A stretch of 64,000 nt of DNA, from contig WTBT01000022.1 in NCBI GenBank assembly GCA_013138965.1, forward strand, positions 7,459 to 71,458, given 5' to 3'. This document shows, in pieces, positions 1 through 64,000 of this stretch; within the stretch, counting starts at the first letter, position 1, and every line of letters begins with the position of its first letter. This DNA comes from Candidatus Aegiribacteria sp. (GTDB lineage: Bacteria; Fermentibacterota; Fermentibacteria; Fermentibacterales; JCC-6). Under the pieces are notes generated by a model that worked only from the letters and a program-made list of their open reading frames with translations, did not search any database and was not told the DNA's origin. Both the position numbers and the translations under genes were made by a program.

Positions 1-310
1 ATGATGATTCTTAACTTGATTTCAGAATTCGATTCTGATCATTTCATGACCAGATATGTGACAAAGCATAATAAAGCTCCTTTTTCCGTTTTCTTGTACT
101 GCTTCTATTCGCCACTATCAGATTTGAAACTCCTTATGTCCTTCTGATAAGACTGTACTTTCTCATTTTCTATGGCAAAAAAAGATGTCGTCCGGACTTC
201 CGATACTATCTCAGACTATTTCACTTTAGCTCTGTATTCCGAAGTTATGTATTTTGTTTATTGCATCTCTCTGCAGGTCTGATTAAATTATCCTAAGAGG
301 TGATTCTTTG

Positions 311-658
311 ATGTTATTCATAATTATACTGTTTACCGTTGTATTGAACCCGATTGTTTCAAGCTCTGAGGAATCAATTACGGGCACTATATGTGGCATC
401 GTAACGACTTACAGAGGGCATCCCCTGGAAGGCGCGACTGTGATGATAGCTGGCACTCCGATAGGTGCAATGACAGGTGTTAATGGTGAATTCATATTTA
501 CTGAAGTCGCTCAAGGTTCATATACTCTGATAGCTGGAATGGTTGGCTTGAGAGATGTCAGTATTGATGTGATTGTAACAGGTGATTCAAGGGTGGCTGT
601 GGAGTTTAAACTCAGGAGAGGATTCAGTGAAGAAATCCCAATCCTCATCGAGATATAA
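311..658 (+). CDS. small secreted protein with carboxypeptidase-regulatory-like (CarbopepD_reg) fold
   Basis: ORF 308..658. The ATG at 311 follows an AAGAGGTGA Shine-Dalgarno. N-terminal hydrophobic signal peptide, then 'GIVTT..G.PLEGATV' beta-sandwich pattern typical of CarboxypepD_reg domains. Confidence 0.5.
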   Translation: MLFIIILFTVVLNPIVSSSEESITGTICGIVTTYRGHPLEGATVMIAGTPIGAMTGVNGEFIFTEVAQGSYTLIAGMVGLRDVSIDVIVTGDSRVAVEFKLRRGFSEEIPILIEI

Positions 659-677
659 CTCGATATTCCCATTCATA

Positions 678-2309
678 TTGTTTTATGCAATAAGGACATC
701 ACTCATTCTTATCGCTGGTGTTCTTAGACCAATTGTTGCTCAGGATACTGCTTTGGGTAGTTCTGCAACACAGACAACATGGGAAGGAGGGGAGATAGAA
801 ATAACAGGTTCGTTTGGATGGTATGACAGGTTCCGTTTAGCATGGGGAATAGACTGGTTTAGCACGCCAGGTTCCCTGCTACTAACCAGCGGATTTGCGA
901 GGGAGCCTATAAGTTTTGAGCAGGATTTCAGGGTCACTAGTTTTTTGCCGTTTGATATCGATTCGGATGGCGATGTTGATTTATTTCTACTGCAGAAAAT
1001 AGACAATAGAATCGGATGGCTGGAGAATGTGGCTGATAACTCTAGCTGGCTGTATCACAATATCCAGGACCCGTTCTACAAACCCAGGATTCCAGCTGTA
1101 TCTGATTTCGATGATAATGGTCTTAACGACCTTGCCGTGATATCCGATGAGGATGGATTGTGCATTTCTTATCAGGAAGAGGAGGATATCTGGGTTACCG
1201 AGAGTATCGATAGGCACTTCTATATTGGAAGTAATTTGCTATGTTTTGATCTCAATGGAGACGGATTGGAAGATATTATTGGCAGATCTCACATCATAGA
1301 TGAGATTCACTGGTGGGAAAATCCCGGTACAGATGATTCAGAGTGGGTGAAGCATATTCTTGATAGAGTTGAGAATACTGTTTTATCTATGGTGATTGAT
1401 GACTACAATGGTGATGGATCCATGGAGATGTATATAGTGACTTCTCATTCGCCTCACGAATTAAGAGTCCACCGGTTCGAAGAGAATGAATACACGCAAT
1501 CCCGATTAGATCTTTCTTCAAGAATCATGATTGGCAGAATGGAATTGATACTTCTACTCAATGGATTAACTATGTCCGATGTTGAAAGCACATTTCCCAG
1601 TTTACTTGTTCTTATAGATTCTAGACAACATCGATATCCCAGAGATGAATTCGTACTGTTTAAGTACCAAGAATCCCGTTGGGTTGCGGATACATTGTTA
1701 CAGAATGAACAAGTATCCAGTATGATGTCGGATCCAGTCTGTTCAGGTGATGTCGACAATGATGGTGATCAAGATATCTGCACACCAAGGTACTGTTTTG
1801 AGAATATTGCAGATGATGGATCATGGATAGTACACAACTATAGGAATGCAGGATCAGAACAGCTCATATTGGTGTGTGATCAGAATGCTGAATATGAACA
1901 GCGTTTAATCATCTCTGAAGAATCATTAGCGAATCTTGTATGTGCCGATATTGATGGAAACGGTACTGAAGAGTTGATCTATATATCTGATTATAACATC
2001 TGGTTTATAGACCATTTTACCAGCGATAGAACAGGAGAACTTCTGTCCGAGGTTTTGATCCTGAATGAATCGACTGTCTGGAAGAGTATAGACTGGTCTT
2101 CTGATGAGCCTGAAGGTACATATATTTCATTTTATGTTCGATTTGATGATATGAATCCAATGGATTGGTTCGGTCCTATAAACGAACCGGGCAGCTTGCT
2201 GGATTATAGAGAATCGAGTTCCAGAACTTTTCAGTACAAGGTGGTTCTGGAGTCCGACCATCCTGATGTAACACCAGTATTGAACAGCGTGACAGCAACC
2301 TGGGAGTAA
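678..2309 (+). CDS. secreted FG-GAP/VCBS-like repeat protein
   Basis: ORF 582..2309. Repeated D-x-D/N-G-D motifs (FDIDSDGDVDLF, DFDDNGLNDL, DLNGDGLEDI, DDYNGDGSME, GDVDNDGDQD, DIDGNGTEEL) as in FG-GAP beta-propeller repeats. A TTG at 678 gives a clean signal peptide (FYAIRTSLILIAGVLRPIVAQD) and avoids overlap with the upstream gene; a GTG at 582 is also possible. Confidence 0.6.
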   Translation: MFYAIRTSLILIAGVLRPIVAQDTALGSSATQTTWEGGEIEITGSFGWYDRFRLAWGIDWFSTPGSLLLTSGFAREPISFEQDFRVTSFLPFDIDSDGDVDLFLLQKIDNRIGWLENVADNSSWLYHNIQDPFYKPRIPAVSDFDDNGLNDLAVISDEDGLCISYQEEEDIWVTESIDRHFYIGSNLLCFDLNGDGLEDIIGRSHIIDEIHWWENPGTDDSEWVKHILDRVENTVLSMVIDDYNGDGSMEMYIVTSHSPHELRVHRFEENEYTQSRLDLSSRIMIGRMELILLLNGLTMSDVESTFPSLLVLIDSRQHRYPRDEFVLFKYQESRWVADTLLQNEQVSSMMSDPVCSGDVDNDGDQDICTPRYCFENIADDGSWIVHNYRNAGSEQLILVCDQNAEYEQRLIISEESLANLVCADIDGNGTEELIYISDYNIWFIDHFTSDRTGELLSEVLILNESTVWKSIDWSSDEPEGTYISFYVRFDDMNPMDWFGPINEPGSLLDYRESSSRTFQYKVVLESDHPDVTPVLNSVTATWE

Positions 2310-3815
2310 CTAGATCCTGGACATTGAGAAAGTTCCGAACTGTTCCATTTCAAAGCTAGTACGATCTAACTTGTAAATCTTGCCCTCAATGCTGTCATGT
2401 TTTAACCAATGATCAATGAGTGCCAATATCAGCATATCATTTGCACCATCAATGTATGTATCCTGACGAACACTTGAAAAATGGAGGAGAAGGTAACAAT
2501 CCCCGTCTCCAGGATAATCGAATACGGCATAGGTGTAGTGTCTTATGGAAGGGTAAATGTTAGACCATGGGAACCTCTGATTCAGGTGTATTCGAGGAAA
2601 AGTTCTGCCGTCATATTCCAGAATGGCAGTGCCAGTATCACTGAACGATAAAGTAACATCATCTATGAATGCATCAAGCGTAGTATCGCAGATCGCTGTA
2701 ATCTCGAAGTTTGGTGTATAAAGGTTTATGGTGCAGTCGGAATATGGTTCTGGTTCTGTATCATCAGATTCAACAAAATACAGGGTTCCGGAGATTGGTC
2801 CATCCTTGAGCACTTCCAACATAGCAGCAAGGAGAGGACGGTTCGATTCCCGGTCCATGTCGTTAATCCTGAGTAGAGTGCTTCTGCTTGAATAACTGGA
2901 ACCACCTGAAGCGAATGCTCTGAAGAAAAGACTGGAATCATCTAAATGTCTTCTTGTATCCTCGGAAACATATCTTTGCCGGCCTTTCAGGTGGAAATCC
3001 CTGCCAGCACTTACCATATATGCCTCATCCGGAAGGCCTATGGCCCAGTAATCAGGGTTCTCCATTTCGATTTTGAATACATAAAAAGGGACAGTGCCAT
3101 ATTCGTAGAAATCTTCAATGGACTGTATTGATCCAAAACAGGGATACTTTGGCCAGACATCAATATAGTAAACACCTTCAGTGTACTTCTGGACATCACC
3201 TGTGAACGTGCCTAATTGAACTCCCAGATAAAGATCTTCGCCAGTCGGTAACATGCTGAATTCCGTCATATAGTTATTACCGGAACAGATTGCACCGAAT
3301 GGATCCATATTATCCCATTCCGAGTAACTTGAACGAGTTCTCCGACCGTATTCCGAGGGGATCACCCTGATATCGATATTTTCCGAGGAAAAAGGAAAGT
3401 GAACAGTAATATATGATTCATGGTTATTAAACTCAGGTCCCAGTCCATTGGAAAGCAATTCCAGATCATCTACCGTAAGGATATTCGGAGAAGTGTTTCC
3501 AACCAAGATGTAGAAGCCATCTCTTGCCGGGCCAAAGCAAAGAAGTGCTCCAGTACTGTCAGCTATGAATAAAGCCTTTTGCCCCTGCTCAAGGAACGTA
3601 CTGAACCGAGTGGAGAAAGCCAGTTCATCACCAGTTTCGGATGACCCGGTCCAGGCTTCAGTGACTCTTAAGTAGACAGAATCAGCACTCTCAGTGATAA
3701 ACATACCCTCAACAACATGCGCATAATGATCATACTCTAGATAGTCAAATGCGCCAGTAGGAATGGTTATCATGGTTGTTCCAAAGAAACTCAGAATGAA
3801 TATCAGTATAAGCAT
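2310..3815 (-). CDS. hypothetical secreted protein (signal peptide, no recognised domain)
   Basis: 501-aa ORF with N-terminal hydrophobic leader. Convergent with the upstream gene (stops abut at 2309/2310). Confidence 0.5.
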   Translation of the reverse strand: MLILIFILSFFGTTMITIPTGAFDYLEYDHYAHVVEGMFITESADSVYLRVTEAWTGSSETGDELAFSTRFSTFLEQGQKALFIADSTGALLCFGPARDGFYILVGNTSPNILTVDDLELLSNGLGPEFNNHESYITVHFPFSSENIDIRVIPSEYGRRTRSSYSEWDNMDPFGAICSGNNYMTEFSMLPTGEDLYLGVQLGTFTGDVQKYTEGVYYIDVWPKYPCFGSIQSIEDFYEYGTVPFYVFKIEMENPDYWAIGLPDEAYMVSAGRDFHLKGRQRYVSEDTRRHLDDSSLFFRAFASGGSSYSSRSTLLRINDMDRESNRPLLAAMLEVLKDGPISGTLYFVESDDTEPEPYSDCTINLYTPNFEITAICDTTLDAFIDDVTLSFSDTGTAILEYDGRTFPRIHLNQRFPWSNIYPSIRHYTYAVFDYPGDGDCYLLLHFSSVRQDTYIDGANDMLILALIDHWLKHDSIEGKIYKLDRTSFEMEQFGTFSMSRI

Positions 3816-4212
3816 AGTAAGTTGATTATCATAAAATCATCACAATTGGTCAAATCAAGTTAGTAGTCTCGAAAACAGGTGAACTCCCTCATAACAATTC
3901 AAGCATATCACTTAAGCTGTCCGGTAGGATTACTTCCGGTTTGACCCCTCTGCTATTTTCACCTCCTTTTCTGATGCTGTACCATGATTTCAGTTACTCC
4001 CCATCTAATTGACATCTCCTCGACTAACGATGATTCTTGAGTATACAAGGGGAGGTCGTCCGGAAAGACATGCATTCCACTACTGCCGAAGCTAACTGAG
4101 GGAGTGGTATTAAAAAGTTGCGGCAGGTCGGCTTTCCGCACCGTTAATATCTGCTTAACAGTACCGTTCCTGTCCTACTAGCTGAGATACTAATTCGATG
4201 AGTTTCAAATAC

Positions 4213-5451
4213 TTACCGAGCACATTTATCTCTCATGACATTTCTGTATACTTCCATTGTGTGCTTCGCTGTAAGATTCCAGGAAAAAAGCTTTGCCTGA
4301 TCAAAGCCTCTGCTTATGAGCCGGGAGCGTGTATCAGTGGAATCGATCATTGCCTTCATCGCTGATGCGATCTCCTCAAGGCTGTGCGGATCAACAAGAA
4401 TTGCCGCATCTCCGGCAATCTCCGGAAGACATGATGCGTTGGATGTAATAACAGGGCAACCGCATTGCATAGCCTCAATAATCGGGAGACCGAATCCCTC
4501 TGCGAAGGATGGGAATACGAAAGCGACGGCAGATGAGTACAACTGGACAAGATCATCCTCTGATATTCCTTCTATCGTATGCACAGACCGGTATTTCAGG
4601 AAAGTTTCGTTCTCCGCCTGGAAGTTCTCTTTATCTTTCTGACTCCCCGACAGGACAAGAACAAGATGCTTCTTCCTGCGAATATCTTCCGGAATGAGTG
4701 AATAGGCTTCCAAAAGATTTGAAAGATTCTTTCTGGGATCAACGCGACCGACAAAGAGGAAGTATGAGTTTTCGGAAAGAGAATACTGCCGGAGGAGTGT
4801 TTCATCCGGCGCAAGAGGTTTGAACGACACGGATGCAGCATCATGAACAGGTACAATATCGAGTGTGCAGGAAGGATACCTGCTGTGAAGAGTATCAGCA
4901 ACGTAACCCGATGGAGTAATTATCGCATCGGCCCTTTTCAGGAGAACAGGAGTCCTGCTTAGATACTGTCTCTCAAGGTACGTGTTTTTGTACTGTTCCT
5001 CAGTAATAGGGAAAATATCGTTGATCGTTGCCACGAAGGAGCCGGACAGCGCTGGAGTTCCGTATGGATCCGTAAGGTGCACAATATCAAGCTTCCGCTC
5101 GTGAAACCTCCATGCCGCTGAACCGGTGAGAATGGTAAGTCGTTTAAGACCGTTGCCCAGCATTCTTGGATGTGGAAGACCTCCGACAATAGTGATATTA
5201 GGGTACTCCCCGAAGAATTGCTGGAGTACGGCCTTTTTTGAAGAACTGAAGGTTGTGTACAGCAGGAATTCATCATCGGGAAACTCAGAAGCTAGCGCCA
5301 GTACCAGCTCACGAGTGTATGTTCTGATCCCACTGTGCCCGAGAATATTGGTTGCGTCAAATCCAACTCTCACTATGCTTCCTTTCGGAGAATAAATAAA
5401 ATTGATCAGTTTCGGAAGCATCAAATTATAGAATTCTAAAATCGAAGTCAA
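4213..5451 (-). CDS. glycosyltransferase family 4 (GT4, Glycos_transf_1)
   Basis: C-terminal motif 'FVFPSFAEGFGLPIIEAMQCGCPVITSNASCLPEIAGDAAILVDP' is the GT4 E-x7-E region. An alternative start MLPKL lies at 5421. Confidence 0.8.
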   Translation of the reverse strand: MTSILEFYNLMLPKLINFIYSPKGSIVRVGFDATNILGHSGIRTYTRELVLALASEFPDDEFLLYTTFSSSKKAVLQQFFGEYPNITIVGGLPHPRMLGNGLKRLTILTGSAAWRFHERKLDIVHLTDPYGTPALSGSFVATINDIFPITEEQYKNTYLERQYLSRTPVLLKRADAIITPSGYVADTLHSRYPSCTLDIVPVHDAASVSFKPLAPDETLLRQYSLSENSYFLFVGRVDPRKNLSNLLEAYSLIPEDIRRKKHLVLVLSGSQKDKENFQAENETFLKYRSVHTIEGISEDDLVQLYSSAVAFVFPSFAEGFGLPIIEAMQCGCPVITSNASCLPEIAGDAAILVDPHSLEEIASAMKAMIDSTDTRSRLISRGFDQAKLFSWNLTAKHTMEVYRNVMRDKCAR

Positions 5452-5515
5452 GAACAGCTGAATTCATTAGCGGATCGGGAATACTGCGGATATCTCAAAC
5501 AGCACTTATTAAATG

Positions 5516-5615
5516 GGGACGGAGGTAATTTATTTGCAAAACGAGAATAATATGCACTTGTAACCCAAAGTTCAGTCATATTATTTCACAATTGCAAATA
5601 AAATACCTCCGTCCC
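5516..5615. repeat. ~100-bp nested imperfect palindrome in a divergent intergenic region
   Basis: GGGACGGAGGTAATTTATTTGCAA (about 5516-5539) and its reverse complement TTGCAAATAAAATACCTCCGTCCC (about 5592-5615) match 23/24. An inner inverted repeat GAATAATATG / CATATTATTT is nested between them. Confidence 0.6.
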
Positions 5616-5791
5616 TCTTTAAGAAAGATTTGACAATAGACAACAAGGGGAAGTATTCTTTTCCCTGCAGTGGTACTTATCAGTTCAGCAGATGCAGGTG
5701 GTATCCTTTTTCTACAACGCTCTTCTTAAGCCTGATCTGCTTTGATAGGGGGTATAGTTTACAACTTGAATTGAACTCTGACAGGAAAATT

Positions 5792-8152
5792 ATGAAAACA
5801 CTTATCTTTTGCGCTGTTCTTGCAATGGCATTCGGTGCCGGTGCAGGTGAAATGACCGTTTCTATACCGATTGATGCCGCAGACATAAATATCACCGAAG
5901 CCGGCATCTATACCAGAATAACCGGCACTGGAATGGGGCTCACGAATGTGGTTGGAGCGCCAAGCCTTCCCGCTTACTCGGCGAAGATAGCACTGCCCAC
6001 AGGCTGCAAGGCGACTGAGATTGAGATCATTGATGCCGAATACACAGTTGTGCGGGGACTGTACAACGTCATGCCGGCTCAAACACCAGTTCCATTATCG
6101 GTTGAGTGGAATGCAGCTCCGGATGAGCCGGATCAGGAAATATACAATTCCAGCTCTTTCTATCCAGCGAATCCCGTTGAATTCACCGGTTCCAGTGTGA
6201 TACTGGGTATACCTGTTGCATACGTGAAGGTATTTCCCGTACGATGGAATCCTTCAAGCAGGACTGTTGATATCCTGACAGAACTTAACCTGCGGGTTAC
6301 TTACGAAAGCAGCACTGAGGCATCTACCGTTTTCAGGAGAAGCATACAGAGCGAGAATCGTTCACAGGAGATTGTAAGAAATACTGTAGTGAACCCCGAA
6401 AAGGTATCGTGCTCGGGTGCTGTAATTGTTGATTCAAAGGATCTGACGTACGGTGAGTACGTAATTATCGCAACCACGGATTACGAAAGCTACGCACAGG
6501 AACTGGCGGACTGGAAAACCTCAAAGGGCGTTCCAGCCAAAGTTTATACAACAACCTGGATTGATGACAATTACAACTGTTATGACCTGCAGCAGGAAAT
6601 CCGCGCGTTCCTGACAGACTGCCGCGACGAAGGGGTTGAATACGTTCTTATCTATGGGGATGACAACATAATAGCAGGCAGGGATGCTAAAATTACTGTC
6701 GGTTCTTATGTGGAATTCCCGCCTGTTGACCTCTACTGGTCAGATATTAACGACATGATTCCGGGAGCCGATCTCTGGGACAGCGACAACGACCATATAT
6801 GGGGCGAGTACGGAATTGACAATGTCGATTACCATCCGGATCTATGGACCGGAAGGGCAAGTGTCAATACAACCAGCGAGTGCACGATCTTCAACGAGAA
6901 AGTGTACGTTTACGAAGGAGTCTCATCCAGAGACTATTTCGAGAGTTCGGAAATTGAAGAGAGAATCGGATACACTACTGAAATGTTGTGGCCCGGGTGT
7001 TACGGCTCCGCCGGCGCAGAGCTGATATCCCTGTACGTTCCATCCGTATGGGAAGAGGAGAAATGCTACGATTCCAGTGCTAACAACAGCGTGGCCATAA
7101 CGAACGGCATGCTCAATGCCGGGCCTCATCATGTATACCACGCAAGCCATGGTTATGCTACAGGATTCTCACTTCCCGGAGGAGCTTACACAACCAGTCA
7201 TTTCAAGAACCTCACCAACATCTCCAGCGGAGGCCTTCCGGCAATATGGAACTCCATCTCGTGTCTCATCGGACATCTGGATGGATACGAATGCATGGGC
7301 GATGCCTGGAACAACTCCCCTGCCGGAGGAGGTTTCGGGGCTTTCAACGCGAGGTACGGCTTCGGGAACCCCGGCAACCCCGGTTATGGAGTAAGTGAGA
7401 TACAATGCAGGTATTTTTACGACGTAATGTGGAACGATGACCTGTACATTCTAGGTGTAACCCATGCAATGGGTGACGATGAAATGTGTCCTCCGTCGAG
7501 TGAAACAGAAGACTGGTGCGTTAAGGAATACAACCTTTTTGGAGATCCGGAACTTCCCATGTGGTTCGTTGACGCCCCGGACATTAACGCTTCACATATC
7601 GCAACCATTTCCGGAGCGACAAATGTGACAGTTGCCGTTACTTCAGATGGGTCACCTGTAAGCGGAGCGAGGGTCTGCCTTCAGAAGGGGGACTGGCAGA
7701 CTGGCGATATTTACAAGGTTGCAGCAACAAATGCTGCCGGAGAGTGTGATTTCTATATCAATCCTTCTTCCACAGGCACCATATCCGTTGTAGCCTGGGC
7801 AAGAGATCATATCTCCTATAAGGGAAGCATAAGCGTTACCGGCACAGGATTTGAGGGGGGGGGGCCTCAGAATTACATCAACGTTCTTGATGCTGTATAC
7901 CCAAGCCCCGCAACTAACAGCGCTACAATACCCTTCAGCCTTGCTTCAGATGGTATTGCCAGGGTTGATGTGTACGATATAACAGGTCGCCTTGTTACAA
8001 ACCTTGCTGCCGAAGAGATGGCTACCGGCGAGCACAGCCTGGTATGGAGACTTGAAGACGCAAATGGAGAAGCTGTACCGTCGGGAGTTTACCATGTAAG
8101 GGTTTCAACCAGCGACTGGTCAGGCACGATAAACCTGGTAGTTATAAGATAG
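5792..8152 (+). CDS. peptidase C25 (gingipain-like) family protein with C-terminal T9SS (Por_Secre_tail) sorting domain
   Basis: ATG at 5792 (MKTLIFCAVLAMAFGAGAG signal peptide) inside ORF 5630..8152. C25-like region (..VLIYGDDN.., HASHGY, SISCL) followed by C-terminal 'YPSPATNSATIPFSL..VDVYDITGRLV..GEHSLVWR..SGVYHVRVST' typical of T9SS CTDs. Confidence 0.6.
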   Translation: MKTLIFCAVLAMAFGAGAGEMTVSIPIDAADINITEAGIYTRITGTGMGLTNVVGAPSLPAYSAKIALPTGCKATEIEIIDAEYTVVRGLYNVMPAQTPVPLSVEWNAAPDEPDQEIYNSSSFYPANPVEFTGSSVILGIPVAYVKVFPVRWNPSSRTVDILTELNLRVTYESSTEASTVFRRSIQSENRSQEIVRNTVVNPEKVSCSGAVIVDSKDLTYGEYVIIATTDYESYAQELADWKTSKGVPAKVYTTTWIDDNYNCYDLQQEIRAFLTDCRDEGVEYVLIYGDDNIIAGRDAKITVGSYVEFPPVDLYWSDINDMIPGADLWDSDNDHIWGEYGIDNVDYHPDLWTGRASVNTTSECTIFNEKVYVYEGVSSRDYFESSEIEERIGYTTEMLWPGCYGSAGAELISLYVPSVWEEEKCYDSSANNSVAITNGMLNAGPHHVYHASHGYATGFSLPGGAYTTSHFKNLTNISSGGLPAIWNSISCLIGHLDGYECMGDAWNNSPAGGGFGAFNARYGFGNPGNPGYGVSEIQCRYFYDVMWNDDLYILGVTHAMGDDEMCPPSSETEDWCVKEYNLFGDPELPMWFVDAPDINASHIATISGATNVTVAVTSDGSPVSGARVCLQKGDWQTGDIYKVAATNAAGECDFYINPSSTGTISVVAWARDHISYKGSISVTGTGFEGGGPQNYINVLDAVYPSPATNSATIPFSLASDGIARVDVYDITGRLVTNLAAEEMATGEHSLVWRLEDANGEAVPSGVYHVRVSTSDWSGTINLVVIR
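7855..7864 (+). repeat. homopolymeric G10 tract inside the C25 protease gene
   Basis: ttgaGGGGGGGGGGcct encodes F-E-G-G-G-P at the junction between the protease body and the T9SS CTD. Confidence 0.7.
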
Positions 8153-8176
8153 ATAGAGATTGGTTGTTTGAGAAGC

Positions 8177-8205
8177 AAGGGCGGGGTGTCCCGCCCTTTG
8201 CGTTT
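8177..8205 (+). terminator. rho-independent terminator between convergent genes
   Basis: AAGGGCGGG-gtgt-CCCGCCCTT perfect 9-bp stem with 4-nt loop, followed by TTTGCGTTTCC. Confidence 0.65.
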
Positions 8206-8254
8206 CCAGATCTGCTCTTATTCGCGTTGTATTCGAGTATTGATCTATAAAAAA

Positions 8255-9904
8255 CTATTGCATCACCGAAACAGTACCATCATTATAATTCACGATATAT
8301 GCAGCCTTACCTGAGGGAAGTGAACAGATACTGGAAGGGTTGCCTCCAACATTTCTGGTTCTAATCACTTTATTGTCTGAAGTGCGGATCAGCGATACAG
8401 TATCATCTGTACTGTTTGCGACGAAAACACACTCTCCTGAAGGATGAGAACAGAGTCCCCAGGGGCCGTTGCCGACATTGACGGTTTTCACCAGCGAATT
8501 ATCGGAGGTACGGATAACTGCTACCACATCGTTGCTGTAATTGGATACGTATACGAAATCTCCTGATGGAAGCGTGCATATGCCTATGGGGTGTGTAAAC
8601 ATGTCAATGGTTTTTACTACTGAGTTGTCTGAGGTGCGGATGACGGAAACGTTGTTGGAATTCCAGTTAGTAACGTATACGTAATTCCCCGAAGGAAGGG
8701 AACAGATGCGATAGGGGGTAGTTCCGACATCGACGGTTGTCACAACGGAGTTGTCGGAAGTACGAATAACAGAAACATTATCATCATCTCGATTCGTAAC
8801 GTAGACATATTCACCCGAAGGAAGGGAACAGATGCCAACAGGCCTGTCTCCCGCAATGATGGTTGCGACGACGGAGTTGCTGGAAGTACGGATGACAGAA
8901 ACGTTATCGGAACCACAGTTAGTCACATACACATATTCACCGGATGGAAGAGAGCAGATGCCATAAGGGATATCTCCCACATTGACTGTAGCTGAGACTG
9001 AATTGTCTGATGTGCGGATAACGGATACGTTATCATCACCGCGGTTTGTCACATAGACGTACTCCCCGGAAGGGAGTGAACAGATACCCCATGGGTTAGA
9101 GCCGACATCCAGGGTTTCTGTAACATTATAAGGTATATATGTCATAGTACTCGAAGTGATCTCATTGCTCCAGCTGGAGATATCCTCGGTGTTCGCAGTA
9201 AGGAGCGCGTAGTAGTAAGTTGATGAAGATAAAACGGTGGTATCGGTATAGGCGGTATCCAATGACCAGGAAAGATCGCATATCAATTCTGCAAGTGTGG
9301 AATCATCTTCAATATTCGGCGTAAGAGATCTGTACAGTCTGTATGAATCGAAATTGGGATTGGGACACTTGGTCCAGGATAGATCAACATAGTACCACGA
9401 AACATCTACTTCGGAGAGCACAGAGGGGGCAGGGGCTTCGATTTCAGGTGTAGTAATCGACACCTCATTGCTCCATACACCATTACCGCCGGAATCAGTG
9501 TTCTTCAGAACGTAGAAATATTCCGTATCCCATGTAATATCAGTGTCTACGTATATCGACGTATTAACCTGAGTGAATTCACCAAGGATCTTTGCGGAGG
9601 AAGGATCGGAGGAGATGTCGTTCGTCTCTGATCTGTAAAGAACATAGCTGTGGAACCCCTGATCGGAACAGATAGTCCAGGAAGCTGTTATTATGCAGCT
9701 GCTCTTCGTGCCTGTTGAATTCCGCCCTAGAGCTGATGCGGAAAGATCCGAAGCAGCGTCTGGCCCAGCTTTGCCGGTATGGCCGGTAAAGCTGACTGAC
9801 AGGGTGGAGGGAGAGAGATCGGATCCGGAAGGACCGGTACTGTCCCCGCATGCAAGTAGAAGAGCAAGTGTGATAGCGATGGTAACATTCATTAAATTAT
9901 TCAT
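8255..9904 (-). CDS. lipoprotein with FN3-like domains and seven YVTN-family beta-propeller repeats
   Basis: Lipobox LALLLAC-GDS. Seven ~41-aa repeats of 'YVYVTN..DNVSVIRTSDNSVV.TV.VG..P.GICSLPSGE' match the 40-residue YVTN beta-propeller repeat. FN3-like 'W..V...W' regions lie upstream. Confidence 0.7.
   Translation of the reverse strand: MNNLMNVTIAITLALLLACGDSTGPSGSDLSPSTLSVSFTGHTGKAGPDAASDLSASALGRNSTGTKSSCIITASWTICSDQGFHSYVLYRSETNDISSDPSSAKILGEFTQVNTSIYVDTDITWDTEYFYVLKNTDSGGNGVWSNEVSITTPEIEAPAPSVLSEVDVSWYYVDLSWTKCPNPNFDSYRLYRSLTPNIEDDSTLAELICDLSWSLDTAYTDTTVLSSSTYYYALLTANTEDISSWSNEITSSTMTYIPYNVTETLDVGSNPWGICSLPSGEYVYVTNRGDDNVSVIRTSDNSVSATVNVGDIPYGICSLPSGEYVYVTNCGSDNVSVIRTSSNSVVATIIAGDRPVGICSLPSGEYVYVTNRDDDNVSVIRTSDNSVVTTVDVGTTPYRICSLPSGNYVYVTNWNSNNVSVIRTSDNSVVKTIDMFTHPIGICTLPSGDFVYVSNYSNDVVAVIRTSDNSLVKTVNVGNGPWGLCSHPSGECVFVANSTDDTVSLIRTSDNKVIRTRNVGGNPSSICSLPSGKAAYIVNYNDGTVSVMQ
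8290..9130 (-). repeat. intragenic ~123-bp tandem DNA repeats (x7) encoding the YVTN repeats
   Basis: Repeated 'gtatacgtaattccccgaaggaagggaacagatgc...' units are visible directly in the sequence. Confidence 0.6.
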
Positions 9905-10043
9905 ATTTATTGTTTCTATGCTTGAGGAATGTTTTTAACTGGAGTACCTGAATAATTGCAGTGAGCCTTGAGCGTGTCAACCAATGAAGTTGCTTGTATT
10001 AAGGTGTTCCTTCGGCTGGAGTTGTTTCCAGATAATAATCCCC

Positions 10044-11063
10044 TCAGGAAGAAATAGATGATGCATCATCAGGTATCATCTTTTCAGGCAGTGAAATTCT
10101 GAACCTGCATACAGGATCTCCAGCCAGAACACTCTGAAGTACCTCTACATGGGTGGATTCACCGAATACGACATCGAACATCAGCTTCTGAAAACCTCCG
10201 CTGCAATAACACCAATCCATGGGTATGTCCGGACCGTTCATTATTATGGCTTCTCTGGCGAGGGGACAGTGGCATGCATAATATCTTTTCATGAGGCTGT
10301 CCGTCTCCTTCAACCAATCCTTGGGAGAATACGGGATCTTGGTGACGTAAAGGTATTTTCCATCGCGGACTGCAGACAGAATTTCCTGATTACCTTTGAC
10401 CAGCTCAATGACTTCCGGTGTGATTTCCTGCTCGAACCATGCCTTTCCATCGTCGAGGTGCTGCTGCAGAATCCTGATCCTTTCCACATGGACTCTCTTG
10501 AGGAAACTATCGATAGAATCGGATTCCTCAAACCATTGCAGATGCTTCTGGAAGCTGTCATGGGGTATTCCATGATGGTTGTCAGCCAGAACCTCATGGC
10601 AGGTGTCCGAGCCAAGTTCCATAAGCCTGTTCGCGAGCAGACAGGTGTTTCCGGGATATGTATCGGGAGGTGAACCCAGGGGGGGAGCCTCAAGACCATC
10701 AAACACCCTGTCTCTGCAGTCAGTATCTTTCTTTGATACAAGTTTCTCCGATATGGATTCGAATACTTCCCTTCCGCTGATGGTAGAAATTATATAGATG
10801 TACACTTCATTCTGTCCCGTCACGTAGAAATATCTGGCAAGGTCCCGGAACCGCTGCATTGTGTTCTTTTCGTCTGCTATAAGAGCGGTGAAATAATCTT
10901 TAACGGAATGAATTTGAACTGAATCGATATCTCTGTCTGTCTTAGTGAGGTATTCCTCGAAATCCTTCACAGTTTCAAGGGCGGAATTCAGTGCGTTATC
11001 ATCTGCATTCCTTGATCGGAGGAATTTGGTGTATTCAGATATTCTCATCTTAACCGCTTTCAT
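10044..11063 (-). CDS. hypothetical cytoplasmic protein with Cys/His cluster (CHCP...WCYCSGGF...C)
   Basis: 339-aa ORF, no signal peptide. The Cys-rich C-terminal region suggests metal binding. No family recognised. Confidence 0.45.
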   Translation of the reverse strand: MKAVKMRISEYTKFLRSRNADDNALNSALETVKDFEEYLTKTDRDIDSVQIHSVKDYFTALIADEKNTMQRFRDLARYFYVTGQNEVYIYIISTISGREVFESISEKLVSKKDTDCRDRVFDGLEAPPLGSPPDTYPGNTCLLANRLMELGSDTCHEVLADNHHGIPHDSFQKHLQWFEESDSIDSFLKRVHVERIRILQQHLDDGKAWFEQEITPEVIELVKGNQEILSAVRDGKYLYVTKIPYSPKDWLKETDSLMKRYYACHCPLAREAIIMNGPDIPMDWCYCSGGFQKLMFDVVFGESTHVEVLQSVLAGDPVCRFRISLPEKMIPDDASSISS

Positions 11064-11364
11064 ACTGATCAGTGAGCATTAAGAACCAGGTACTTTACTC
11101 GTCTAAAACAGGGGATACGAAGATCACCCGCAAATGTGATTATGTAAAGAACATGTGTTCACTGACAACCTGGTATTCTCTGTGCAGTGGTATTCCGCTG
11201 AATCTGAATTGAAGCGGTTTATTTGAATAGTTATACAATCCTTGACATGAATCTGCGTATCTCTATATTACAAACCGTGATTCAGTGTCTTTGAGAATTG
11301 GTTAGGTTCCACTCGACTCATTTCTGAGAATTGTGTTCCCCCTATTATCAGGACATTCTGATAT

Positions 11365-11478
11365 CCATATGCGACCATTCCGGTTGCAGCAGCCGGTTGT
11401 AATACCGGGTAGTAAGCTTCGGATAATCCGAAGCACCGGACCTGAGTGTCCGGGGATGGAGGGTATGAACCCTCAGGA
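11365..11478 (+). promoter_or_regulatory. structured 5' leader upstream of the RRM RNA-binding protein gene
   Basis: Consecutive perfect hairpins: CCGG-ttgcagcag-CCGG, CCGG-ttgtaata-CCGG, GCTTCGG-ataat-CCGAAGC, CCGGAC-ctgagt-GTCCGG. A GGAGGG motif lies immediately before the ATG at 11479. Confidence 0.35.
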
Positions 11479-11742
11479 ATGGAGTTATTCTTGAATAACA
11501 AACTGTTTGTTGGCGGACTTTCGTGGGGAACCACGGATAAAGAACTTATGGAAACCTTCTCACCGTACGGTACCGTTACGGAAGCAAAGGTCATCAAGGA
11601 ACGTGATTCCGGAAGGTCTCGCGGTTTCGGTTTCGTTACTTTTGATACCGAAGCAGAAGCAACCGCAGCCGCGGAAGCTCTGAACGATACAGAACTTGAT
11701 GGACGTAGCCTTAGAGTAGATTTCGCTCACGATAAGCGTTAA
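11479..11742 (+). CDS. RRM-type RNA-binding protein (glycine-poor Rbp-like)
   Basis: RNP-2 motif LFVGGL and RNP-1 motif RGFGFVTF. The ATG at 11479 lies within ORF 11446..11742. Confidence 0.85.
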   Translation: MELFLNNKLFVGGLSWGTTDKELMETFSPYGTVTEAKVIKERDSGRSRGFGFVTFDTEAEATAAAEALNDTELDGRSLRVDFAHDKR

Positions 11743-11765
11743 CGCCGATTATCTCTGTAAAGAGA

Positions 11766-11797
11766 GAAGGGCAGCTCATTGAGCTGCCCTTTTTTGT
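11766..11797 (+). terminator. rho-independent terminator
   Basis: GAAGGGCAGCTC-att-GAGCTGCCCTT followed by TTTTTGTG. Confidence 0.7.
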
Positions 11798-11814
11798 GTA
11801 CTGATTCCAGTTCG

Positions 11815-12263
11815 TTAAGGAAGCAGAACCATACTTTCTGACAGGATTATGCTTCCGGTATCGATCTGAACGAAGTATATACCGGACGGTTCACCGGAAA
11901 TATCCATGTCGATACTGTGCCTGCCAGCAGTGAACTGAGCGGTTTCGGATTCGGATACAATTCTTCCGTCAGCGGAGTATATCCGTAACTGCACATCGCT
12001 GCCTGCCTCAAGAAGAACATTCACAGTGAAGTATCCATATGTCGGACTTCCAGATATGCTCATTTCACAATCGGAGTTAAGCTCGGAGCCTGCTTCATGT
12101 TCGATCCCTGTATAACCGCCGTATCCAAGCCTTCGAAATCACTTACAATGAGATCTAAGTGTCCGTCTGCGTTCCAGTCATTCACCCAGAGTCTTGTCCC
12201 GTAAAGATCAATGTCACTTCCGTTGCTTTGAAGATATTCATAACCGCTGAATACGGAACCCTA
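11815..12263 (-). pseudogene. 3' remnant of a T9SS cargo gene (FG-GAP-like repeat fragment plus intact Por_Secre_tail CTD), frameshifted and 5'-truncated
   Basis: ORF 11815..12063 encodes only a T9SS CTD (..YGYFTVNV..LRIYSADGRIV..GIYFVQIDTGS). Upstream, a different frame encodes '..LWVNDWNADGHLDLIVSDFEG..' bounded by stop codons (TAG near 12264), with a -1 offset relative to the CTD frame. Confidence 0.5.
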
Positions 12264-12389
12264 CATTCGCTATTACTGCGCCTTATCCCGGAGAAAAACT
12301 GATTATGGACATTCGTTCAGAATGTTATTATCTCTGTAAATGTGGCTGTTACAGTGTACATATGGAGTTTGAGAAGGGGGAGGCTGAAA

Positions 12390-14135
12390 ATGGGCTATTA
12401 CGCCAGCGCTTTTCTATTTGCGTTTCTGATTCTGCTTGCTTCTGCCGGAAATGCAGAGGGAAAATACACATGTGAAGATGATCTTATCGAAGTGATGTTC
12501 ACAGAGGATTCCGCCGTAAGGCTCCGATCCGGAACGCTTGTAGATCTTTCTGATAGTGGAGCTCTGGATGGTCTTGAAGAAGTGCTTGAGCTTACGGATG
12601 GTTACCAGTGGGAGAGGATATCAACGATCTCAGAGGAAGCAGTTGATGAAATGGAGTTGAGGGGGGAACAGCTAACAGGCAAAGATATCTACAATCTCAA
12701 CAATATTTACAGGCTCAGATTCCAGGGTGATATAAATGTATGGGAGTTCGCGGTGATACTGCAGGGGCTTCCCGGGATCATCAGCGCAATACCGGTGCCG
12801 CTTCCACAGCTCCCTCCCCAGCCACCGAATTATCAGGGGATGCAGGGTTACCTGAAAGCTGCTTCGTTCACTCCCACCGGAATCGATGCCATTTACGCCT
12901 GGACACAGTCTGGAGGTGACGGCACCGGAGTAACGGTCTGCGACCTGGAATACAGCTGGAACTACAACCATGCAGATCTGACCAAAGCTCCGGGTTCACA
13001 GATAAACAGCTTCGTGCAGGACCCTTTCAGTAATAATAATCATGGCACAGCAGTTATCGGCGAGATGGTATCCGACTTTAACGGCTGGGGCACAACAGGA
13101 ATCTGTCATGCCGCAGGCATTAAAACCTGCGGTACGTATTATGGTAATCCCACACCGGGATGGAACGTGCCCGGGGCGCTCATCGTGGCCATATCAAACC
13201 TGTCCGCAGGAGATGTGATACTGCTGGAACAGCAGTGGGAGTACGTTTCCGGATCAAATGATTATGTGCCGATTGAATGGTGGGGCGCTACTTCTCCCAA
13301 CGCGCAGCAGTATAATGCCGTATACGCCGCCATTCAGAATGCCGTATCCAACGGTATACATGTTGTGGAAGCCGGAGGGAATGCTGTTAACGGCGGCGGC
13401 GTTGATATGGATCCAATGCCATGGTTTGGTGACAGCGGAGCGATAATTGTCGGTGCCGGAGGCGCATACACGAGCGGTGATCTGGTTAGGCTTTATTATT
13501 CAAATTACGGTTCAAGATTTACTTCCCATGGCTGGGGAGAGGATGTAGTGACAACAGGATACGGAACCCTCTACAGCAGTATGGGCGTGAACTACTACTA
13601 CGCCTCGGGGTTTTCGGGCACGTCCAGCGCCTCCCCGATGGTGGCCGGCGCCGCGGCCTGCTGTGTCGGCTACTGGGTGGCCAACGGCAACCCGGTGAAT
13701 ACACTTACACCGGCAATGCTGAGATCAACTCTTTCAAATACAGGAACGCTTCAGATATTTCCTCCTTCCGGGAGCATTGGGACAAGACCGAATCTAATGG
13801 GAGCTTTCGCGTACCTCTATTCTGTTGGTATAGGCACAACGATGGAGCCTTCCGGTTCAGTCGCCATGAGCGTTTTCCCGAATCCGGCATCGGAGTATGT
13901 AACCATCGAGCTCTTCCGCTCTTCGGAGATGACATCTCTTCATGGTCTTGCGATTTACGACATCTCCGGAAGACAGGTGGCAAACTTCGGTAAATCGAGT
14001 GTCATGGCAGGCGAAGCAGTAGTCTGGGACTGCAGGAACATGAGCGGCAGCAGAGTACCAGGGGGACTCTATACAGCAGCAGGAGTTTACGATTCCGGTT
14101 CGGTAACGGTGCCATTCATCATCCTGAGCAGGTAG
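12390..14135 (+). CDS. subtilisin-like serine protease (peptidase S8) with C-terminal T9SS sorting domain
   Basis: Catalytic motifs: Asp (GTGVTVCDLE), His (NNHGTAVIG), Ser (GTSSASPMVAG). CTD '..VFPNPASEYVTIEL..IYDISGRQV..GLYTAAGVYDSGS'. An AAGGGGGAGG Shine-Dalgarno precedes the ATG at 12390. Confidence 0.85.
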   Translation: MGYYASAFLFAFLILLASAGNAEGKYTCEDDLIEVMFTEDSAVRLRSGTLVDLSDSGALDGLEEVLELTDGYQWERISTISEEAVDEMELRGEQLTGKDIYNLNNIYRLRFQGDINVWEFAVILQGLPGIISAIPVPLPQLPPQPPNYQGMQGYLKAASFTPTGIDAIYAWTQSGGDGTGVTVCDLEYSWNYNHADLTKAPGSQINSFVQDPFSNNNHGTAVIGEMVSDFNGWGTTGICHAAGIKTCGTYYGNPTPGWNVPGALIVAISNLSAGDVILLEQQWEYVSGSNDYVPIEWWGATSPNAQQYNAVYAAIQNAVSNGIHVVEAGGNAVNGGGVDMDPMPWFGDSGAIIVGAGGAYTSGDLVRLYYSNYGSRFTSHGWGEDVVTTGYGTLYSSMGVNYYYASGFSGTSSASPMVAGAAACCVGYWVANGNPVNTLTPAMLRSTLSNTGTLQIFPPSGSIGTRPNLMGAFAYLYSVGIGTTMEPSGSVAMSVFPNPASEYVTIELFRSSEMTSLHGLAIYDISGRQVANFGKSSVMAGEAVVWDCRNMSGSRVPGGLYTAAGVYDSGSVTVPFIILSR

Positions 14136-14226
14136 TCACCGCTATGCGGATCTGTTTATACTTGATGGGTTAAGGCAACCGACCGGACTGCAGGATATTT
14201 TCATAAAACAGGATTGAGGAGTTTTC

Positions 14227-15627
14227 ATGGGTGGATTTTTCGGTGTTGTCTCAAAGAACAGCTGTACCTCTGACCTGTTCTACGGAACCGATTATCACTC
14301 TCATCTCGGAACCATGCGCGGGGGGATGGCAGTTAAGAGCGCCGGGGGAATTCAAAGGGTAATCCATGATATCACAAACGCCCAGTTCAGATCCAAATTC
14401 GAGGATGATGTAGCTGATATGAATGGAAATATGGGAATAGGGGTTATCAGCGATTACGAAGATCAGCCGCTGATAATAGGTTCGCATCTCGGTAAATACG
14501 CAATAGTTACAGTAGGCCTGATCAATAACATAAGCGAACTTGTGGAAGGGGTATTCAGGGACAGATCAGGGCATTTCACCGAGATGACAGGCGGCGAAGT
14601 AAACCCCACAGAAGTCGTTGCGATGCTGATAAACCAGGAGGATTCATTCACTGCAGGCCTTGCAAGAGCACAGGAATCAATCGATGGTTCCTCTTCTGTT
14701 CTTCTTCTTACGGATGATGGTATCTACGCATCAAGAGACAGGCTGGGGCGGACGCCGATATCCATCGGGAAAAAGAGTGATGGTATGGCAGTGACGTTTG
14801 AGAGCTGTGCCTTTCCCAACCTTGAGTACGAATTCACAGAAGAACTCGGCCCCGGAGAGATAGTACTGGTTACGGCAGAGGGGGTCGAACGGCAGAAGGA
14901 TCCCGGGGAGAAGATGCGCATATGTTCATTTCTCTGGGTCTACTACGGGTTTCCAGCCTCGCAATACGAAGGAATAAACGTTGAGGATGTGAGGAACCGA
15001 TGCGGAGAGTGTCTCGCCAGGCGTGAAAATATAGAGGTTGATATCGTCGCCGGTATTCCCGATTCAGGAACCGGGCATGCAGTCGGATACGCAAATTATA
15101 CGGGGATATCTTACCGCAGACCATTTGTAAAATATACGCCTACCTGGCCGAGGAGTTTCATGCCTCAGAAACAGGATCAGAGGGATCTTGTTGCCAGAAT
15201 GAAGCTCATTCCTATCCGTGAGTTCATCCAGGACAAGCGCCTCCTCTTCTGTGAAGATTCCATAGTAAGGGGCACACAGCTTCAGGATACCGTTAAGAGA
15301 CTGTTCGATGCCGGAGCAGCTGAGATACACATGAGGCCGGCCTGTCCGCCACTGGTCTTTGGCTGCAAGTATCTCAATTTTTCCAGATCCCGTTCAATTA
15401 TGGACCTTGCAGGCAGAAAGGCCATAAAGGAACTTGAGGGAACCGGGGATGTGGTCCCGCAGGTGTATCTCGATCCCGATTCATCCGAATTCGCGGAGAT
15501 GATAGAGCGAATTAGAAAAAGGCTCCAGCTTACATCTCTTTCCTACCAGAGGCTTGATGATCTCATTGAGGCCATCGGGCTGTCCGCGGATAAACTCTGT
15601 ACATACTGCTTCAACGGCAGAGAGTAG
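14227..15627 (+). CDS. purF: amidophosphoribosyltransferase (PurF) homolog with Gly replacing the Cys1 nucleophile
   Basis: Class-II GATase N-terminal domain plus PRTase motif 'LLFCEDSIVRGTQL' and Fe-S cysteines 'CTYCFNG'. The N-terminus is M-G-G-F-F-G where PurF has M-C-G-(I/V)-(F/V)-G. Confidence 0.7.
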   Translation: MGGFFGVVSKNSCTSDLFYGTDYHSHLGTMRGGMAVKSAGGIQRVIHDITNAQFRSKFEDDVADMNGNMGIGVISDYEDQPLIIGSHLGKYAIVTVGLINNISELVEGVFRDRSGHFTEMTGGEVNPTEVVAMLINQEDSFTAGLARAQESIDGSSSVLLLTDDGIYASRDRLGRTPISIGKKSDGMAVTFESCAFPNLEYEFTEELGPGEIVLVTAEGVERQKDPGEKMRICSFLWVYYGFPASQYEGINVEDVRNRCGECLARRENIEVDIVAGIPDSGTGHAVGYANYTGISYRRPFVKYTPTWPRSFMPQKQDQRDLVARMKLIPIREFIQDKRLLFCEDSIVRGTQLQDTVKRLFDAGAAEIHMRPACPPLVFGCKYLNFSRSRSIMDLAGRKAIKELEGTGDVVPQVYLDPDSSEFAEMIERIRKRLQLTSLSYQRLDDLIEAIGLSADKLCTYCFNGRE

Positions 15628-15663
15628 GATATGCTCCTGAACTTCTTCTGAAAGGAATTCGAA

Positions 15664-16110
15664 TTGCAGGCTGAATTTTACGCAGTGCTTACGGCTGTTT
15701 GCTGGGCAGTCGGCTCATTAATGGAAAAAACAGGCATAAGGCTTGGAAATCTGACTCCCGTTATGGGAACAGCCATCAGAACACTATTCAGCCTTATGCT
15801 GATGACTTTCCTTTCGTATCCCTACTGGGGCGAATTGAAAAGCGCCGGGGCAAAACCAATTATCCTTATCGCGGCTGGAGGGGGTGTGCTTGCAGGAGGT
15901 CTTGGGATAATGTTTCTGTATACCGGACTGAAACACGGACATATTTCCTCCGTCATGACCATTGCCTTCTGCCTTGCCCCTGTGCTCGGTGTCATCCTGG
16001 GCGTTCTGGTACTGAAGGAAAAACTCACTCCCCTTCAAATTACAGGAATAGTATTTTGCATTACAGGAGCAGCAATGACCGTGTACTTCAGGCATCCGGA
16101 GTCTGCTTAA
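15664..16110 (+). CDS. small DMT-superfamily (EamA-like) membrane protein
   Basis: 148 aa with four predicted TM helices and an EamA-like profile. Starts at a TTG. It sits in a different frame from the overlapping long ORF 15699..16574. Confidence 0.55.
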   Translation: MQAEFYAVLTAVCWAVGSLMEKTGIRLGNLTPVMGTAIRTLFSLMLMTFLSYPYWGELKSAGAKPIILIAAGGGVLAGGLGIMFLYTGLKHGHISSVMTIAFCLAPVLGVILGVLVLKEKLTPLQITGIVFCITGAAMTVYFRHPESA

Positions 16111-16160
16111 ACCCCGGCGCCAAGAAGGCCGTAAAGGCACGGCAGAAAGGGAAAAGACGA

Positions 16161-16574
16161 ATGGTTCATGGTAGAACGATAACGGTATCGACAGCGGGGT
16201 TTTCGGATATAGTCGACATTTCAGGTGAGGTTCAGTCCACTGTATCGGCTTCGGGAATAGCGGATGGTCTTGTCGCTGTGACAGTAATCGGCTCAACGGC
16301 TTCCGTTACCACAATTGAGCACGAACCGGCACTGGTTGAGGATATGAAGGAACTGCTTGAAAAGATGGTTCCAAGGAATATCAGATCCCGTCATTCAGAA
16401 ACCTGGGGTGATGACAATGGATTCTCACACATGAGAGCTTCCCTTATGGGTCCCGGCATTACGCTCCCCGTCGTGGATGGCAGAGTATTGACCGGAACAT
16501 GGCAGCAGATAATTGTTGTGGATCATGATAATCGTCCCCGCCGGCGCGATGTAAGGGTACAGGTTACAGGTTGA
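16161..16574 (+). CDS. YjbQ/UPF0047 family protein (secondary thiamine-phosphate synthase-like)
   Basis: C-terminal signature 'HMRASLMGPGITLPVVDGRVLTGTWQQIIVVDHDNRPRRR' matches the YjbQ family. The ATG at 16161 is in frame within ORF 15699..16574. Confidence 0.7.
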   Translation: MVHGRTITVSTAGFSDIVDISGEVQSTVSASGIADGLVAVTVIGSTASVTTIEHEPALVEDMKELLEKMVPRNIRSRHSETWGDDNGFSHMRASLMGPGITLPVVDGRVLTGTWQQIIVVDHDNRPRRRDVRVQVTG

Positions 16575-16603
16575 AGGCAGGAGCATTGAAAAAGGCTGCA
16601 TTG

Positions 16604-17581
16604 ATGATTAGGCGAATCAGACCCTTCTTACGTATTACTATTTTGACAGTTGTATCTTTATGGGCGCTGGCTTCGCTATCATGTATTTTCGATTCTGAGC
16701 CCTCCGTACCTGCTTATCCCGCAGAAATCGATGCCGAGATAGCGTTTGGCAGCATAGGCTCACCCTCCATATGCAAATGCATGATCGATTACGATATTGC
16801 TCTTGTCGCCGCGGGAACCAGCCTTGCCGTGATTGACATCGTTAACGGGAAAAACGAATCCGTTTTTGATCTAGGGCTGGAGATAGATGACATCGCCGAC
16901 AGCGACGTAAATGGTTTCGGATACGTTCTGACGGATTCCCTTCTCTACCCTGTGAAACTTTCAGGCGCGGTCCTTGAAAACCCCATAAATATCGGTACCG
17001 GCTGCAGTTTCGTTTCGGTATCATCAGGGAGCGATGCAGGATGGGTTTCCATGGATAATGACAGTATTGCAATGCTTGACCTGGCAACCGGGAAAGTATC
17101 AGTTGTACAGGATTATGCCGTAAAGGACTGTCAAGGTATCGCTTTGGCTGATAACGGAGCTCTCTACATAGCTGACGGCAGTAACAACCTTATTATCGGA
17201 TACAATACCGACACATGGGCTGAGATAGGACGTGTTACCGTTCCAGGTGATGTGCACGACCTATTTCCCGGGCCTTCAGGCTACATCTGCGCGATTGTTG
17301 ACGGCAGCAATGAACTCTGGTTCATTAAATCCGAAACCTGCACACTTTATAAGATGATCACATTTCCTGCAATCCCAACCGCCGCAGCCGCGATGCCCGA
17401 TGGCAGCTTCGCATATGCCGCATGTCCGGGAACCGGAATGGTCATTGTTGCCGAGAGTGGTCAGATTGAACTGAAAACGATGGATTTCGGTCTGCCCTCC
17501 GGCATTGACGTAAGCAATGACGGACAACGGGCGGTTATCTGTGCTCCTGATAAGGAAGCTGTGTATGTACTTGTGAGATGA
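16604..17581 (+). CDS. lipoprotein, beta-propeller-like (YncE/YVTN-like)
   Basis: Signal peptide with lipobox LASLSC. Repeated 'G...DG..LY.AD' style blades. Confidence 0.5.
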   Translation: MIRRIRPFLRITILTVVSLWALASLSCIFDSEPSVPAYPAEIDAEIAFGSIGSPSICKCMIDYDIALVAAGTSLAVIDIVNGKNESVFDLGLEIDDIADSDVNGFGYVLTDSLLYPVKLSGAVLENPINIGTGCSFVSVSSGSDAGWVSMDNDSIAMLDLATGKVSVVQDYAVKDCQGIALADNGALYIADGSNNLIIGYNTDTWAEIGRVTVPGDVHDLFPGPSGYICAIVDGSNELWFIKSETCTLYKMITFPAIPTAAAAMPDGSFAYAACPGTGMVIVAESGQIELKTMDFGLPSGIDVSNDGQRAVICAPDKEAVYVLVR

Positions 17582-17663
17582 GCTATTATGATAATGACTG
17601 AACCACTCATCTTACCTTATAAGACTCCGCTGATTCCCGGTCAATCTTACAATTCGACCATTT

Positions 17664-18278
17664 TCAAAAGGATGCTTTTATAGCTCCCCAGCTATTTCCT
17701 TCAAGGGCAAGCAAGTCATGCAGCTCGAAGAAAGAATCAAATTCTTGCTGATACAAAAACATCGTAGTCACAAACTGATCCATGTGGTAAACCCACATTG
17801 TTGAACCGAAGACAAGAGGCTGCTGAGCACACCAGAACGAGTTGAACGATGGCATTTTAGCCTCAAGCCAGTAAGTCTCTCCGGCAGAAACTGATGCGGC
17901 GCTCGGAAGAGTACAGGTGGTTTGATAAACAGGATTCCCAAGGCATTCGGTTCCGGTATCAACATGGGTAGCAGGTGAAAGCCCGGAGGTTACCGGAGTT
18001 GCCGTATTCGGGTTATTATCTCCGTTGTCTTTAGTGATGCTCAGAAAGATGTTTGCGGGTGGTCCCTGTGTATGCACCATCCAGAGTACAACATAGTTGA
18101 CATCTCCGGAAAACTCCGGCACGAAATCATCAGCCAATATCTCCGCCGACAGCATACCTCGCATATTTTCAAAAACATAAGTCTGCGAAAATATGGCGTT
18201 ATCGGTCTGAGCGCTGAGGGATACAGCAAAAACAGCCAAACATACAAATATTGTTATATACTTAACCATGTTAATCAA
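17664..18278 (-). CDS. hypothetical secreted protein, paralog pair member ending in ...LALEGNSWGAIKASF
   Basis: Signal peptide MVKYITIFVCLAVFAVSLSAQ. The C-terminal tail is shared with the adjacent gene. Confidence 0.5.
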   Translation of the reverse strand: MINMVKYITIFVCLAVFAVSLSAQTDNAIFSQTYVFENMRGMLSAEILADDFVPEFSGDVNYVVLWMVHTQGPPANIFLSITKDNGDNNPNTATPVTSGLSPATHVDTGTECLGNPVYQTTCTLPSAASVSAGETYWLEAKMPSFNSFWCAQQPLVFGSTMWVYHMDQFVTTMFLYQQEFDSFFELHDLLALEGNSWGAIKASF

Positions 18279-18413
18279 CCTTTCCTAAAAAATTGACCGC
18301 ATATGATTCAATTACAATCTGATTACGTGCCACCATACTCCGATTGAGTATACTGCCCTGCATAGCCGGGGGCGGACACGAAGCCCGGCCCCCTCAATGT
18401 GTCGGACACGCTC

Positions 18414-19046
18414 CTAAAACGAATTCTTTATAGAACCCCAGGTTGAATTATCAAGTGCCGTAAGCGCTCCGAACTGGGCTTTTGTGAAAAATATACCGAA
18501 GAAGCCAGGCTGCGCTTCGAATGCGATCTTTGTGATATCCTCATCGGAGTAAACTCCCCAGAATACACCGGCAGGCGTGCTGGGAGGGACAATCACAACC
18601 GAAGTGCCAAGAGAACCGCTGGCTCCGAACACATTTATATCATAAACGCCGGGCGCAATGGGCATGAGTACAGAAATTCCGAACGCATTTACGGGAACGC
18701 TGAACGAGTACAGGGCTACATCGAGGTGCCGAGGACCCACTGCCACATTGAGCAGCCCCATTATGGGAGGAGTAGCGACAACATTCTCTCTGCCTGTATC
18801 ATTATCAAGGGATATTCCCTCCACAATATCACCGGGGGAGAAACATTTATTATCGGTCAGGCTGTTGAAGGGCCCCGTGACAAATCCCATATCATCCACC
18901 GGCACGTTTGTGTTCGAGTAGTCCTCTTTCGTAAGACCGGGATAGAGGGTTTCGAAGGAAGTCTGATCCGTGTAGAAGGTTATACCAGCCGTAGCCACGC
19001 AGGCTCCTAGCAGAAGAACGGACAGAAGGCAAGCAAGATTTCTCAT
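18414..19046 (-). CDS. hypothetical secreted protein, paralog pair member ending in ...LTALDNSTWGSIKNSF
   Basis: Signal peptide MRNLACLLSVLLLGACVATAG. N-terminal 'ITFYTDQTSFETLYPGLTKEDYSN' resembles N-terminal domains of PEP-CTERM-type exported proteins, but the C-terminus has no transmembrane helix or PEP motif. Confidence 0.5.
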   Translation of the reverse strand: MRNLACLLSVLLLGACVATAGITFYTDQTSFETLYPGLTKEDYSNTNVPVDDMGFVTGPFNSLTDNKCFSPGDIVEGISLDNDTGRENVVATPPIMGLLNVAVGPRHLDVALYSFSVPVNAFGISVLMPIAPGVYDINVFGASGSLGTSVVIVPPSTPAGVFWGVYSDEDITKIAFEAQPGFFGIFFTKAQFGALTALDNSTWGSIKNSF

Positions 19047-19341
19047 AAAGATCCTCCTTAAATTCAGTGTGAAACCAGAATATTGAAGATGAATTCGATA
19101 GTGTCAATGGTGATATTCCAATATATTTCCAATACTGATCTTGCCTGTATAAAATATATATTTTGTATATAGCCTGAACGTTTGATCTTAACGCTCACAC
19201 AAAGGGCATACTGATTTTTCGTAATATTCTATATTATTGTGTTTGCCATGAAGAGTTATGGATGCTTCACATTCTGTATTGGATTGCGTGGAAATGGACA
19301 GACTGATCCGTATCCTTCAGAAAGCTGATTGCAGATTCTGT

Positions 19342-20220
19342 TCAATTCTGTTCAAATGGCGTAATCGGGATGTTTCTCTCGAATGTGCTCCTGAGTACTG
19401 TGGCCTGGAGAGTATCATCTGAGAGGATCAGGAGGCCTCGAAGGGTTTCGGGATGATAAACCGGAGTGCCATTTATATGTGTTATAAGATCACCAGGCCT
19501 CAATCCAGCCTCCCAGGCTATGCTTCCTGTGGAGACAGAGACAATATGAATTCCCGAAGGTCTGGAGCATGTAAGGGATATGCTTGATAGAGCGGTTACA
19601 CCGAAGGAATACTCAGTGTATTCTTCGGACAGAACAACCAGTTTTGACCACATGTACCAGATCTGAGCGGGATAAAGAACAAGATAATCCCTGTTGTCGG
19701 TTTCCTGGAACTGTCGATCCGGCCTTATTATTCCCGTGATGATTCCAACGTACTCTTCGTTGTCGTTGAAGACCGCGGCACCCATAAGACCGTCCCTGAG
19801 ATCGGAAGTTAGAAGAAATGATCCGTCCGGGCACTGTTCCCTTGCTCTGCCCTCCACGGCAAGCACACCGGTTAATCCATGGCCGATTATCGTAAGTGTC
19901 TCTCCTATATCCGGTATTACATCGGAGGGGATCTGATAGCTGTCGAAGATCTCTTCATAAAAAGTCATTATCACCATACCCAGATCCGGTGATACAATGA
20001 AGGAATCAGGATAAAGTATCCCGGAAGATGTTTCTACGGTCACGGAATCATCCGGGGAAAATATACAGAGTGTTACGGCATGGTTGGGTGAAATCGCAAC
20101 CGCTGTGGAGAGTTCTATCGCACCGGATGAGGTCTCGATTCTTACCGGAAGTACCTGATCCATCAGGGAGGCAGGTGCTGCGAGCACTGCAACTGCAATA
20201 AGAAACGGGATCATTATCAC
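19342..20220 (-). CDS. periplasmic HtrA-like trypsin-fold plus PDZ protein, probable pseudo-protease
   Basis: Signal peptide. PDZ-like 'GIHIVSVSTGSIAWEAGLRPGDLITHINGTPV'. The trypsin-like region has 'RDGLMGAAVF' where GDSGGPL is expected, so the catalytic Ser is not evident. Confidence 0.55.
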   Translation of the reverse strand: MIMIPFLIAVAVLAAPASLMDQVLPVRIETSSGAIELSTAVAISPNHAVTLCIFSPDDSVTVETSSGILYPDSFIVSPDLGMVIMTFYEEIFDSYQIPSDVIPDIGETLTIIGHGLTGVLAVEGRAREQCPDGSFLLTSDLRDGLMGAAVFNDNEEYVGIITGIIRPDRQFQETDNRDYLVLYPAQIWYMWSKLVVLSEEYTEYSFGVTALSSISLTCSRPSGIHIVSVSTGSIAWEAGLRPGDLITHINGTPVYHPETLRGLLILSDDTLQATVLRSTFERNIPITPFEQN

Positions 20221-20691
20221 CTAGAAGGAAATCAGGCTCGCCTGCCTGGAATATTCAGAGAAAGGAGCTGTCCTGATGCCCGATTTCGAAGAAAGCCGGA
20301 TGTCAGCGTTCTTGGATTCGTGTATGGCCATTTCGATGCCTGAAGGTTCAGTAATCGATTCCTGATCGCCGGAAAGAGGAAGTATCGCGAGGGCGAAGAT
20401 CAGAAGAGCGGCAACAGCGGGAAGCGCCAGAAATGCGCTGCGGAACCCGTGATCCGAATGCCTGATATCGGCGGTGCTATGAAGCATTTCCCTGATATTC
20501 TTTTCAAGATCCGGAGAAGGGGGCGGAGCGGGTAGTTTTCCGGCTATCTCCGAAATATCCCTGCACATGCTCATAGCTTTTCTGCAGGAACCGCAGCCCA
20601 TCAGATGGAAATCAAGAAGCCTTTTCTGATATTCAGCAGCTTCTCCATCGATAACAAGACTTATTATTTTTACTGCATTTGAACAGTTCAT
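20221..20691 (-). CDS. anti-sigma factor, zf-HC2 type with one TM helix
   Basis: 'HLMGCGSCRKAMSMC' zinc-finger motif plus TM segment FLALPAVAALLIFALAIL. Its ATG overlaps the sigma-factor stop as ATGA (20688-20691). Confidence 0.65.
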   Translation of the reverse strand: MNCSNAVKIISLVIDGEAAEYQKRLLDFHLMGCGSCRKAMSMCRDISEIAGKLPAPPPSPDLEKNIREMLHSTADIRHSDHGFRSAFLALPAVAALLIFALAILPLSGDQESITEPSGIEMAIHESKNADIRLSSKSGIRTAPFSEYSRQASLISF

Positions 20692-21218
20692 TTCCACTCT
20701 TCCCATACATGATCCAGTAGATCCCTCAGTCTTGTCCTGGCGCGGTTAATCCTTGATTTTACAGTTCCAAGGCGGATATTGAGGACATCCGAAATGTCTT
20801 CGTACGACATCTGTTCCTGTTCTCTTAGAATGAACGGCTCTCTGTAATGGGGAGGCAGCTTGTCAACTGCTTCCTCTATCGATGCCCTGAGTTCAATTCT
20901 TCCGGCATTGTAATGCGGCGCAGTCTTGCCTGAACTTGTAAGGTTGACATGTTCAAGCGGGACATTTATCCATCTTGACCTTCTGCGCCATTCCTTCTTT
21001 GCCAGATTGCTGGCGATTGTGAATATCCAGTTTACCAGTTTCCTGTCGGTATCGAATTTGTCTCTGTACCTGTAAACCCTGCAGAACGTGAGCTGGAGCA
21101 TTTCGTGGGCATCTTCCTCGTTTCCGAGCATCCTTATCAGCATTGAGTAAATCGGAGCCTGAAATCTTCTGATTACTTCAGAAAAGGCCTCTTCATCGCC
21201 TTTGCAGAGGTCAATCAT
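20688..21218 (-). CDS. ECF (sigma-70 family, group IV) RNA polymerase sigma factor
   Basis: Region 2 '..EAFSEVIRRFQAPIYSMLIRMLGNEEDAHEMLQLTFCRVY' and region 4 'MSYEDISDVLNIRLGTVKSRINRARTRL'. ORF 20688..21389 is 233 aa; the internal ATG at 21218 gives the usual ~177 aa and leaves room for a promoter. Confidence 0.8.
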   Translation of the reverse strand: MIDLCKGDEEAFSEVIRRFQAPIYSMLIRMLGNEEDAHEMLQLTFCRVYRYRDKFDTDRKLVNWIFTIASNLAKKEWRRRSRWINVPLEHVNLTSSGKTAPHYNAGRIELRASIEEAVDKLPPHYREPFILREQEQMSYEDISDVLNIRLGTVKSRINRARTRLRDLLDHVWEEWK

Positions 21219-21415
21219 AAGTTCGGAATCGGATCTTGAATCTTTTTCCGTACGTTTGGCTGTTATAATTCTTCCAGTCAAAATACACCTTCCTGGAGTC
21301 GGCGCCTGGGGTCGGCAATCAGTATCTTCACAGATAATATACCCGATACCGCCTGTCTTGTTCCAGCCTTCATTACTTGACCTGAACATGATATTTGGTG
21401 AAGATAGTGTCTACC

Positions 21416-23317
21416 ATGAAAAAGAAAAGTACCATATTCAGAATATTATCGTATCTTCGCCCCTACTGGAAGTGGATGACAGGGGCCATGCTATGCATGG
21501 TGCTCTTCGCTATTTTCAGTGGCGCTTCACTGGGTATGATCCTGCCTCTGTTTGATAATGTTTTCGCAAGGAATACCGCAGTTGAGGATATGAGCGATTT
21601 CCTTCCGGCGCTCAGGCAGAATACAGGCGAGGCTTTCAGCAGGATGGGTTCGGAAATGCTCTCATTCAGTCCGGAGGGGGTTATCTCCGCAGGTGGAGAT
21701 GTTGTAGAAGGGGTGAGGGACAGTTTAAGAGAATCGGATCCGCAGCAGGTACTGATAGCTATAGTCCTCGGGCTTATATTCATAGTGCTGATGAAGAACT
21801 TTCTCGGCTTCATGCAGGTATTTTTCCTTTCAAGGGCGGAACAGGGTGTCGTGGCCAGTATAAGAGGCAGTCTCTACAACCATTTGCTGCGACTTGATAT
21901 GGGATTTTACACATCCGCCAGGTCGGGGGATGTAATGGCGAGGTTCACCTCCGATGTGGGGAACATGAACTGGGCGATGACCGAGATGATGATGAGCGTT
22001 CCCAGACAGGTTGTGCTTCTTCTTGTTTACCTGGCGCTCGCGCTCCTGGCTTCATGGCGTCTTGCTCTTATGACTCTTCTTGTTTTCCCTCCTGCAATGC
22101 TTTTCATATTGATACTGAGCAAGAGACTCAGGAAAAAGACCCATTACTCACAGGAAAAACTGTCGGATTTCTCAGCGCTTCTCCAGGAAACGATATTCGG
22201 TATCAGAATTGTCAAAGCCTTTTCGATGGAGAAATTTGAAAGTTCCAGATTTGCCGATATTCTGGATGTTCACAGGAAGACCGAAACATCCCTTCAGCGT
22301 GAGAGAGCGTTCGCAAGCCCGGTTACTGAGATCATGGGCTCAATAGCAAGTGGTTTCATAATGTGGTATGGAGGCAGCGCGATCCTCGCCGGAGGTTCCC
22401 TTTCTACGGGGAGATTTCTTGTTTTCCTCGCTGCGGCTCTCTCTATGATGAAACCGATCAAGACCATAAGCAATGCGAACAGCAGGATACAGACCGGTTT
22501 AGCTTCAGCAGAGCGGGTTTTCGATCTTATGGACAGAGAACCGGCGATAAAACAGCCTCTGAATCCGGTACGCTTCGATTCATTTCATGACAGTATAGAG
22601 TTCAGGGACGTCTGCTTCAGCTACGAAAGCGGGATACCTGTCCTGACAGATGTATCATTCTCTCTCGAGAAAGGTGAAATAATTGCGCTGGTAGGACCAA
22701 GCGGGGGAGGCAAGAGTACGATTGCCGACCTTATTCCCCGGTTCTACGATCCTGATTCCGGTTCAATTCTGATAGACGGCAGTGATCTTAGAACTATCGA
22801 CCTTGAAGGACTGAGAAAGAACCTTGGTGTGGTCACACAGGAGACAGTCCTTTTCAACGATACGGTAAGGAACAACATTGCGTACGGGGAAGAAAGCATC
22901 CCATTGGAGAAAGTAAGGCTGGCAGCAGAGGTAGCTAACGCTCTTGAGTTCATAGAGGAGCTGCCCCTGGGTTTCAGTACGATAATAGGGGAGAGAGGCG
23001 CCAGGTTATCCGGCGGACAGAGACAGCGACTGGCGATTGCAAGGGCAGTTCTGAAGGATCCTGATATTCTTATCTTCGATGAAGCGACCTCCGCTCTGGA
23101 TACTCATTCCGAACGTCAGGTGCAGAAGGCAATTGACGGGCTTATTGAGGGCAGGACTTCGCTGATAATAGCCCACAGGCTCAGCACTATCACAAAAGCG
23201 ACCAGGGTTTTCTATATCGATAAAGGCAGAATTGTTGAAAGCGGAACGCATTCTGAATTACTCAAAATGAATGGCAGATACAGACTACTCTATGACATGC
23301 AGTTCGCAGGTAAATAG
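21416..23317 (+). CDS. msbA: ABC transporter ATP-binding/permease, MsbA-like lipid exporter
   Basis: Six-TM domain plus ABC signature 'LSGGQRQRLAIARAVLKDPDILIFDEATSALD' and Walker A 'GPSGGGKST'. Confidence 0.85.
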   Translation: MKKKSTIFRILSYLRPYWKWMTGAMLCMVLFAIFSGASLGMILPLFDNVFARNTAVEDMSDFLPALRQNTGEAFSRMGSEMLSFSPEGVISAGGDVVEGVRDSLRESDPQQVLIAIVLGLIFIVLMKNFLGFMQVFFLSRAEQGVVASIRGSLYNHLLRLDMGFYTSARSGDVMARFTSDVGNMNWAMTEMMMSVPRQVVLLLVYLALALLASWRLALMTLLVFPPAMLFILILSKRLRKKTHYSQEKLSDFSALLQETIFGIRIVKAFSMEKFESSRFADILDVHRKTETSLQRERAFASPVTEIMGSIASGFIMWYGGSAILAGGSLSTGRFLVFLAAALSMMKPIKTISNANSRIQTGLASAERVFDLMDREPAIKQPLNPVRFDSFHDSIEFRDVCFSYESGIPVLTDVSFSLEKGEIIALVGPSGGGKSTIADLIPRFYDPDSGSILIDGSDLRTIDLEGLRKNLGVVTQETVLFNDTVRNNIAYGEESIPLEKVRLAAEVANALEFIEELPLGFSTIIGERGARLSGGQRQRLAIARAVLKDPDILIFDEATSALDTHSERQVQKAIDGLIEGRTSLIIAHRLSTITKATRVFYIDKGRIVESGTHSELLKMNGRYRLLYDMQFAGK

Positions 23318-24251
23318 CGCGGCAGTTATCCGTCTGCATTCGCTGGGTGATGTTGTTCTTGCCCAGCCTGCAGCTTCGGAACTTAATAAGTATTACGAAG
23401 TCTTCTTTGTTACATCGGAGCAATATGAACCGGTGGTCTCGCGAATGCCGGGTGAGATCCAGCCGGTATTCTTCGGGAAGGATACCGGCCCCCTCGATCT
23501 GAGGAAACTCATTAACAGAATATCACCGGACTTCGTAGTAGATCTTCAGAATAATATCACTTCCAGAATAGCGACCGCCGGAAGACGGGTAAAAGGTAGA
23601 TTCCGGATGGACAGGAAGCTGAGAAAAATGGTAATGGACAAGAGGGCTGAATCAATGCCCTTGCGCAGTTGGGAATTCATGCGATCCGCAGGTTTCGAGA
23701 ACGCCCCGGATCCCAAACTTGAGAAAAGTGGTGATACAGGTTCAGAAGGACTGAGAATCGGAATAGTAACAGGAGGCCGCTGGTACATCAAATCAATACC
23801 CTCCTCTGTCATTTCCGAAACATCAAGGATTCTTGTGGATCTGCACGGCGCTGATATCGTGTTTCTCGGCGGTGCGGAGGATAAGGAAATGATACTGAGA
23901 ACCGCTGAATCAACCGGCAGGGGAAATATCGGTGTTTACTGTGGCGCTAATGGAGTCGAAGGCCTTATAGACACAATTGAAACCCTGGATCTGCTGATCT
24001 CTCCGGATTCAGGTCCTGCACATCTGGCGTCAGCGCTGGGCATTCCGGTTCTGGTGGTATTTACATCCACATCACCCTCGCTGGGTTTCTGGAGAAAGGA
24101 TCGAAAGGGCAACTATATGGTCAGCGACATCGGATGCAGGCCGTGTCACAGGCATGGAGGCAATTCCTGCCCGCTCAGCAGTGAGATATGCAGGAAGAGA
24201 ATACTGCCGCTTGATCTTGCAGAGAGTGCAATGGAACTGCTGGAATCATGA
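23271..24251 (+). CDS. glycosyltransferase family 9 (LPS heptosyltransferase-like)
   Basis: 'AVIRLHSLGDVVLAQPA' and 'LLISPDSGPAHLASALGIPVLVVF' are hallmark GT9 (RfaF/WaaC) motifs. ATGA overlap with mutS. Confidence 0.7.
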   Translation: MADTDYSMTCSSQVNSAAVIRLHSLGDVVLAQPAASELNKYYEVFFVTSEQYEPVVSRMPGEIQPVFFGKDTGPLDLRKLINRISPDFVVDLQNNITSRIATAGRRVKGRFRMDRKLRKMVMDKRAESMPLRSWEFMRSAGFENAPDPKLEKSGDTGSEGLRIGIVTGGRWYIKSIPSSVISETSRILVDLHGADIVFLGGAEDKEMILRTAESTGRGNIGVYCGANGVEGLIDTIETLDLLISPDSGPAHLASALGIPVLVVFTSTSPSLGFWRKDRKGNYMVSDIGCRPCHRHGGNSCPLSSEICRKRILPLDLAESAMELLES

Positions 24252-26806
24252 AAACCCCGATGATGCAGCAGTTTCTGGAGATCAAGGACAAGCACCGGAA
24301 CGAGATACTCCTTTTCAGAATGGGTGATTTCTACGAGACGTTTCTTGAAGACGCAAAAACTGTTTCAAGAGTCCTTGGAATTACGCTTACGGCAAGGGGA
24401 AGAAGCAGGGAGTCCGGTGAAAAGATACCACTTGCAGGATTCCCGTACCACGCTCTGGACGGTTACCTTTCAAAACTCATCAAAGCGGGGCACAGAGTGG
24501 CCATATGCGAACAGACCGAAGATCCCGCAAAGGCGAAGGGTCTTGTGAAACGGGGTGTGATAGAAGTAATAACCCCCGGTACTCTTGTAAGCGGTTCGGC
24601 TCTGGATGAACGCAGAACAATTCTCCTCTGCTCAGCTGTGACCGGTAAAAAGAGGGGAGGTCTCGCATTCTGCGACCTCTCGACCGGCGAGATAGAGGTC
24701 ACTGAAATGAACAGTGATATTCTGCCTGTGGAAATCGCCAGAAAAGCCCCCTCAGAGATACTTCTGCCTGAGGGCGAAAAGATCGAACCGCCTGCCGGTT
24801 GCGAGATTACCGAACTGGAACCATGGAAATTCGATTCGGATACCGCTGAATCCAGCGTAGAGTCCATACTCGATATTTCAGCTCTTGAAGGTCTTGGCAT
24901 GGAAATTGACAGCCCTGCTCTGTCAGCGCTTGGCGCCCTTTTAAACTACGTGAGAGATACCAAGAGAATGGATGTATCCCATCTTTGTTTCAGTGGTATG
25001 TACAGGCGGGAGGACAGCCTCATAATCGACAGGGGCAGCGCGCGTTCGCTGAACATTACAGAAGCGTTACCGGGGGAGGAATCCGGTATACTGTCGAATA
25101 TCACCGATCATACAAAAACACCGGCTGGATCAAGAGAATGGCGCAAATGGCTCTCCTCTCCGATAAGGGACAGAAATGAAATATCTGAGAGATACGACGC
25201 GCTGCAATGGCTTATGGAAACAAAGGGAACCCTTTCGGAACTGATAGAAATCCTTGACGGCACTGCTGACCTGCAGCGTCAGGCCGGAAAACTTGGCACA
25301 CTTCGTTCATCACCCAGGGATCTCAGAGCGGTAGCGGATACAATCGCAAGGCTTCCGGAGATTTCCAGCATTCTGAAAGATTCATCTTCCCGGATGCTGT
25401 CCGGAATGGCATCATCATATCTCCTGGAGGAAACGGGCAGGCTGATAGACTCGGTTGTTGTGGATGAGCCACCGGCGAAGCTTACCGACGGCGGTGCAGT
25501 CAGGGAAGGTGTTTCGAGGGAGCTTGATGAATACCGCTCCATACACGCAGGAGGTCATGACTGGATAGGATCCAGGAGGGACGAGGAGAGGCAGAAGACC
25601 GGTATCCCGAATCTGACCATAGGGAACAACAGGGTCTTCGGTTACTATATAGAAGTGTCGAACAGCCATTTAGAGAAGGTTCCGGAACACTACATAAGGA
25701 AGCAGACACTCGTTAATGCGGAACGTTTCATAACCCCCGACCTGAAAGAGGTCGAATCCAGGATATTCAGAGCCGGAGATGAGATCAAAAGAATTGAACA
25801 GGAGATATTCTCCGATCTGAGGAAGAAAGTCGCCCGGAGTATAGACGGTATAAGGAACGCCGGCAGAATGCTCGCGAGGCTCGATGTGCTGGCCTCGCTC
25901 AGTACGATTGCGATGAATAGAGGTTACGTGAGGCCCGAACTGTCGGACATTCCGGGGATTTCCATCAGGAACGGCAGGCATCCTGTACTGGATGAGATAC
26001 TTCCCCAGGGCGAATGTGTTCCAAACAGCATCGAACTAAACCAGGGGAGACGCATACTTCTTGTGACAGGCCCCAATATGGCCGGAAAATCAACTTACCT
26101 CCGTCAGGCGGCTCTCCTTCTCATCCTGGCGCAGGCAGGTTCCTTCGTTCCGGCCGAATCGATGATTTACTCACCTGTAGACAGAATATTTACAAGGATA
26201 GGGTCATCTGACCGCATAACGAGGGGCCAGTCTACATTTCTGGTCGAGATGGCGGAAGCCGCCGCGCTTCTGAATTCAAGCACCCCCGCAAGCCTTGCCA
26301 TTCTTGATGAAGTCGGCAGAGGAACAAGCACCTACGATGGATTATCACTTGCCTGGGCTATGGTGGAGTATCTGCACAACAGTGAAAAACACAGGCCGCT
26401 TGTTCTATTCGCCACCCACTATCACGAGCTGACAGTTCTGGCGAACCTTCTGGCAGCAGTCGAAAATGTGAACGTGAAAGTGAAGGATTCCGGCGGAAAA
26501 GTAGTATTTCTTTACAGTATTGAAGAGGGAAGCACCGATGAATCCTACGGAATACACGTCGCTTCGATGGCCGGGGTGCCTTCAAAGGTCGTTAGAAGGG
26601 CAAGAAAGGTTCTTTCTGATCTTGAGGCCGGCAAACATCTTATGTCGGGAGGAGCAGGAGAAGGCCAGCTTGAACTCCGTTTTGAAGAGCCTGAGGTCGA
26701 AGAAAGCAATCCGGTGCTTGAGCATATCAGGGAGATAGATCCGGATTCACTGACACCAAGGAGGGCTCTGGAAATCCTTTACGAACTCCGCGACAGGCTG
26801 GAATAG
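24248..26806 (+). CDS. mutS: DNA mismatch repair protein MutS
   Basis: N-terminus 'TPMMQQFLEIKDKH..ILLFRMGDFYETF', Walker A 'GPNMAGKSTYLRQ'. 852 aa, full domain order. Confidence 0.95.
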   Translation: MKTPMMQQFLEIKDKHRNEILLFRMGDFYETFLEDAKTVSRVLGITLTARGRSRESGEKIPLAGFPYHALDGYLSKLIKAGHRVAICEQTEDPAKAKGLVKRGVIEVITPGTLVSGSALDERRTILLCSAVTGKKRGGLAFCDLSTGEIEVTEMNSDILPVEIARKAPSEILLPEGEKIEPPAGCEITELEPWKFDSDTAESSVESILDISALEGLGMEIDSPALSALGALLNYVRDTKRMDVSHLCFSGMYRREDSLIIDRGSARSLNITEALPGEESGILSNITDHTKTPAGSREWRKWLSSPIRDRNEISERYDALQWLMETKGTLSELIEILDGTADLQRQAGKLGTLRSSPRDLRAVADTIARLPEISSILKDSSSRMLSGMASSYLLEETGRLIDSVVVDEPPAKLTDGGAVREGVSRELDEYRSIHAGGHDWIGSRRDEERQKTGIPNLTIGNNRVFGYYIEVSNSHLEKVPEHYIRKQTLVNAERFITPDLKEVESRIFRAGDEIKRIEQEIFSDLRKKVARSIDGIRNAGRMLARLDVLASLSTIAMNRGYVRPELSDIPGISIRNGRHPVLDEILPQGECVPNSIELNQGRRILLVTGPNMAGKSTYLRQAALLLILAQAGSFVPAESMIYSPVDRIFTRIGSSDRITRGQSTFLVEMAEAAALLNSSTPASLAILDEVGRGTSTYDGLSLAWAMVEYLHNSEKHRPLVLFATHYHELTVLANLLAAVENVNVKVKDSGGKVVFLYSIEEGSTDESYGIHVASMAGVPSKVVRRARKVLSDLEAGKHLMSGGAGEGQLELRFEEPEVEESNPVLEHIREIDPDSLTPRRALEILYELRDRLE

Positions 26807-26911
26807 AGGCTTTCACACTGGTCATCCAATCAGTAGACTTCCTGCTCCTCCCGGGGTATTTTCTATCTTCTTGATTATTTTGTTCACAAAATTCAGCGGG
26901 GGGAGCTATTC

Positions 26912-27655
26912 ATTAAAGATCAGCATCCGGAAGGCATTTCGGTAGTATTTCCCGCATTCAACGAAGAAGAAAACGTGGAGTACATGGTTGAAACGGCCAT
27001 TGAAGTTCTATCAGGTCTTGGAGTTGAATGGGAGATAATCGTTATTGATGACGGGTCTTCCGACAGAACAGCTTTGATCGCGGAAGAACTCACACGGATA
27101 CATCAGGGTGTAAAACTTGTAAGGCACACTGAAAACAGAGGAATCGGAAGCGCTGTAAGAACAGGTATATCCTCATCTTCAAAAACATGGATATTCTACA
27201 CCGACTGTGACGGACAGTTTGACCTTGGTGAGCTTGAAAAGCTCTGGCTCGTTCGCGAAAATTCAGATGTCGTCTCCGGTTTCAGGCGAAGGAGAAAGGA
27301 CCCTCTGATGAGGCTCATCTATTCCTTCGCGTACAATACCCTTGCATATATATTCTTTTTCGGCGGATTCAAGGATGTGGACGCGTCTTTCAAACTTTTC
27401 AGACGTGAGATCTTCGACAGGATAAGCTTAAGATCATCTTCCAGTGTTGCTGACCTTGAACTTCTTCTCTTGCCGCGAATGTGCGGTTACAGAGTCCGCC
27501 AGCTTCCGGTATCCCACTTTCCCCGCAGGGCAGGCATAGTATCATGTGAGAGCTACAGGAAGGGGATTTTCGCGTGGGTCAGGATAGCTCCCATAATGGA
27601 AATGTTTCTTCAGCTCGTTCAGCTGCGGTTAAGAGTATGGAGGGGAGATGTCTGA
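26912..27655 (+). CDS. glycosyltransferase family 2 (DPM1-like); conserved N-terminus lies upstream of the first canonical start
   Basis: GT2 motifs 'ISVVFPAFNEEEN', 'IIVIDDGSSDRT', 'YTDCDGQFD'. The first ATG/GTG/TTG is the GTG at 26975, inside the conserved first beta-strand. An in-frame ATT at 26912 lies 6 nt after a GGGGGGAG Shine-Dalgarno. Confidence 0.6.
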   Translation: MKDQHPEGISVVFPAFNEEENVEYMVETAIEVLSGLGVEWEIIVIDDGSSDRTALIAEELTRIHQGVKLVRHTENRGIGSAVRTGISSSSKTWIFYTDCDGQFDLGELEKLWLVRENSDVVSGFRRRRKDPLMRLIYSFAYNTLAYIFFFGGFKDVDASFKLFRREIFDRISLRSSSSVADLELLLLPRMCGYRVRQLPVSHFPRRAGIVSCESYRKGIFAWVRIAPIMEMFLQLVQLRLRVWRGDV

Positions 27656-29069
27656 GGAGAGGAACGAAGCGCTTCTGGCAACACCTTTGCCCCCGATGGA
27701 AACCGGGCTGGCCACGTATGCTCTGAGAGTGCTCGAAAGCACAATCGATTTCGTAGACTGGACGGTGGCCTGTACACCTGGAAGTGACCCTTCATCCCTT
27801 CCCGCGAGTGTAAGAACCGTGCCAATTGACCGTCTTGAGGAGGGCAATCTGCCCGTTGCCAGAATATTCCAGATCGGCAATTCACCGCATTGCTTCCCGG
27901 TGCTCCAGGCATTGTACAGATTTGGCGGAACCGCTCTCTTTCATGAGACGGTCATTCATCATATGCTAAGACACTGCTATCTGGCGAGTAACCGGATGCA
28001 GGACTACAGGAGGGAACTTGTATTCTGCTACGGGCCGGCTGCGGAAGCTGTGGAAAATGACCTTTCGGTCGGGAATATCCCTGCCGCTGAATACGACAGA
28101 AAGCTTAAGCGCTACCCTCTGCTGGGAAGAGCCCTGCATGCGTCGCATTCCGCCGTATGTCTTAATTCATACGCGGCTTCCAAGGTGAGGATGTCTTATC
28201 CGGAAGGCAGAGTTCTGGCCATCGGCCATCCACTCAGCCCACTTCCTGAGCTGGAAATACACTCGAAACCCTTTCCCCTCTGTTTCGGAATGCTGGGAAC
28301 CAATCATCCCGGCAGGAATCTTGAGAGCCTTATTGAGGCTGTCGAGCTTCTGAGGAATGATTTTCCGGACGCGGGTCTTGTTCTGATAGGCGCAGGATAT
28401 CCCGATGAACTGCCGGAATGGATAAGGAGAACGGGAAGGCTTAACGAGAGGGAATATCAGGGCTGGATAAGAACGCTGGATTACGTGTTTGACCTGAGGC
28501 ATCCGACATGCGGTGAAACATCCGGCAGCCTTCTTGAAGGGATGAGGGCCGGTATACCATCCATCGTAACAGCAACCGGATCGTTCAATAACCTCCCATC
28601 CGATGCGGTGATAAGGGTTCCTCCTGAGAGCATTGTTCAGGGTGTCCGTGAAGCGGTATTCATGCTGGAGAGGAGACCCGATCTGAGGAATACCCTCTCG
28701 AACAAGGGAGCTTCCTACGCAGGGGATACAGGTTCTGAAGAAAGGCTTTTAAGTGACTGGAAAAGAGTTCTTCGCCTTGCGCGAAAACCTCCTGTGGATG
28801 TGGATAACCGTATTTCTATTTCTCCGGCCTGGAACGAACCCCCCGAGGGTTTCACGAGGGATCTGAACACTTTGCCGGTAACATGGGTATTCTCCGGAAC
28901 GGCAGAGCTTGAAGGCCCGGAATTCTCCTCGGGAGCGCTGGTAACGGTATGGGGAGAAGGTACCCTCGGCCGTATCGAGCTTGAGAGTGAGCCAGCCGTT
29001 ATAAACCATGATGGCAGAACACTGTGTTTCAGCGGTAATGGATATGTCTCGAATGTTATCTGGAAATAA
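27648..29069 (+). CDS. glycosyltransferase family 4-like protein (divergent)
   Basis: 'ETSGSLLEGMRAGIPSIVTATGSFNNLPSDAVIRV' is a GT4 C-domain motif. The ATG at 27648 follows a GGAGGGGAG Shine-Dalgarno. Confidence 0.6.
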   Translation: MSEERNEALLATPLPPMETGLATYALRVLESTIDFVDWTVACTPGSDPSSLPASVRTVPIDRLEEGNLPVARIFQIGNSPHCFPVLQALYRFGGTALFHETVIHHMLRHCYLASNRMQDYRRELVFCYGPAAEAVENDLSVGNIPAAEYDRKLKRYPLLGRALHASHSAVCLNSYAASKVRMSYPEGRVLAIGHPLSPLPELEIHSKPFPLCFGMLGTNHPGRNLESLIEAVELLRNDFPDAGLVLIGAGYPDELPEWIRRTGRLNEREYQGWIRTLDYVFDLRHPTCGETSGSLLEGMRAGIPSIVTATGSFNNLPSDAVIRVPPESIVQGVREAVFMLERRPDLRNTLSNKGASYAGDTGSEERLLSDWKRVLRLARKPPVDVDNRISISPAWNEPPEGFTRDLNTLPVTWVFSGTAELEGPEFSSGALVTVWGEGTLGRIELESEPAVINHDGRTLCFSGNGYVSNVIWK

Positions 29070-30648
29070 AGACTGCCACGGTCTTCGAAGAACTCTGTTT
29101 CCGCTTCTTCTTATTGCCGCTGTTCCGGCGCTCCTTCTTCCTTACATGCTGGTTCTCCTGTCCGATACCCCTGGAATAATCGGAATTCCTCACAGGGAAT
29201 CCGCGATTACGGAAGATTCCGATGTATATGAACAGGCATGGCATTTCTGGTGGGTTTCCAGCGCCCTTCAGAACGGTCAGGACCCCCGTTTCTGTCCCCT
29301 TATCTATTCACCGGAAGGAGTGTCGCTTGTATACGACCATATAGGGTGGCATGACACTCTTATTTTCGCGATTATCGGGATTGGAAAAGAGCATCCCGCC
29401 CTCTCTCATACACTATCGCTGCTGCTTGGCACAATGCTTACCGCGATTTTCGGATGGCTTCTCGCGAGATCGTGGGGAGCGGACAGATACGGAGCTCTCT
29501 TCACAGCTCTCGCGCTGGCATGGCTCCCTTCCAGAACAGCGCATTTGCTTCAGCACTATCAGTTAGCGAACTGCTGGACACTTCCGGCTTCGCTGTGGCT
29601 CTGCAGAGAGTATCTGAGAAAAGGAAAACTCAAAACCCTTGCTGCTTTCGCGGCAATTGTTATGCTGGCAGCTGTTCAGAGCCCGTTTATCGCCATATTC
29701 GCGGTACTCGGTCTCCCTGCAACATGTTTCATAATAGGTGGGAACTGGAAGAGAACCGCAATTCTTGCGGGAGGCGCCGGCCTGGCGGCCGCGGTGGTTG
29801 GAATTCTCATCCTTACAGCTCCCGGGCATATCACTTCGCCTTCAACACATTGGAGGGAAGCGATATACTGGGCAGCCGAACCCCAGTCATTCATCCTGCC
29901 TTCCCCGTTTGGCCCCGCAGGCTACTTATTCGGGATTCCCGCGAGATTCTCCTGGATGTCGAACACTGCGGAGGGTGTTGTTTCGCCCGGCCTTACTGTT
30001 CTGGCAGCTTTTGTTATTCTTATCTGGAGAAGAAGAAAATGGAGATTGCCGGTTGTCATTCTGGGCCTTGGGCTGCTTGCCCTGGGGCCTGAACTGCGGA
30101 TTCTCGGTCGCCCTCTGGGAATACCTCTGCCATTCAGGATTCTGCAGCTGTTTCCTGTACTGGATGGAATAAGAACCCCGTCCAGGTTTGCCATACTCGC
30201 CGGGCTGTTCACCGCTGTCGGGGCTGGAATGGGGATAACTCTTGTGAAGCGAAGATGGAAACTGCTGTTTCTTTCGCTTCTCATGTTCGAACTATGGATT
30301 CCTGTTTTTAGCGTGCTGTCCACCAGGATCCCATCGGCCTGCATGAGCATACCCGCGGGCAGTACCGTTCTGGAGGTTCCTGTCGATAACAATGTTAGAA
30401 GGTATGCCTGGTTCCAAACAGGAAATTCCTGCTCCCGCAGGTACGCTTTTCTGGCAAGGCTGCCCGAAACAGGCAACGAAGATTATCTTCTGCAGGAATC
30501 ATTGGAGAGGGGAGATGTGGTAGTTTATCATAGATGGCTCTTTGATGAGGAGGATAGAAACCGTTACGATACTCTCTATGCGGAACTATTCCCCGAAGGC
30601 TCAAACGCAGATTCAGTCTGGATACTCATGAACGGTGGTTCGCAATAG
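29008..30648 (+). CDS. polytopic integral membrane protein (about 12 TM), possible GT-C-type glycosyltransferase or polymerase
   Basis: Hydropathy shows many TM helices. It sits within the glycosyltransferase cluster. Alternative starts at 29038 or 29053. Confidence 0.5.
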   Translation: MMAEHCVSAVMDMSRMLSGNKDCHGLRRTLFPLLLIAAVPALLLPYMLVLLSDTPGIIGIPHRESAITEDSDVYEQAWHFWWVSSALQNGQDPRFCPLIYSPEGVSLVYDHIGWHDTLIFAIIGIGKEHPALSHTLSLLLGTMLTAIFGWLLARSWGADRYGALFTALALAWLPSRTAHLLQHYQLANCWTLPASLWLCREYLRKGKLKTLAAFAAIVMLAAVQSPFIAIFAVLGLPATCFIIGGNWKRTAILAGGAGLAAAVVGILILTAPGHITSPSTHWREAIYWAAEPQSFILPSPFGPAGYLFGIPARFSWMSNTAEGVVSPGLTVLAAFVILIWRRRKWRLPVVILGLGLLALGPELRILGRPLGIPLPFRILQLFPVLDGIRTPSRFAILAGLFTAVGAGMGITLVKRRWKLLFLSLLMFELWIPVFSVLSTRIPSACMSIPAGSTVLEVPVDNNVRRYAWFQTGNSCSRRYAFLARLPETGNEDYLLQESLERGDVVVYHRWLFDEEDRNRYDTLYAELFPEGSNADSVWILMNGGSQ

Positions 30649-30653
30649 GAGAT

Positions 30654-31769
30654 ATTCGTGTCCTTTTCGATCTCAGCATAGTTCCCCATGCGCTCGGTGG
30701 AGTAGCCCGGTACCTTCTATCAGTTGCGGGAGCCATTTCAGAAGTCGCCGGGCAGTTCGGAATCGAATTTATCCCCCTGGACGTTCCTGCGGCACATCCC
30801 GGTGTTCCCGGACCTGAAATGGTCGATCTTGTCCTTGAAACTCCTTTTTATCTTAAAATCCCTTTTTTCAGAAGAATTCCCATTCGAAAACGATGGGAAG
30901 AGAGATCACGGGCCGAAAGGCTCCGCGCATATGCCGGAGGAAGATCGGTATTTCACCACAGTGGCGTGCAGACTGAGTATCCCGCCGGAAGCGTATCCGT
31001 AGTAACTGTATACGATCTATCAGCTCTTGAAAATCCCCAATGGCATACGAAGGAAACGGTTTTATTTGCCGAAAGGGAAGCCCGGCTTATAGAGGGTGGT
31101 TCCTCGGTTATGGCAATATCGGAATGGACCAGGCAGCGGGTTATTGATTATTTTGACCTGCCGCAGGAGAGGGTATTCTGCGCTGGAGGAGCTGCGGACA
31201 GTATTTTTTCACCGGGGTCGCCCTCCTCAGGAGTAATGGAAAAGCTGGACCTTGAACCCGGAAGATATTTCCTTCATGTGGGCAACTTCGTTCCAAGAAA
31301 GAACATTCCATTTCTCCTGGATGTGTACGGAATATCCAGAGATAAGGGCGTTAAAATCCCTCTTGTTTTGGTTGGAGCGGGTGGATGGGGGGATGTGGCG
31401 GTTGATGAGGGACCGGGAGTACGGGTACTGAGGAACCTTTCCAACAGAACTGTAGTTGAGTTGTACCGCGGAGCCAGAGCGCTTCTTTGCCCCAGCAGTT
31501 TCGAGGGACTCGGCCTTCCCGTGCTTGAGGCATTCGCATGCGGCACTCCGGTTATTTCAAGCAGCGCCGCCGCTCTTTCGGATACGGTAGGGAATGACGG
31601 GGTTCAACTTGATCCCGGCGATCATGAAGGCTGGGTCAGGGAAATTACAGCGCTTGAGGAACCGGAAAGGGTAGATGATCTTCGGAGAATGTCCTCCTCA
31701 GCCGTGAGGAAGGACTGGCAGGATATAGCGAGAGGCATCTGCGGATTCTACAGGAGGATATCGGAATAA
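30654..31769 (+). CDS. glycosyltransferase family 4 (GT4-A); conserved N-terminus upstream of the first ATG
   Basis: 'GLGLPVLEAFACGTPVISSSAAALSDTVGNDGVQLDP' is a GT4 motif. The frame is open from 30649 and encodes canonical 'IRVLFDLSIVPHALGGVARYLL', but the first ATG is at 30819. A candidate ATT at 30654 follows an AGGAG at 30647-30651. Confidence 0.7.
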   Translation: MRVLFDLSIVPHALGGVARYLLSVAGAISEVAGQFGIEFIPLDVPAAHPGVPGPEMVDLVLETPFYLKIPFFRRIPIRKRWEERSRAERLRAYAGGRSVFHHSGVQTEYPAGSVSVVTVYDLSALENPQWHTKETVLFAEREARLIEGGSSVMAISEWTRQRVIDYFDLPQERVFCAGGAADSIFSPGSPSSGVMEKLDLEPGRYFLHVGNFVPRKNIPFLLDVYGISRDKGVKIPLVLVGAGGWGDVAVDEGPGVRVLRNLSNRTVVELYRGARALLCPSSFEGLGLPVLEAFACGTPVISSSAAALSDTVGNDGVQLDPGDHEGWVREITALEEPERVDDLRRMSSSAVRKDWQDIARGICGFYRRISE

Positions 31770-31847
31770 TGAAGATACTGCATCCACAGATCCTGGCCCT
31801 ATCATGGAGGCGCGGAACGTTACGTTCTGGAACATGCACTGTGGCGG
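31731..31847 (+). repeat. direct repeat copy 1 (GT4-A 3' end / GT4-B 5' start junction)
   Basis: agaggcatctgcggattctacaggaggatatcggaataatgaagatactgcatc...ctggaacatgc is near-identical to 33490-33601 apart from a 5-bp indel (tggtc). Confidence 0.75.
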
Positions 31848-31879
31848 TTGGGAAACCTGAAACAGGATTCTGTTGAATC
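31769..31879 (+). pseudogene. frameshifted 5' remnant of the downstream GT4-B gene
   Basis: ATG AAG ATA CTG CAT... copies the start of the gene at 33528 but lacks 'tggtc', shifts frame and terminates after 36 codons. Confidence 0.55.
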
Positions 31880-31965
31880 GATCATCCTTATCAGTGGATT
31901 GAACCTTGATGGTGGCATTGATCGCAGGAAAGTCTATGAGTATTGCTATTCCTGGTGAGATTATA

Positions 31966-32430
31966 TCATATTCTTCTGCGTAGTTTGTGTTTAAATATAT
32001 TCATAATTCTTTCTGTTTCAGTTTTCATTCTCGATACTCCAAGAAGTCCACCTGAGAAACCTGTCATGCCGCTTGAAAATACCAGCGTAGTATTCTGTGC
32101 ATTTGAGTAGATATTAATATTGAATTTATAGCGTTTCGCAAAACCACCCAACAGGAACCGACATAGAGAACTACCTGTTGCGTAGACACCATTGACTGGT
32201 GTACCACTATCGAGTTGATACCCTTCTTCAAAGAAGATATTAGCAACATTTCGAGCAGTTTCGTCAATAGATACACTGATTATTGTAACTTTAAAACCTG
32301 ACCCCAGATTTACGTAGGAGATAAACTTATTCGATGTCTGATTATGCTTTTCCGATAAAGCTTTTCCACAGAATGTGCAAAATGCCGTAGTATTCTCTGG
32401 AAGCTTTTGACCACATCTGGAACAATACAT
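31966..32430 (-). CDS. zinc-ribbon domain protein (N-terminal CxxC...CxxC) with uncharacterised soluble C-terminal domain
   Basis: 'MYCSRCGQKLPENTTAFCTFCGKAL'. Opposite strand to all neighbours, AT-rich context. ORF 31966..32451 with ATG at 32430. Confidence 0.5.
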   Translation of the reverse strand: MYCSRCGQKLPENTTAFCTFCGKALSEKHNQTSNKFISYVNLGSGFKVTIISVSIDETARNVANIFFEEGYQLDSGTPVNGVYATGSSLCRFLLGGFAKRYKFNINIYSNAQNTTLVFSSGMTGFSGGLLGVSRMKTETERIMNIFKHKLRRRI

Positions 32431-32566
32431 TGCAACCTCCTGGAAAACCATACTGTACCATATCGGTTATTAATCTCATGTGTATTCAGTAGATCTGTAT
32501 ATTTTATATACTTCTATACTCAAATATTACGCTATTTGAATAGTGGCATCCATCCACAACTTTTAG

Positions 32567-32959
32567 TTATAACTCGGCCATGAGTGGCAGGAAAAATAAG
32601 AAGAAAAAGACCAAATCAATCACACCCAGTACAATAGCTGCTGTTCCCATTCCTTCTCCGGTATAAAATTCCGGTCGTTCTTTTACTTTCTTTTTCGCGC
32701 CGTTACCCAATATGATAGCGATTATCCCAAAAATGATACCAAAGAAAAATATGCCGATCAAGCCGCATACAAGTCCTGCTACTGCTCCCGGGGCGTTCTT
32801 TCTGATAATTTGAACTCCTTGTGCATAAGGTATGGATGAAGCCGTATTATATACCTGAGTTCCTCCAGATGTATCTTTTATACTGTCTCCACAGTACGGA
32901 CAGAAGGCTTCAACTTTATTTTCATCAAGCTGTTTTCCGCATTTTGAACAGAACATCAT
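32567..32959 (-). CDS. zinc-ribbon plus two-TM (DUF4190-like) membrane protein
   Basis: 'MFCSKCGKQLDENKVEAFCPYCGDSI', then 'APGAVAGLVCGLIGIFFFGIIFGIIAIILGNGAKKK' and a second TM helix. Paralogous N-terminus to the adjacent gene. Confidence 0.55.
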   Translation of the reverse strand: MMFCSKCGKQLDENKVEAFCPYCGDSIKDTSGGTQVYNTASSIPYAQGVQIIRKNAPGAVAGLVCGLIGIFFFGIIFGIIAIILGNGAKKKVKERPEFYTGEGMGTAAIVLGVIDLVFFFLFFLPLMAEL

Positions 32960-33412
32960 TACCTCCTATTTGTGAATGCAGCCGATAATTGAAAATTGAT
33001 TTCCAGAATATTGGATTTTCGAGCAAGATAACTGCTCAGAAAAACCTCAACATCTTTTTTCCAGCCGTAATTTATTTAAAGTAATAATACCGATGCCAGC
33101 ACTTCCCTGTCAATGATATGAAGAGCTGATTAACGATCAGAATAGTATTCAAGTATTGAAGCATCTGAAGAAAGCTAACCCGTATTCCCCGCACAACTGC
33201 AAAGCTTAAATAATAGACTCCGGTTATCCGGGAATTGAAGCCTGAGTATCTTTGAAATATTGATTTATGGAGATTATGATTACATCAACAACAATAATAC
33301 ATAATCTGGTTCTTGTGACAAACAATGAGAAACATTTCCGAAGAGAAGATGGTTCGAAGAAGGAACGAAGCCCGGCTGAGATGTGCTACCTGGTTGCATG
33401 ATTTGAAGAAAG

Positions 33413-33527
33413 AACTATGGTTGAGTTGTACCGTGGTGACAGGGCGCTTCTCTGCCCCGGCAGGGAGGAAGGAGTAGCGTAATATAGAAAGAGGCATCTG
33501 CGGATTCTACAGGAGGATATCGGAATA
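33413..33527 (+). pseudogene. decayed 3' remnant of GT4-A (internal deletion) ahead of intact GT4-B
   Basis: aactatggttgagttgtaccgtggtgacagggcgcttctctgccccggcag matches 31447-31498. It then jumps to agaggcatctgcggattctacaggaggatatcggaataATG. Confidence 0.5.
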
Positions 33528-33601
33528 ATGAAGATACTGCATCTGGTCCACAGATCCTGGCCCTATCATGGAGGCGCGGAACGTTACGTTCTGGAACATG
33601 C
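33490..33601 (+). repeat. direct repeat copy 2
   Basis: See copy 1 at 31731-31847. Confidence 0.75.
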
Positions 33602-34772
33602 CATCGCAGGGAATAGATGGGGGCACGAGTCGGTCATCTGCACAACCGACGCATGGGATATGTCATTGTTCGTTTCCAGGTCAGGAACCCGCATATTGAA
33701 GCGCGATGATCTGATTGACGGTGTAAGAATAAAACGTTTCCCCGTTTTCCACCCTCCGTTTCAGAATTTATTCCGAGCTGTACTTAGACGGTTAAGTGAA
33801 TGCGGCCCCGACAGGTACTATTATCCCAATCCTTTCATTCCCTCGCTGCACCGCTGGCTTTCAGCGGAGAGGGGATTCGACCTGGTTCATGCCAACGCGA
33901 TGCCATTCATGCTTTACGAAGGATGGCGCTATAGCAGAGATCATGGAAAAGGCCTTGTTTCAGTACCACACGCAAACGTTGGCGAGAAATACAGAAGAGT
34001 AAAGGCGCTGCGCTACTTCAGCGGCTGTCAGAAGAAGATTCTGCGGAACAGCACTTTTGTCGTAGCGCAGAGCAGATTTGAGAAAGAGCTTTACTCGGGT
34101 ATGGGAATCCCGGAGGAAAGGGTTCACATCTCGGGCAGCGGGATAGATCCTGCCGAATTCGCCGGTAGCAGCCGGGAAAGAGGATTGGAACGGCTTGGAG
34201 TGACTGGACCGGTTATTCTATGTCTGACAGCGCACTCACTGGATAGAGGAACGGCGAATATCATTCAGGCGTGCAGGATCCTTCTGAAAAAGGAACGTGA
34301 TTTTACCCTGGTCCTTGCCGGTCCCGTTCTTCCGGATGTGGAAGAATACATAAATTCCGAAAAGAAACTTGCGGAGGAGTTCGGTGACAGGCTGGTATTA
34401 ACGGGATATGTAAGCAGGGAAGAGAGAATTGATTTGCTTTCGGCAGCGGATATCGTCCTTCTTCCTTCAAGGCTGGACTGCTTTGGAATCGTGGTACTGG
34501 AAGCCTGGATATCCGGAAAACCGGTTATCGGGTGCTGGTCAGGAGCAATGCCTGATATCATCAGCGACGGCAACAACGGATTCCTCGTGTCATGGGGTGA
34601 TACCACTTCGCTTATGAACAGGATAGAGATACTGCTGGACAACGAAGAGCTTGGACGAGCCATGGGCTCAAGGGGCCGGAAGGATGTGCTTGAGAGATGG
34701 ACCTGGGAGAAGGTTACTGACAGGTTCTACCGGCGTCTTTCACAATGCTGCCCGGAATCAAGCAGCCTATGA
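33528..34772 (+). CDS. glycosyltransferase family 4 (GT4-B)
   Basis: 'MKILHLVHRSWPYHGGAERYVLEHA' N-terminus and 'LLPSRLDCFGIVVLEAWISGKPVIGCWSGAMPDIISDGNNGFLV' C-domain. Confidence 0.85.
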   Translation: MKILHLVHRSWPYHGGAERYVLEHAIAGNRWGHESVICTTDAWDMSLFVSRSGTRILKRDDLIDGVRIKRFPVFHPPFQNLFRAVLRRLSECGPDRYYYPNPFIPSLHRWLSAERGFDLVHANAMPFMLYEGWRYSRDHGKGLVSVPHANVGEKYRRVKALRYFSGCQKKILRNSTFVVAQSRFEKELYSGMGIPEERVHISGSGIDPAEFAGSSRERGLERLGVTGPVILCLTAHSLDRGTANIIQACRILLKKERDFTLVLAGPVLPDVEEYINSEKKLAEEFGDRLVLTGYVSREERIDLLSAADIVLLPSRLDCFGIVVLEAWISGKPVIGCWSGAMPDIISDGNNGFLVSWGDTTSLMNRIEILLDNEELGRAMGSRGRKDVLERWTWEKVTDRFYRRLSQCCPESSSL

Positions 34773-36025
34773 AGAAGAATATCACAGCCATTGTGGTTAC
34801 ATGGAATTCTCTGAGATTGATCAAAAGCCTCGCCAGAACGATCAGAGGTATTGAACCCCTATGCAATATCGTAATATCCGATAACGCCTCAAGTGATTCT
34901 ACAGTTGATGCTGTGAGGGAAATGCTTCCCCGAGCGAAGATCGTAAGAAATGGAATGAACGGCGGTTTCGGGTACGCTAACAACAGGGCTCTTTCGATCT
35001 GCGACTCGGAGTATGTTCTCCTTCTGAATTCCGATGCTTCCATCACGCGATCATCCCTTGAAAAGCTTCTCAGCACTCTTGAGAATGACACTGGCGCAGC
35101 AGGGGTGCAGCCTCTTGTGAGGCTGTGGGGCTGGCCGCTCATCACTCTAAGCGCCGGCGCAGCCATGACGGAATACGGGAGAGGTTACGATTTTGATTTC
35201 ATGCATTTCCAGCCCTGCCCTGAAAGGGAAACAACCGAAGTTCCCTGCATAACTGCAGCACTCTCCCTTTTTAGAAAGGATGCTTTACAGAACGTCGGGG
35301 GGTTCGATGAAAACATCTTCATGTATTACGAAGATGTCGATCTTTGCCTTCGACTCAGAGGAATGGGGTATTCATTTCTTCTTGACCCCGAGTCCGTTGG
35401 AAAACATATGATGGGTGCCTCAAGCAGCAGAAGACGGGCAGAACAGTGGGAACTGCACTCATCCGCCTACATAACAAGAAAGTTCCTGGGCGGAAGGAAC
35501 TGCATCCTGCCGGATTACTGGAGAAGAACCGAGTTCAGGACAAGGATATCATGTATGCTGAATGGCAGATCCTGGCTATGGAGGCTGTCAGCTCTCCTGC
35601 GAGTCGGAAAAATGAGAATTGAGCATGTATCCCTTCCCCCTGAATTCCTTATGCGGCTGCTTGCCCCAAGGCCACTGAGAATGCCTTATCCGAGATCGAA
35701 TGACCGGCCTCTGGAATCTTTTCCGGAAAGTAATGTTATGGCGGGTCCGGGATGGCAGGGCATGAAAACAGGGAGTTGCGGTTTCGGCTGCCTTTGCGTA
35801 CCTGATAAAGAGGGAATACTTACATTGTTAATTCGATCATGCAATATTCCTGGATCCGTCGCCTTGTGGTCGAAGAGCGGATCTCCCTCAAGAGTATTTC
35901 TGAATGCCGGGCGGAAGCGTGAAATAACCGCTGTGGTTGCCGCTGGAGTAAAAGAACTCTATCTGGTGCCTGACAGGAGTGAACAGATCATCGAGTTGAA
36001 AAATGTCACATATACGTACAGGTAA
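34769..36025 (+). CDS. glycosyltransferase family 2 with ~130-aa C-terminal extension
   Basis: 'ITAIVVTWNS', 'VISDNASSDST', 'LLLNSDA', 'MYYEDVDLCLRLRGMGY' GT2 motifs. ATGA overlap with the upstream GT4. Confidence 0.75.
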   Translation: MKKNITAIVVTWNSLRLIKSLARTIRGIEPLCNIVISDNASSDSTVDAVREMLPRAKIVRNGMNGGFGYANNRALSICDSEYVLLLNSDASITRSSLEKLLSTLENDTGAAGVQPLVRLWGWPLITLSAGAAMTEYGRGYDFDFMHFQPCPERETTEVPCITAALSLFRKDALQNVGGFDENIFMYYEDVDLCLRLRGMGYSFLLDPESVGKHMMGASSSRRRAEQWELHSSAYITRKFLGGRNCILPDYWRRTEFRTRISCMLNGRSWLWRLSALLRVGKMRIEHVSLPPEFLMRLLAPRPLRMPYPRSNDRPLESFPESNVMAGPGWQGMKTGSCGFGCLCVPDKEGILTLLIRSCNIPGSVALWSKSGSPSRVFLNAGRKREITAVVAAGVKELYLVPDRSEQIIELKNVTYTYR

Positions 36026-36782
36026 CCTCGTTTTCGCGTTATCTGTATCTGTCGGAGTACTTATTTTACATGGTTTTTCATTCTTAGCGATGGCAGTTTG
36101 CCTGTACGCTGCCGCGGCAGCCCTCATAAAAGGCCCTCGGGCCGTTACTGTCATAGTGGTTTTTCTTGGAGGCCTTTCATTACTGTCCTTCGGCGGCAGT
36201 CTGGGACCTCTGCCGCTAACAGCGGGTATCGCGTTCGCAGCCGTTTTTTCACTTTCCGTCGCTTCAAGGTATCTTTTCTTCCTTTCGGCAGCCGCCGTTC
36301 TGATCGAAGGAGCAATCGAGGGAATGGTTCCGCTTACAGCAGCCGTACTAGCCGCTTCACCTGTAAAAAATGATAAGTGGCGAGCTATTATCCTTGCGGG
36401 GGGGCTTTCCGCAGTACTGATAATCTCCGGCCTTCCTTCAACGAAGGCGTGTCGTTCTCTTGTATTGCAGGAAGCTCTGTCTGAGGAGGGAGTTGTATGG
36501 AAGGAGCCGGCTGAGCTGAATCTGGGCATGCCGGAGTTACTTCTGCAGGCTCCCGGGATAGATGTTGCCTGTATGACGCTCAGGGTTTCCGCAGGGGGAG
36601 TACGGGACACCAGCCCGGTCGGGTACGTCACTTCCGCTGACAGGACGTTTCCTGTTTATCCCGGAGAGAATACATTGATCATAGAAGAACCTGAATTCCC
36701 GGTATCAATACGGATATCCCGCTCATGGAAACCCTTTTACCATCCCGTTGTCCATTTTCATTTTGCGGAGGGTTTACTTTGA
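36003..36782 (+). CDS. membrane protein (4-5 TM) with C-terminal soluble region, function unknown
   Basis: Hydrophobic helices in the first 150 aa. Embedded in the glycosyltransferase cluster. Confidence 0.45.
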   Translation: MSHIRTGNLVFALSVSVGVLILHGFSFLAMAVCLYAAAAALIKGPRAVTVIVVFLGGLSLLSFGGSLGPLPLTAGIAFAAVFSLSVASRYLFFLSAAAVLIEGAIEGMVPLTAAVLAASPVKNDKWRAIILAGGLSAVLIISGLPSTKACRSLVLQEALSEEGVVWKEPAELNLGMPELLLQAPGIDVACMTLRVSAGGVRDTSPVGYVTSADRTFPVYPGENTLIIEEPEFPVSIRISRSWKPFYHPVVHFHFAEGLL

Positions 36783-36817
36783 ACGGCCTGCGGAGGTTCG
36801 CTTCAGACAGATCAGGG

Positions 36818-38854
36818 ATGATCTTCCACGCGATTTCTTCAATACTGATATTCTTCATCTGGCGGATCACCGGCATGCCTTCTCCGGGACTTTTAGGAAG
36901 GCTCGTACCTCTATCCTGGATGATAACAGCCTTGGTGTACGGAAGGGGGGGAATTCCCCGGTTATCCGTTTATCTTCTGGCGGTTTTCACAGTATCTTCG
37001 CTGTTCTGGACAGCAGACCCGGGATTTGAGGTTATCTCAGCCGCATGCGGTCTGATGGGAATATTTCCCGGGTTGCAGGCCATTTCCTCCAGAAAATTCG
37101 GAATAGTGCTGGCTGTATTGCCATTGATTCCGATGATACTCCTTCTGGTTCCATTTACCGGTGACGAACCCCATTACGCCTCCATAACAGAAGATCTGAT
37201 CAGTACCGGAACAGGCAGGTTCAGTGCTTTTTCCACTCAGGCAGGTGATCCGCTGGAGAATTTCTCCCATCATCAGAGCCTGTATCCGGCACTGATGATA
37301 CCAGGATACGTCCTCTCAGTACCGGGTTTAAGGGGCATGAACATTCTATTCGCCATGGCGGCACTCCTGTTGATATCGATGATATTCAGGGATTCAGGTT
37401 TAAAGAACTGGAGACAGCTTACCGTACTCGGTTTTCTCCTTGTGCCGGGTTGCGGCATACTCGGGCTTGTATATCCGGGCTGGTTGGCTATGGCTGTTTT
37501 CCTCGCAGCTGTTTATGCCTCCATACGATCGAAAAGAAGTATCTGGGTAATTGCTGCTGCGATCATTCTAATACTTATTAAAATCCGTTTCATCGGTATC
37601 TCAATAGGACTACTTGCGGCGCTCGTAATTGAATCGAAAGGCAGAAGAAAACTCATACTCCCGGTAGCACTTGTCTGCCTTGCGGTTGCGGGATTACTCT
37701 TCGACCTTGTGATACTTGACGGACGGATATTCTGGGTTCGATACGGGAATATGGATTTTGTAAAAGTGATACTCCTGCAACCGCTGTACAGAACACCGGA
37801 AATACTCATAGCTGCCGCTTCATCACTTGTGGATATTGAAAGCGGCCTGCTCTGGAAGGCGCCATGGGTACTTGCCGGACTTGCCGGATTACCTCTTCTG
37901 AAAAAGGAGAACAGTAAACTTTTCATCTGGCTCGGTCTCCCGGCCCTGATTTATTTTCTTGTACTTATTTACTGGACCACAGCAAACTGGAGCGGTATGC
38001 CGACACCGGCTGGAAGGATGCTTCTACCACTCCTTCCGGTTTTACTCGCTTCCCTCGCGATTATGATGAAGAGAAAAGGTGTACGGATACTTGTCTGGGC
38101 ATCTCTTGCCATTTCCGCTGTATTATTTACTTATCCGCTGCTCAGGTTCAATCACGCTGACGGTACCGACGCGCTTGTAAGCCGGATATTCGGACACTTC
38201 AGCAATGTAACTGAATGGGTTCCCAGTGCGGTCAGGTTTTGCATTCCACTATTCGCCGGATGGATTGTAGTTGCAGTGGTCATGATCATCCTCCTTGCGC
38301 GGAAAAGCAGATATACGGAATACTTCTTTGCTTCAGCCTTCCTGGTGTTCTGCCTCTTTGGAGGGCTGGAGAAGAAATCATGGGAGGCTGAAGACCTTCC
38401 TTCGGAATACAGAAACTTCTGCAGCATATACCCGGATGAAACGGACCCTGAATCAAGGGTCTTCTGGTTCTTTTCGAGGGAGCGGATGCTCAGGATGTCA
38501 AGTCCGGATGATGCAGTTATCCTGCCTTTGCCGGAAACTGAGCAAGATTCGCTGAAACTGACAATACTCCACCGTTCGTTTCGCTCCGGACCGCCAGCGG
38601 GTATCGAAGTATCCTGCGGAGAGTGGCGTGATTCAGTGTACGCATCATCTGAAGTAATGGAAGCGCCCCAATGGGCGGTCATCATGAAGGATATCCAGCT
38701 TTCTTCAAGACCCGAGAACCTGCGGGAAATACGCACTGAATTCATTATCCCCGTCAGTGACTGCGCGGACAGCATCCGGATAGCGCCCCTTGGGGTGGAA
38801 GGCGGCAATTCAAGGTTTCGCGGAATCTATCTTGACAGGATACTTTTTAGGTAA
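36818..38854 (+). CDS. large polytopic membrane protein, possible GT-C-fold glycosyltransferase (ArnT/PMT-like)
   Basis: More than 12 predicted TM helices followed by a ~200-aa soluble C-terminal domain. ATG at 36818 within ORF 36725..38854. Confidence 0.45.
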   Translation: MIFHAISSILIFFIWRITGMPSPGLLGRLVPLSWMITALVYGRGGIPRLSVYLLAVFTVSSLFWTADPGFEVISAACGLMGIFPGLQAISSRKFGIVLAVLPLIPMILLLVPFTGDEPHYASITEDLISTGTGRFSAFSTQAGDPLENFSHHQSLYPALMIPGYVLSVPGLRGMNILFAMAALLLISMIFRDSGLKNWRQLTVLGFLLVPGCGILGLVYPGWLAMAVFLAAVYASIRSKRSIWVIAAAIILILIKIRFIGISIGLLAALVIESKGRRKLILPVALVCLAVAGLLFDLVILDGRIFWVRYGNMDFVKVILLQPLYRTPEILIAAASSLVDIESGLLWKAPWVLAGLAGLPLLKKENSKLFIWLGLPALIYFLVLIYWTTANWSGMPTPAGRMLLPLLPVLLASLAIMMKRKGVRILVWASLAISAVLFTYPLLRFNHADGTDALVSRIFGHFSNVTEWVPSAVRFCIPLFAGWIVVAVVMIILLARKSRYTEYFFASAFLVFCLFGGLEKKSWEAEDLPSEYRNFCSIYPDETDPESRVFWFFSRERMLRMSSPDDAVILPLPETEQDSLKLTILHRSFRSGPPAGIEVSCGEWRDSVYASSEVMEAPQWAVIMKDIQLSSRPENLREIRTEFIIPVSDCADSIRIAPLGVEGGNSRFRGIYLDRILFR

Positions 38855-38937
38855 ACACCTACGTACTTGCGAATATACCGGTACTTCTGCAATGTTTATC
38901 AGGACGCTGTTTAATAGGAGAAGTTGAAGGAGTTCAA

Positions 38938-40614
38938 TTGTCGAAGAAATTCATCATAGGTGTTGAGCTTCTGACAGGGCTTGTTATCGGAGCCGCTGCG
39001 GCGGTCGCGGCAGTATCCTTCATAATAGTATTTCTTGTAGATAAGAACCTTGCAGCTGAATCAGGTCATATGGCTACGGTAACAGCCTATGCAATAAGCA
39101 GATCGATCGATTCGTACGATACTGCGGGCGAGTTTGGAAATATTGTTGGCCCCCTCGTGCGAAGCGGAAGCCTTGAAGCTGCAGTGATAATTGATTCTTC
39201 AGGGAACATTATCGCCGAATCCGGACTTTCATCTGAGGACATGCCCGTACCGGGGGAGACCCGGGACTGGTACTTCGTACGGCAGGCCGGAAGTGATCTC
39301 CTTATAGGTGTCAGAGCAGGCAAGTCGTCGATTTCAATAATACACAGGACACTTTTAATCGGTCTCGCAGCGCTTACCGCAGCTCTGGCAGTTCTGGCTT
39401 TCTTCACACCCAGATACCTGGCCAGAACTGTAATTTCCCCGCTGAGGAAGATTCTGGTTGAGGCTGACCGCTTCAGCAGCGGAAGCGGAACCGATCCGGA
39501 AGCCGCTGGAGCCTCCTTTCACCGTCTTGTGGAACTTCTTCACGAAAGGGAACGGCAGCTTAACGAACTGAGGGAAAAGGCCGAACAGAGGGCTGAAATG
39601 GTGGAAGAAAGATCAGGCGCAATTCTATCGGTACTCGGATCGGCCGTATTAGCTATTGACGGAACAGGTAAGCTGTCACTCTTTAACAGGCAGTCAAAGG
39701 AGCTGTTCAGCCTTGGCGATGATGATATAAGGAAAGAATTTCCATGGGAGAGAACACCGGCGGGGCGTCAGCTGGAACTCATACTCCTTTCCATGACCAG
39801 GACGGGGAATACATCATCCGAATTCCAGATACTGGATGACGTTTCTAAATCCAATAGAATGTACAGTGTAGAAATTTCCCGATCAAGAGCTGATGAGATC
39901 GCTATCCTGGTTATCGATGTTACGAGAATAAGTGAACTGGAAAAAAGAATAGCAGACGAGACAGCCATGGCTGATATCGGAGCCGCGTCTGCCGGCATAT
40001 CGCATGAAATGGGAAACACACTCTGTGCTCTATCCGGATTTGTAGATCTTCTTGCCAGAGGGCATTCGGACGAAAGGACACTGAATATCCTGTCAGAAGT
40101 AAAAAGGGAAGTTGATTCAGCCCAGGACAGGATAAATTCCCTGGGAAATTTCGCCAGATCCCCCGAACCTGTTTCCTCTAACCTGGGCAGGGATGATATT
40201 CTCTCCATATGCAGGGAAGCCTGCAGGCTGGATACTGACAGATGCTCCGTAGAAGCCTCAGTTGATGATCTGTCAATCAAAGCTGACAGAAGGCTTCTGG
40301 GATCATGTATCTGCAATGTCCTGAAGAACGCGATCGAAGCTGATTCATCTTCAGCTGTGGAGATATCAATAGGAAGGAATGATAAAAATCTCATAATATC
40401 AGTTGCGGATACGGGGCCAGGTCTTTCCCTGGACAGGGAAGAGGTATTCAGACCCTTCAGAACGACAAAGAACAGAAGCAGCGGCAATATGGGGCTCGGT
40501 CTTTCCGTCAGCAGGAGAATTATAAGATCCATGGGCGGCGAACTCAGCGGTGAGAACAGAACAGAAGGCGGTGCCCTGTTCGCGATTATGCTCCCGCTTC
40601 AGCGAAGGAGGTAA
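38938..40614 (+). CDS. sensor histidine kinase (TM sensor, PAS-like, HisKA, HATPase_c)
   Basis: H-box 'ISHEMGNTLCAL' and G-boxes 'DTGPGLS..', 'GLGLSVSRRII'. TTG start preceded by an AAGGAG Shine-Dalgarno. Confidence 0.85.
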   Translation: MSKKFIIGVELLTGLVIGAAAAVAAVSFIIVFLVDKNLAAESGHMATVTAYAISRSIDSYDTAGEFGNIVGPLVRSGSLEAAVIIDSSGNIIAESGLSSEDMPVPGETRDWYFVRQAGSDLLIGVRAGKSSISIIHRTLLIGLAALTAALAVLAFFTPRYLARTVISPLRKILVEADRFSSGSGTDPEAAGASFHRLVELLHERERQLNELREKAEQRAEMVEERSGAILSVLGSAVLAIDGTGKLSLFNRQSKELFSLGDDDIRKEFPWERTPAGRQLELILLSMTRTGNTSSEFQILDDVSKSNRMYSVEISRSRADEIAILVIDVTRISELEKRIADETAMADIGAASAGISHEMGNTLCALSGFVDLLARGHSDERTLNILSEVKREVDSAQDRINSLGNFARSPEPVSSNLGRDDILSICREACRLDTDRCSVEASVDDLSIKADRRLLGSCICNVLKNAIEADSSSAVEISIGRNDKNLIISVADTGPGLSLDREEVFRPFRTTKNRSSGNMGLGLSVSRRIIRSMGGELSGENRTEGGALFAIMLPLQRRR

Positions 40615-40619
40615 ATGAT

Positions 40620-41891
40620 ATAGAAAGAATTCTGCTTATCGAAGACAAACGGGCCATGCGTAATATGCTCACAACAGCCCTTCAGGAAGATGGGTGGGAT
40701 GTAACCGCTGTATCTTCGGGAACGGAAGCCCTGAAGAAGATCGAGGGTGGCGGTTTCGATATTCTGCTGAGTGATATATGTCTTCCCGGAAATACAGGCG
40801 GGATGGATATCCTCAGAAAATCCAGGGAATTCAGTCACTGGACACCTGTGATTCTCATGACAGCCTTCGGTACTGTTAACCTTGCGGTTGAGGCAATGAA
40901 GGAGGGGGCAAGGGATTTTATAACCAAACCCTTCGATCTTGATGAACTCCTTTCACTGCTCCGAAGGTTTGTGCATTCGTCAGGTACCGATATCATAGGG
41001 TCTTCTTCGTCACTGCTTTACACATTAAGGAGGGCTTCAAAGGGCTCTGAGACCGACCTGAATATTCTTGTGCTGGGCGAAAGCGGAACCGGAAAGGAAC
41101 TTCTGGCGAGAATGATCCATCGGGAAAGCAGATGTTCGGATGGACCCTTTGTGCCTGTTAATTGCGCCGCGATACCGGCTGACCTGATGGAGAGTGAACT
41201 CTTCGGAGCTGAAAAGGGCGCCTACACAGGTGCAGACCGAAAAAGGGCCGGCAGGTTCGAGCATGCTCAGGGAGGAACCATCTTCCTTGATGAGGTTGGA
41301 GACCTTAACACTTCACTGCAGGGTAAACTTCTCAGAGTACTTCAGGAAAGGGAGTATACCAGAGTCGGAGGGGCAGAAATCTTACATACCAATGCCAGGG
41401 TCATCTCAGCAAGCAACAGAGAACTCAAGGAGGAAACCGAAGCGGGCAGATTCAGAAAGGATCTCTACTTCAGAATAGGGGAGTTTCCGGTTACCCTTTC
41501 CCCTCTTCGCGAAAGGGTGGAAGACATACCCGATCTGGTCATGCACTTTCTAAGACAGTCCGGTCACCGCGAAGTAATCGTTACAGAGGATGCGATGATC
41601 AAGCTTAAGGGATACCGTTGGCCGGGAAATATCAGACAATTGAGAAGCATCGTGCTAAGGGCGGCGGCCCTTACGGATGACAGGATCATCGATGCCGCGA
41701 TACTTGAGATCGATGATGCGGCATCCGCTGAGGGGCTCCTTGAGGAATCCGCGAGGGCAGCGAAGCTTCGCGAAACGGAAATGATAAGAAGAGCGCTGAA
41801 GGAAACCGGTGGAAACAGGAAAAAGGCCGCTTTGATACTGAAGGTCAGCTACAGAACTCTGCTTTCGAGGCTTAAGGAACTGGATATCTGA
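40620..41891 (+). CDS. sigma-54-dependent response regulator (NtrC family: REC, AAA+, HTH_8)
   Basis: REC 'RILLIEDKRAMRNML..DILLSDICLPG', AAA+ 'VLGESGTGKELLAR', 'ESELFGAEKGAYTGA', GAFTGA-like 'GAYTGA', C-terminal HTH 'TGGNRKKAALILKVSYRTLLSRL'. The first ATG at 40656 is after the first REC beta-strand. The frame is open from ATA at 40620, preceded by a GAAGGAGG Shine-Dalgarno. Confidence 0.8.
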   Translation: MERILLIEDKRAMRNMLTTALQEDGWDVTAVSSGTEALKKIEGGGFDILLSDICLPGNTGGMDILRKSREFSHWTPVILMTAFGTVNLAVEAMKEGARDFITKPFDLDELLSLLRRFVHSSGTDIIGSSSSLLYTLRRASKGSETDLNILVLGESGTGKELLARMIHRESRCSDGPFVPVNCAAIPADLMESELFGAEKGAYTGADRKRAGRFEHAQGGTIFLDEVGDLNTSLQGKLLRVLQEREYTRVGGAEILHTNARVISASNRELKEETEAGRFRKDLYFRIGEFPVTLSPLRERVEDIPDLVMHFLRQSGHREVIVTEDAMIKLKGYRWPGNIRQLRSIVLRAAALTDDRIIDAAILEIDDAASAEGLLEESARAAKLRETEMIRRALKETGGNRKKAALILKVSYRTLLSRLKELDI

Positions 41892-42027
41892 GGCCCCCTT
41901 CGCGGCTGTTGTTTTGCGGAATCCCATGAAATATAATTGAGCGCTGTTCAGGCAATATTTTGAATTCATCTTTATGATGCACATTCCTTAATCCGAGTAT
42001 GAACAGGTAAAGGAGATCTCTCTTACA

Positions 42028-43953
42028 GTGACAAGAAAAATGGAGGAGATGACAGCCTCCGATTATGAAGCAATCGGACTTCGCAGCGGGCTGGAGATAC
42101 ATCAGCAGATAGATACTGAAAAGAAACTCTTCTGCCGCTGCCCGGTACTCCCGTACTCTGACGTTTACGATGCTCAGATACTCCGCCATATGAGGCCGAC
42201 CCTTTCAGAACTTGGTGAATACGACGGTACCGCTCTTATGGAGTTCAAAACAAGAAAGAATATTACATATCAGATAAACAGTGATACTATATGTACTTAC
42301 GAAATGGATGATAACCCTCCTTTTGAATTGAACCCACAGGCTCTGGATATTGCCCTTGAGATAACGATGCTGCTTAATTGCAAGCTTGTGAGTGAGGCTC
42401 ACATATTAAGGAAGCAGTACCTTGACGGATCAATACCTGCCGGCTTTCAGAGAACCACACTTCTGGGAGTGGACGGCTGGGTTCCCTTTGGGAACAGGCG
42501 CATAAACATCATCCAGCTTGGACTGGAGGAGGATGCCTGCCGGGAAGTGAGCGATTCTGGGCACGAACGTGTCTACCTGACGGACAGGCTTGGAATACCT
42601 CTGATAGAGACGGTAACAGCTCCCGATATGACTACACCGCATGAAGTGGCTCAGGTAGCCGTTATCCTGAGCAATCTGGCTCGTGCTTCCGGCAAAGTCC
42701 GCAGAGGGATCGGCGCCGCGAGACAGGACGTGAACGTCTCTGTAACGGGCGGGTGCCGTGTGGAGATAAAAGGTGTTTCACGGATTCCCGCGATACCGCT
42801 GCTTGTCCATAACGAAGCCTTCAGACAGGTGTCTCTGCTTGAAATAAAGCGGGAGCTGTCCAGGAGGGGAATAACCGATTCAACCTTCAGTTCAGAGTAC
42901 TTCGATGTAACACGGGAAATCGCGGGAACTTCCTCCAGATACGCTGTAACAGCGTTGAAGAGGGGGTTTGAACTGCGGGCAGTTGTACTGAGGGGATATC
43001 GGGGATTGCTCTCCACGGTTACCCAGCCCGGTCATACTTTTGCCCGCGAGATATCCGACAGAGTCCGTGTGGTCGCATGTCTGGACGACCTTCCAAATAT
43101 CGTTCACGATGGAGAAGAAGGTGACAGTTTCTCTGATAACGAGTGGGAGATTATAAGAAAGAAAACCGGCGCAGATTCGGAAGATGCCATTGTTGTTGTC
43201 TGGGGATCCGCTGAAGATATTGAAACTGCGGTCAGTGAAATAACCCTGCGGGCAAAAGATGCCATTGATGGAGTCTGCAGTGAAACAAGGCAGTCGCTTC
43301 CCGATGGTACGAACGGATTCGAGAGAATACTGCCCGGGCCGAACAGAATGTATCCTGACACTGACCTCCCGCCCATCGTCATTACAGAGGAAATGATAGA
43401 ACGTATCGGATCTGCGCTCCCTGAAAGACCCTGGGAACGCGCGGAGCGGTACGTTGCCGCAGGTGTGCCTAATGAAACCGCCCGCCAGATGAGCATTTCT
43501 GATATGAGATTCCTGTACGATTCCGCCGCTGCGAAGTGTAACTATTCTCCACGGGTTCTCATGCACTTTTTCTTGAGCACCCTGCAGCATCTTAAGAAGA
43601 GTGGAAGGATTCCCGGATTGACAGAAGAGAGTTTGATAGAAGTACTCGAAAAAGCCGGAAAGCAGAACCTTTCAATCGAAGCTGCAGCTTTCATTATTGA
43701 GAGAGTATGCGGATACGATCGAACCGGGATTGATATCGTGATAAAGAACCTGAAAATTCCCGGCAGGAAAGAACTGGAAGATGCTGCCGGCAGCCTGATG
43801 GAGGCGGCGGGTAACTTCGATTCCCTTCTGCTGGAGCAATATCTTACCGGGAAGGTAAGGGGCAGGTTCAATGGCATAGCCGGTGGCAAAGATGTAATAG
43901 AAGTGGTTCGCAACGTAATCCTTTCACGAGCTGGTAATTCTGGCAGGAGGTGA
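42028..43953 (+). CDS. gatE: archaeal-type Glu-tRNA(Gln) amidotransferase subunit E (GatE)
   Basis: 'GLEIHQQIDTEKKLFCRCP...MRPTLSELGEYDGTAL' and overall length of about 640 aa match GatE, not bacterial GatB. Confidence 0.8.
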   Translation: MTRKMEEMTASDYEAIGLRSGLEIHQQIDTEKKLFCRCPVLPYSDVYDAQILRHMRPTLSELGEYDGTALMEFKTRKNITYQINSDTICTYEMDDNPPFELNPQALDIALEITMLLNCKLVSEAHILRKQYLDGSIPAGFQRTTLLGVDGWVPFGNRRINIIQLGLEEDACREVSDSGHERVYLTDRLGIPLIETVTAPDMTTPHEVAQVAVILSNLARASGKVRRGIGAARQDVNVSVTGGCRVEIKGVSRIPAIPLLVHNEAFRQVSLLEIKRELSRRGITDSTFSSEYFDVTREIAGTSSRYAVTALKRGFELRAVVLRGYRGLLSTVTQPGHTFAREISDRVRVVACLDDLPNIVHDGEEGDSFSDNEWEIIRKKTGADSEDAIVVVWGSAEDIETAVSEITLRAKDAIDGVCSETRQSLPDGTNGFERILPGPNRMYPDTDLPPIVITEEMIERIGSALPERPWERAERYVAAGVPNETARQMSISDMRFLYDSAAAKCNYSPRVLMHFFLSTLQHLKKSGRIPGLTEESLIEVLEKAGKQNLSIEAAAFIIERVCGYDRTGIDIVIKNLKIPGRKELEDAAGSLMEAAGNFDSLLLEQYLTGKVRGRFNGIAGGKDVIEVVRNVILSRAGNSGRR

Positions 43954-43959
43954 TCCAAA

Positions 43960-45345
43960 CTGTCTTCCGATCTTTACAAAGGCTATAGGGGCAAAAGCCT
44001 GGAATGCCTGAAGAAATTCTGTGTCGGCGTATGGTCAGACGTTGATATCAAATCAACCAGAGGGGGCTTCAAGGGTGTCATTCTCCCCAGGTCGGAAACT
44101 GCAGATGATACTCACATAGTATTGAAGATCCACAACGGTTACAATGTAGGCCTGGGCGTAGATACCATAGAGTCCATTACAGAATTGGGAAGAAATGAAG
44201 CCCATTACAAGATCCCTGAGAAGGAATTCCCATTCGATCCTTCCAAGCCGAATGTAAAACTCTTTGGAACGGGGGGCACCATAGCTTCAAGGCTGGATTA
44301 CAGGACCGGTGCGGTAATCCCCGCCTTTTCTCCCGGAGAGCTTTACGGTTCGGTACCTGAACTGGCAGACATATGCAACCTTAAAACGGAGAAGCTCTAT
44401 GGAGTCTTCAGTGAGAATATGGGGCCTGATCAGTGGAAGGGAACGGCAGAAGCGATAGGGGAAGAAATAGCAAACGGTGTTGACGGTATCGTCATTGGGC
44501 ATGGAACCGATACTATGCACCATACAGCCGCTGTTCTTTCATTCATGGTTCAGGATTCACCGGTTCCTATCGTAATGGTCGGTTCCCAGAGATCAAGCGA
44601 CCGGCCTTCCAGCGATGCGGCAATAAACCTCATGAATGCCACTTATGCCGCTTCCCATAGCGATATTGCAGAAGTTATGGTCTGTATGTTCGGGCCCACA
44701 AGTGATCAGTACGGACTTCTTCACAGGGGAACAAGGGTCAGAAAGATGCACTCCTCCTACAGATCCACATTCAGGACTATCGGAGATATACCGCTGGCAA
44801 TGGTTGAAAATGGAAAAATCACACATCTGAAAAATGACTATAAAAAGAGAAGAAAAGACCGAAAGGTGAATATCAATACCGCTTTCGATCCAAGGGTATC
44901 AATCGTGTATTACTACCCTGACATGAAACCCGATATCATAGAATCGCTTATCGATAACGGGTACAAGGGAATAGTTATCGCAGGTACGGGATTAGGACAT
45001 GTTAACAAGCCTCTCTATCCTGTTCTTAAGAAGGCCTGTGAACAGGGTATACACATATACATGACAGTTCAGACACTTTGGGGATACGTACAGATGTTCG
45101 TGTACGACACCGGGCGTGATATCATGGAACTTGGCGTAATCCCGGCATCGAACATGCTTCCTGAAGTAGCATACGTGAAACTGTGCTGGGCACTTGGACA
45201 GAGTCATGACAGCGAAGAAGTCAAGAAGATCATGCTTACCCCGATAGCCGGCGAGATCACGGAGAGGGAGCCACACAACGGGTATCTTATACTCCAGGGC
45301 GGTATTCCCGAAGTTGAAGAGTTCATAAGCAGGTACAAAAGATAG
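43960..45345 (+). CDS. gatD: archaeal-type Glu-tRNA(Gln) amidotransferase subunit D (GatD, asparaginase-like)
   Basis: Asparaginase-fold 'LFGTGGTIAS', 'GIVIGHGTDTM'. The GatD-specific N-domain '..GVILP..DDTHIVLKIHNGYNVGLGVDTIESI' is encoded upstream of the TTG at 44122, in frame from a CTG at 43960 right after AGGAGGTGATCC. Confidence 0.75.
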   Translation: MSSDLYKGYRGKSLECLKKFCVGVWSDVDIKSTRGGFKGVILPRSETADDTHIVLKIHNGYNVGLGVDTIESITELGRNEAHYKIPEKEFPFDPSKPNVKLFGTGGTIASRLDYRTGAVIPAFSPGELYGSVPELADICNLKTEKLYGVFSENMGPDQWKGTAEAIGEEIANGVDGIVIGHGTDTMHHTAAVLSFMVQDSPVPIVMVGSQRSSDRPSSDAAINLMNATYAASHSDIAEVMVCMFGPTSDQYGLLHRGTRVRKMHSSYRSTFRTIGDIPLAMVENGKITHLKNDYKKRRKDRKVNINTAFDPRVSIVYYYPDMKPDIIESLIDNGYKGIVIAGTGLGHVNKPLYPVLKKACEQGIHIYMTVQTLWGYVQMFVYDTGRDIMELGVIPASNMLPEVAYVKLCWALGQSHDSEEVKKIMLTPIAGEITEREPHNGYLILQGGIPEVEEFISRYKR

Positions 45346-45548
45346 GTAAGAAGATCGGAACGGAGGATGCTGCGCTTAATCTGCGGTTGACCCGACCCTT
45401 CTGGAACAATATTATTGTTTTGTGATAAATATTTTTGTTATTGCTTCGCTGTTCAGGATATGCCCAAATCGCATATGCGGAACAGTATTTTTTGTACATG
45501 TTCATCCTTGCAATTGAAAAATTGATACCTACCCGAAGGGAGTTCCAA

Positions 45549-46091
45549 ATGAACATTGAAATCAGTGGAAGACACTTTGACCTGACAGATGCTCTTAAAC
45601 AGCATGTTGAACATAAATTAAGAACCATAGACAGGTTCTATGATGGTATAAAGGATGTCCACGTGATACTGGAAGTAACCTCGGGAACCAATCACGTTCA
45701 TATACAGATGAGAGGAAATCACATCAAACTTGATTCCAAGTCGAAATCCCATGATATCTATTCGGCTTTCGACGACGCATTTGACTCACTTGAGAGCCAG
45801 GTCAGGAAATTCAAGGACAAGATGCATAATCATCCTCACAGGAATAATTCAAACGGCACCTCTCTGAGTTACTACCATGCTGCTGAGGAATCGGAGTTTC
45901 AGGACGGTATTCTGATTGATGACGCAAAAAGAATACCGAGGTTGAAAACTGAAAACGCTATAATGAATTACGAGATTGAGCAGAAAGGTAATTATGTGTT
46001 CCAGAACACGGAAACCGGTAAACTCAGTGTTGTATATTCAACATCCAGCGGCACAACACAGGTTGTAGAACTGGTAAGAGAACAGAAATAA
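45549..46091 (+). CDS. hpf: ribosome hibernation promoting factor (long HPF)
   Basis: 'MNIEISGRHFDLTDALKQHVEHKL' S30AE/HPF N-domain plus C-terminal dimerisation domain. Confidence 0.85.
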   Translation: MNIEISGRHFDLTDALKQHVEHKLRTIDRFYDGIKDVHVILEVTSGTNHVHIQMRGNHIKLDSKSKSHDIYSAFDDAFDSLESQVRKFKDKMHNHPHRNNSNGTSLSYYHAAEESEFQDGILIDDAKRIPRLKTENAIMNYEIEQKGNYVFQNTETGKLSVVYSTSSGTTQVVELVREQK

Positions 46092-46105
46092 CGGAGTAAA
46101 TCCTG

Positions 46106-47104
46106 ATGAAAGACATCCCTGAAAGGGAGGAGCTTACGGTCGGTAAACTCTTCGAGATACTGGGTGACCGGCTTGAATTGAAAAGAATGAACGGAGATAT
46201 CGGTTACGGGAGGATGATCGGATCTGAGGACATCAGCCGCCCCGGAATGGCCCTGACCGGATACCTCCATAAATTCCTTCACGACAGGTTGCAGATCTTC
46301 GGTGAAACGGAGATATCATATCTTGATTCTCTTCCCGCGTCGCGAAGGAAGTCTTCAATTGAATCACTATTCCAATTTCCGATCTACTGCTGCATTGTAA
46401 CCAAGGGACTTGAACCTCCGGATGAACTTCTCAAACTCTCCGAATCCAATTCTTCTGCTCTGTTCCGTTCAACAATGGATACTACTCCACTGATACATGA
46501 ACTGCACAGTTTTCTTGATCTCGTGTTCGCACCTCGAACGAACGTATACGGAAGCCTTGTTGAGGTATTCGGCGCAGGAGTCCTGTGTACCGGAAGAAGC
46601 GCTATCGGCAAAAGTGAAACGGTGCTCGGTCTTATCGAGAGGGGACACAGATTGATAGCGGACGACAGGGTTCACGTAAGAAAAATAGGCAATGCGCTTT
46701 TCGGCACAGGCGATTCAAAAATAGCGCATCACATGGAGATCAGAGGACTTGGCCTGATTGATGTCTCCGCATTCTACGGTATCAGATCGATTAAGGACAG
46801 GCAGCAGATCCATCTGGAAGTAAAACTGGAGGAATGGTCCAGGGACAACCAGGATTTCGACAGAACCGGCCTTATTCAGAAGATCAGTACGATACTGGAT
46901 CTGCCGATCCCAAGAACTATCATACCTGTTCTTCCAGGCAGGAACCTTACGCTTCTTCTTGAGGTGGCAGTCATGAACTACCTGCTTCTCAAGAAGGGAA
47001 GGAATGTCCCCGAGGAAGTTGAAAAAGACCTTATCGAGAGAATAATCAGAAAAGAGATGAAATCAGGAAGAAAAAAAGACCTGGAGAACCTTATTGAAAA
47101 CTGA
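46106..47104 (+). CDS. hprK: HPr kinase/phosphorylase
   Basis: 'VFGAGVLCTGRSAIGKSETVLGLIERGHRLIADD' P-loop region of HprK. Confidence 0.9.
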   Translation: MKDIPEREELTVGKLFEILGDRLELKRMNGDIGYGRMIGSEDISRPGMALTGYLHKFLHDRLQIFGETEISYLDSLPASRRKSSIESLFQFPIYCCIVTKGLEPPDELLKLSESNSSALFRSTMDTTPLIHELHSFLDLVFAPRTNVYGSLVEVFGAGVLCTGRSAIGKSETVLGLIERGHRLIADDRVHVRKIGNALFGTGDSKIAHHMEIRGLGLIDVSAFYGIRSIKDRQQIHLEVKLEEWSRDNQDFDRTGLIQKISTILDLPIPRTIIPVLPGRNLTLLLEVAVMNYLLLKKGRNVPEEVEKDLIERIIRKEMKSGRKKDLENLIEN

Positions 47105-47360
47105 AAATACTGAAGTAGTGAACAGGCTTGGTATTCATGCCAGGCCGGCTGCTCAGATAGTCAAGGCCGCTTCACTGTTTGACTGCAATGTAACCTTGAC
47201 GGTTGATGGCGATTCGGTTAACGCAAAGAGTATTATGGGCGTAATGACACTTGCGGCATGCAGAGGCAGCATCATCGAGGTCACGGCTGACGGCGATGAT
47301 GAAAATGAGGCGCTTCAATCAATCACCGAGATTATCAGAAATGGATTCGGAGAGGAGTAG
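47094..47360 (+). CDS. ptsH: phosphocarrier protein HPr
   Basis: His15 motif 'GIHARPA' and Ser46 region 'AKSIMGVM'. TTG start overlapping the hprK end. Confidence 0.85.
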   Translation: MKTENTEVVNRLGIHARPAAQIVKAASLFDCNVTLTVDGDSVNAKSIMGVMTLAACRGSIIEVTADGDDENEALQSITEIIRNGFGEE

Positions 47361-47365
47361 AGCGA

Positions 47366-49144
47366 GTGAGCATTAGACTCAGCGGCACACCTGCGTCTCC
47401 AGGAGTATCCATAGGGCCGGCATTTCTTCTGAACGTTGAAGAGCTGAGAGTGAAGAAGAAAACCCTGAGAACCGCCGAAGAGGTTGAAATTGAACTGGAA
47501 CGCTTCACTAACGCGATTACAAAAACGCGGGGGGAACTCGAACTAATATCTGATAGGTTAAGCGATATCATCGAGGGAAAGCAGCTCATGGAGGTTCACA
47601 TTCTGCTTCTTAACGATCCATCCATGATCGCCGATGTACAGAACCGGATAGAGAATGAACATGTCTGCGCCGAGTACGCTGTAAGCACGGTTCTAAACAA
47701 TGTGCTTGAACGCTTCCGCGCGATGAAGGATCCGTACCTTCGGAACAGGGCAGCTGATATAAGGGATGTGGGCAGAAGGGTACTGGCTAATCTGCTGGGT
47801 ACCGAGGAGGAAGTGCTCTCCAGCCTGAACAGCCCGGTAATTCTTGTGTCAAAGGATCTTGACCCATCGCAGACCGCGGGGCTTTCAAGAAGGCAGCTTC
47901 TTGGAATAGCAACCGATCTCGGCGGTTCGACCTCACATACCGCGATACTTGCCAGGAGCATGGGGATTCCGGCTGTTGTTGCCCTGAAAGATGTAGCCGA
48001 ATCCGCTGTCCCGGGACAGTGTGTAATAATAGACGGCATCCACGGGAATGTAATCCTCGATCCCGATGATGATGAACTCCGGTACTATTCCGAGCTCAAG
48101 AAGCGTTACAATGCCGCCGAGGCTGAGATTGCGCTGAACGCGGATACTCCCGCCGCGACCGCGGATGGAAAGTCTATAGAGCTTTCGGCGAATATTGAAT
48201 TCTCCCAGGAGGCGGATCAGGTCAACCGTTTCGGAGGCTATGGAATCGGCCTGTTCAGGACTGAGTTCATAAGGCTTCTCTCGCCGGAAGTCGAAGATAA
48301 TGAGGAGATGCATTACCGAGCCTACAGGCATGTAGTGGAGACCATGAACCCTGAACCTGTAATAATAAGGACGCTTGATCTGGGAGGGGACAAATTCCTT
48401 GATTCAATCCCCACAGTTGAGAAGAATCCGTTCCTCGGATGGAGAGGCATCAGGATCTGTCTGGACCGCCCGGAGAAGTTCAAAAAGCAGCTGAGTGCGC
48501 TGCTGAGGGCTGCAAGACATGGCAACGCAAAGATTATGCTTCCGATGATCACCGGTTACGACCAGGTTGTTCAGGTCAGGGGCATGCTGGATAATATTGC
48601 GGCCCAACTGGACAGAGATGGGATCCCCAGGGGAGATATCCCCCCTCTCGGCATCATGATAGAAACTCCCGCGGCCGTTCTCGGCATTGATCTTCTGCTC
48701 CCTCATACCGATTTCGTATCCATAGGCTCAAATGATCTTACACAGTACACTCTGGCGGTTGACAGAGGCAGCCCGTACGTATCAAACCTCTTTGATTCTC
48801 TGCACCCTGCAGTTGTCAGGCAGATCGAAATCGTTGCCAGGAAATGCAGGGAAGTCGGGCAGTGGGTTGGTATCTGCGGACAGATGGCCAGCAATCCATT
48901 GGCTATTCCTCTGCTCCTTGGATTCGGCCTGAACGAACTCAGCGTACCTCTGACACTGATTCCTGATGTAAAGGAGATGATCAGTGTCATCCGCATGAGT
49001 GAAGTTGAATCCCTTGCTGAAAGTACGCTCAAAATGAAATCTTCTGAGGAGATCAGAAAATGTGTTCTCGATTACGTTAAATCCAGATATCCCGAAATCC
49101 TGCTGGATGAGATAGATCGGGAGAATAACGATCGGGGGAATTAA
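47366..49144 (+). CDS. ptsI: phosphoenolpyruvate-protein phosphotransferase (PTS enzyme I)
   Basis: 'GGSTSHTAILARSMGIPAVVAL' (phospho-His) and PEP-utilising domains. 592 aa. Confidence 0.9.
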   Translation: MSIRLSGTPASPGVSIGPAFLLNVEELRVKKKTLRTAEEVEIELERFTNAITKTRGELELISDRLSDIIEGKQLMEVHILLLNDPSMIADVQNRIENEHVCAEYAVSTVLNNVLERFRAMKDPYLRNRAADIRDVGRRVLANLLGTEEEVLSSLNSPVILVSKDLDPSQTAGLSRRQLLGIATDLGGSTSHTAILARSMGIPAVVALKDVAESAVPGQCVIIDGIHGNVILDPDDDELRYYSELKKRYNAAEAEIALNADTPAATADGKSIELSANIEFSQEADQVNRFGGYGIGLFRTEFIRLLSPEVEDNEEMHYRAYRHVVETMNPEPVIIRTLDLGGDKFLDSIPTVEKNPFLGWRGIRICLDRPEKFKKQLSALLRAARHGNAKIMLPMITGYDQVVQVRGMLDNIAAQLDRDGIPRGDIPPLGIMIETPAAVLGIDLLLPHTDFVSIGSNDLTQYTLAVDRGSPYVSNLFDSLHPAVVRQIEIVARKCREVGQWVGICGQMASNPLAIPLLLGFGLNELSVPLTLIPDVKEMISVIRMSEVESLAESTLKMKSSEEIRKCVLDYVKSRYPEILLDEIDRENNDRGN

Positions 49145-50125
49145 ATGCACGCCATAATCCCGGTTGCGGGAAAAGGCACAAGAATGCGACCTCTGACGTG
49201 GTCTGTACCCAAAGTTCTCATTCGTCTGGCTGGTAACACTGTCCTTGGGCATATCATAAATGAACTGAAAGCTTACGGAGTAGATCATATAACGCTGATC
49301 GTTGGATATCTCGGTGATGAGATCGTGAAATGGACCAGAGCGAACTATCCTGACATCAAGGTGGATTACGCTGTTCAGGAAAGAATGGACGGACTCGCAT
49401 CCGCCGTTCATCTCGCGTCACGCATGACCGATGACGGACAGACCCTGGTCGTCCTTGGTGATACTCTCTTCAGGGCTGACCTTTCACTCGCGTTAAGCGA
49501 TGAATCGAATATGATCGCGGTGAAAAGGGTGGAGGATCCACGCAGATTCGGCGTCGTCGTTCTTGATGGCCGCATTGTTACAAGACTCGTGGAGAAACCT
49601 TCTGAATTTGTCAGCGACATGGCGATCGTGGGAATTTACGGATTCTCATCAGGATCGATTCTTATGAACGCCGTTTCCCGGCTTATCAGCAGCGGCATCA
49701 AAACCAGGGGGGAATTCCAGCTGACAGACGCTATGCAGCTTATGCTTGAAGAGGGACACTCATTCGGGTGTTTTGAGGTGGAAGGCTGGTACGATTGCGG
49801 TAAACCTGAAACCGTTCTGGAAACAAACCGTATTCTACTTGATCTGGGAAAAGGCTCATCGGTCGGAGAACACGAAAACGCTGTAATAGTACCGCCTGTA
49901 AGCATAGACGATGGTGTTGAGATCATTTCTTCAATAGTGGGTCCTTATGTATCAATCGCTTCGGGTTCGAAGATAAGAGGATCCATCCTCAGGAACACCA
50001 TAATCGGGTCCGGGACATGCCTCAGGAATGTGCATATCCACGATTCCATAATCGGTAACGAAGCGGATTTATCCGGTACGGCTGTCAGCATTAACGCAGG
50101 CAGTTCATGCATAATTGAAATATAA
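49145..50125 (+). CDS. sugar-phosphate nucleotidyltransferase with C-terminal left-handed beta-helix
   Basis: 'IIPVAGKGTRMRPLT..PKVLI' NTP_transferase signature plus hexapeptide-like repeats in the C-terminus. Confidence 0.75.
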   Translation: MHAIIPVAGKGTRMRPLTWSVPKVLIRLAGNTVLGHIINELKAYGVDHITLIVGYLGDEIVKWTRANYPDIKVDYAVQERMDGLASAVHLASRMTDDGQTLVVLGDTLFRADLSLALSDESNMIAVKRVEDPRRFGVVVLDGRIVTRLVEKPSEFVSDMAIVGIYGFSSGSILMNAVSRLISSGIKTRGEFQLTDAMQLMLEEGHSFGCFEVEGWYDCGKPETVLETNRILLDLGKGSSVGEHENAVIVPPVSIDDGVEIISSIVGPYVSIASGSKIRGSILRNTIIGSGTCLRNVHIHDSIIGNEADLSGTAVSINAGSSCIIEI

Positions 50126-51206
50126 AAATACTGAACCGCAAGCCTGCCCCGCGACACCTCTAATCTACGCTGATTCCCTTTCCAACAGAGGCGGAACAGG
50201 CATTTATCTGAAGAGACTTCTTGAAGGTTTCTCTCAGTGTGATGCCCGGGTTATCGCTGCTGTGGGCAGGAAACTCATGACTCCCGCCGCGGCGCTTTCT
50301 TATCAGCACTATCCTGGAAGCATCCGGAAAGTTATCAATGAAAACACTATCCTGCCTTCCATCACCGCTTCCCTTTCTCCCTCGATAGCTCATCTTCCCG
50401 CCTTCTCCGGCAGATCGCCTCGAAGTGTTCCATGCGCGGTTACTCTTCATGATCTTGCATTCTGCAGGAACCCCTCATGGTTTCCATTATTGAGATCGAT
50501 CTATTACCGTCTTCACTTCAGAGCGGTCGCGGCAAAAGCGGATGTAGTTATGGTTGACAGCGAATCAACGGGTAATGAAGCCCGCACGCTTCTTGGAATT
50601 GAAGAGAGCAGAATCAGGAGGATCTACCTTTCAACCGACTCATTCCTGGCCGATCCCGCTGCTTTCAGGAAAAGATTCTCCATGCAAAAGGGAAGATATA
50701 TTGTGTTTGCGGGTACCATCGAACCTAGAAAGAATATTTCAGCGCTGCTTGATTCCTGGGAGATCGTAAACAGAACCCATACCGATCTCAAGCTTGTAAT
50801 CGCGGGAAGATGGGGGTGGGGAACCGAAGCGCTCAGGAGAAAGCTGCATCAGACTGAAGGTGTTATTCTGGCCGGTCCCCTTTCGGAAACCATGCTTAAA
50901 AGTTGCATTTCTGGCGCTGCGCTTCTTGTCTATCCATCTTTGTACGAGGGTTTCGGGCTGCCTCCCCTTGAAGCCGCTTCAGCTGGAGTTCCTTCGGTGG
51001 TTACTCCGGCATCCGCGCTGAAGGAGATCTATTCAGGGATCTCGATCATTGCTGAGGGGTTTGATCCTGACTCAATTGCGATGTCAATCCTCTGTTCGAT
51101 TGACAGTGAGCATGACACGGAAGCACTTATGAGCTTCGCATCGGGTTTTTCAACTGAACGGATGGCCAAAGAGGTACTGAAGGTGTATGAAGAGTTTGGA
51201 ACATGA
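50115..51206 (+). CDS. glycosyltransferase family 4
   Basis: 'YPSLYEGFGLPPLEAASAGVPSVVTPASALKEIY'. TTG start. N-terminus 'LIYADSLSNRGGTGIYL'. Confidence 0.8.
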   Translation: MKYKNTEPQACPATPLIYADSLSNRGGTGIYLKRLLEGFSQCDARVIAAVGRKLMTPAAALSYQHYPGSIRKVINENTILPSITASLSPSIAHLPAFSGRSPRSVPCAVTLHDLAFCRNPSWFPLLRSIYYRLHFRAVAAKADVVMVDSESTGNEARTLLGIEESRIRRIYLSTDSFLADPAAFRKRFSMQKGRYIVFAGTIEPRKNISALLDSWEIVNRTHTDLKLVIAGRWGWGTEALRRKLHQTEGVILAGPLSETMLKSCISGAALLVYPSLYEGFGLPPLEAASAGVPSVVTPASALKEIYSGISIIAEGFDPDSIAMSILCSIDSEHDTEALMSFASGFSTERMAKEVLKVYEEFGT

Positions 51207-52282
51207 GAATCCTGCAGGTTTACAAAGACATCCATCCATTCGTGCGGGGCGGAATCGAAAGATACATTCATGATCTCTCCAGATATCTCTCCGGGAAGGG
51301 ACATGAGGTAGATGTGCTTGTGGCCGGAAGTGGAGGTTCCTCCGATAAGATTTCAGGGTTCAATGTCATAAAGTATCCCTGTATATGCAGAATTCTCTCA
51401 AATCCAATATCTCCGCGTCTGCGCAGGATACTGAAAACAACTCCCGCGGATGTTCTGCACTTTCACCTTCCTCTTCCTTCAGCAGTTGCGGCCTGGCTGC
51501 TGTCCGGGCGTGATACTCCCTACGTGGTAACTTATCACAGTGATATAGTCAGGCAGGCATTTATTCTTCCTCTGTACGGCCCGCTTCTCAGAAGATTCTT
51601 AAAAGGCGCTTTCAGAGTAATAGCCACATCGCCCATCTACCGCGACACATCAAATTACCTCTCTGATCTTGAGAATACCGAAGTAATACCTATCGGTTCA
51701 GACCTTGATCTGTTCAAACCGCCCGATAGCGTACAAACGGGAGATTATGTACTGTTTGTAGGCAGATTTCGGATGTACAAAGGTATCGAAGTCCTTCTTG
51801 ACGCATGGAACGAATTCCCTGAGCGAAGGCTTATTATGGTTGGTGGAGGCCCGCTGGAGAACCTTGTACGTAAGAGAATCCTGGATGAGAACCTCAACAT
51901 CGAAATTGTAAGCGACCCGGATGATCAGGAACTTGTTGAACTCTATCAGAAGGCCAGATGTCTTGTTCTCCCATCCACACTCAGAAGCGAAGCCTTCGGC
52001 ATGGTGCAGACCGAAGCGATGGCATGCGGTATTCCCGTTATAAGCACAGCCCTGTCTACGGGAGTTCCCTGGGTAAACACTGACGGCGTATCCGGTCTGG
52101 TCATCCCCCCGGCTGATCACAGTGCGCTTTCAGAGGCTGTACGAAAGCTTGACGATCATCATCTTCATTCTTTCCTCGCGGCAGGGGCTCGGAAGAGGGC
52201 GGAACGCTGCTTCAATGCCTTACATTTATTTACGCACGTGGAATCTCTTCTCGAAGAAGCAGCTGATGTGGAAATCAACTGA
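51203..52282 (+). CDS. glycosyltransferase family 4
   Basis: 'MRILQVYKD..GGIERYIHDL' and 'EAFGMVQTEAMACGIPVISTAL'. Confidence 0.85.
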   Translation: MRILQVYKDIHPFVRGGIERYIHDLSRYLSGKGHEVDVLVAGSGGSSDKISGFNVIKYPCICRILSNPISPRLRRILKTTPADVLHFHLPLPSAVAAWLLSGRDTPYVVTYHSDIVRQAFILPLYGPLLRRFLKGAFRVIATSPIYRDTSNYLSDLENTEVIPIGSDLDLFKPPDSVQTGDYVLFVGRFRMYKGIEVLLDAWNEFPERRLIMVGGGPLENLVRKRILDENLNIEIVSDPDDQELVELYQKARCLVLPSTLRSEAFGMVQTEAMACGIPVISTALSTGVPWVNTDGVSGLVIPPADHSALSEAVRKLDDHHLHSFLAAGARKRAERCFNALHLFTHVESLLEEAADVEIN

Positions 52283-52805
52283 GGAGAAGGGGAACCGGGT
52301 TAGAATTGAAGTTCTGCTTGTAGTGCTGGCAACAGGCGCCGGTGTTATAGAGAACATTATCCCCAGACCCATTCCTTTTATAAAGCCGGGGCTGGCAAAT
52401 ATAATTACTGTTGCCGCTATCGTTAAATACGGTTTCTGGACAGGTCTGAGAGTAAATATTCTCAGGTCAACAGGCGCAGCATTATTCATAGGTACCCTCG
52501 CGACACCCACGTATCTCCTTTCTCTTTCCGGCGGAATCGTATCGGCCCTGGTAATGGGGAGTGTTAAAAGGGTATTTTCCGTTACAGGAATGTCAGTTGC
52601 CGGAAGCCTGGGAAGTCTTCTGATCCAGCTCTTGACAGCTTCGGTACTTCTTCCGGGGCTTCCTGTTGCCGGACTTCTGCTGCCACTGTCAATATGGGGT
52701 ACCCTTTCAGGAACCATAACTGGTATTGTAGCTATTGTATTATTGAGGAGGGGGTTTCCCTGGATTCATGATTCAGGGGTTGATTCAGCAACTTTACAGG
52801 AATAG
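52266..52805 (+). CDS. Gx transporter family membrane protein (HepS component I-like)
   Basis: 'ATGAGVIENIIPRPIPFIKPGLANIITVAAI' resembles the Gx/Hpre_diP_synt_I family. ATG at 52266 within ORF 52122..52805. Confidence 0.5.
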   Translation: MWKSTEEKGNRVRIEVLLVVLATGAGVIENIIPRPIPFIKPGLANIITVAAIVKYGFWTGLRVNILRSTGAALFIGTLATPTYLLSLSGGIVSALVMGSVKRVFSVTGMSVAGSLGSLLIQLLTASVLLPGLPVAGLLLPLSIWGTLSGTITGIVAIVLLRRGFPWIHDSGVDSATLQE

Positions 52806-52826
52806 ATTACAATCGCTGGAGGAGAT

Positions 52827-53099
52827 TTGCTTCACAATCGTTCGACCGCATTCTGGATAACTATTTCATTCTTCGGAATGATGACAGGTACTATATTCGG
52901 CGAAGCAATAGCAGCTCTTCTCCCTGAATCATCCACGGCTCTGCGGTCGTTTTTCGGAGGAGCTCTGGAATTTTCATTAGGGCCGGTCGGGTTCGATCTG
53001 ATCGTCTTCAGGTTCGCTCTGGAGGAGATTGCTTTCAAGCTTAATCTCATGAGTTTTGCGGGACTGATGTTTGTAGGTTATCTTTACCGATGGTTCTGA
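52827..53099 (+). CDS. small membrane protein, unknown
   Basis: 90 aa with two hydrophobic helices. Confidence 0.4.
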   Translation: MLHNRSTAFWITISFFGMMTGTIFGEAIAALLPESSTALRSFFGGALEFSLGPVGFDLIVFRFALEEIAFKLNLMSFAGLMFVGYLYRWF

Positions 53100-53124
53100 T
53101 ACGGCACTGCAGGCAGGAGATATT

Positions 53125-53331
53125 ATGATGTTTCGTCCAGGTACCGGTGAAATAATACTGATAGTCGTTGTTCTCCTACTCCTTTTCGGGGCAAAAAGAA
53201 TTCCGGATCTGGCCAGGTCAATTGGTCAGGCGCTCCATATGTTCAAAAAAGGAATGAAAGAAGGTATTTTGGATATAGATAAGGATGAAGACGATTCTGG
53301 AAACGGGGAAAATACGGATGGCCACAGTTAG
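53125..53331 (+). CDS. tatA: twin-arginine translocase subunit TatA/E
   Basis: 'GEIILIVVVLLLLFGAKRIPDLARSIGQA' TM plus amphipathic helix, acidic tail. Confidence 0.8.
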   Translation: MMFRPGTGEIILIVVVLLLLFGAKRIPDLARSIGQALHMFKKGMKEGILDIDKDEDDSGNGENTDGHS

Positions 53332-53926
53332 CTACAGTTCAAGAGAGATCGACTGCAAACTGGTATACGCCGGACCTGGATTGTCCGGCAAGACGACTAA
53401 CGTCAAGTTCATTCATAGTCAGATACCTTCCAGTGACAGGGGGAAGCTGATCTCTTTAGCTACAGGTAACGAACGTACCCTGTTTTTTGATTTCCTTCCT
53501 ATAAACACAGGCACGATCTACGGATTCAAAGTAAGGCTACATCTGTACAGTGTACCGGGACAGGCGATGTATACGGACAGCCGCCAGCTGATTCTTCAGG
53601 GAGTTGACGGTATTATCTTCGTAGCTGATTCCCAGAGGGCCAGAATGGACGCTAACATAGCAAGTCTGCACGATCTGAAGGATAATCTCAAGGGTACGAA
53701 AAGAAAAGGACTCAGCCTTGTGCTCCAGACCAACAAAAGAGACCTTCCGGATATTCATCCCACTGATGTTATAAGAAAGCGACTTGGCCTTGAAAGAGTC
53801 CCCTGTATCGAATCAGTTGCCACGGATGGCACAGGTGTGTTCGAAACCCTCAGAAAAGCAAGCCGCATCGTTATGCGCAGACTGCACCGTCAGTTCTCTC
53901 TTGCCCTTGACCAGAAGAGAGGTTGA
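53318..53926 (+). CDS. mglA: MglA-type small Ras-like GTPase
   Basis: 'YSSREIDCKLVYAGPGLSGKTT', 'TLFFDFLP', 'RLHLYSVPGQ', 'FVADSQ', 'NKRDL' closely match Myxococcus MglA. Confidence 0.85.
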   Translation: MATVSYSSREIDCKLVYAGPGLSGKTTNVKFIHSQIPSSDRGKLISLATGNERTLFFDFLPINTGTIYGFKVRLHLYSVPGQAMYTDSRQLILQGVDGIIFVADSQRARMDANIASLHDLKDNLKGTKRKGLSLVLQTNKRDLPDIHPTDVIRKRLGLERVPCIESVATDGTGVFETLRKASRIVMRRLHRQFSLALDQKRG

Positions 53927-53942
53927 ATTGAACAGCCGCAGG

Positions 53943-55412
53943 ATGGTTGACCTTCTTCTTGTAAGACTTACAAGTGAAGATGAAAAAAATAAAGTAGTGA
54001 ACCTGCTCATGAGCGAACTTGGCATGTCCCGGGAAGAGGCAAGGGATAAGGTCGATAATTCCCCCAATATTCTCAGCGAAGGCGTTGAAATGGAGCAGGG
54101 CAGAATACTTCAGGACAGGATGTATCCATTCGTAGACCTCCTCCCGAGGCATTACGATGCTAAATCCACCGTGAAAGCCGCGAAAGATAATGAACCTGAA
54201 GAGTCACCCTATGAATTGATTACGGATGATATCGCTCCCCTGAATGAAGAGAAGGGAAAACAGCATCCTGATAGCGGGGAATCAAATGACATCTACCATA
54301 ACCCGAGCGCCATAACTGAAGAGGATTATGCGCCCAAGTCGTTTGATGATAAGGATGACGATTCTCTTATCATTACCTCAGCTTCCGAGGAGATGCTTAG
54401 TATTGAACGGTGCCACATCTGCGGCAGAACTCCCACAGGCGATCAGAAACTTGCTCCCTGTCAAACATGCGGAGACCTTACATGCGCAAACTGTTACAAC
54501 AGAAAACACCACGTCTGCAATAAGTGCGCTGCTGCGGGAAGAGTTGTGGATCGCCCGCTGGACTCCGTGCCCGAAAAAAGGGAAGAAATCCCTGATGAAG
54601 ACCGCAATATAGAGGCGAAATATGACTCGTCAAAAAGAATATCCAGACCTGTAAGAACCGGGACACTATCCAGGAATTTGCCCCTGGCTATCATTTTAAC
54701 ATCCCTGATTCTGGTTGCAGCCTTCATCATAATCGATCCGATGAATCTCTTTACTTCCCCGGATAACAGTACGGATGGCACTGCAGTCTTACCTGTGGAT
54801 ACCTGCAATGAGGCCGATTCGGTCGAGGTCCCTGATACAACCCTTATTCCGGAAGCTGATATGACTGTTACTCCGGATGACTCCCTCTTTGCGGATTCCG
54901 TGGTGTCCATCAAATACATTTCACTCAGAGATATCTCCGTGCCCGATTCACTTGGAATCGGCGAGGGATATTCACTGCCCAGAATTCTTAACTCCTCACC
55001 TGTTGCCGGTATAGAGATTCAAACGGATTCCCTGCCCTTTATTGCGGATATTCTGGGTCAGCTGGCATCAGTTTATTCCATCGAGTTCGACGGCATTTCG
55101 CTTATACGCACACATGACGGATTTGACATTCTTTTAATGTCCATACTCCATCCTGAACCGGCGGAAAAAAGAACAGCTCTGCTGGGCAATCTCGGCACAG
55201 CGCTCGATTCAACAATAGTTGACCAGATGGTTCTGTACTACAGAGAAAACCAGTATTACGAGGCGGAGATGTTCACTTTCACAGCTGACAGTTTCTCTAT
55301 CCTTGCAAGATCCAACAGCCCGAATTTCCTTCAGAGGAAACAGGCGGTAATACACGAAACAACGGAACTTATCACCGGTAGAATCCTTGACTGGATGACA
55401 GATCTGAACTGA
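53943..55412 (+). CDS. membrane protein: N-terminal ribosomal L7/L12-CTD-like domain, acidic linker, double Cys4 zinc ribbon, one TM helix, periplasmic domain
   Basis: 'NKVVNLLMSELGMSREEARDKVDNSPNILSEGVEMEQGRIL' parallels bL12 CTD '[35 protein letters not shown]'. 'CHICGR..CQTCGD..CANC..CNKC'. TM 'LPLAIILTSLILVAAFIII'. Confidence 0.5.
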   Translation: MVDLLLVRLTSEDEKNKVVNLLMSELGMSREEARDKVDNSPNILSEGVEMEQGRILQDRMYPFVDLLPRHYDAKSTVKAAKDNEPEESPYELITDDIAPLNEEKGKQHPDSGESNDIYHNPSAITEEDYAPKSFDDKDDDSLIITSASEEMLSIERCHICGRTPTGDQKLAPCQTCGDLTCANCYNRKHHVCNKCAAAGRVVDRPLDSVPEKREEIPDEDRNIEAKYDSSKRISRPVRTGTLSRNLPLAIILTSLILVAAFIIIDPMNLFTSPDNSTDGTAVLPVDTCNEADSVEVPDTTLIPEADMTVTPDDSLFADSVVSIKYISLRDISVPDSLGIGEGYSLPRILNSSPVAGIEIQTDSLPFIADILGQLASVYSIEFDGISLIRTHDGFDILLMSILHPEPAEKRTALLGNLGTALDSTIVDQMVLYYRENQYYEAEMFTFTADSFSILARSNSPNFLQRKQAVIHETTELITGRILDWMTDLN

Positions 55413-55481
55413 TCATGCACCCTTTCGGAATACTCTCCGATAAGGTAGTATTCCCGGAACAATTACAATCATGAAAGACGT

Positions 55482-57692
55482 ATGAGTAAGAAGAAAATCC
55501 TTGTAATCATAGAATCACCGGCAAAGGCCAGAAGCCTTCGTGGCTATCTGGGTGACAGCTACGAGATAATAGCTTCAAACGGCCATGTCAGAGATCTTCC
55601 GAGGAACTATCTGGGAGTTGATGAGACTGACGACTTCAAACCCACCTATTCGATACTGCCGGAGAAAAGAAAAACCGTAGCCCGGCTCAAGAAGATGGCA
55701 CAAGGATACTCCAGGATATATCTCGCTGCTGACCCTGACCGCGAGGGAGAAGCTATCTGCTGGCACCTGTCGCAGATATTGGAGAGAAAAGGTGTAAATT
55801 TCAGCAGGCTCAGATTCAACGCGATAACTAAAGATACCATTCTGGGATCGCTTAAAAAACCGAGTTCCATAGACATGCGGCTCGTGGACGCTCAGCAGGC
55901 AAGACGGGTTATGGATCGGCTTGTAGGCTACAAGGTCTCATCCTGGCTCCAGAGGATAATGGGGAAGGGCAAGAGTGCCGGAAGAGTTCAATCTGTAGCT
56001 CTGAGGATGATTCAGGAGCGCGAGGATATTATCAGCAGCTTTCTGCCGGTTGAATACTGGCTGATTGACGCGAAATTTATCCAGGAGAACATTCCCTTCA
56101 CTGCTTCACTTTGCAGGATCGATGAGAAACCATCAGGAAAACCGGGGAAGAATCCAGGTTCCGAAATTGAGGCTGAACGCATCATCAAAAGGATGAAGGA
56201 GACAGCAACAAACTGGAAGATCTCGAAGGTCATTTCCAGAGAGAAATCCATTACACCTCCTCCACCGTTTATCACCAGCACACTTCAGCAGACCGCCTCA
56301 AACAGACTTGCCTTCTCCCCGTCAAGGACCATGTCGATCGCACAGCAGCTTTACGAGGGAATATCCCTGGGCAGTGCTGAAAGAACGGGACTCATCACAT
56401 ACATGCGTACTGATTCTGTCAGGATGAGCCCGGAAAGCCTGAAAAGCTGCAGGGAATACCTCGCGGATAAGTATGGCTCGGATGCGCTGCCCGCGAAAGC
56501 AAGAAGGTACAGAAGTTCAAAGGGTTCACAGGATGCCCATGAAGCCATAAGACCTGTGGATATCAGGCTCACTCCGGGGGAGCTTGAATCTATCCTGACG
56601 CCTTCTCAGTCTTCATTGTACAGGCTTATCTGGAATCGCTTCGCTGCCACCCAGCTCAATGAGGCAAAAATCAGCAATACTTCGGTAACAGTATCCGGCG
56701 CGGGGCTTGAGTTCAGCGCCATAGGGGAGATACTCCTGGAGCGTGGTTTTTCTATTATCGATCCGGCATTCATTAAGACAAAGAACCGGTTGCCTGAACT
56801 TTCGGCGGGAAAGGTTCTGCTTGAATCCTTCGATAAGGAGCAGAAATTCACATCTCCACCTCCGAGGTTCTCGGAGGCAAGACTTGTGGCGGAAATGAAG
56901 AAAGTCGGTATAGGAAGGCCATCAACATACGTAAGCACAATAAAAACACTCAGAAAAAGAGAATATGTTGAAAAGGATGGAAAAGTCCTCAAGCCTACTG
57001 AGCTTGGAACCACCAGCATACGTCTGCTGGTCAGGATGTTTCCCCACATCTTCAAGGTGGATTTCACCGCGAGAATGGAAGAACTCCTTGATTCGGTAGC
57101 AAAGGGTACTGAAACCTATTCCGACGTTTTGAAGCAGCTGAGCCTTCCGCTTGAATCCTCCCTGCAAATGGCAATGAAGAATACTGAAAATTTCAGGAAT
57201 GAACTGCAGGAGGAAACGGGAGAGACATGCCCTGAATGCGGCGCCCCTATTATCATCCGATGGGGTAGATATGGGAAATTCAAAGCCTGCACATCCTTTC
57301 CAAGATGCAGATACTCCAAACCCGTTGAGGAAGATAATTCATCAGAATACGAGGGCAGGAAATGCCCTGAATGCGGCAGCAGCCTGTTACTGAAAACCGG
57401 AAGGTATGGAAAATACCTCAGCTGCTCGAACCACCCCAAATGCAAGCATACAGAACCTGTTCCAACAGGTGTTCCATGTCCTGCTTCAGGATGCACCGGG
57501 GAACTTGTTGAGAAAAAGTCTCGCAGAGGAAGGCTTTTCTATGCCTGTAACAGATATCCTGAATGCAAATACGCCGTCTGGAACATGCCGCTTGACAGAG
57601 CCTGCCCGAGGTGCGGTTTTCCTATCCTGGTCGAGAAGAATAATAAGAAAGGTATCTGGTGTCCCGAATGCAGGAAGAAAATAGTGATCTGA
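55482..57692 (+). CDS. topA: DNA topoisomerase I with C-terminal zinc ribbons
   Basis: TOPRIM 'KKILVIIESPAKA', active site region, four 'CPECG/CPRCG' zinc ribbons. Confidence 0.95.
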   Translation: MSKKKILVIIESPAKARSLRGYLGDSYEIIASNGHVRDLPRNYLGVDETDDFKPTYSILPEKRKTVARLKKMAQGYSRIYLAADPDREGEAICWHLSQILERKGVNFSRLRFNAITKDTILGSLKKPSSIDMRLVDAQQARRVMDRLVGYKVSSWLQRIMGKGKSAGRVQSVALRMIQEREDIISSFLPVEYWLIDAKFIQENIPFTASLCRIDEKPSGKPGKNPGSEIEAERIIKRMKETATNWKISKVISREKSITPPPPFITSTLQQTASNRLAFSPSRTMSIAQQLYEGISLGSAERTGLITYMRTDSVRMSPESLKSCREYLADKYGSDALPAKARRYRSSKGSQDAHEAIRPVDIRLTPGELESILTPSQSSLYRLIWNRFAATQLNEAKISNTSVTVSGAGLEFSAIGEILLERGFSIIDPAFIKTKNRLPELSAGKVLLESFDKEQKFTSPPPRFSEARLVAEMKKVGIGRPSTYVSTIKTLRKREYVEKDGKVLKPTELGTTSIRLLVRMFPHIFKVDFTARMEELLDSVAKGTETYSDVLKQLSLPLESSLQMAMKNTENFRNELQEETGETCPECGAPIIIRWGRYGKFKACTSFPRCRYSKPVEEDNSSEYEGRKCPECGSSLLLKTGRYGKYLSCSNHPKCKHTEPVPTGVPCPASGCTGELVEKKSRRGRLFYACNRYPECKYAVWNMPLDRACPRCGFPILVEKNNKKGIWCPECRKKIVI

Positions 57693-58573
57693 TCGAGGAT
57701 TTCTGCGGAGAGCTGCTTTACGGCCGGAAATTCTCGAATAATACGGTAAGGGCCTACAAGGCCGATCTTTATAGATTTACTAACTGGCAGCATGCAGGCT
57801 GTATTCTTGATGGATTCACACTAACTGAGCTAAGAGGATTTCTTCGACATGAAGCGTCAAGGGGGCTGGATTCAAAGTCTCTGGCCCGGGAGGTATCATC
57901 GCTGAGGACATTCGGGAACTGGCTGCTTGAAACAGAAAGACTGCACGCCAATAATCCTGCGAAACTGATAGCCATGCCTAGAACACCGATCAGCCTTCCG
58001 GGATTTCTAAGTGTTTCTGAGGTTCGCCAGGTCATCGACAGTTACGATGAATCCACTGTTCTTGGCAGGCGGAACCGGGCTATAGTCGAGTTACTGTACG
58101 GAGCCGGGCTCAGAGCATCGGAAACCGCGTCGGCTACACTGAGCGGGCTGAATCTGAATACAGGAGAGATAAGGGTTATTGGCAAAGGCAAGAGAGAGAG
58201 GATCGTTCCGCTTCCTGAGCTGACCTGCAGATCGCTCCGATCATGGATTAACTGCAGAGGCGAGCTTACTGCTGATTTCGCTGATGAGCCTGAAACTGTT
58301 TTTATAAGTATCCGTGGAAGAAAGCTTGACCCCAGAGATATCCGGCGTATTGTTGCATTCGGAGTGAAAAATGCTGCACGGGCAGCGGGAGCAACGCCGC
58401 ATACTTTCCGCCACAGCTTCGCGACTCATCTCCTTGATAATGGAGCCGACCTTAGAGCTGTTCAGGAAATGCTCGGGCACGCAAGCCTTTCTACAACTCA
58501 GGTGTATACTCACCTGACGATGGAGAGATTGAGGGAAGCATACAGGAAAGCACATCCCAGGGGGGAAGAGTGA
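57668..58573 (+). CDS. xerC: tyrosine recombinase XerC/XerD family
   Basis: 'HTFRHSFATHLLDNGADLRAVQEMLGHASLSTTQVYTH' catalytic box with terminal Tyr. Confidence 0.8.
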   Translation: MQEENSDLIEDFCGELLYGRKFSNNTVRAYKADLYRFTNWQHAGCILDGFTLTELRGFLRHEASRGLDSKSLAREVSSLRTFGNWLLETERLHANNPAKLIAMPRTPISLPGFLSVSEVRQVIDSYDESTVLGRRNRAIVELLYGAGLRASETASATLSGLNLNTGEIRVIGKGKRERIVPLPELTCRSLRSWINCRGELTADFADEPETVFISIRGRKLDPRDIRRIVAFGVKNAARAAGATPHTFRHSFATHLLDNGADLRAVQEMLGHASLSTTQVYTHLTMERLREAYRKAHPRGEE

Positions 58574-61500
58574 CATACAACATTGAAGATATGAAAAGAA
58601 TAAGGATCGACAGAACCATTTCCGTGTTGGTAGGGTTTGCAGCCCTGCTGACCTATCTGGTCACACTCGCTCCCAGTGTGAGTTTCTGGGACAGCGGGGA
58701 GTACTTGACATGTTCCTGGACAGCCGGGGTCCCGCACCCTCCTGGTGTTCCACTCTTCGTCCTGCTTGGGAGATTCAGCACTATTCTCTTCTCCTTTATT
58801 CCTGCAATTGCGGTACGTGTCAATCTCCTCTGCGCTTTTGCCGGCGCATCCACACTTGCTATTCTGACCCGTCTCGTTCAGCGATGGGGGAACAGAATGG
58901 GATTCACACCCTCCTGGTACAGGCCCATGTCCGTTCTCGCGGGGCTTATCGCTGCTTTCAGTTACTCTATCTGGCGCAACAGCAATGCCACCGAGACATA
59001 CGCTACAGCGCTGCTCCTGACATTCATCATCATGTGGTCATTTGATTGCTGGATAGAGAAATACGCTGAGAAAAAACACGAGAAGGGAAAGAAAGATCAC
59101 GGCGGATGGGGAGAGGCAAGGTACCTTCTTCTCATATCTTACCTCTTGATTCTTGCAATTGGAAATCACGGCAGCGTACCCTTCGTCGCCGGCCCTCCCA
59201 TACTCCTTATGTACCTTATCTACGCTTTCAGGAAAAAGACGGATATATGGAAACGGTCATGGTTCGTTCTTACCATACTCGGTCTGGTGGTTCTGGCTTT
59301 CAGCATTCATCTATATATGCCCATCCGCGCGCTTCAGAATCCGGAGATAAACGAAACGGATGCTGAGCACTGGTCCAATTTCGAGAAGGCCTTCACGCGG
59401 GAGCAGTACGGAAGCACTTCGATACTCGACAGGAAGGGACCGTTCTTAGACCAGATGAAGCTGTACATGAAATACCTCTCCTGGCAGTCAGGCAGGGTGA
59501 ACGACGGATGGGATCGTTATCTGGGTGAGACAGCGGGTTCCGCCGCTTCAATGGTAATGAAGATAATACTTATTTTCGGAGCAATTTACGGCCTGGTGGT
59601 GCTTGGCATAAAGAGGCCCAAACTGCTTTTATATCTCGGTTTACTATTCCTGATGTCATCAATCCTCTTCATTTTCTTTATACTCAATTTCAAGACAGGG
59701 CTTGAGGGCACAACTTTGGGAGAAGTAAGGGAGAGGGACTACTTCTTCGGTGCATCTTTCGCGCTGTTCGCCGTATTCTCTGGAATAGGGCTGGTTTCCG
59801 TATTCAGGGATTTCCTTTCGGAGAGATCCGGACTGGTCTGGGTTACATTGCTGATACCTATGGCATCCTTCGGAGTTAATTTCTACAGATGTGACAGATC
59901 GGAATCACTGCTTGCTCACGATTACGGCATAAATCTCCTTGAAAGCTGCCCTGAAAACGCAGTTCTCATAACCAACGGTGACAACGATACATTTCCCCTC
60001 TGGTTCGCCCAGGGAGTGCTGGGGGTACGCAGGGATGTTATAGTAAGCAACCTGAGCCTGATGAACACGAACTGGTACGTTCAGCAGCTTGTGGATAGAG
60101 ACCCACTGCTTCTTGATTATGATGACTATGGACTTGTGGATTCACTGCGTCCAATCTACATATGGGGTCCGCACTACTTCCATCAGAACAGGAACGGGAG
60201 TGTTGAGTCATCGCCCCTTGACGGGGAGATCCTCCGCGTTACTTTCAATCAGGTATGGCCGTGGGCAATAATTGATGGTGAGATGGCCATAGCTATTCCC
60301 ACAGAAGGCCTCTCCAACCAGGGCGTGCTTACAATGCAGGATCTTGTTCTACTGAATATGATTAAGAATAAACCTGTTCATGGTCGTGAGATCTATTTCG
60401 CGGGTACTGTCGCGCCTGAAAGCCGGCGGTTTCTTGAAGATTACCAGGAGATGCAGGGCATCACATTCAGGATAACGGATCACCCGGTTGTCGATGCCGT
60501 CAACAGCGCCAGGGGCTGGCAGCTGATGGAAAGCTACAGGTTCACCGGAGTAACTGATCCCTCCATATACAAATGTGACCAGGCCGTGCAGCTACTGAAG
60601 AATTACGTTTCAGCATATCACAGGCTTGCCTATCATTACCTGGCAGCGGGAGAACCGGATAGTGTACGACTGGTTCTTGACAGGGCAGAGCAGCTTTTTT
60701 CTACACTGCCTAACGACTGGGCAGAGATAATGCCGTCCAGAGCAATGATAGTGGCTAAACTTATCGATGGTCTCTACGGGCCGAAGGCTGCCGCGGATAC
60801 TCTTCTGGTTCTTGCTGAAGAGTCGCTGGAAGCTGCGCGAAGTACGGGGAATCAGGAGCTTATGCGGCTTTCTCTTTCGATAGCCGGTATGGCCACCAGT
60901 TCGGATGATACTTTCGGGTACAGGCGGAAGATGGTCTACGGAAACTTTTTCGATACTCTTGATAATCGTTCCATACCGTTAGCTTGGTTGAAGATAGAGG
61001 TATCTCTGATGTTCTCCGATTTTATTGGAGCATGGAGCATACTGGACAGCATGGAGATAACGGAGGATCCAACTACGGTGAAGCTGGCTGAGCTGGCCCG
61101 GAATACTCTCGAGAATATTATGGAGAGCTCCAGGACAGGCTCCAGGGTGAATTATTTTGAAACCGGCTTATCTATATTCTTTGAATCCATTGATCAGAAT
61201 ATTTCCACTGATCTTGATCTGAACGAAAACGCAAACCTGGGAGATATAATCGACGATATGATCAGGCTGGCATCCAGGGGACATATCATGTCATCGATCT
61301 CAACGGGTCTTGTTCTCTCGGATTATTTTGACGATCAGGCCGAAGCCCGCATGATAGCCGAATTTGCATACAGACTGATGCGGGACAGCACTGAAGAAAC
61401 CCGTAAATGGCTGGAATGGTACGTAACTGAAAGCAACAGGGTTTCCCCGGAAGCCCTTGCATGGATGGCTGCGAAAGGCTCGAGACCCTTCCTTATGTAT

Positions 61501-61647
61501 GCCGCGCTCAGCAGAAGCAGCCTTGTTTCAGAATCGATTCTTTCCGAGATATTCTTTGATCCCGCGTTGTACGCAGGATCCGTACCTGATCCCGGTAGCG
61601 GTGCCGGCAGATACTCGTGGGTCAATTCACTTGATGGAGGACAATGA
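58570..61647 (+). CDS. DUF2723-family large membrane protein (putative GT-C glycosyltransferase) with C-terminal helical-repeat region
   Basis: 'SFWDSGEYLTCSWTAGVPHPPGVPLFVLLG' is the DUF2723 hallmark. Multiple TM helices. 1025 aa. Confidence 0.6.
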   Translation: MTYNIEDMKRIRIDRTISVLVGFAALLTYLVTLAPSVSFWDSGEYLTCSWTAGVPHPPGVPLFVLLGRFSTILFSFIPAIAVRVNLLCAFAGASTLAILTRLVQRWGNRMGFTPSWYRPMSVLAGLIAAFSYSIWRNSNATETYATALLLTFIIMWSFDCWIEKYAEKKHEKGKKDHGGWGEARYLLLISYLLILAIGNHGSVPFVAGPPILLMYLIYAFRKKTDIWKRSWFVLTILGLVVLAFSIHLYMPIRALQNPEINETDAEHWSNFEKAFTREQYGSTSILDRKGPFLDQMKLYMKYLSWQSGRVNDGWDRYLGETAGSAASMVMKIILIFGAIYGLVVLGIKRPKLLLYLGLLFLMSSILFIFFILNFKTGLEGTTLGEVRERDYFFGASFALFAVFSGIGLVSVFRDFLSERSGLVWVTLLIPMASFGVNFYRCDRSESLLAHDYGINLLESCPENAVLITNGDNDTFPLWFAQGVLGVRRDVIVSNLSLMNTNWYVQQLVDRDPLLLDYDDYGLVDSLRPIYIWGPHYFHQNRNGSVESSPLDGEILRVTFNQVWPWAIIDGEMAIAIPTEGLSNQGVLTMQDLVLLNMIKNKPVHGREIYFAGTVAPESRRFLEDYQEMQGITFRITDHPVVDAVNSARGWQLMESYRFTGVTDPSIYKCDQAVQLLKNYVSAYHRLAYHYLAAGEPDSVRLVLDRAEQLFSTLPNDWAEIMPSRAMIVAKLIDGLYGPKAAADTLLVLAEESLEAARSTGNQELMRLSLSIAGMATSSDDTFGYRRKMVYGNFFDTLDNRSIPLAWLKIEVSLMFSDFIGAWSILDSMEITEDPTTVKLAELARNTLENIMESSRTGSRVNYFETGLSIFFESIDQNISTDLDLNENANLGDIIDDMIRLASRGHIMSSISTGLVLSDYFDDQAEARMIAEFAYRLMRDSTEETRKWLEWYVTESNRVSPEALAWMAAKGSRPFLMYAALSRSSLVSESILSEIFFDPALYAGSVPDPGSGAGRYSWVNSLDGGQ

Positions 61648-62183
61648 TCGAAGATATTCACGCAACAACTGTAGTGGGGATAGTCCGTAACGGTAAGGCA
61701 GCAATGGCGGCGGATGGTCAGGTAACCCTTGGTGAAACCGTAATTAAAAACACGGCAAGAAAGATAAGAAAACTCTATTCCGGTACTGTTCTTGTTGGTT
61801 TCTCCGGTACCGGGGCCGATGCTTTTGCTCTTGTTGAAAGGCTTGAGGAGAAACTCGAGACGGCCAGAGGCAATCTTCCGAGGGCAGCTGTAGACCTGGC
61901 ACGTGAATGGAGAGCTGATAAGTACCTTAGACAGCTTCAGGCTCTTATTGCCGCCGTTGACAGAGAGCATGCCCTGCTTATTGGCGGCTCCGGCGAGATC
62001 GTTGAAGCGGAAGATGGAATTGTCGCGGTAGGTTCCGGACAACCATACGCCCTGGCAGCCGCCAGGGCTCTTGATGCCCATACGAAAATGGGACCCGCGA
62101 GAATTGCAGGTGAGAGTATTAGAATCGCATCCGGGATATGCATCTATACCGGCGGCGATATACAGGTTGAGGAACTCCTCTGA
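61644..62183 (+). CDS. hslV: ATP-dependent protease subunit HslV (CodW-like N-terminal extension ending HATT)
   Basis: 'TTVVGIVRNGKAAMAADGQVTLG...GFSGTGADAF..GSGQPYALAAARAL'. Preceded by MIEDIHA as in B. subtilis CodW (MSSFHATT). Confidence 0.9.
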   Translation: MIEDIHATTVVGIVRNGKAAMAADGQVTLGETVIKNTARKIRKLYSGTVLVGFSGTGADAFALVERLEEKLETARGNLPRAAVDLAREWRADKYLRQLQALIAAVDREHALLIGGSGEIVEAEDGIVAVGSGQPYALAAARALDAHTKMGPARIAGESIRIASGICIYTGGDIQVEELL

Positions 62184-63496
62184 TGGAAAGAGATCTAACA
62201 CCGTCTCAGATCGTGCAATGGCTTGATCGCCATGTAATTGGCCAGGACAACGCAAAACGTGCTGTTGCAATAGCCCTTCGAAATCGCTACAGAAGAAGGA
62301 AAGCATCCTTCGATATGAGGTCGGAGATATATCCCAGCAATCTTATAATGATGGGACCTACAGGCATAGGTAAAACAGAGATCGCCAGAAGGCTTGCCAA
62401 TCTTACAGGCGCTCCATTTGTAAAAGTAGAAGCAACCAAGTATACGGAAACCGGTTACGTCGGCAGAGATGTTGAATCAATGGTCAGATCTCTTGTCCGT
62501 CATGCGGTGAACATCGAGGCGGAAATAGCAGCTAAAGAACGTGAAGGACAGCTCAAAGACGCTGTAAACAACAAACTGGCTGAAGCGCTGAGGAAAACCG
62601 GTTGCGATTCGATGACCAGCAGTGAGATAATTCGAATGATTGATAAGGGACTCCTTGATGATACTGAAATTGAACTTATCCTCCCTGAGCATATGGCGCA
62701 TATGGAGATACTGCCACTTATGCCTGGAGGTGGTTTCGACAATCCGGCCGGGGAGAACCTGAAAAAGCTCATGCAGAAAATGGTTGGCAGCAGGCGGAAA
62801 AGAAAGAAGCTAACCGTTAAAGAGGCAAGGGAGCGGCTCCAGGAAGAAGAAATGAGAAGGCTTCTGGAGAACAGTGATCATATTTCAAGAGGCCTCTGGC
62901 TTGCTCAGGAGGAAGGTATAATCTTCATTGATGAGATCGATAAGATCATTGGCGGCAGCGAAAGCAAGGGGCCTGAGGTTTCCAGAATGGGGGTTCAGAG
63001 GGATCTGCTTCCTATTGTTGAAGGCTGTACGGTTCAGACCAGGTACGGTCCGGTCAATACAGATCATATACTGTTTATCGCCGCAGGAGCATTTCATGGA
63101 TCCAGCCCTTCAGATCTGATACCTGAACTTCAGGGACGTTTCCCGATGAGGGTTGAACTTGATTCCCTTTCTGAACAGGACCTGTTCCGGGTACTTACAG
63201 AACCGGAAAATTCCCTTCTCAAACAGTATTCAGCTTTACTGGAAGCAGACGGTGTTAAACTAAAACTGTACAGAAAGGCGGCACTCGAAGTTGCAAGAGT
63301 CGCAAACTATCTTAACGAAGAAACAGAAGATATAGGGGCAAGAAGACTCAGGCCGGTATTGAGTTATCTTCTGGATGAACAGCTATTTGGAGCACCTGAC
63401 CTTGTCCGGGGTGATGTGAATATTACAGGTGTCAAGGCTTCAGCAATACTGCTTGACCTTGCTGATCGTAGAGAAGATGGTAATTATATCCTTTAA
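62183..63496 (+). CDS. hslU: ATP-dependent protease ATPase subunit HslU
   Basis: 'TPSQIVQWLDRHVIGQDNAKRAVAIALRNRYRR', Walker A 'GPTGIGKTEIARRLA'. Confidence 0.95.
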   Translation: MERDLTPSQIVQWLDRHVIGQDNAKRAVAIALRNRYRRRKASFDMRSEIYPSNLIMMGPTGIGKTEIARRLANLTGAPFVKVEATKYTETGYVGRDVESMVRSLVRHAVNIEAEIAAKEREGQLKDAVNNKLAEALRKTGCDSMTSSEIIRMIDKGLLDDTEIELILPEHMAHMEILPLMPGGGFDNPAGENLKKLMQKMVGSRRKRKKLTVKEARERLQEEEMRRLLENSDHISRGLWLAQEEGIIFIDEIDKIIGGSESKGPEVSRMGVQRDLLPIVEGCTVQTRYGPVNTDHILFIAAGAFHGSSPSDLIPELQGRFPMRVELDSLSEQDLFRVLTEPENSLLKQYSALLEADGVKLKLYRKAALEVARVANYLNEETEDIGARRLRPVLSYLLDEQLFGAPDLVRGDVNITGVKASAILLDLADRREDGNYIL

Positions 63497-63529
63497 GTCA
63501 ATTAGAAAAACATCTGAAACGGAGATAAA

Positions 63530-64000
63530 TGCATCGATCTGTAAATGAGGTAGCCTACAAAATTGTATACTACGGCCCCGGGCTTTCAGGAAAAACCACT
63601 AATTTGAGAAGGATCAGAGACATAATTGGTCCTGAACACCGTGGAAGGCTCGTAACGCTCTGCACCAGAGGCGAAAGAACCGTATTTTTCGATTTTCTCC
63701 CGATTAATTTCGCCTCTATCGGAAATGACAGGGTAAGGCTGCATCTCTATTCAGTACCCGGACAGGCCTATTACTCCCTTAGCAGAAGGGTAATTCTCGA
63801 CGGCGTTGATGGTATTGTTTTCGTGGCGGACAGCCAGACAGAACGTATGGATGCGAGTGTGGACAGTATTGAAGATCTCGAGAGCAATCTTGAATCCTAC
63901 GGGCTTGAGCTTTCCGCGATCCCGACCGTACTTCAGTTCAACAAGCGCGATCTCCCTTCAATCGCATCGACTGTGCAAATGGAGAAGCTTCTCAATCGCT
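63530..64000 (+). CDS. second MglA-like small GTPase (3'-partial at window edge)
   Basis: 'YKIVYYGPGLSGKTTNL', 'TVFFDFLP', 'RLHLYSVPGQ', 'FVADSQ', 'NKRDLP'. Not in the ORF track because there is no stop codon before the window end. Confidence 0.8.

Follow-up and report, generated by a model that had tools for sequence, protein, structure and literature searches.

The most probable explanation for the apparent lack of a start codon in gatD of this Candidatus Aegiribacteria genome is that Shine–Dalgarno (SD)-directed initiation occurs at the CUG codon at position 43960. Comparison with related genomes makes it very likely that the gene is translated in this manner, giving a 461-residue product. 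The features that define the gatE–gatD junction are listed below by their positions in the window, which is the whole 64-kb stretch of DNA that was analyzed.

42028..43953, + strand: gatE coding sequence, which has 641 codons when counted from its first canonical GTG, with the stop codon TGA at 43951–43953.
43945..43956, + strand: extended SD AGGAGGTGATCC, with a core GAGGTGAT that is invariant in 15 relatives; it includes the gatE stop TGA.
43951..43953, + strand: TGA that serves here as the gatE stop; it shares the gatD frame and lies two codons 5′ of the CTG.
43960..43962, + strand: CTG, the putative gatD initiation codon, judged from its invariance in relatives, its alternation with GTG and TTG, and NCBI gene calls.
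43960..45345, + strand: gatD coding sequence as proposed, 461 codons plus TAG; all 15 CTG-type orthologs have 461 codons counted from the CTG.
44122..44124, + strand: TTG, the first canonical start, internal to the gene; its SD score is −3.1 and its use would remove the GatD N-domain.

Direct reading confirms the observation of an earlier note that gatD lacks a canonical start and lies in the frame of gatE across a single TGA, with a CTG at 43960. The 3′ end of gatE reads ...GGC AGG AGG TGA, and the same frame continues TCC AAA CTG TCT TCC GAT... into gatD. No in-frame ATG, GTG, or TTG was found by direct reading between the TGA at 43951–43953 and the TTG at 44122. This first canonical start (44122–44124) is located 56 codons past the TGA, or 54 when counted from the CTG at 43960–43962, and the sole in-frame near-cognate codons that precede it are CTG at 43960, 43999, and 44008, ATC at 44047, ATT at 44080, and ATA at 44116. 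The upstream gene matches the GatE profiles NF003107 (518 bits, cut-off 456) and TIGR00134 (471 bits), and the profile alignment reaches model position 624 of 630 at GatE residue 631.

The frame downstream from the TGA matches GatD, subunit D of Glu-tRNA(Gln) amidotransferase, over its full length, with scores above the curated equivalog cut-offs: 520.3 bits for TIGR02153 (cut-off 324) and 520.2 bits for NF003217 (cut-off 310). Its translation contains the Pfam domains GatD_N (PF18195, residues 29–75), PF00710 (residues 100–293), and PF17763 (residues 314–427). The three-part GatD architecture, in which GatD_N is joined to the N-terminal and C-terminal domains of asparaginase, is therefore present, and the partner subunit GatE is encoded directly upstream in the window. 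The 54 codons preceding the TTG had been proposed to encode a GatD N-domain, and this proposal holds. They include the PF18195 match, and in the recommended alignment to an archaeal GatD N-terminus, residue 2 of the Methanothermobacter thermautotrophicus protein (2d6f_A, E = 6e-121) pairs with post-TGA residue 10, upstream of the TTG. Similarity to the P. abyssi enzyme (1ZQ1, E = 5e-119) is likewise full-length and includes the N-domain. When relatives are compared with the window, codons 2–54 exhibit 16–29 synonymous versus 2–19 nonsynonymous codon differences. By this measure the codons evolve under purifying selection, and the excess of synonymous differences indicates that they are translated.

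Related genomes were examined for the codon present at the CTG position. On these alignments, the candidate gatD start keeps its exact nucleotide triplet or is exchanged only for other start codons. CTG is the aligned first gatD codon in all 15 Fermentibacteria/Aegiribacteria coding sequences (CDSs), as well as in L089. In its place, GTG is found in three relatives (L005, L084, and L009) and TTG in four others (L083, L011, L066, and L090), and more distant phyla carry an ATG within a few codons of the site. Because the variation affects only the first base (CTG, GTG, or TTG), it is that expected of a start codon rather than of a sense codon for leucine. About nine diverged lineages share the CTG without any nucleotide change, and four-fold-site identity between sub-lineages is 0.20–0.49, which is near saturation. 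There are 26 columns with leucine codons throughout the 15 CDSs, and a single codon is kept only at the first of these (0 of the 25 others).

Some public annotations agree with this assignment. Gene calls in the NCBI records for three orthologs (L081, L089, and L093) begin exactly at the CTG, and in GCA_021108005.1, CP070727.1, and GCA_021108435.1 the gatD call starts at this codon with Met as the first residue. Metagenome-assembled genomes (MAGs) of Candidatus Aegiribacteria and relatives (JAIORS010000154.1, JAIOQY010000128.1, and CP070727.1) carry the same gene with CTG as the first codon and a 461-amino-acid product beginning with Met. The SD context in the two Aegiribacteria records (GCA_021108005.1 and GCA_021108435.1) is identical to that of the window. 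These CTG starts are uncommented database calls, and other pipelines shorten the gene to 408–457 amino acids. Three relatives (L004, L006, and L007) have a TTG four codons downstream that is a possible alternative start, but it is ∼16 nt from the SD.

The anti-SD complement described previously, AGGAGGTGATCC, is indeed present, although it occupies positions 43945–43956 rather than 43944–43955, a difference of one base. Its core GAGGTGAT is found at a fixed distance upstream of the CTG across the clade, with invariant spacing. In the alignment of relatives, conservation begins at GAGGTGAT and the sequence 5′ of this core varies. The exact 10-mer GGAGGTGATC has one occurrence in the 64-kb window and ends 4 nt before the CTG. 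A crude scan for an SD plus any start gave mostly internal matches and was uninformative; in its place, SDs were scored by duplex energy against a null of interior codons. The duplex with the 16S tail is predicted to have an energy of −20.2 kcal/mol, which is stronger than all 1747 interior near-cognate contexts (minimum −15.7), and thus the gatD SD exceeds chance expectation. Both the complementarity and the duplex energies rest on a 16S 3′ end taken from the bacterial consensus, ...GGAUCACCUCCUUA, and not from this genome. This 3′ end is near-universal among bacteria. No rRNA genes are present in the 64-kb window, and neither initiator tRNA nor rRNA was found in the window or in 24 Fermentibacteria loci.

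We infer the ribosome start at CUG, fMet as the first residue, and the level of expression. In the mechanism we propose, the 30S subunit would be held by a 10- to 12-base SD:anti-SD duplex that ends 3–4 nt before the CUG. Initiator fMet-tRNA would then pair with CUG despite the C·U mismatch at the first position, and the long SD would offset the weak codon. The GatD N-terminus would be (f)Met-Ser-Ser-Asp-Leu-Tyr-Lys-Gly-Tyr. Ribosomes that end gatE translation at the TGA inside the SD may help, either because they leave the site accessible or because they reinitiate there. Such help is optional, since relatives manage without an overlapping gatE stop.

In E. coli, initiation at CUG occurs at ∼1–2% of the AUG level (Hecht et al., bioRxiv 10.1101/063800), and owing to the SD, the output of the gatD CUG is probably above this value. 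Two reports weigh against the use of CUG. Wild-type E. coli tRNAfMet and its M1 variant both initiate inefficiently on this codon (PMC11497404), and an SD-preceded CUG of Caulobacter dnaA formed complexes in vitro but was unused in vivo (PMC8443254).

It is also conceivable, although rather unlikely, that termination–reinitiation is the main route to GatD. In this scenario, ribosomes finishing gatE would restart 6 nt downstream, as opposed to free 30S subunits binding de novo. In 6 of 15 loci, including the window, the gatE stop is located inside the SD and precedes the CTG by 6 nt, a close spacing of stop, SD, and start of the kind that typifies translational coupling. Coupling would also help to equalize GatE and GatD, which are partners in an α2β2 complex (2d6f). 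However, the CTG and SD persist in seven loci where the gatE stop is 18–46 nt upstream, and in L089 the end of gatE is 82 nt upstream. They also persist in L008 and L010, in which a same-strand upstream gene is absent. The fact that these two loci retain the CTG and GAGGTGAT next to a divergent, non-gatE upstream gene indicates that de novo initiation at the CUG is sufficient.

A further scenario, which is predicted by automatic gene callers, is that an N-terminally truncated GatD is made from the TTG at 44122, or from the ATC at 44047, the ATT at 44080, or the ATA at 44116. Several database clusters are indeed called short, at 408, 434, 440, or 445 amino acids, and the ATT at 44080 has a moderate SD-like score (−10.8). 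Despite these points, we regard truncation as very unlikely. Codons 2–54, which are under purifying selection, encode the GatD_N domain that is found in the solved archaeal enzymes. Moreover, the first canonical start of relatives differs in both type and position, occurring at codon 4, 16, 23, 50, 53, or 54, and the TTG at 44122 is not preceded by an SD.

The earlier note had left the choice between a CUG start and a GatE–GatD fusion produced by readthrough. The first part of this proposal is strongly supported by the invariant CTG, its alternation with GTG and TTG, and the fixed SD, whereas the second part conflicts with the variation of gatE stops. If the TGA at 43951–43953 were read through or recoded, then gatD would be without an initiation site of its own. 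In the window and five relatives (L001, L081, L082, L085, and L087), the gatE TGA is in the gatD frame, two sense codons before the CTG. Bacteria are known to read through UGA at low levels, so trace amounts of a fusion by-product might be made in genomes with an in-frame gatE TGA. As an explanation for gatD expression, however, readthrough is highly improbable. A different upstream gatE stop is present in 7 of 13 CTG-type relatives that have gatE upstream, and its frame differs from that of gatD in 4–5 of these. The stop is a TAG 25 nt upstream in L002, L086, and L088, a TAA 35 nt upstream in L003, and a TAG 46 nt upstream in L007, all in another frame; in L004 it is a TGA 18 nt upstream and in L006 a TAG 33 nt upstream. 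The TGA of L005 lies outside the gatD frame, and gatE is entirely missing upstream of the CTG in loci L008 and L010. Given the varying stops and the absence of gatE from these two loci, fusion by readthrough is not a conserved mechanism. Being part of the SD, a TGA lies in the gatD frame at all 15 Fermentibacteria-type loci, yet only 6 of them use it as the stop of gatE.

Other observations also oppose readthrough. All of the best 120 homologs are 408–504 amino acids long, and none has the length of a fusion (∼1100 amino acids). No SECIS-like recoding signal was found: the MFE z-score of 0.53 for positions 43915–44010 corresponds to no significant local structure, and the junction yielded neither a conserved RNA fold nor a match to a known RNA family (0 Rfam hits). 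Furthermore, readthrough leaves the nucleotide-level conservation of the CTG and SD unexplained. Among ordinary stops in the window, TGA is the most frequent, ending 27 of 49 long open reading frames (ORFs). A role for TGA as a sense or selenocysteine codon was rejected on this basis, together with the end of GatE at the end of its family model and the other stops used by relatives.

An artefact or gene decay, such as a pseudogene or a sequencing error that destroyed an ATG (one A-to-C error converts ATG to CTG), is almost certainly not the cause, since at least 15 assemblies, obtained independently in different studies, carry the CTG, and each CDS is complete at 461 codons. The same verdict applies to a start at the GTG at 43950–43952, which sits inside the SD, followed by a frameshift. 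This GTG was rejected as out of frame, as opening a 12-codon ORF that ends at the TAG at 43986–43988, and as lacking SD spacing.

On sequence comparison, gatD almost certainly begins at the CUG behind an unusually long SD, a rare but known arrangement that is kept in relatives. At near-cognate starts, bacteria initiate with fMet-tRNA under discrimination that is sensitive to IF3. Like gatD, infC (AUU) and pcnB (AUU) of E. coli rely on near-cognate starts. The AUU of E. coli infC serves IF3 autoregulation, whereas gatD shows no sign of a comparable logic. In Staphylococcus aureus, conserved noncanonical starts with extended SDs include infC (AUA), cvfC1 (AUU), and ccpN (AUA) (Nat Commun 2026, PMC13009471). 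As in gatD, a weak near-cognate start is kept among relatives behind an extended, start-proximal SD. The S. aureus SDs are thought to direct start selection, with attenuated, tunable initiation as the result (PMC13009471), and gatD can be likened to them in this. In contrast to the CUG of gatD, which has a first-base mismatch and is supported by comparative evidence, the AUA and AUU codons have third-base mismatches and were mapped by Ribo-RET and reporters. Noncanonical annotated starts amount to ∼0.05% in model genomes, and CUG is only a small part of these.

Near-cognate start candidates were found for 3–4 of 46 genes in the window, gatD included:

CTG 43960, + strand: near-cognate start candidate of gatD.
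ATA 40620: near-cognate start candidate of a sigma54 response regulator, from orthologs and upstream alignments.
ATT 26912: near-cognate start candidate of a GT2 glycosyltransferase, from orthologs and upstream alignments.
ATA 30645: possible near-cognate start candidate of a GT1 gene.

The three genes other than gatD appear to begin at AUA or AUU with an SD in front. For each candidate, orthologs have a near-cognate codon at the same site, and a domain or ortholog alignment reaches upstream of the first canonical start. A tblastn test for alignments that reach 5′ of that start served only as a pointer, to GT1, since against close relatives it over-calls; DNA-level conservation extends such alignments into intergenic or overlapping regions. 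In a Pfam search of 20 further ORFs in the window with start-less 5′ extensions, no more domains starting before the first canonical start were found. The N-termini predicted from the near-cognate starts are M-ERILLIEDK for the response regulator and M-KDQHPEGISVVFPAFNEEENVEYMVETAIEVLSGLGVEWEIIVIDDGSSDR for the GT2 enzyme.

A wider pattern can be proposed tentatively. Fermentibacteria, and perhaps neighbors in the FCB group such as Krumholzibacteriota, may use CUG, AUA, AUU, and AUC starts behind strong SDs in several percent of their genes, a proposal to which we assign slightly less than an even chance. As part of this lineage-wide reading, and with the same reserve, the rate of near-cognate starts would be roughly 100-fold over that of model bacteria. 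No literature on Fermentibacteria start codons was found. If the proposal is true, then initiation fidelity would be relaxed or differently tuned, for example, through IF3, the anticodon stem of the initiator tRNA, or long anti-SD pairing. Systematic N-terminal truncation would also be expected among the proteins annotated in MAGs of this phylum.

An archaeal host had been implied previously, but the organism is a bacterium (Fermentibacteria, FCB group), as are its close relatives, and the neighboring genes are bacterial. Neighbors in the window are of bacterial type, including the sigma54 response regulator, HPF, HPr kinase, and PTS EI, and the relatives of gatD come from bacterial MAGs, including Mb-scale bacterial chromosomes. 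The departure from the archaeal host expected for the GatD family concerns taxonomy and not fold or function. Archaeal GatDE enzymes (2D6F and 1ZQ1) have Met at the position equivalent to the gatD CTG. Here the gene pair, adjacent in the window, resides in an FCB-group bacterium. Reviews describe GatDE as found only in archaea (PMC9499178), and no treatment of bacterial GatDE was found in the GatDE literature at the level of titles and abstracts. A search for papers on GatDE in Ignavibacteria likewise yielded none.

These results have several implications. The correct GatD would be a protein of 461 residues with its N-domain, and pipelines restricted to ATG, GTG, and TTG would drop 54 residues; many database GatD entries have 408–457 amino acids. 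The gene would provide a natural bacterial CUG start, which is rare, validated by comparison. Its 10- to 12-nt SD beside the CUG lends support to the view that weak start codons are licensed by extended SD pairing. Should the wider pattern hold, this uncultivated phylum, common in anaerobic digesters, would be a natural test case for initiation fidelity via IF3, the G-C pairs of tRNAfMet, and the anti-SD, and MAG annotation would need start-codon models for each lineage. GatDE, a textbook “archaea-only” enzyme, is documented here as a widespread and highly conserved enzyme of FCB-group bacteria.

Sequence comparison makes it very probable that gatD is translated from a CUG codon at position 43960. 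The features at its junction with the upstream gatE gene are as follows.

42028..43953, plus strand, gatE ORF (NF003107, 518 bits; TIGR00134, 471 bits)
43945-43956, plus strand, AGGAGGTGATCC, complementary to the 16S rRNA 3' end
43951-43953, plus strand, TGA, gatE stop codon
43960, plus strand, CTG, putative gatD start
44122, plus strand, TTG, first canonical in-frame start

The gatE ORF ends in GGC AGG AGG TGA, and its frame runs on as TCC AAA CTG TCT TCC GAT until a TAG at 45343-45. As the earlier note claimed, gatD has no canonical start and is in frame with gatE across the TGA: ATG, GTG, and TTG are absent from the 56 in-frame sense codons between this stop and TTG 44122. Near-cognate start codons (CTG, ATA, ATT, or ATC) occur in frame in this interval at 43960, 43999, and 44008 (CTG), 44047 (ATC), 44080 (ATT), and 44116 (ATA). 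Translation beyond the TGA yields a full GatD protein (TIGR02153 and NF003217, 520 bits each), in which Pfam identifies GatD_N at residues 29-75 followed by two asparaginase domains. In the alignment with the solved GatD of M. thermautotrophicus (2d6f_A), residue 10 of this translation pairs with residue 2 of the archaeal protein, which places the natural N-terminus only a few codons past the TGA. The GatD_N match and this alignment also bear out the claim that an N-domain is encoded upstream of TTG 44122. The reported Shine-Dalgarno (SD) complement is present directly upstream, one base to the right of its original placement.

The exact 10-mer GGAGGTGATC occurs only once in the 64 kb. When scored against a 13-nt 16S tail, GAUCACCUCCUUA, which is the bacterial consensus and may differ from this genome's own, the predicted duplex is −20.2 kcal/mol at CTG 43960 and −3.1 at TTG 44122. 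The control minimum, from 1747 interior in-frame near-cognate codons in the window's 46 genes, is −15.7. The junction lacks significant local RNA structure (z = 0.53) and matches no Rfam family.

Related loci were aligned on the codon equivalent to CTG 43960. CTG occupies this position in all 15 CDSs of the Fermentibacteria/Aegiribacteria type (the window, L001-L004, L006-L008, L010, L081, L082, and L085-L088), following (G/A)GAGGTGAT(C/T) and a 4-nt gap. The same CTG is found in another record of the gene (L093), and a locus from another lineage (L089, CP070727.1) has CTG behind AAGGAG. The earlier note had proposed looking for a start codon here in related genomes; sister loci carry GTG (L005, L084, L009) or TTG (L083, L011, L066, L090) at the identical codon. 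ATG lies within a few codons in more distant phyla, including Ignavibacteria, Aminicenantes, and Calditrichia. In a neighbour-joining tree, carriers of CTG, GTG, and TTG are mixed within one clade and ATG lineages fall outside. Only the first base of the codon varies (N-T-G), a pattern that marks a start codon and is unlike that of a leucine sense codon.

All 15 CTG-type CDSs are 461 codons long. Between their sub-lineages, four-fold sites are 20-49% identical, which is near saturation, and amino acids are 81-95% identical. There are 26 all-leucine columns; the 25 internal ones use two to five codons each, and the first alone uses a single codon, CTG. Codons 2-54, which span the region from CTG to the first canonical start, differ from those of the window by 16-29 synonymous and 2-19 nonsynonymous codon changes, and this synonymous excess argues that they are translated. 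No conservation is seen directly 5' of GAGGTGAT in the alignment of relatives, which marks a gene boundary there. The CUG start is already implicit in some NCBI annotations: gene calls in GCA_021108005.1, GCA_021108435.1, and CP070727.1 begin the ortholog exactly at CTG, with Met as the first residue. Other pipelines shorten gatD to 408 aa (GTG/TTG at codon 53-54), 457 aa (TTG at codon 5), or further lengths.

The other option raised in the earlier note was TGA readthrough to give a GatE-GatD fusion. All 15 Fermentibacteria-type loci have a TGA in the gatD frame, because it belongs to the SD, whose spacing is fixed. It doubles as the gatE stop in only six (the window, L001, L081, L082, L085, and L087), and the remaining arrangements vary.

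gatE stops in related loci
L002, L086, L088: TAG, 25 nt upstream, other frame
L003: TAA, 35 nt upstream, other frame
L004: TGA, 18 nt upstream
L006: TAG, 33 nt upstream
L007: TAG, 46 nt upstream, other frame
L005 (GTG start): TGA not in the gatD frame

In L008 and L010, gatE is not upstream at all, and CTG and GAGGTGAT are retained behind a divergent ORF of ∼500 aa. No fusion-length protein was found among the best 120 GatD homologs, and TGA is an ordinary, indeed the preferred, stop in the window (27 of 49 long ORFs). A conserved readthrough fusion is thus ruled out, and coupling to gatE is not obligatory. Translational coupling may contribute where stop and SD overlap, as in the window.

We also observed gatD apart from gatE in L008 (1159-3004), L010 (1192-2939), and L090 (790-2513), each with a divergent upstream gene of ∼500 aa, which in L090 encodes an SBP_bac_5 substrate-binding protein. 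The SD GAGGTGAT persists in these loci, and the start is CTG or TTG.

The top GatD homologs share 80-92% identity, are 408-504 aa long (mostly 457-466), and are labeled Candidatus Aegiribacteria, Fermentibacteria, or Krumholzibacteriota. Relatives are encoded in 586 of 600 candidate stretches (contigs, one genome per species), and the best 80 are from FCB-group bacterial MAGs, Mb-scale contigs and chromosomes among them. L081, L082, L091, and L092 share the window's gene order (histidine kinase, sigma54 response regulator, gatE, gatD, HPF/S30AE, HPr kinase, HPr, and PTS EI). Relatives and synteny show that the organism is itself bacterial, and the applicable rules of initiation are therefore those of bacteria: SD-directed, with fMet-tRNA and IF3.

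CUG initiation is supported by the conservation of CTG, its alternation with GTG and TTG, and the extended SD at fixed spacing. SD:anti-SD pairing of 10-12 bp would anchor the 30S subunit and fMet-tRNA would read CUG, giving a gatD output below the AUG level but tuned by the SD. In E. coli, CUG initiates at ∼1-2% of the AUG level, and ∼0.05% of annotated starts are non-canonical (bioRxiv 10.1101/063800). CUG initiation complexes are less stable because C·U pairing at the first position is weak (PMC11497404). In S. aureus, the conserved AUA/AUU starts of infC, cvfC1, and ccpN are all preceded by extended SDs, and these are proposed to guide selection of the weak codon (PMC13009471). The gatD gene matches this pattern, with CUG as its codon, and it is a well-supported further example of a near-cognate start for which an extended SD compensates. 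More speculatively, the weak start could keep GatD, the glutaminase subunit, from exceeding GatE.

Three other window genes have no usable canonical start, and each has a candidate near-cognate one.

Sigma54 response regulator: SD AGGAGGT 40606-12; ATA 40620-22; first ATG 40656
GT2 glycosyltransferase: GGGGGGAG 26898-26905; ATT 26912-14; first canonical GTG 26975
GT1 glycosyltransferase: ATA 30645; AGGAG 30647-51; out-of-frame GTG 30658; first in-frame ATG 30819

The response regulator probably starts at ATA 40620. Its receiver domain (model position 1) begins nine codons upstream of ATG 40656, and RILLIED, which holds the conserved beta-1 strand and the acidic pair, also precedes that ATG. 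ATA 40620, 7 nt past AGGAGGT, is the sole near-cognate between the in-frame stop and RILLIED, and its duplex is −13.1 (−13 is reached by 0.4% of interior controls). L091 and L092 have ATC at the matching codon behind GGGAGGT, and the next 11 codons differ from the window only synonymously. More distant orthologs begin M-x-x-ILLVED, and gene calls truncate the protein in at least 17 ortholog clusters (MRNML... or MLTTAL...; 408 or 411 aa). In L094 (20240-20262), an ATG overlaps the SD (ATGGAGGT) five codons upstream of an ATC aligned to the window ATA; start-site choice thus appears to drift among close relatives.

For GT2, ATT 26912 is the probable start. It lies 6 nt past GGGGGGAG; the Glycos_transf_2 model begins 12 codons before GTG 26975, and ISVVFPAFNEEEN also precedes that GTG. 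L091 has ATA at the equivalent codon, and L094 and L095 have ATC; all three codons follow an SD, with AAA next and an in-frame stop 6-25 codons upstream. Neither the window nor these three loci have a canonical start between the stop and the near-cognate, and ∼35 ortholog clusters are called truncated (221-230 aa).

For GT1, the ortholog alignment reaches at least 53 residues upstream of ATG 30819. The in-frame ATA 30645 corresponds to ATA 2510 of L091, which lies behind GGAGGT (−13.2), and L094 carries ATG four codons further upstream. Alternatively to a start at ATA, an indel in a T-run may have put GTG 30658, well placed 6 nt beyond AGGAG, out of frame. A Pfam scan of 20 other ORFs with start-less extensions found no further domain starting ahead of the first canonical start.

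Candidate near-cognate starts, that of gatD included, thus number three to four among 46 window genes versus ∼0.05% in model genomes, a small sample of syntenic loci that are not independent. Their lineage-wide use is a tentative proposal, somewhat short of an even chance. Weak canonical starts look frequent in the window as well: in 12 of 46 long ORFs the first in-frame canonical start is a TTG, which is not necessarily the true start.

Reviews describe GatDE as restricted to archaea (PMC9499178), and our searches found no paper on bacterial GatDE. We observed these genes (window 42028-45345; L001-L080) in hundreds of bacterial species-level FCB genomes, Mb-scale chromosomes included, with GatD identity of 75-95%. 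The phyla are Fermentibacteria, Krumholzibacteriota, Latescibacteria, Ignavibacteria, Aminicenantes, Calditrichia, Zixibacteria, and Cloacimonetes. This bacterial distribution of GatDE and a possible phylum-level enrichment of weak starts are more interesting leads than the gatD CUG itself.

Follow-up and report, generated by a model that had tools for sequence, protein, structure and literature searches.

A Fermentibacteria-specific membrane protein with a divergent L12-like domain as a candidate partner of the Ras-like GTPase MglA

Introduction

Directly downstream of a canonical mglA gene, Candidatus Aegiribacteria encode a single-pass membrane protein (the target protein in the following) whose cytoplasmic N-terminal domain is homologous to the C-terminal domain (CTD) of ribosomal protein bL12. 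We tentatively interpret this protein as an adaptor or scaffold that is anchored in the membrane and belongs to a localisation module controlled by MglA, a reading that draws on the locus and on analogy to GltJ of Myxococcus and ZitP of Caulobacter and to which we assign a probability of roughly 40%. In a wider sense, i.e., as any kind of membrane-anchored MglA partner, the protein is a plausible candidate. Judged from homology searches, it represents a new protein family that is restricted to Fermentibacteria.

Among the Ras-like GTPases of bacteria, MglA has been studied best, but hardly any of its partners are known beyond Myxococcus, Thermus, and Bdellovibrio, and mglA is in many cases an orphan gene that has no mglB. 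Orphan MglA proteins are nonetheless functional, and the gene neighbourhoods of group-1 mglA genes vary (PMC4316618). The locus described here offers a concrete candidate partner that is conserved phylum-wide and combines three cytoplasmic elements with a transmembrane (TM) helix and a periplasmic domain. If the link to MglA holds, the GltJ-type principle of a membrane adaptor that is read by MglA would reach into an uncultured phylum of the FCB group, and a diverged non-ribosomal L12-CTD domain would gain its first function. If it does not hold, the analysis still documents a new protein family and a wide use of L12-CTD domains outside the ribosome.

Results

The locus combines tatA, a canonical mglA, and the target gene

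All three genes are encoded on the + strand at the positions given by the initial annotation of the window, by which we mean the entire 64,000-nucleotide stretch of DNA that was analysed. The first of them (53125..53331, +) encodes a 68-aa TatA/E subunit of the twin-arginine translocase that matches PF02416 (E 4.2e-16) as well as TIGR01411, the latter with 58.7 bits and thus above the curated cutoff of 53.9. The mechanical open reading frame of the second gene, mglA1, begins at 53285, but solved MglA structures align from their first residue with the ATG at 53318, which we take as its start (53318..53926, +; 202 aa). This choice results in a 14-nt overlap with the tatA stop, in line with the overlap of the two genes that had been described before. 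The target gene (53943..55412, +; 489 aa, with an identical gene call in P0001) follows after a gap of 16 nt and has a second possible in-frame start, a TTG at 53928 with a GAGAGG motif 5 nt upstream. This region of the window is a long run of co-directional genes, and scanning 49-58.8 kb for promoters and terminators revealed no clear examples of either, leaving the operon limits undefined. The target gene most likely shares a transcript with tatA and mglA1.

MglA1 is a Ras-like GTPase of the group-1 type. A full-length match to Thermus MglA (3t12; residues 1-189) has an E of 1.5e-62, Myxococcus MglA (6hjh, 6h17, and 5ymx) is matched with an E of 1.3e-59, and the identity to M. xanthus MglA is 51%. 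Hallmarks of group-1 MglA are a (T/S)VPGQ sequence in G3 and an intrinsic arginine beside the threonine of G2 (PMC4316618). Both are found in MglA1: G1 (GPGLSGKTT), the intrinsic arginine (in NERT), G3 (SVPGQ), and G4 (NKRD) can be read directly from the sequence and are at least 90% conserved among 57 orthologs. This agrees with the earlier identification of an MglA with all G motifs and a PGQ switch. Across 57 species, MglA1 proteins are 71-98% identical and share a conserved, lineage-specific basic loop (NL(K/R)xxKRKG).

The initial annotation had also stated that no mglB/Roadblock gene is adjacent, and our searches agree. With an approximate M. xanthus MglB query, tblastn detected no MglB in the window and none in 61 further loci, which is a weak negative. 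Pfam found no Robl_LC7 domain in ten small ORFs of the window, and none of the genes annotated by Pfam within +/-10 kb encodes a Roadblock protein in three relatives (L062, L063, and L064). Within the window and these loci, mglA1 is thus not part of a coupled MglA/MglB module with an adjacent Roadblock/LC7-type mglB.

The N-terminal domain is a divergent homolog of the bL12 CTD

Residues 1-70 of the target protein (53943..54152, +) form a cytoplasmic module that AF2 models with a pLDDT of 95 as a beta-alpha-alpha-beta-alpha-beta fold (strands 2-6, 42-48, and 64-68; helices 12-26, 30-38, and 50-60). The ten best matches of this model in the PDB by Foldseek are all bL12 CTDs, with a TM of 0.75/0.79 and an rmsd of 2.4 for 1ctf and with a TM of 0.75-0.82 and an rmsd of 2.0-2.4 for bL12 CTD structures overall. 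At the sequence level, hhalign connects the domain to the L12-CTD profile with 98.2% probability (E 4.8e-14). A profile of the family's N-domain ranks eight bL12 chains on top of 177,635 PDB sequences and, when searched against 1.84 billion proteins (1.84e9), retrieves confirmed PF00542 proteins at library-wide E-values of 2e-20 to 8e-4. With the Pfam model itself, the window protein scores 12.9 bits (E 0.15) and the top-scoring member of the family, P0100, reaches 25.6 bits, both below the gathering threshold of 25.9, while 30/52 family members match PF00542 in the same register at E<=1 (best E 1.6e-5). Structure and sequence comparisons hence agree that residues 1-70 are homologous to the bL12 CTD superfamily, as had been suspected from a resemblance of the first ~60 residues. 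ClpS, the N-degron adaptor, shares the same SCOP-level fold and is the second-best structural class (TM 0.64-0.71), but we rejected a ClpS-like identity given its lower rank, an identity of merely 12-16%, and the lack of a sequence-profile match.

Within the target protein, conservation is highest in the N-domain, which shares with bL12 the signature hhxxhh...EAxxxVxxxP (A33/A83, V37/V87, and P41/P91; target/bL12). Its invariant residues (D3, L5, L6, V7, R8, L9, E14, V18, L22, A33, P41, R54, Q57, P62, D65, L67, and P68) map to helix 3 and to the strands beta1 and beta3. In E. coli bL12, the contacts for EF-Tu, EF-G, IF2, and RF3 are V66, I69, K70, R73, L80, E82, and K84 on helices 4 and 5, a list that reportedly goes back to the work of Kothe (2004) and Helgstrand (2007). 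These residues align to positions 16, 19, 20, 23, 30, 32, and 34 of the target protein, where the entropy amounts to 2.68, 2.45, 2.44, 1.55, 2.91, 1.25, and 2.06 bits, respectively, so that 5/7 columns exceed 2 bits and are among the most variable of the domain. By this list, the target domain lacks the conserved factor-binding residues that characterise ribosomal bL12. It also differs from bL12 in its context because it is fused to a membrane protein and not part of the ribosome. The CTD-like domain begins at residue 2, and no family member has the N-terminal dimerisation and bL10-binding domain or the flexible hinge that precede the CTD in a functional stalk protein.

These features bear on two ways in which the domain could act like the ribosomal stalk. 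First, it could be a mimic of the stalk that binds translational GTPases or competes with bL12 on the ribosome and tethers factors at the membrane by Tat, which would fit with the homology to the bL12 CTD and with the presence of tatA in the same gene string. However, neither the factor-binding residues nor the bL10-binding domain are preserved, and the conserved block around the locus contains no ribosomal or translation genes except for an HPF gene ca. 8 kb upstream. We therefore regard a stalk mimic as very improbable. Second, the initial annotation had proposed that the domain docks MglA in the same way as the bL12 CTD recruits translational GTPases, and in this role it might even replace MglB as a regulator. 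The true homology to bL12, the neighbouring mglA1, the outstanding conservation of the N-domain, and the fact that no MglB was found nearby would all be consistent with such docking. Yet the positions equivalent to the factor contacts are variable (1.3-2.9 bits), and conservation is instead concentrated on beta1, beta3, and helix 3. Furthermore, bL12 contacts the G' domain of EF-G and helix D of EF-Tu, while MglA, a Ras-like protein of 200 aa, lacks or is not known to share the GTPase features contacted by bL12.

L12-CTD domains are common outside the ribosome

PF00542 domains are by no means confined to ribosomal proteins. The many non-ribosomal proteins that contain them carry 1-9 tandem copies of the L12 CTD and include proteins with signal-peptide-like N-termini or TM segments, a TIR protein, and LRR proteins. 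Two of them, P0127 and P0132, have the L12-CTD domain beside a TM segment. Outside its own family, the target N-domain has its nearest sequence relatives among these proteins, which, like the target protein, use the L12-CTD fold away from the ribosome. However, their domains retain a bL12-like signature of 24 letters and exceed the Pfam threshold by far, whereas the one copy in the target protein has diverged much further and has an invariant set of residues of its own.

Because PF00542 is so common in non-ribosomal proteins, the L12-CTD fold alone does not imply GTPase binding. For stalk-like docking, the proteins with signal-peptide-like N-termini are a further counterargument because GTPase docking is unlikely there. 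We also considered a general neighbourhood link between non-ribosomal L12-CTD proteins and small GTPases but discarded it, given that no small GTPase gene is present in the three informative neighbourhoods of other non-ribosomal PF00542 proteins, admittedly a very small sample from which one further locus was left out because its contig was too short. Literature searches on PF00542 in non-ribosomal contexts and on Fermentibacteria in combination with MglA returned nothing relevant.

A zinc finger and a periplasmic domain flank the single TM helix

The L12-like domain is followed by a disordered and strongly acidic linker (aa 71-143; 54153..54371, +; pLDDT 31-45) that varies in length from 44 to 117 aa across the family, with a net charge of -4 to -44 (median -22). 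Next comes a well-modelled region (aa 144-205; 54372..54557, +; pLDDT 79-94) composed of a conserved ITSAxEE motif with a short helix (148-152) and a zinc finger. The invariant residues of the latter are R156, C157, H158, C160, G161, T163, P164, C173, C176, C181, C184, R187, H190, V191, C192, and C195. Its eight cysteines form four CX2C pairs (C157/C160, C173/C176, C181/C184, and C192/C195; CX2C-X12-CX2C-X4-CX2C-X7-CX2C) that are invariant in all 52 sequences, and 47/52 members have exactly eight cysteines upstream of the TM helix. Eight conserved cysteines predict two metal sites and thus a binuclear finger. Weak Pfam matches among the 52 members are to FYVE (24 members), zf-UDP (17), B-box (12), and Prok-RING_2 (11), with sub-threshold best E-values of 0.0068 for FYVE, 0.012 for Prok-RING_2, and 0.046 for zf-UDP. 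Based on these matches, all to cross-brace fingers, we predict a zinc finger of the RING/FYVE-like cross-brace type in place of the two Cys4 zinc ribbons that had been suggested previously. The PI3P-binding motif of FYVE domains, (R/K)(R/K)HHCR at the third cysteine, is not present; the finger instead has RxxHVC at the seventh.

The acidic linker and the single TM helix had both been recognised before and are confirmed by our analysis. Predicted from the modelled helix, hydropathy, and charge, the TM helix spans aa 246-264 (54678..54734, +) with the N-terminus in the cytoplasm. It is the sole segment with a KD19 near 2.9 (next best: 1.2), and its flanks carry a net charge of +5 in the 15 residues before and of -3 in the 15 residues after the helix. 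The positive-inside rule is satisfied in 48/52 family members.

The part of the protein predicted to be periplasmic had been estimated at ~280 aa; its location stands, but it comprises only 225 aa, of which ~55 are disordered and ~170 are folded. The disordered spacer (aa 265-320; 54735..54902, +; pLDDT 31-44) is rich in D, S, T, and P, weakly conserved, and variable in length. The alpha/beta domain behind it (aa 321-489; 54903..55409, +; pLDDT about 95) has an HPE motif (H403, P404, and E405) as well as R410, Y433, F451, and P460 as conserved residues. It matches no Pfam or NCBIfam family, Foldseek against the PDB gives just weak nuclease-like matches (rmsd 7-17) and no convincing one, and profile searches of PDB sequences and 1.84 billion proteins reveal no relatives outside the target family. 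A Roadblock/MglB-like identity was rejected for this domain because the top 50 PDB matches that Foldseek gives for the full-length model include no such chain and the domain is predicted to lie on the periplasmic side. With the full-length family profile, PDB sequences yield low-complexity matches of acidic tails (MIA40) and a marginal match to a cellulose-synthase RING. NCBIfam has no model for the target protein, nor for the hepI-like gene or the DUF4321 gene.

The gene pair is embedded in a block of phylum-wide synteny

Homologs of the target protein (105-142 sequences) are all encoded in MAGs of Fermentibacteria, Aegiribacteria, or Sabulitectum, and none was found outside the phylum in a search of 1.84 billion proteins. 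The mglA gene is directly upstream in 57/58 species-level loci with upstream DNA, and tatA is directly 5' of mglA in 57/57 loci that carry mglA1 and have upstream DNA. Gaps of -1 to ~45 nt between mglA and the target gene are kept, together with the tatA-mglA overlap, down to a target identity of 29%. The pair is thus co-conserved across related genomes. The initial annotation had named two outcomes that would refute its proposal, a lack of such co-conservation and an N-terminal region with a fold unlike the bL12 CTD, and neither was observed.

However, synteny across the phylum extends over a block of ca. 20 kb that comprises HPF, hprK, ptsHI, two GT4 genes, tatA, mglA, the target gene, topA, xerC, a TMEM260-like gene, and further genes, and the genes surrounding the pair are unrelated housekeeping genes. 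The adjacency of mglA and target gene is consequently no more conserved than that of target gene and topA and, by itself, says little; it may reflect frozen gene order and not function. In the P0063/P0066 clade, mglA1 is missing between tatA and the target gene, but the latter is retained. Its product shows only conservative changes, at 4/26 conserved positions of the L12-like domain, 1/26 of the zinc finger, and 1/15 of the C-terminal domain. Relaxed selection on the L12-like domain is not seen in this clade.

It is thus quite possible, though short of an even chance, that the target protein has no functional link to MglA and works on its own in the envelope, for instance as a transmembrane sensor, an anchor, or an assembly factor, with cytoplasmic L12-like and zinc-finger modules that bind some other partner and with an adjacency to mglA1 that is merely inherited. 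The synteny of the whole region including topA, xerC, and the PTS genes, the unchanged persistence of the target protein where mglA1 is deleted, and the long co-directional gene run without clear promoters or terminators all fit this scenario. It fits less well with the tight spacing to mglA1 (16 nt in the window and a 1-nt overlap in L062), which is kept at 29-35% target identity, with the MglA2 paralog that is still present in the clade that lost mglA1, and with an architecture that parallels known MglA and polarity adaptors.

Synteny and the intact L12-like domain of the mglA1-less clade also weigh against stalk-like docking of MglA, an unlikely proposal that has gained no support from our analysis. 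We likewise consider it unlikely that a copy of the GTPase-recruiting domain of the stalk was exapted as the cytoplasmic head of a membrane receptor that binds MglA through a re-evolved surface and perhaps regulates it in place of MglB. Were this true, one ancient fold would link the recruitment of translational and signalling GTPases.

Discussion

The interpretation of the target protein as an MglA-associated membrane adaptor builds on its domain anatomy and topology, the homology of its N-domain, the identity of MglA1, the adjacency in 57/58 loci, the restriction to one phylum, and searches that found no MglB/Roadblock protein in the 64-kb window and within +/-10 kb in relatives. In addition, MglA1 is highly conserved and has a basic loop, while the linker of the target protein is strongly acidic. 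What counts against it are the ca. 20-kb syntenic block, the clade that keeps the target protein without mglA1, and the three PF00542 neighbourhoods without a small GTPase.

As an adaptor, the target protein would couple the nucleotide state of cytoplasmic MglA to a process in the envelope or periplasm, as GltJ does in Myxococcus. The L12-like domain might serve as a generic protein-binding module via its invariant surface of beta-sheet and helix 3, whereas the surface of helices 4 and 5, the site used by bL12 for translation factors, would not be used. If the protein contacts MglA at all, candidate sites are the L12-like domain and the acidic linker as well as the ITSAxEE motif and the zinc finger. 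Members of Hyd24-12/Fermentibacteria are described as diderm rods without flagella but with type IV pilus genes (PMC5030696). Candidate processes in these bacteria are type IV pilus or cell-surface assembly.

The closest functional parallel would be GltJ, a membrane protein of the Agl-Glt gliding machinery of M. xanthus whose cytosolic part combines a zinc finger with a disordered linker and another small domain (PMC11135422). Its cytosolic region is a switch in which MglA-GTP binds the linker and the zinc finger (ZnR) recruits MglB (PMC11135422). Like GltJ, the target protein is anchored in the membrane and has an N-terminal cytosolic part in which a long disordered linker (aa 71-146 with pLDDT <50) occurs together with a zinc finger and another small globular domain. 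However, the ZnR of GltJ has a single zinc and is paired with a GYF domain, while the target protein has a binuclear finger with eight cysteines that is paired, in reversed order, with an L12-like domain. Pfam found no GYF or ZnR match in the window protein or its family members, no sequence relationship to GltJ was detected, and the MglB recruited by the ZnR of GltJ has no counterpart seen near the target loci.

A second parallel is ZitP of Caulobacter, reportedly described by Berge et al. in 2016 as a polarity factor of the membrane that uses a cytoplasmic zinc finger at its N-terminus for protein-protein interaction. ZitP has a single-zinc finger, a TM segment, and a C-terminal DUF3426 domain on the other side of the membrane, and its partners are PopZ and CpaM. 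The order of a zinc finger inside, a TM segment, and a C-terminal domain across the membrane is the same in the target protein. The two differ in the type of finger, in the L12-like domain that ZitP lacks, and in partners that do not include MglA; no homology between them was detected.

MglA1 itself resembles the orphan MglAs SofG and Bdellovibrio MglA in not being encoded beside mglB (PMC4316618). It differs from them and from the MglA/MglB polarity module in the string of tatA, mglA, and a membrane protein gene, in its G3 sequence (SVPGQ instead of TVPGQ), and in the presence of a second paralog 10 kb downstream. This gene, mglA2 (63529..64000, +), starts with an ATG at 63529, is truncated by the end of the window, and encodes a protein that is 56% identical to MglA1 by tblastn; we include it for context because it persists in the clade without mglA1. 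Its orthologs in L062 (17544-18122) and L063 (19736-20320) are each followed, with overlapping stop and start, by a gene for a polytopic membrane protein of ~739 aa. More broadly, the surroundings of mglA2 feature GT-C-like membrane proteins.

An MglA GTPase and a membrane protein encoded in tandem

The gene studied here lies in an extended + strand array whose genes all point the same way. Names attached to homologs and loci place the organism in Candidatus Fermentibacteria (Hyd24-12; Aegiribacteria clade). Within the array, tatA (53125-53331, +; PF02416 at E 4e-16, TIGR01411 at 58.7 bits, above its cutoff of 53.9) is followed by mglA1 (+) and by the open reading frame of a 489-aa membrane protein, here called the target (53943-55412, +), with an identical public gene call (P0001, 489 aa). 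With its start codon at ATG 53318, mglA1 shares 14 nt with the end of tatA, and MglA1 residue 1 aligns with residue 3 of Thermus MglA 3t12. The full-length alignment to 3t12 has an E value of 1.5e-62, and alignments to Myxococcus MglA structures reach 1.3e-59. The true start of the target may lie at an in-frame TTG (53928), five codons 5' of the annotated ATG and 5 nt after a GAGAGG motif, because many homologs carry an N-terminal extension of 3-10 aa.

MglA1 contains GPGLSGKTT, an intrinsic arginine in NERT, SVPGQ, and NKRD, the hallmarks of group-1 MglA proteins according to Wuichet and Sogaard-Andersen (PMC4316618), and this GTPase belongs to that group. MglA1 is not coupled to mglB within the DNA examined, and orphan MglAs are already known (PMC4316618).

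The target belongs to a new, phylum-restricted family. Searches of 5.8 billion proteins returned 105 matches with the single sequence and 142 with a profile, all of them full-length family members, and every named member comes from Fermentibacteria; database names read "hypothetical protein" throughout except for one "FYVE zinc finger domain-containing protein".

The N-terminal domain is a diverged relative of the bL12 C-terminal domain

On its own, the target stays below the Pfam threshold for PF00542, the C-terminal domain (CTD) of ribosomal L7/L12 (E 0.15; 12.9 bits versus 25.9), so the identity of its N-domain was settled by family-wide evidence. The same register of PF00542 is matched by 30 of 52 aligned family members (best 1.6e-5, 25.6 bits), and a family profile of the first ~72 residues (A2) ranked bL12 chains as its top eight hits among 177,635 PDB sequences. 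AF2 run on the A2 alignment predicted a beta-alpha-alpha-beta-alpha-beta fold (pLDDT 95) whose ten best Foldseek matches in the PDB are all bL12 CTDs (1ctf: TM 0.75/0.79, rmsd 2.4 A, 22% identity, probability 1.0), with the known fold relative ClpS ranking next; a full-length model of the target gave the same outcome for this domain. When A2 was run with HMMER exhaustively against 1.84 billion representatives, 54 proteins scored E<=1e-3. About 20 of them are from the target family; the remainder are non-ribosomal and carry L12-CTD domains in one to nine tandem copies, for which Pfam supports the PF00542 assignment (1e-21 to 6e-123). In hhalign, A2 reached 98.2% probability against an alignment of those domains, themselves preselected with the A2 profile, combined with the bL12 CTDs of E. 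coli and T. maritima, and 86% against the E. coli bL12 sequence alone.

Judged by predicted fold and profile homology, the N-domain thus belongs, as a real but diverged member, to the L12-CTD superfamily. A ribosomal bL12 it is not, since it lacks the bL12 N-terminal domain and the factor-binding residues and is sub-threshold in Pfam.

Variable factor-binding columns argue against stalk-like docking

Kothe in 2004, Diaconu in 2005, and Helgstrand in 2007 reportedly described the bL12 residues that bind EF-Tu, EF-G, IF2, and RF3, which we take to be V66, I69, K70, R73, L80, E82, and K84 in E. coli. HMMER and hhalign agree on the register (A33=A83, P41=P91), in which these residues correspond to target columns 16, 19, 20, 23, 30, 32, and 34. 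The entropy of these columns is 1.25-2.91 bits, with five of the seven above 2 bits and among the highest of the domain. Invariant positions lie instead in strand 1 (V2, D3, L5, L6, V7, R8, L9), in strand 3 (D65-L66-L67-P68), and at E14, K15, V18, L22, A33, P41, R54, Q57, Y61, and P62. Because strand 1 is conserved on both of its faces, this pattern suggests a putative binding surface on the sheet.

In contrast to the target, non-ribosomal tandem-repeat PF00542 proteins retain the bL12 [24 protein letters not shown] signature. Some non-ribosomal PF00542 proteins carry signal-peptide-like N-termini or TM segments, others combine the domain with LRR arrays or, in P0146, with a TIR domain, and a small GTPase was sought in three informative neighbourhoods of such proteins without finding one. 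Together, these observations mark the L12-CTD fold as a promiscuous module, and the copy in the target has not kept the factor-binding face of the stalk.

The initial annotation had noted that the first residues of the target resemble a bL12 CTD, which AF2, Foldseek, the profile searches, and hhalign all bear out, and had proposed that this domain docks MglA as the stalk docks GTPases. The variability of the bL12 contact columns lends such docking no support, and we regard it as unlikely; that the domain mimics the stalk toward translation factors seems more improbable still.

Genuine PF00542 domains in one to nine tandem copies occur in many non-ribosomal proteins (e.g., P0114, P0115, P0119, P0121, P0123, P0126, P0127, P0132, P0137, P0141, P0144, P0146, and P0147; loci L065, L067, and L068), with two such genes adjoining in L065. 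Our literature searches returned nothing on PF00542 domains outside the ribosome. One 121-aa entry of the representative library, P0118, looks chimeric or misassembled: in it, residues ~27-65 of a family N-domain of the Sabulitectum type are fused to a Cys-rich, EGF-like fragment.

An 8-Cys module, one TM helix, and a periplasmic domain complete the protein

The N-domain continues into a disordered, very acidic linker (aa 71-146; family median net charge -22 over 72 aa), a conserved ITSAxEE motif forming a short helix, and an 8-Cys module (RCHxCGRTPT...CxxC...CxxC...RxxHVCxxC) in which all eight cysteines are invariant and whose Pfam echoes are limited to cross-brace fingers (FYVE, cellulose-synthase RING, Prok-RING, B-box). 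A second disordered stretch with basic residues leads to a single TM helix (aa 246-264). The positive-inside rule is satisfied in 48 of 52 family members and therefore places the N-terminus in the cytoplasm. On the periplasmic side, a disordered spacer rich in D/S/T/P precedes an alpha/beta domain (aa 321-489, pLDDT about 95) with an invariant HPE motif, for which we found no Pfam or NCBIfam family and, with Foldseek, no convincing PDB fold match.

MglA1 orthologs share a conserved basic loop, NL(K/R)xxKRKG (residues ~122-131, window ~53681-53710), that is missing from MglA2, the second paralog in the window, and from Myxococcus MglA. Its electrostatic complementarity to the acidic linker of the target (aa 71-143, 54153-54371) may be meaningful or a coincidence and is suggestive only.

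Gene order is conserved across the phylum, with one clade lacking mglA1

Scanning one genome per GTDB species yielded 61 loci, all from Fermentibacteria, and in essentially all of them tblastn recovered the order hepI-like, DUF4321, tatA, mglA, target, topA, xerC. The initial annotation had named a lack of co-conservation as evidence against its idea, yet mglA and the target are co-conserved: of 58 loci with DNA 5' of the target, 57 have mglA directly ahead of it. Of that interpretation overall, the fold and the co-conservation stand, whereas the docking mechanism lacks support. The target starts 16 nt after the mglA1 stop in the window and overlaps it by 1 nt in the relative L062, and tatA and mglA overlap; of the features of the locus, this tight spacing alone argues for co-expression.

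However, gene calls show that synteny spans about 20 kb even in distant relatives with 34-35% identical targets. The block runs from HPF, hprK, ptsH, ptsI, a nucleotidyltransferase, two GT4 glycosyltransferases, hepI-like, and DUF4321 through tatA, mglA, target, topA, xerC, and a TMEM260-like gene to the genes of a second MglA paralog and a polytopic membrane protein of ~739 aa, in some cases with hslVU ahead of these two. Conserved adjacency is consequently not specific to the mglA-target pair.

In addition, the P0063/P0066 clade (loci L021 7604-9581, L063, and L064 9658-11698) lacks the mglA gene that elsewhere separates tatA from the target, which leaves a gap of about 120-145 nt, and retains an MglA2 copy with 66% identity to MglA2 and about 50% to MglA1. 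Where conserved positions of its target differ, the substitutions are conservative (L to I/V, M to I, L to A). They affect 4 of 26 such positions of the L12-like domain, 1 of 26 of the zinc finger, and 1 of 15 of the C-domain, and control clades retaining mglA1 show a similar picture. That the target shares only synteny with MglA and is functionally unlinked to it is a realistic possibility: the evidence for a functional link is purely contextual, and both the block-wide synteny and the persistence of the target after mglA1 loss weaken it. This clade is a natural mglA1 deletion, useful for testing the dependence of the target on MglA1.

In the window, mglA2 (63529-64000, running off the end) encodes a protein 56% identical to MglA1. 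Between xerC and mglA2 lie a gene for a 1025-aa TMEM260-like membrane protein (58570-61647; its syntenic counterparts in L062 and L063 carry PF11028) and hslV/hslU (61644-63496), the latter missing at the equivalent position in some relatives, e.g., L062. In relatives, the mglA2 stop overlaps the start of the ~739-aa gene (L062 17544-20325, L063 19736-21698), whose product lacks a Pfam family and reads from its sequence as GT-C-like. MglA1 and MglA2 of this phylum hence each precede a large Pfam-less membrane protein.

A candidate membrane adaptor in an MglA-centred module

The anatomy, homology, topology, and synteny of the target are established. As to its function, we assign a probability of about 0.4 to the best-supported reading, in which it serves an MglA-centred module as a membrane-anchored adaptor. 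The target would be co-transcribed with tatA and mglA, would contact MglA, and would pass an output to the envelope. Cells of Fermentibacteria are rod-shaped and diderm, lack flagella, and have type IV pilus genes (PMC5030696). In cells of this kind MglA positions polar machines; our literature searches found nothing connecting Fermentibacteria with MglA.

The Myxococcus membrane protein GltJ has a cytosolic zinc finger that recruits MglB, a long disordered linker that is bound by MglA-GTP, and a small globular domain (PMC11135422). By analogy, GltJ is the closest functional precedent, though the target is not a member of its ZnR-GYF family and resembles it in layout only. A second precedent for this layout is ZitP, a polarity protein of Caulobacter with a zinc finger, a TM helix, and a periplasmic domain. 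Non-ribosomal L12-CTD proteins and MglA-associated membrane adaptors are both kinds already known; the locus provides a new candidate partner of MglA, clean and testable, from an uncultured phylum.

Two further gene pairs in the window lie on the - strand. At 20221-21389, the gene of an ECF-type sigma factor (Sigma70_r2 and r4_2) precedes that of a zf-HC2 anti-sigma-like protein, an ordinary pair unrelated to the mglA-target finding. Two adjacent small genes at 31966-32959 encode proteins with N-terminal zinc ribbons, one with a DUF4190 membrane domain, and sit in a low-GC stretch (dip to 0.42 at 32-34 kb) that breaks the + strand array.
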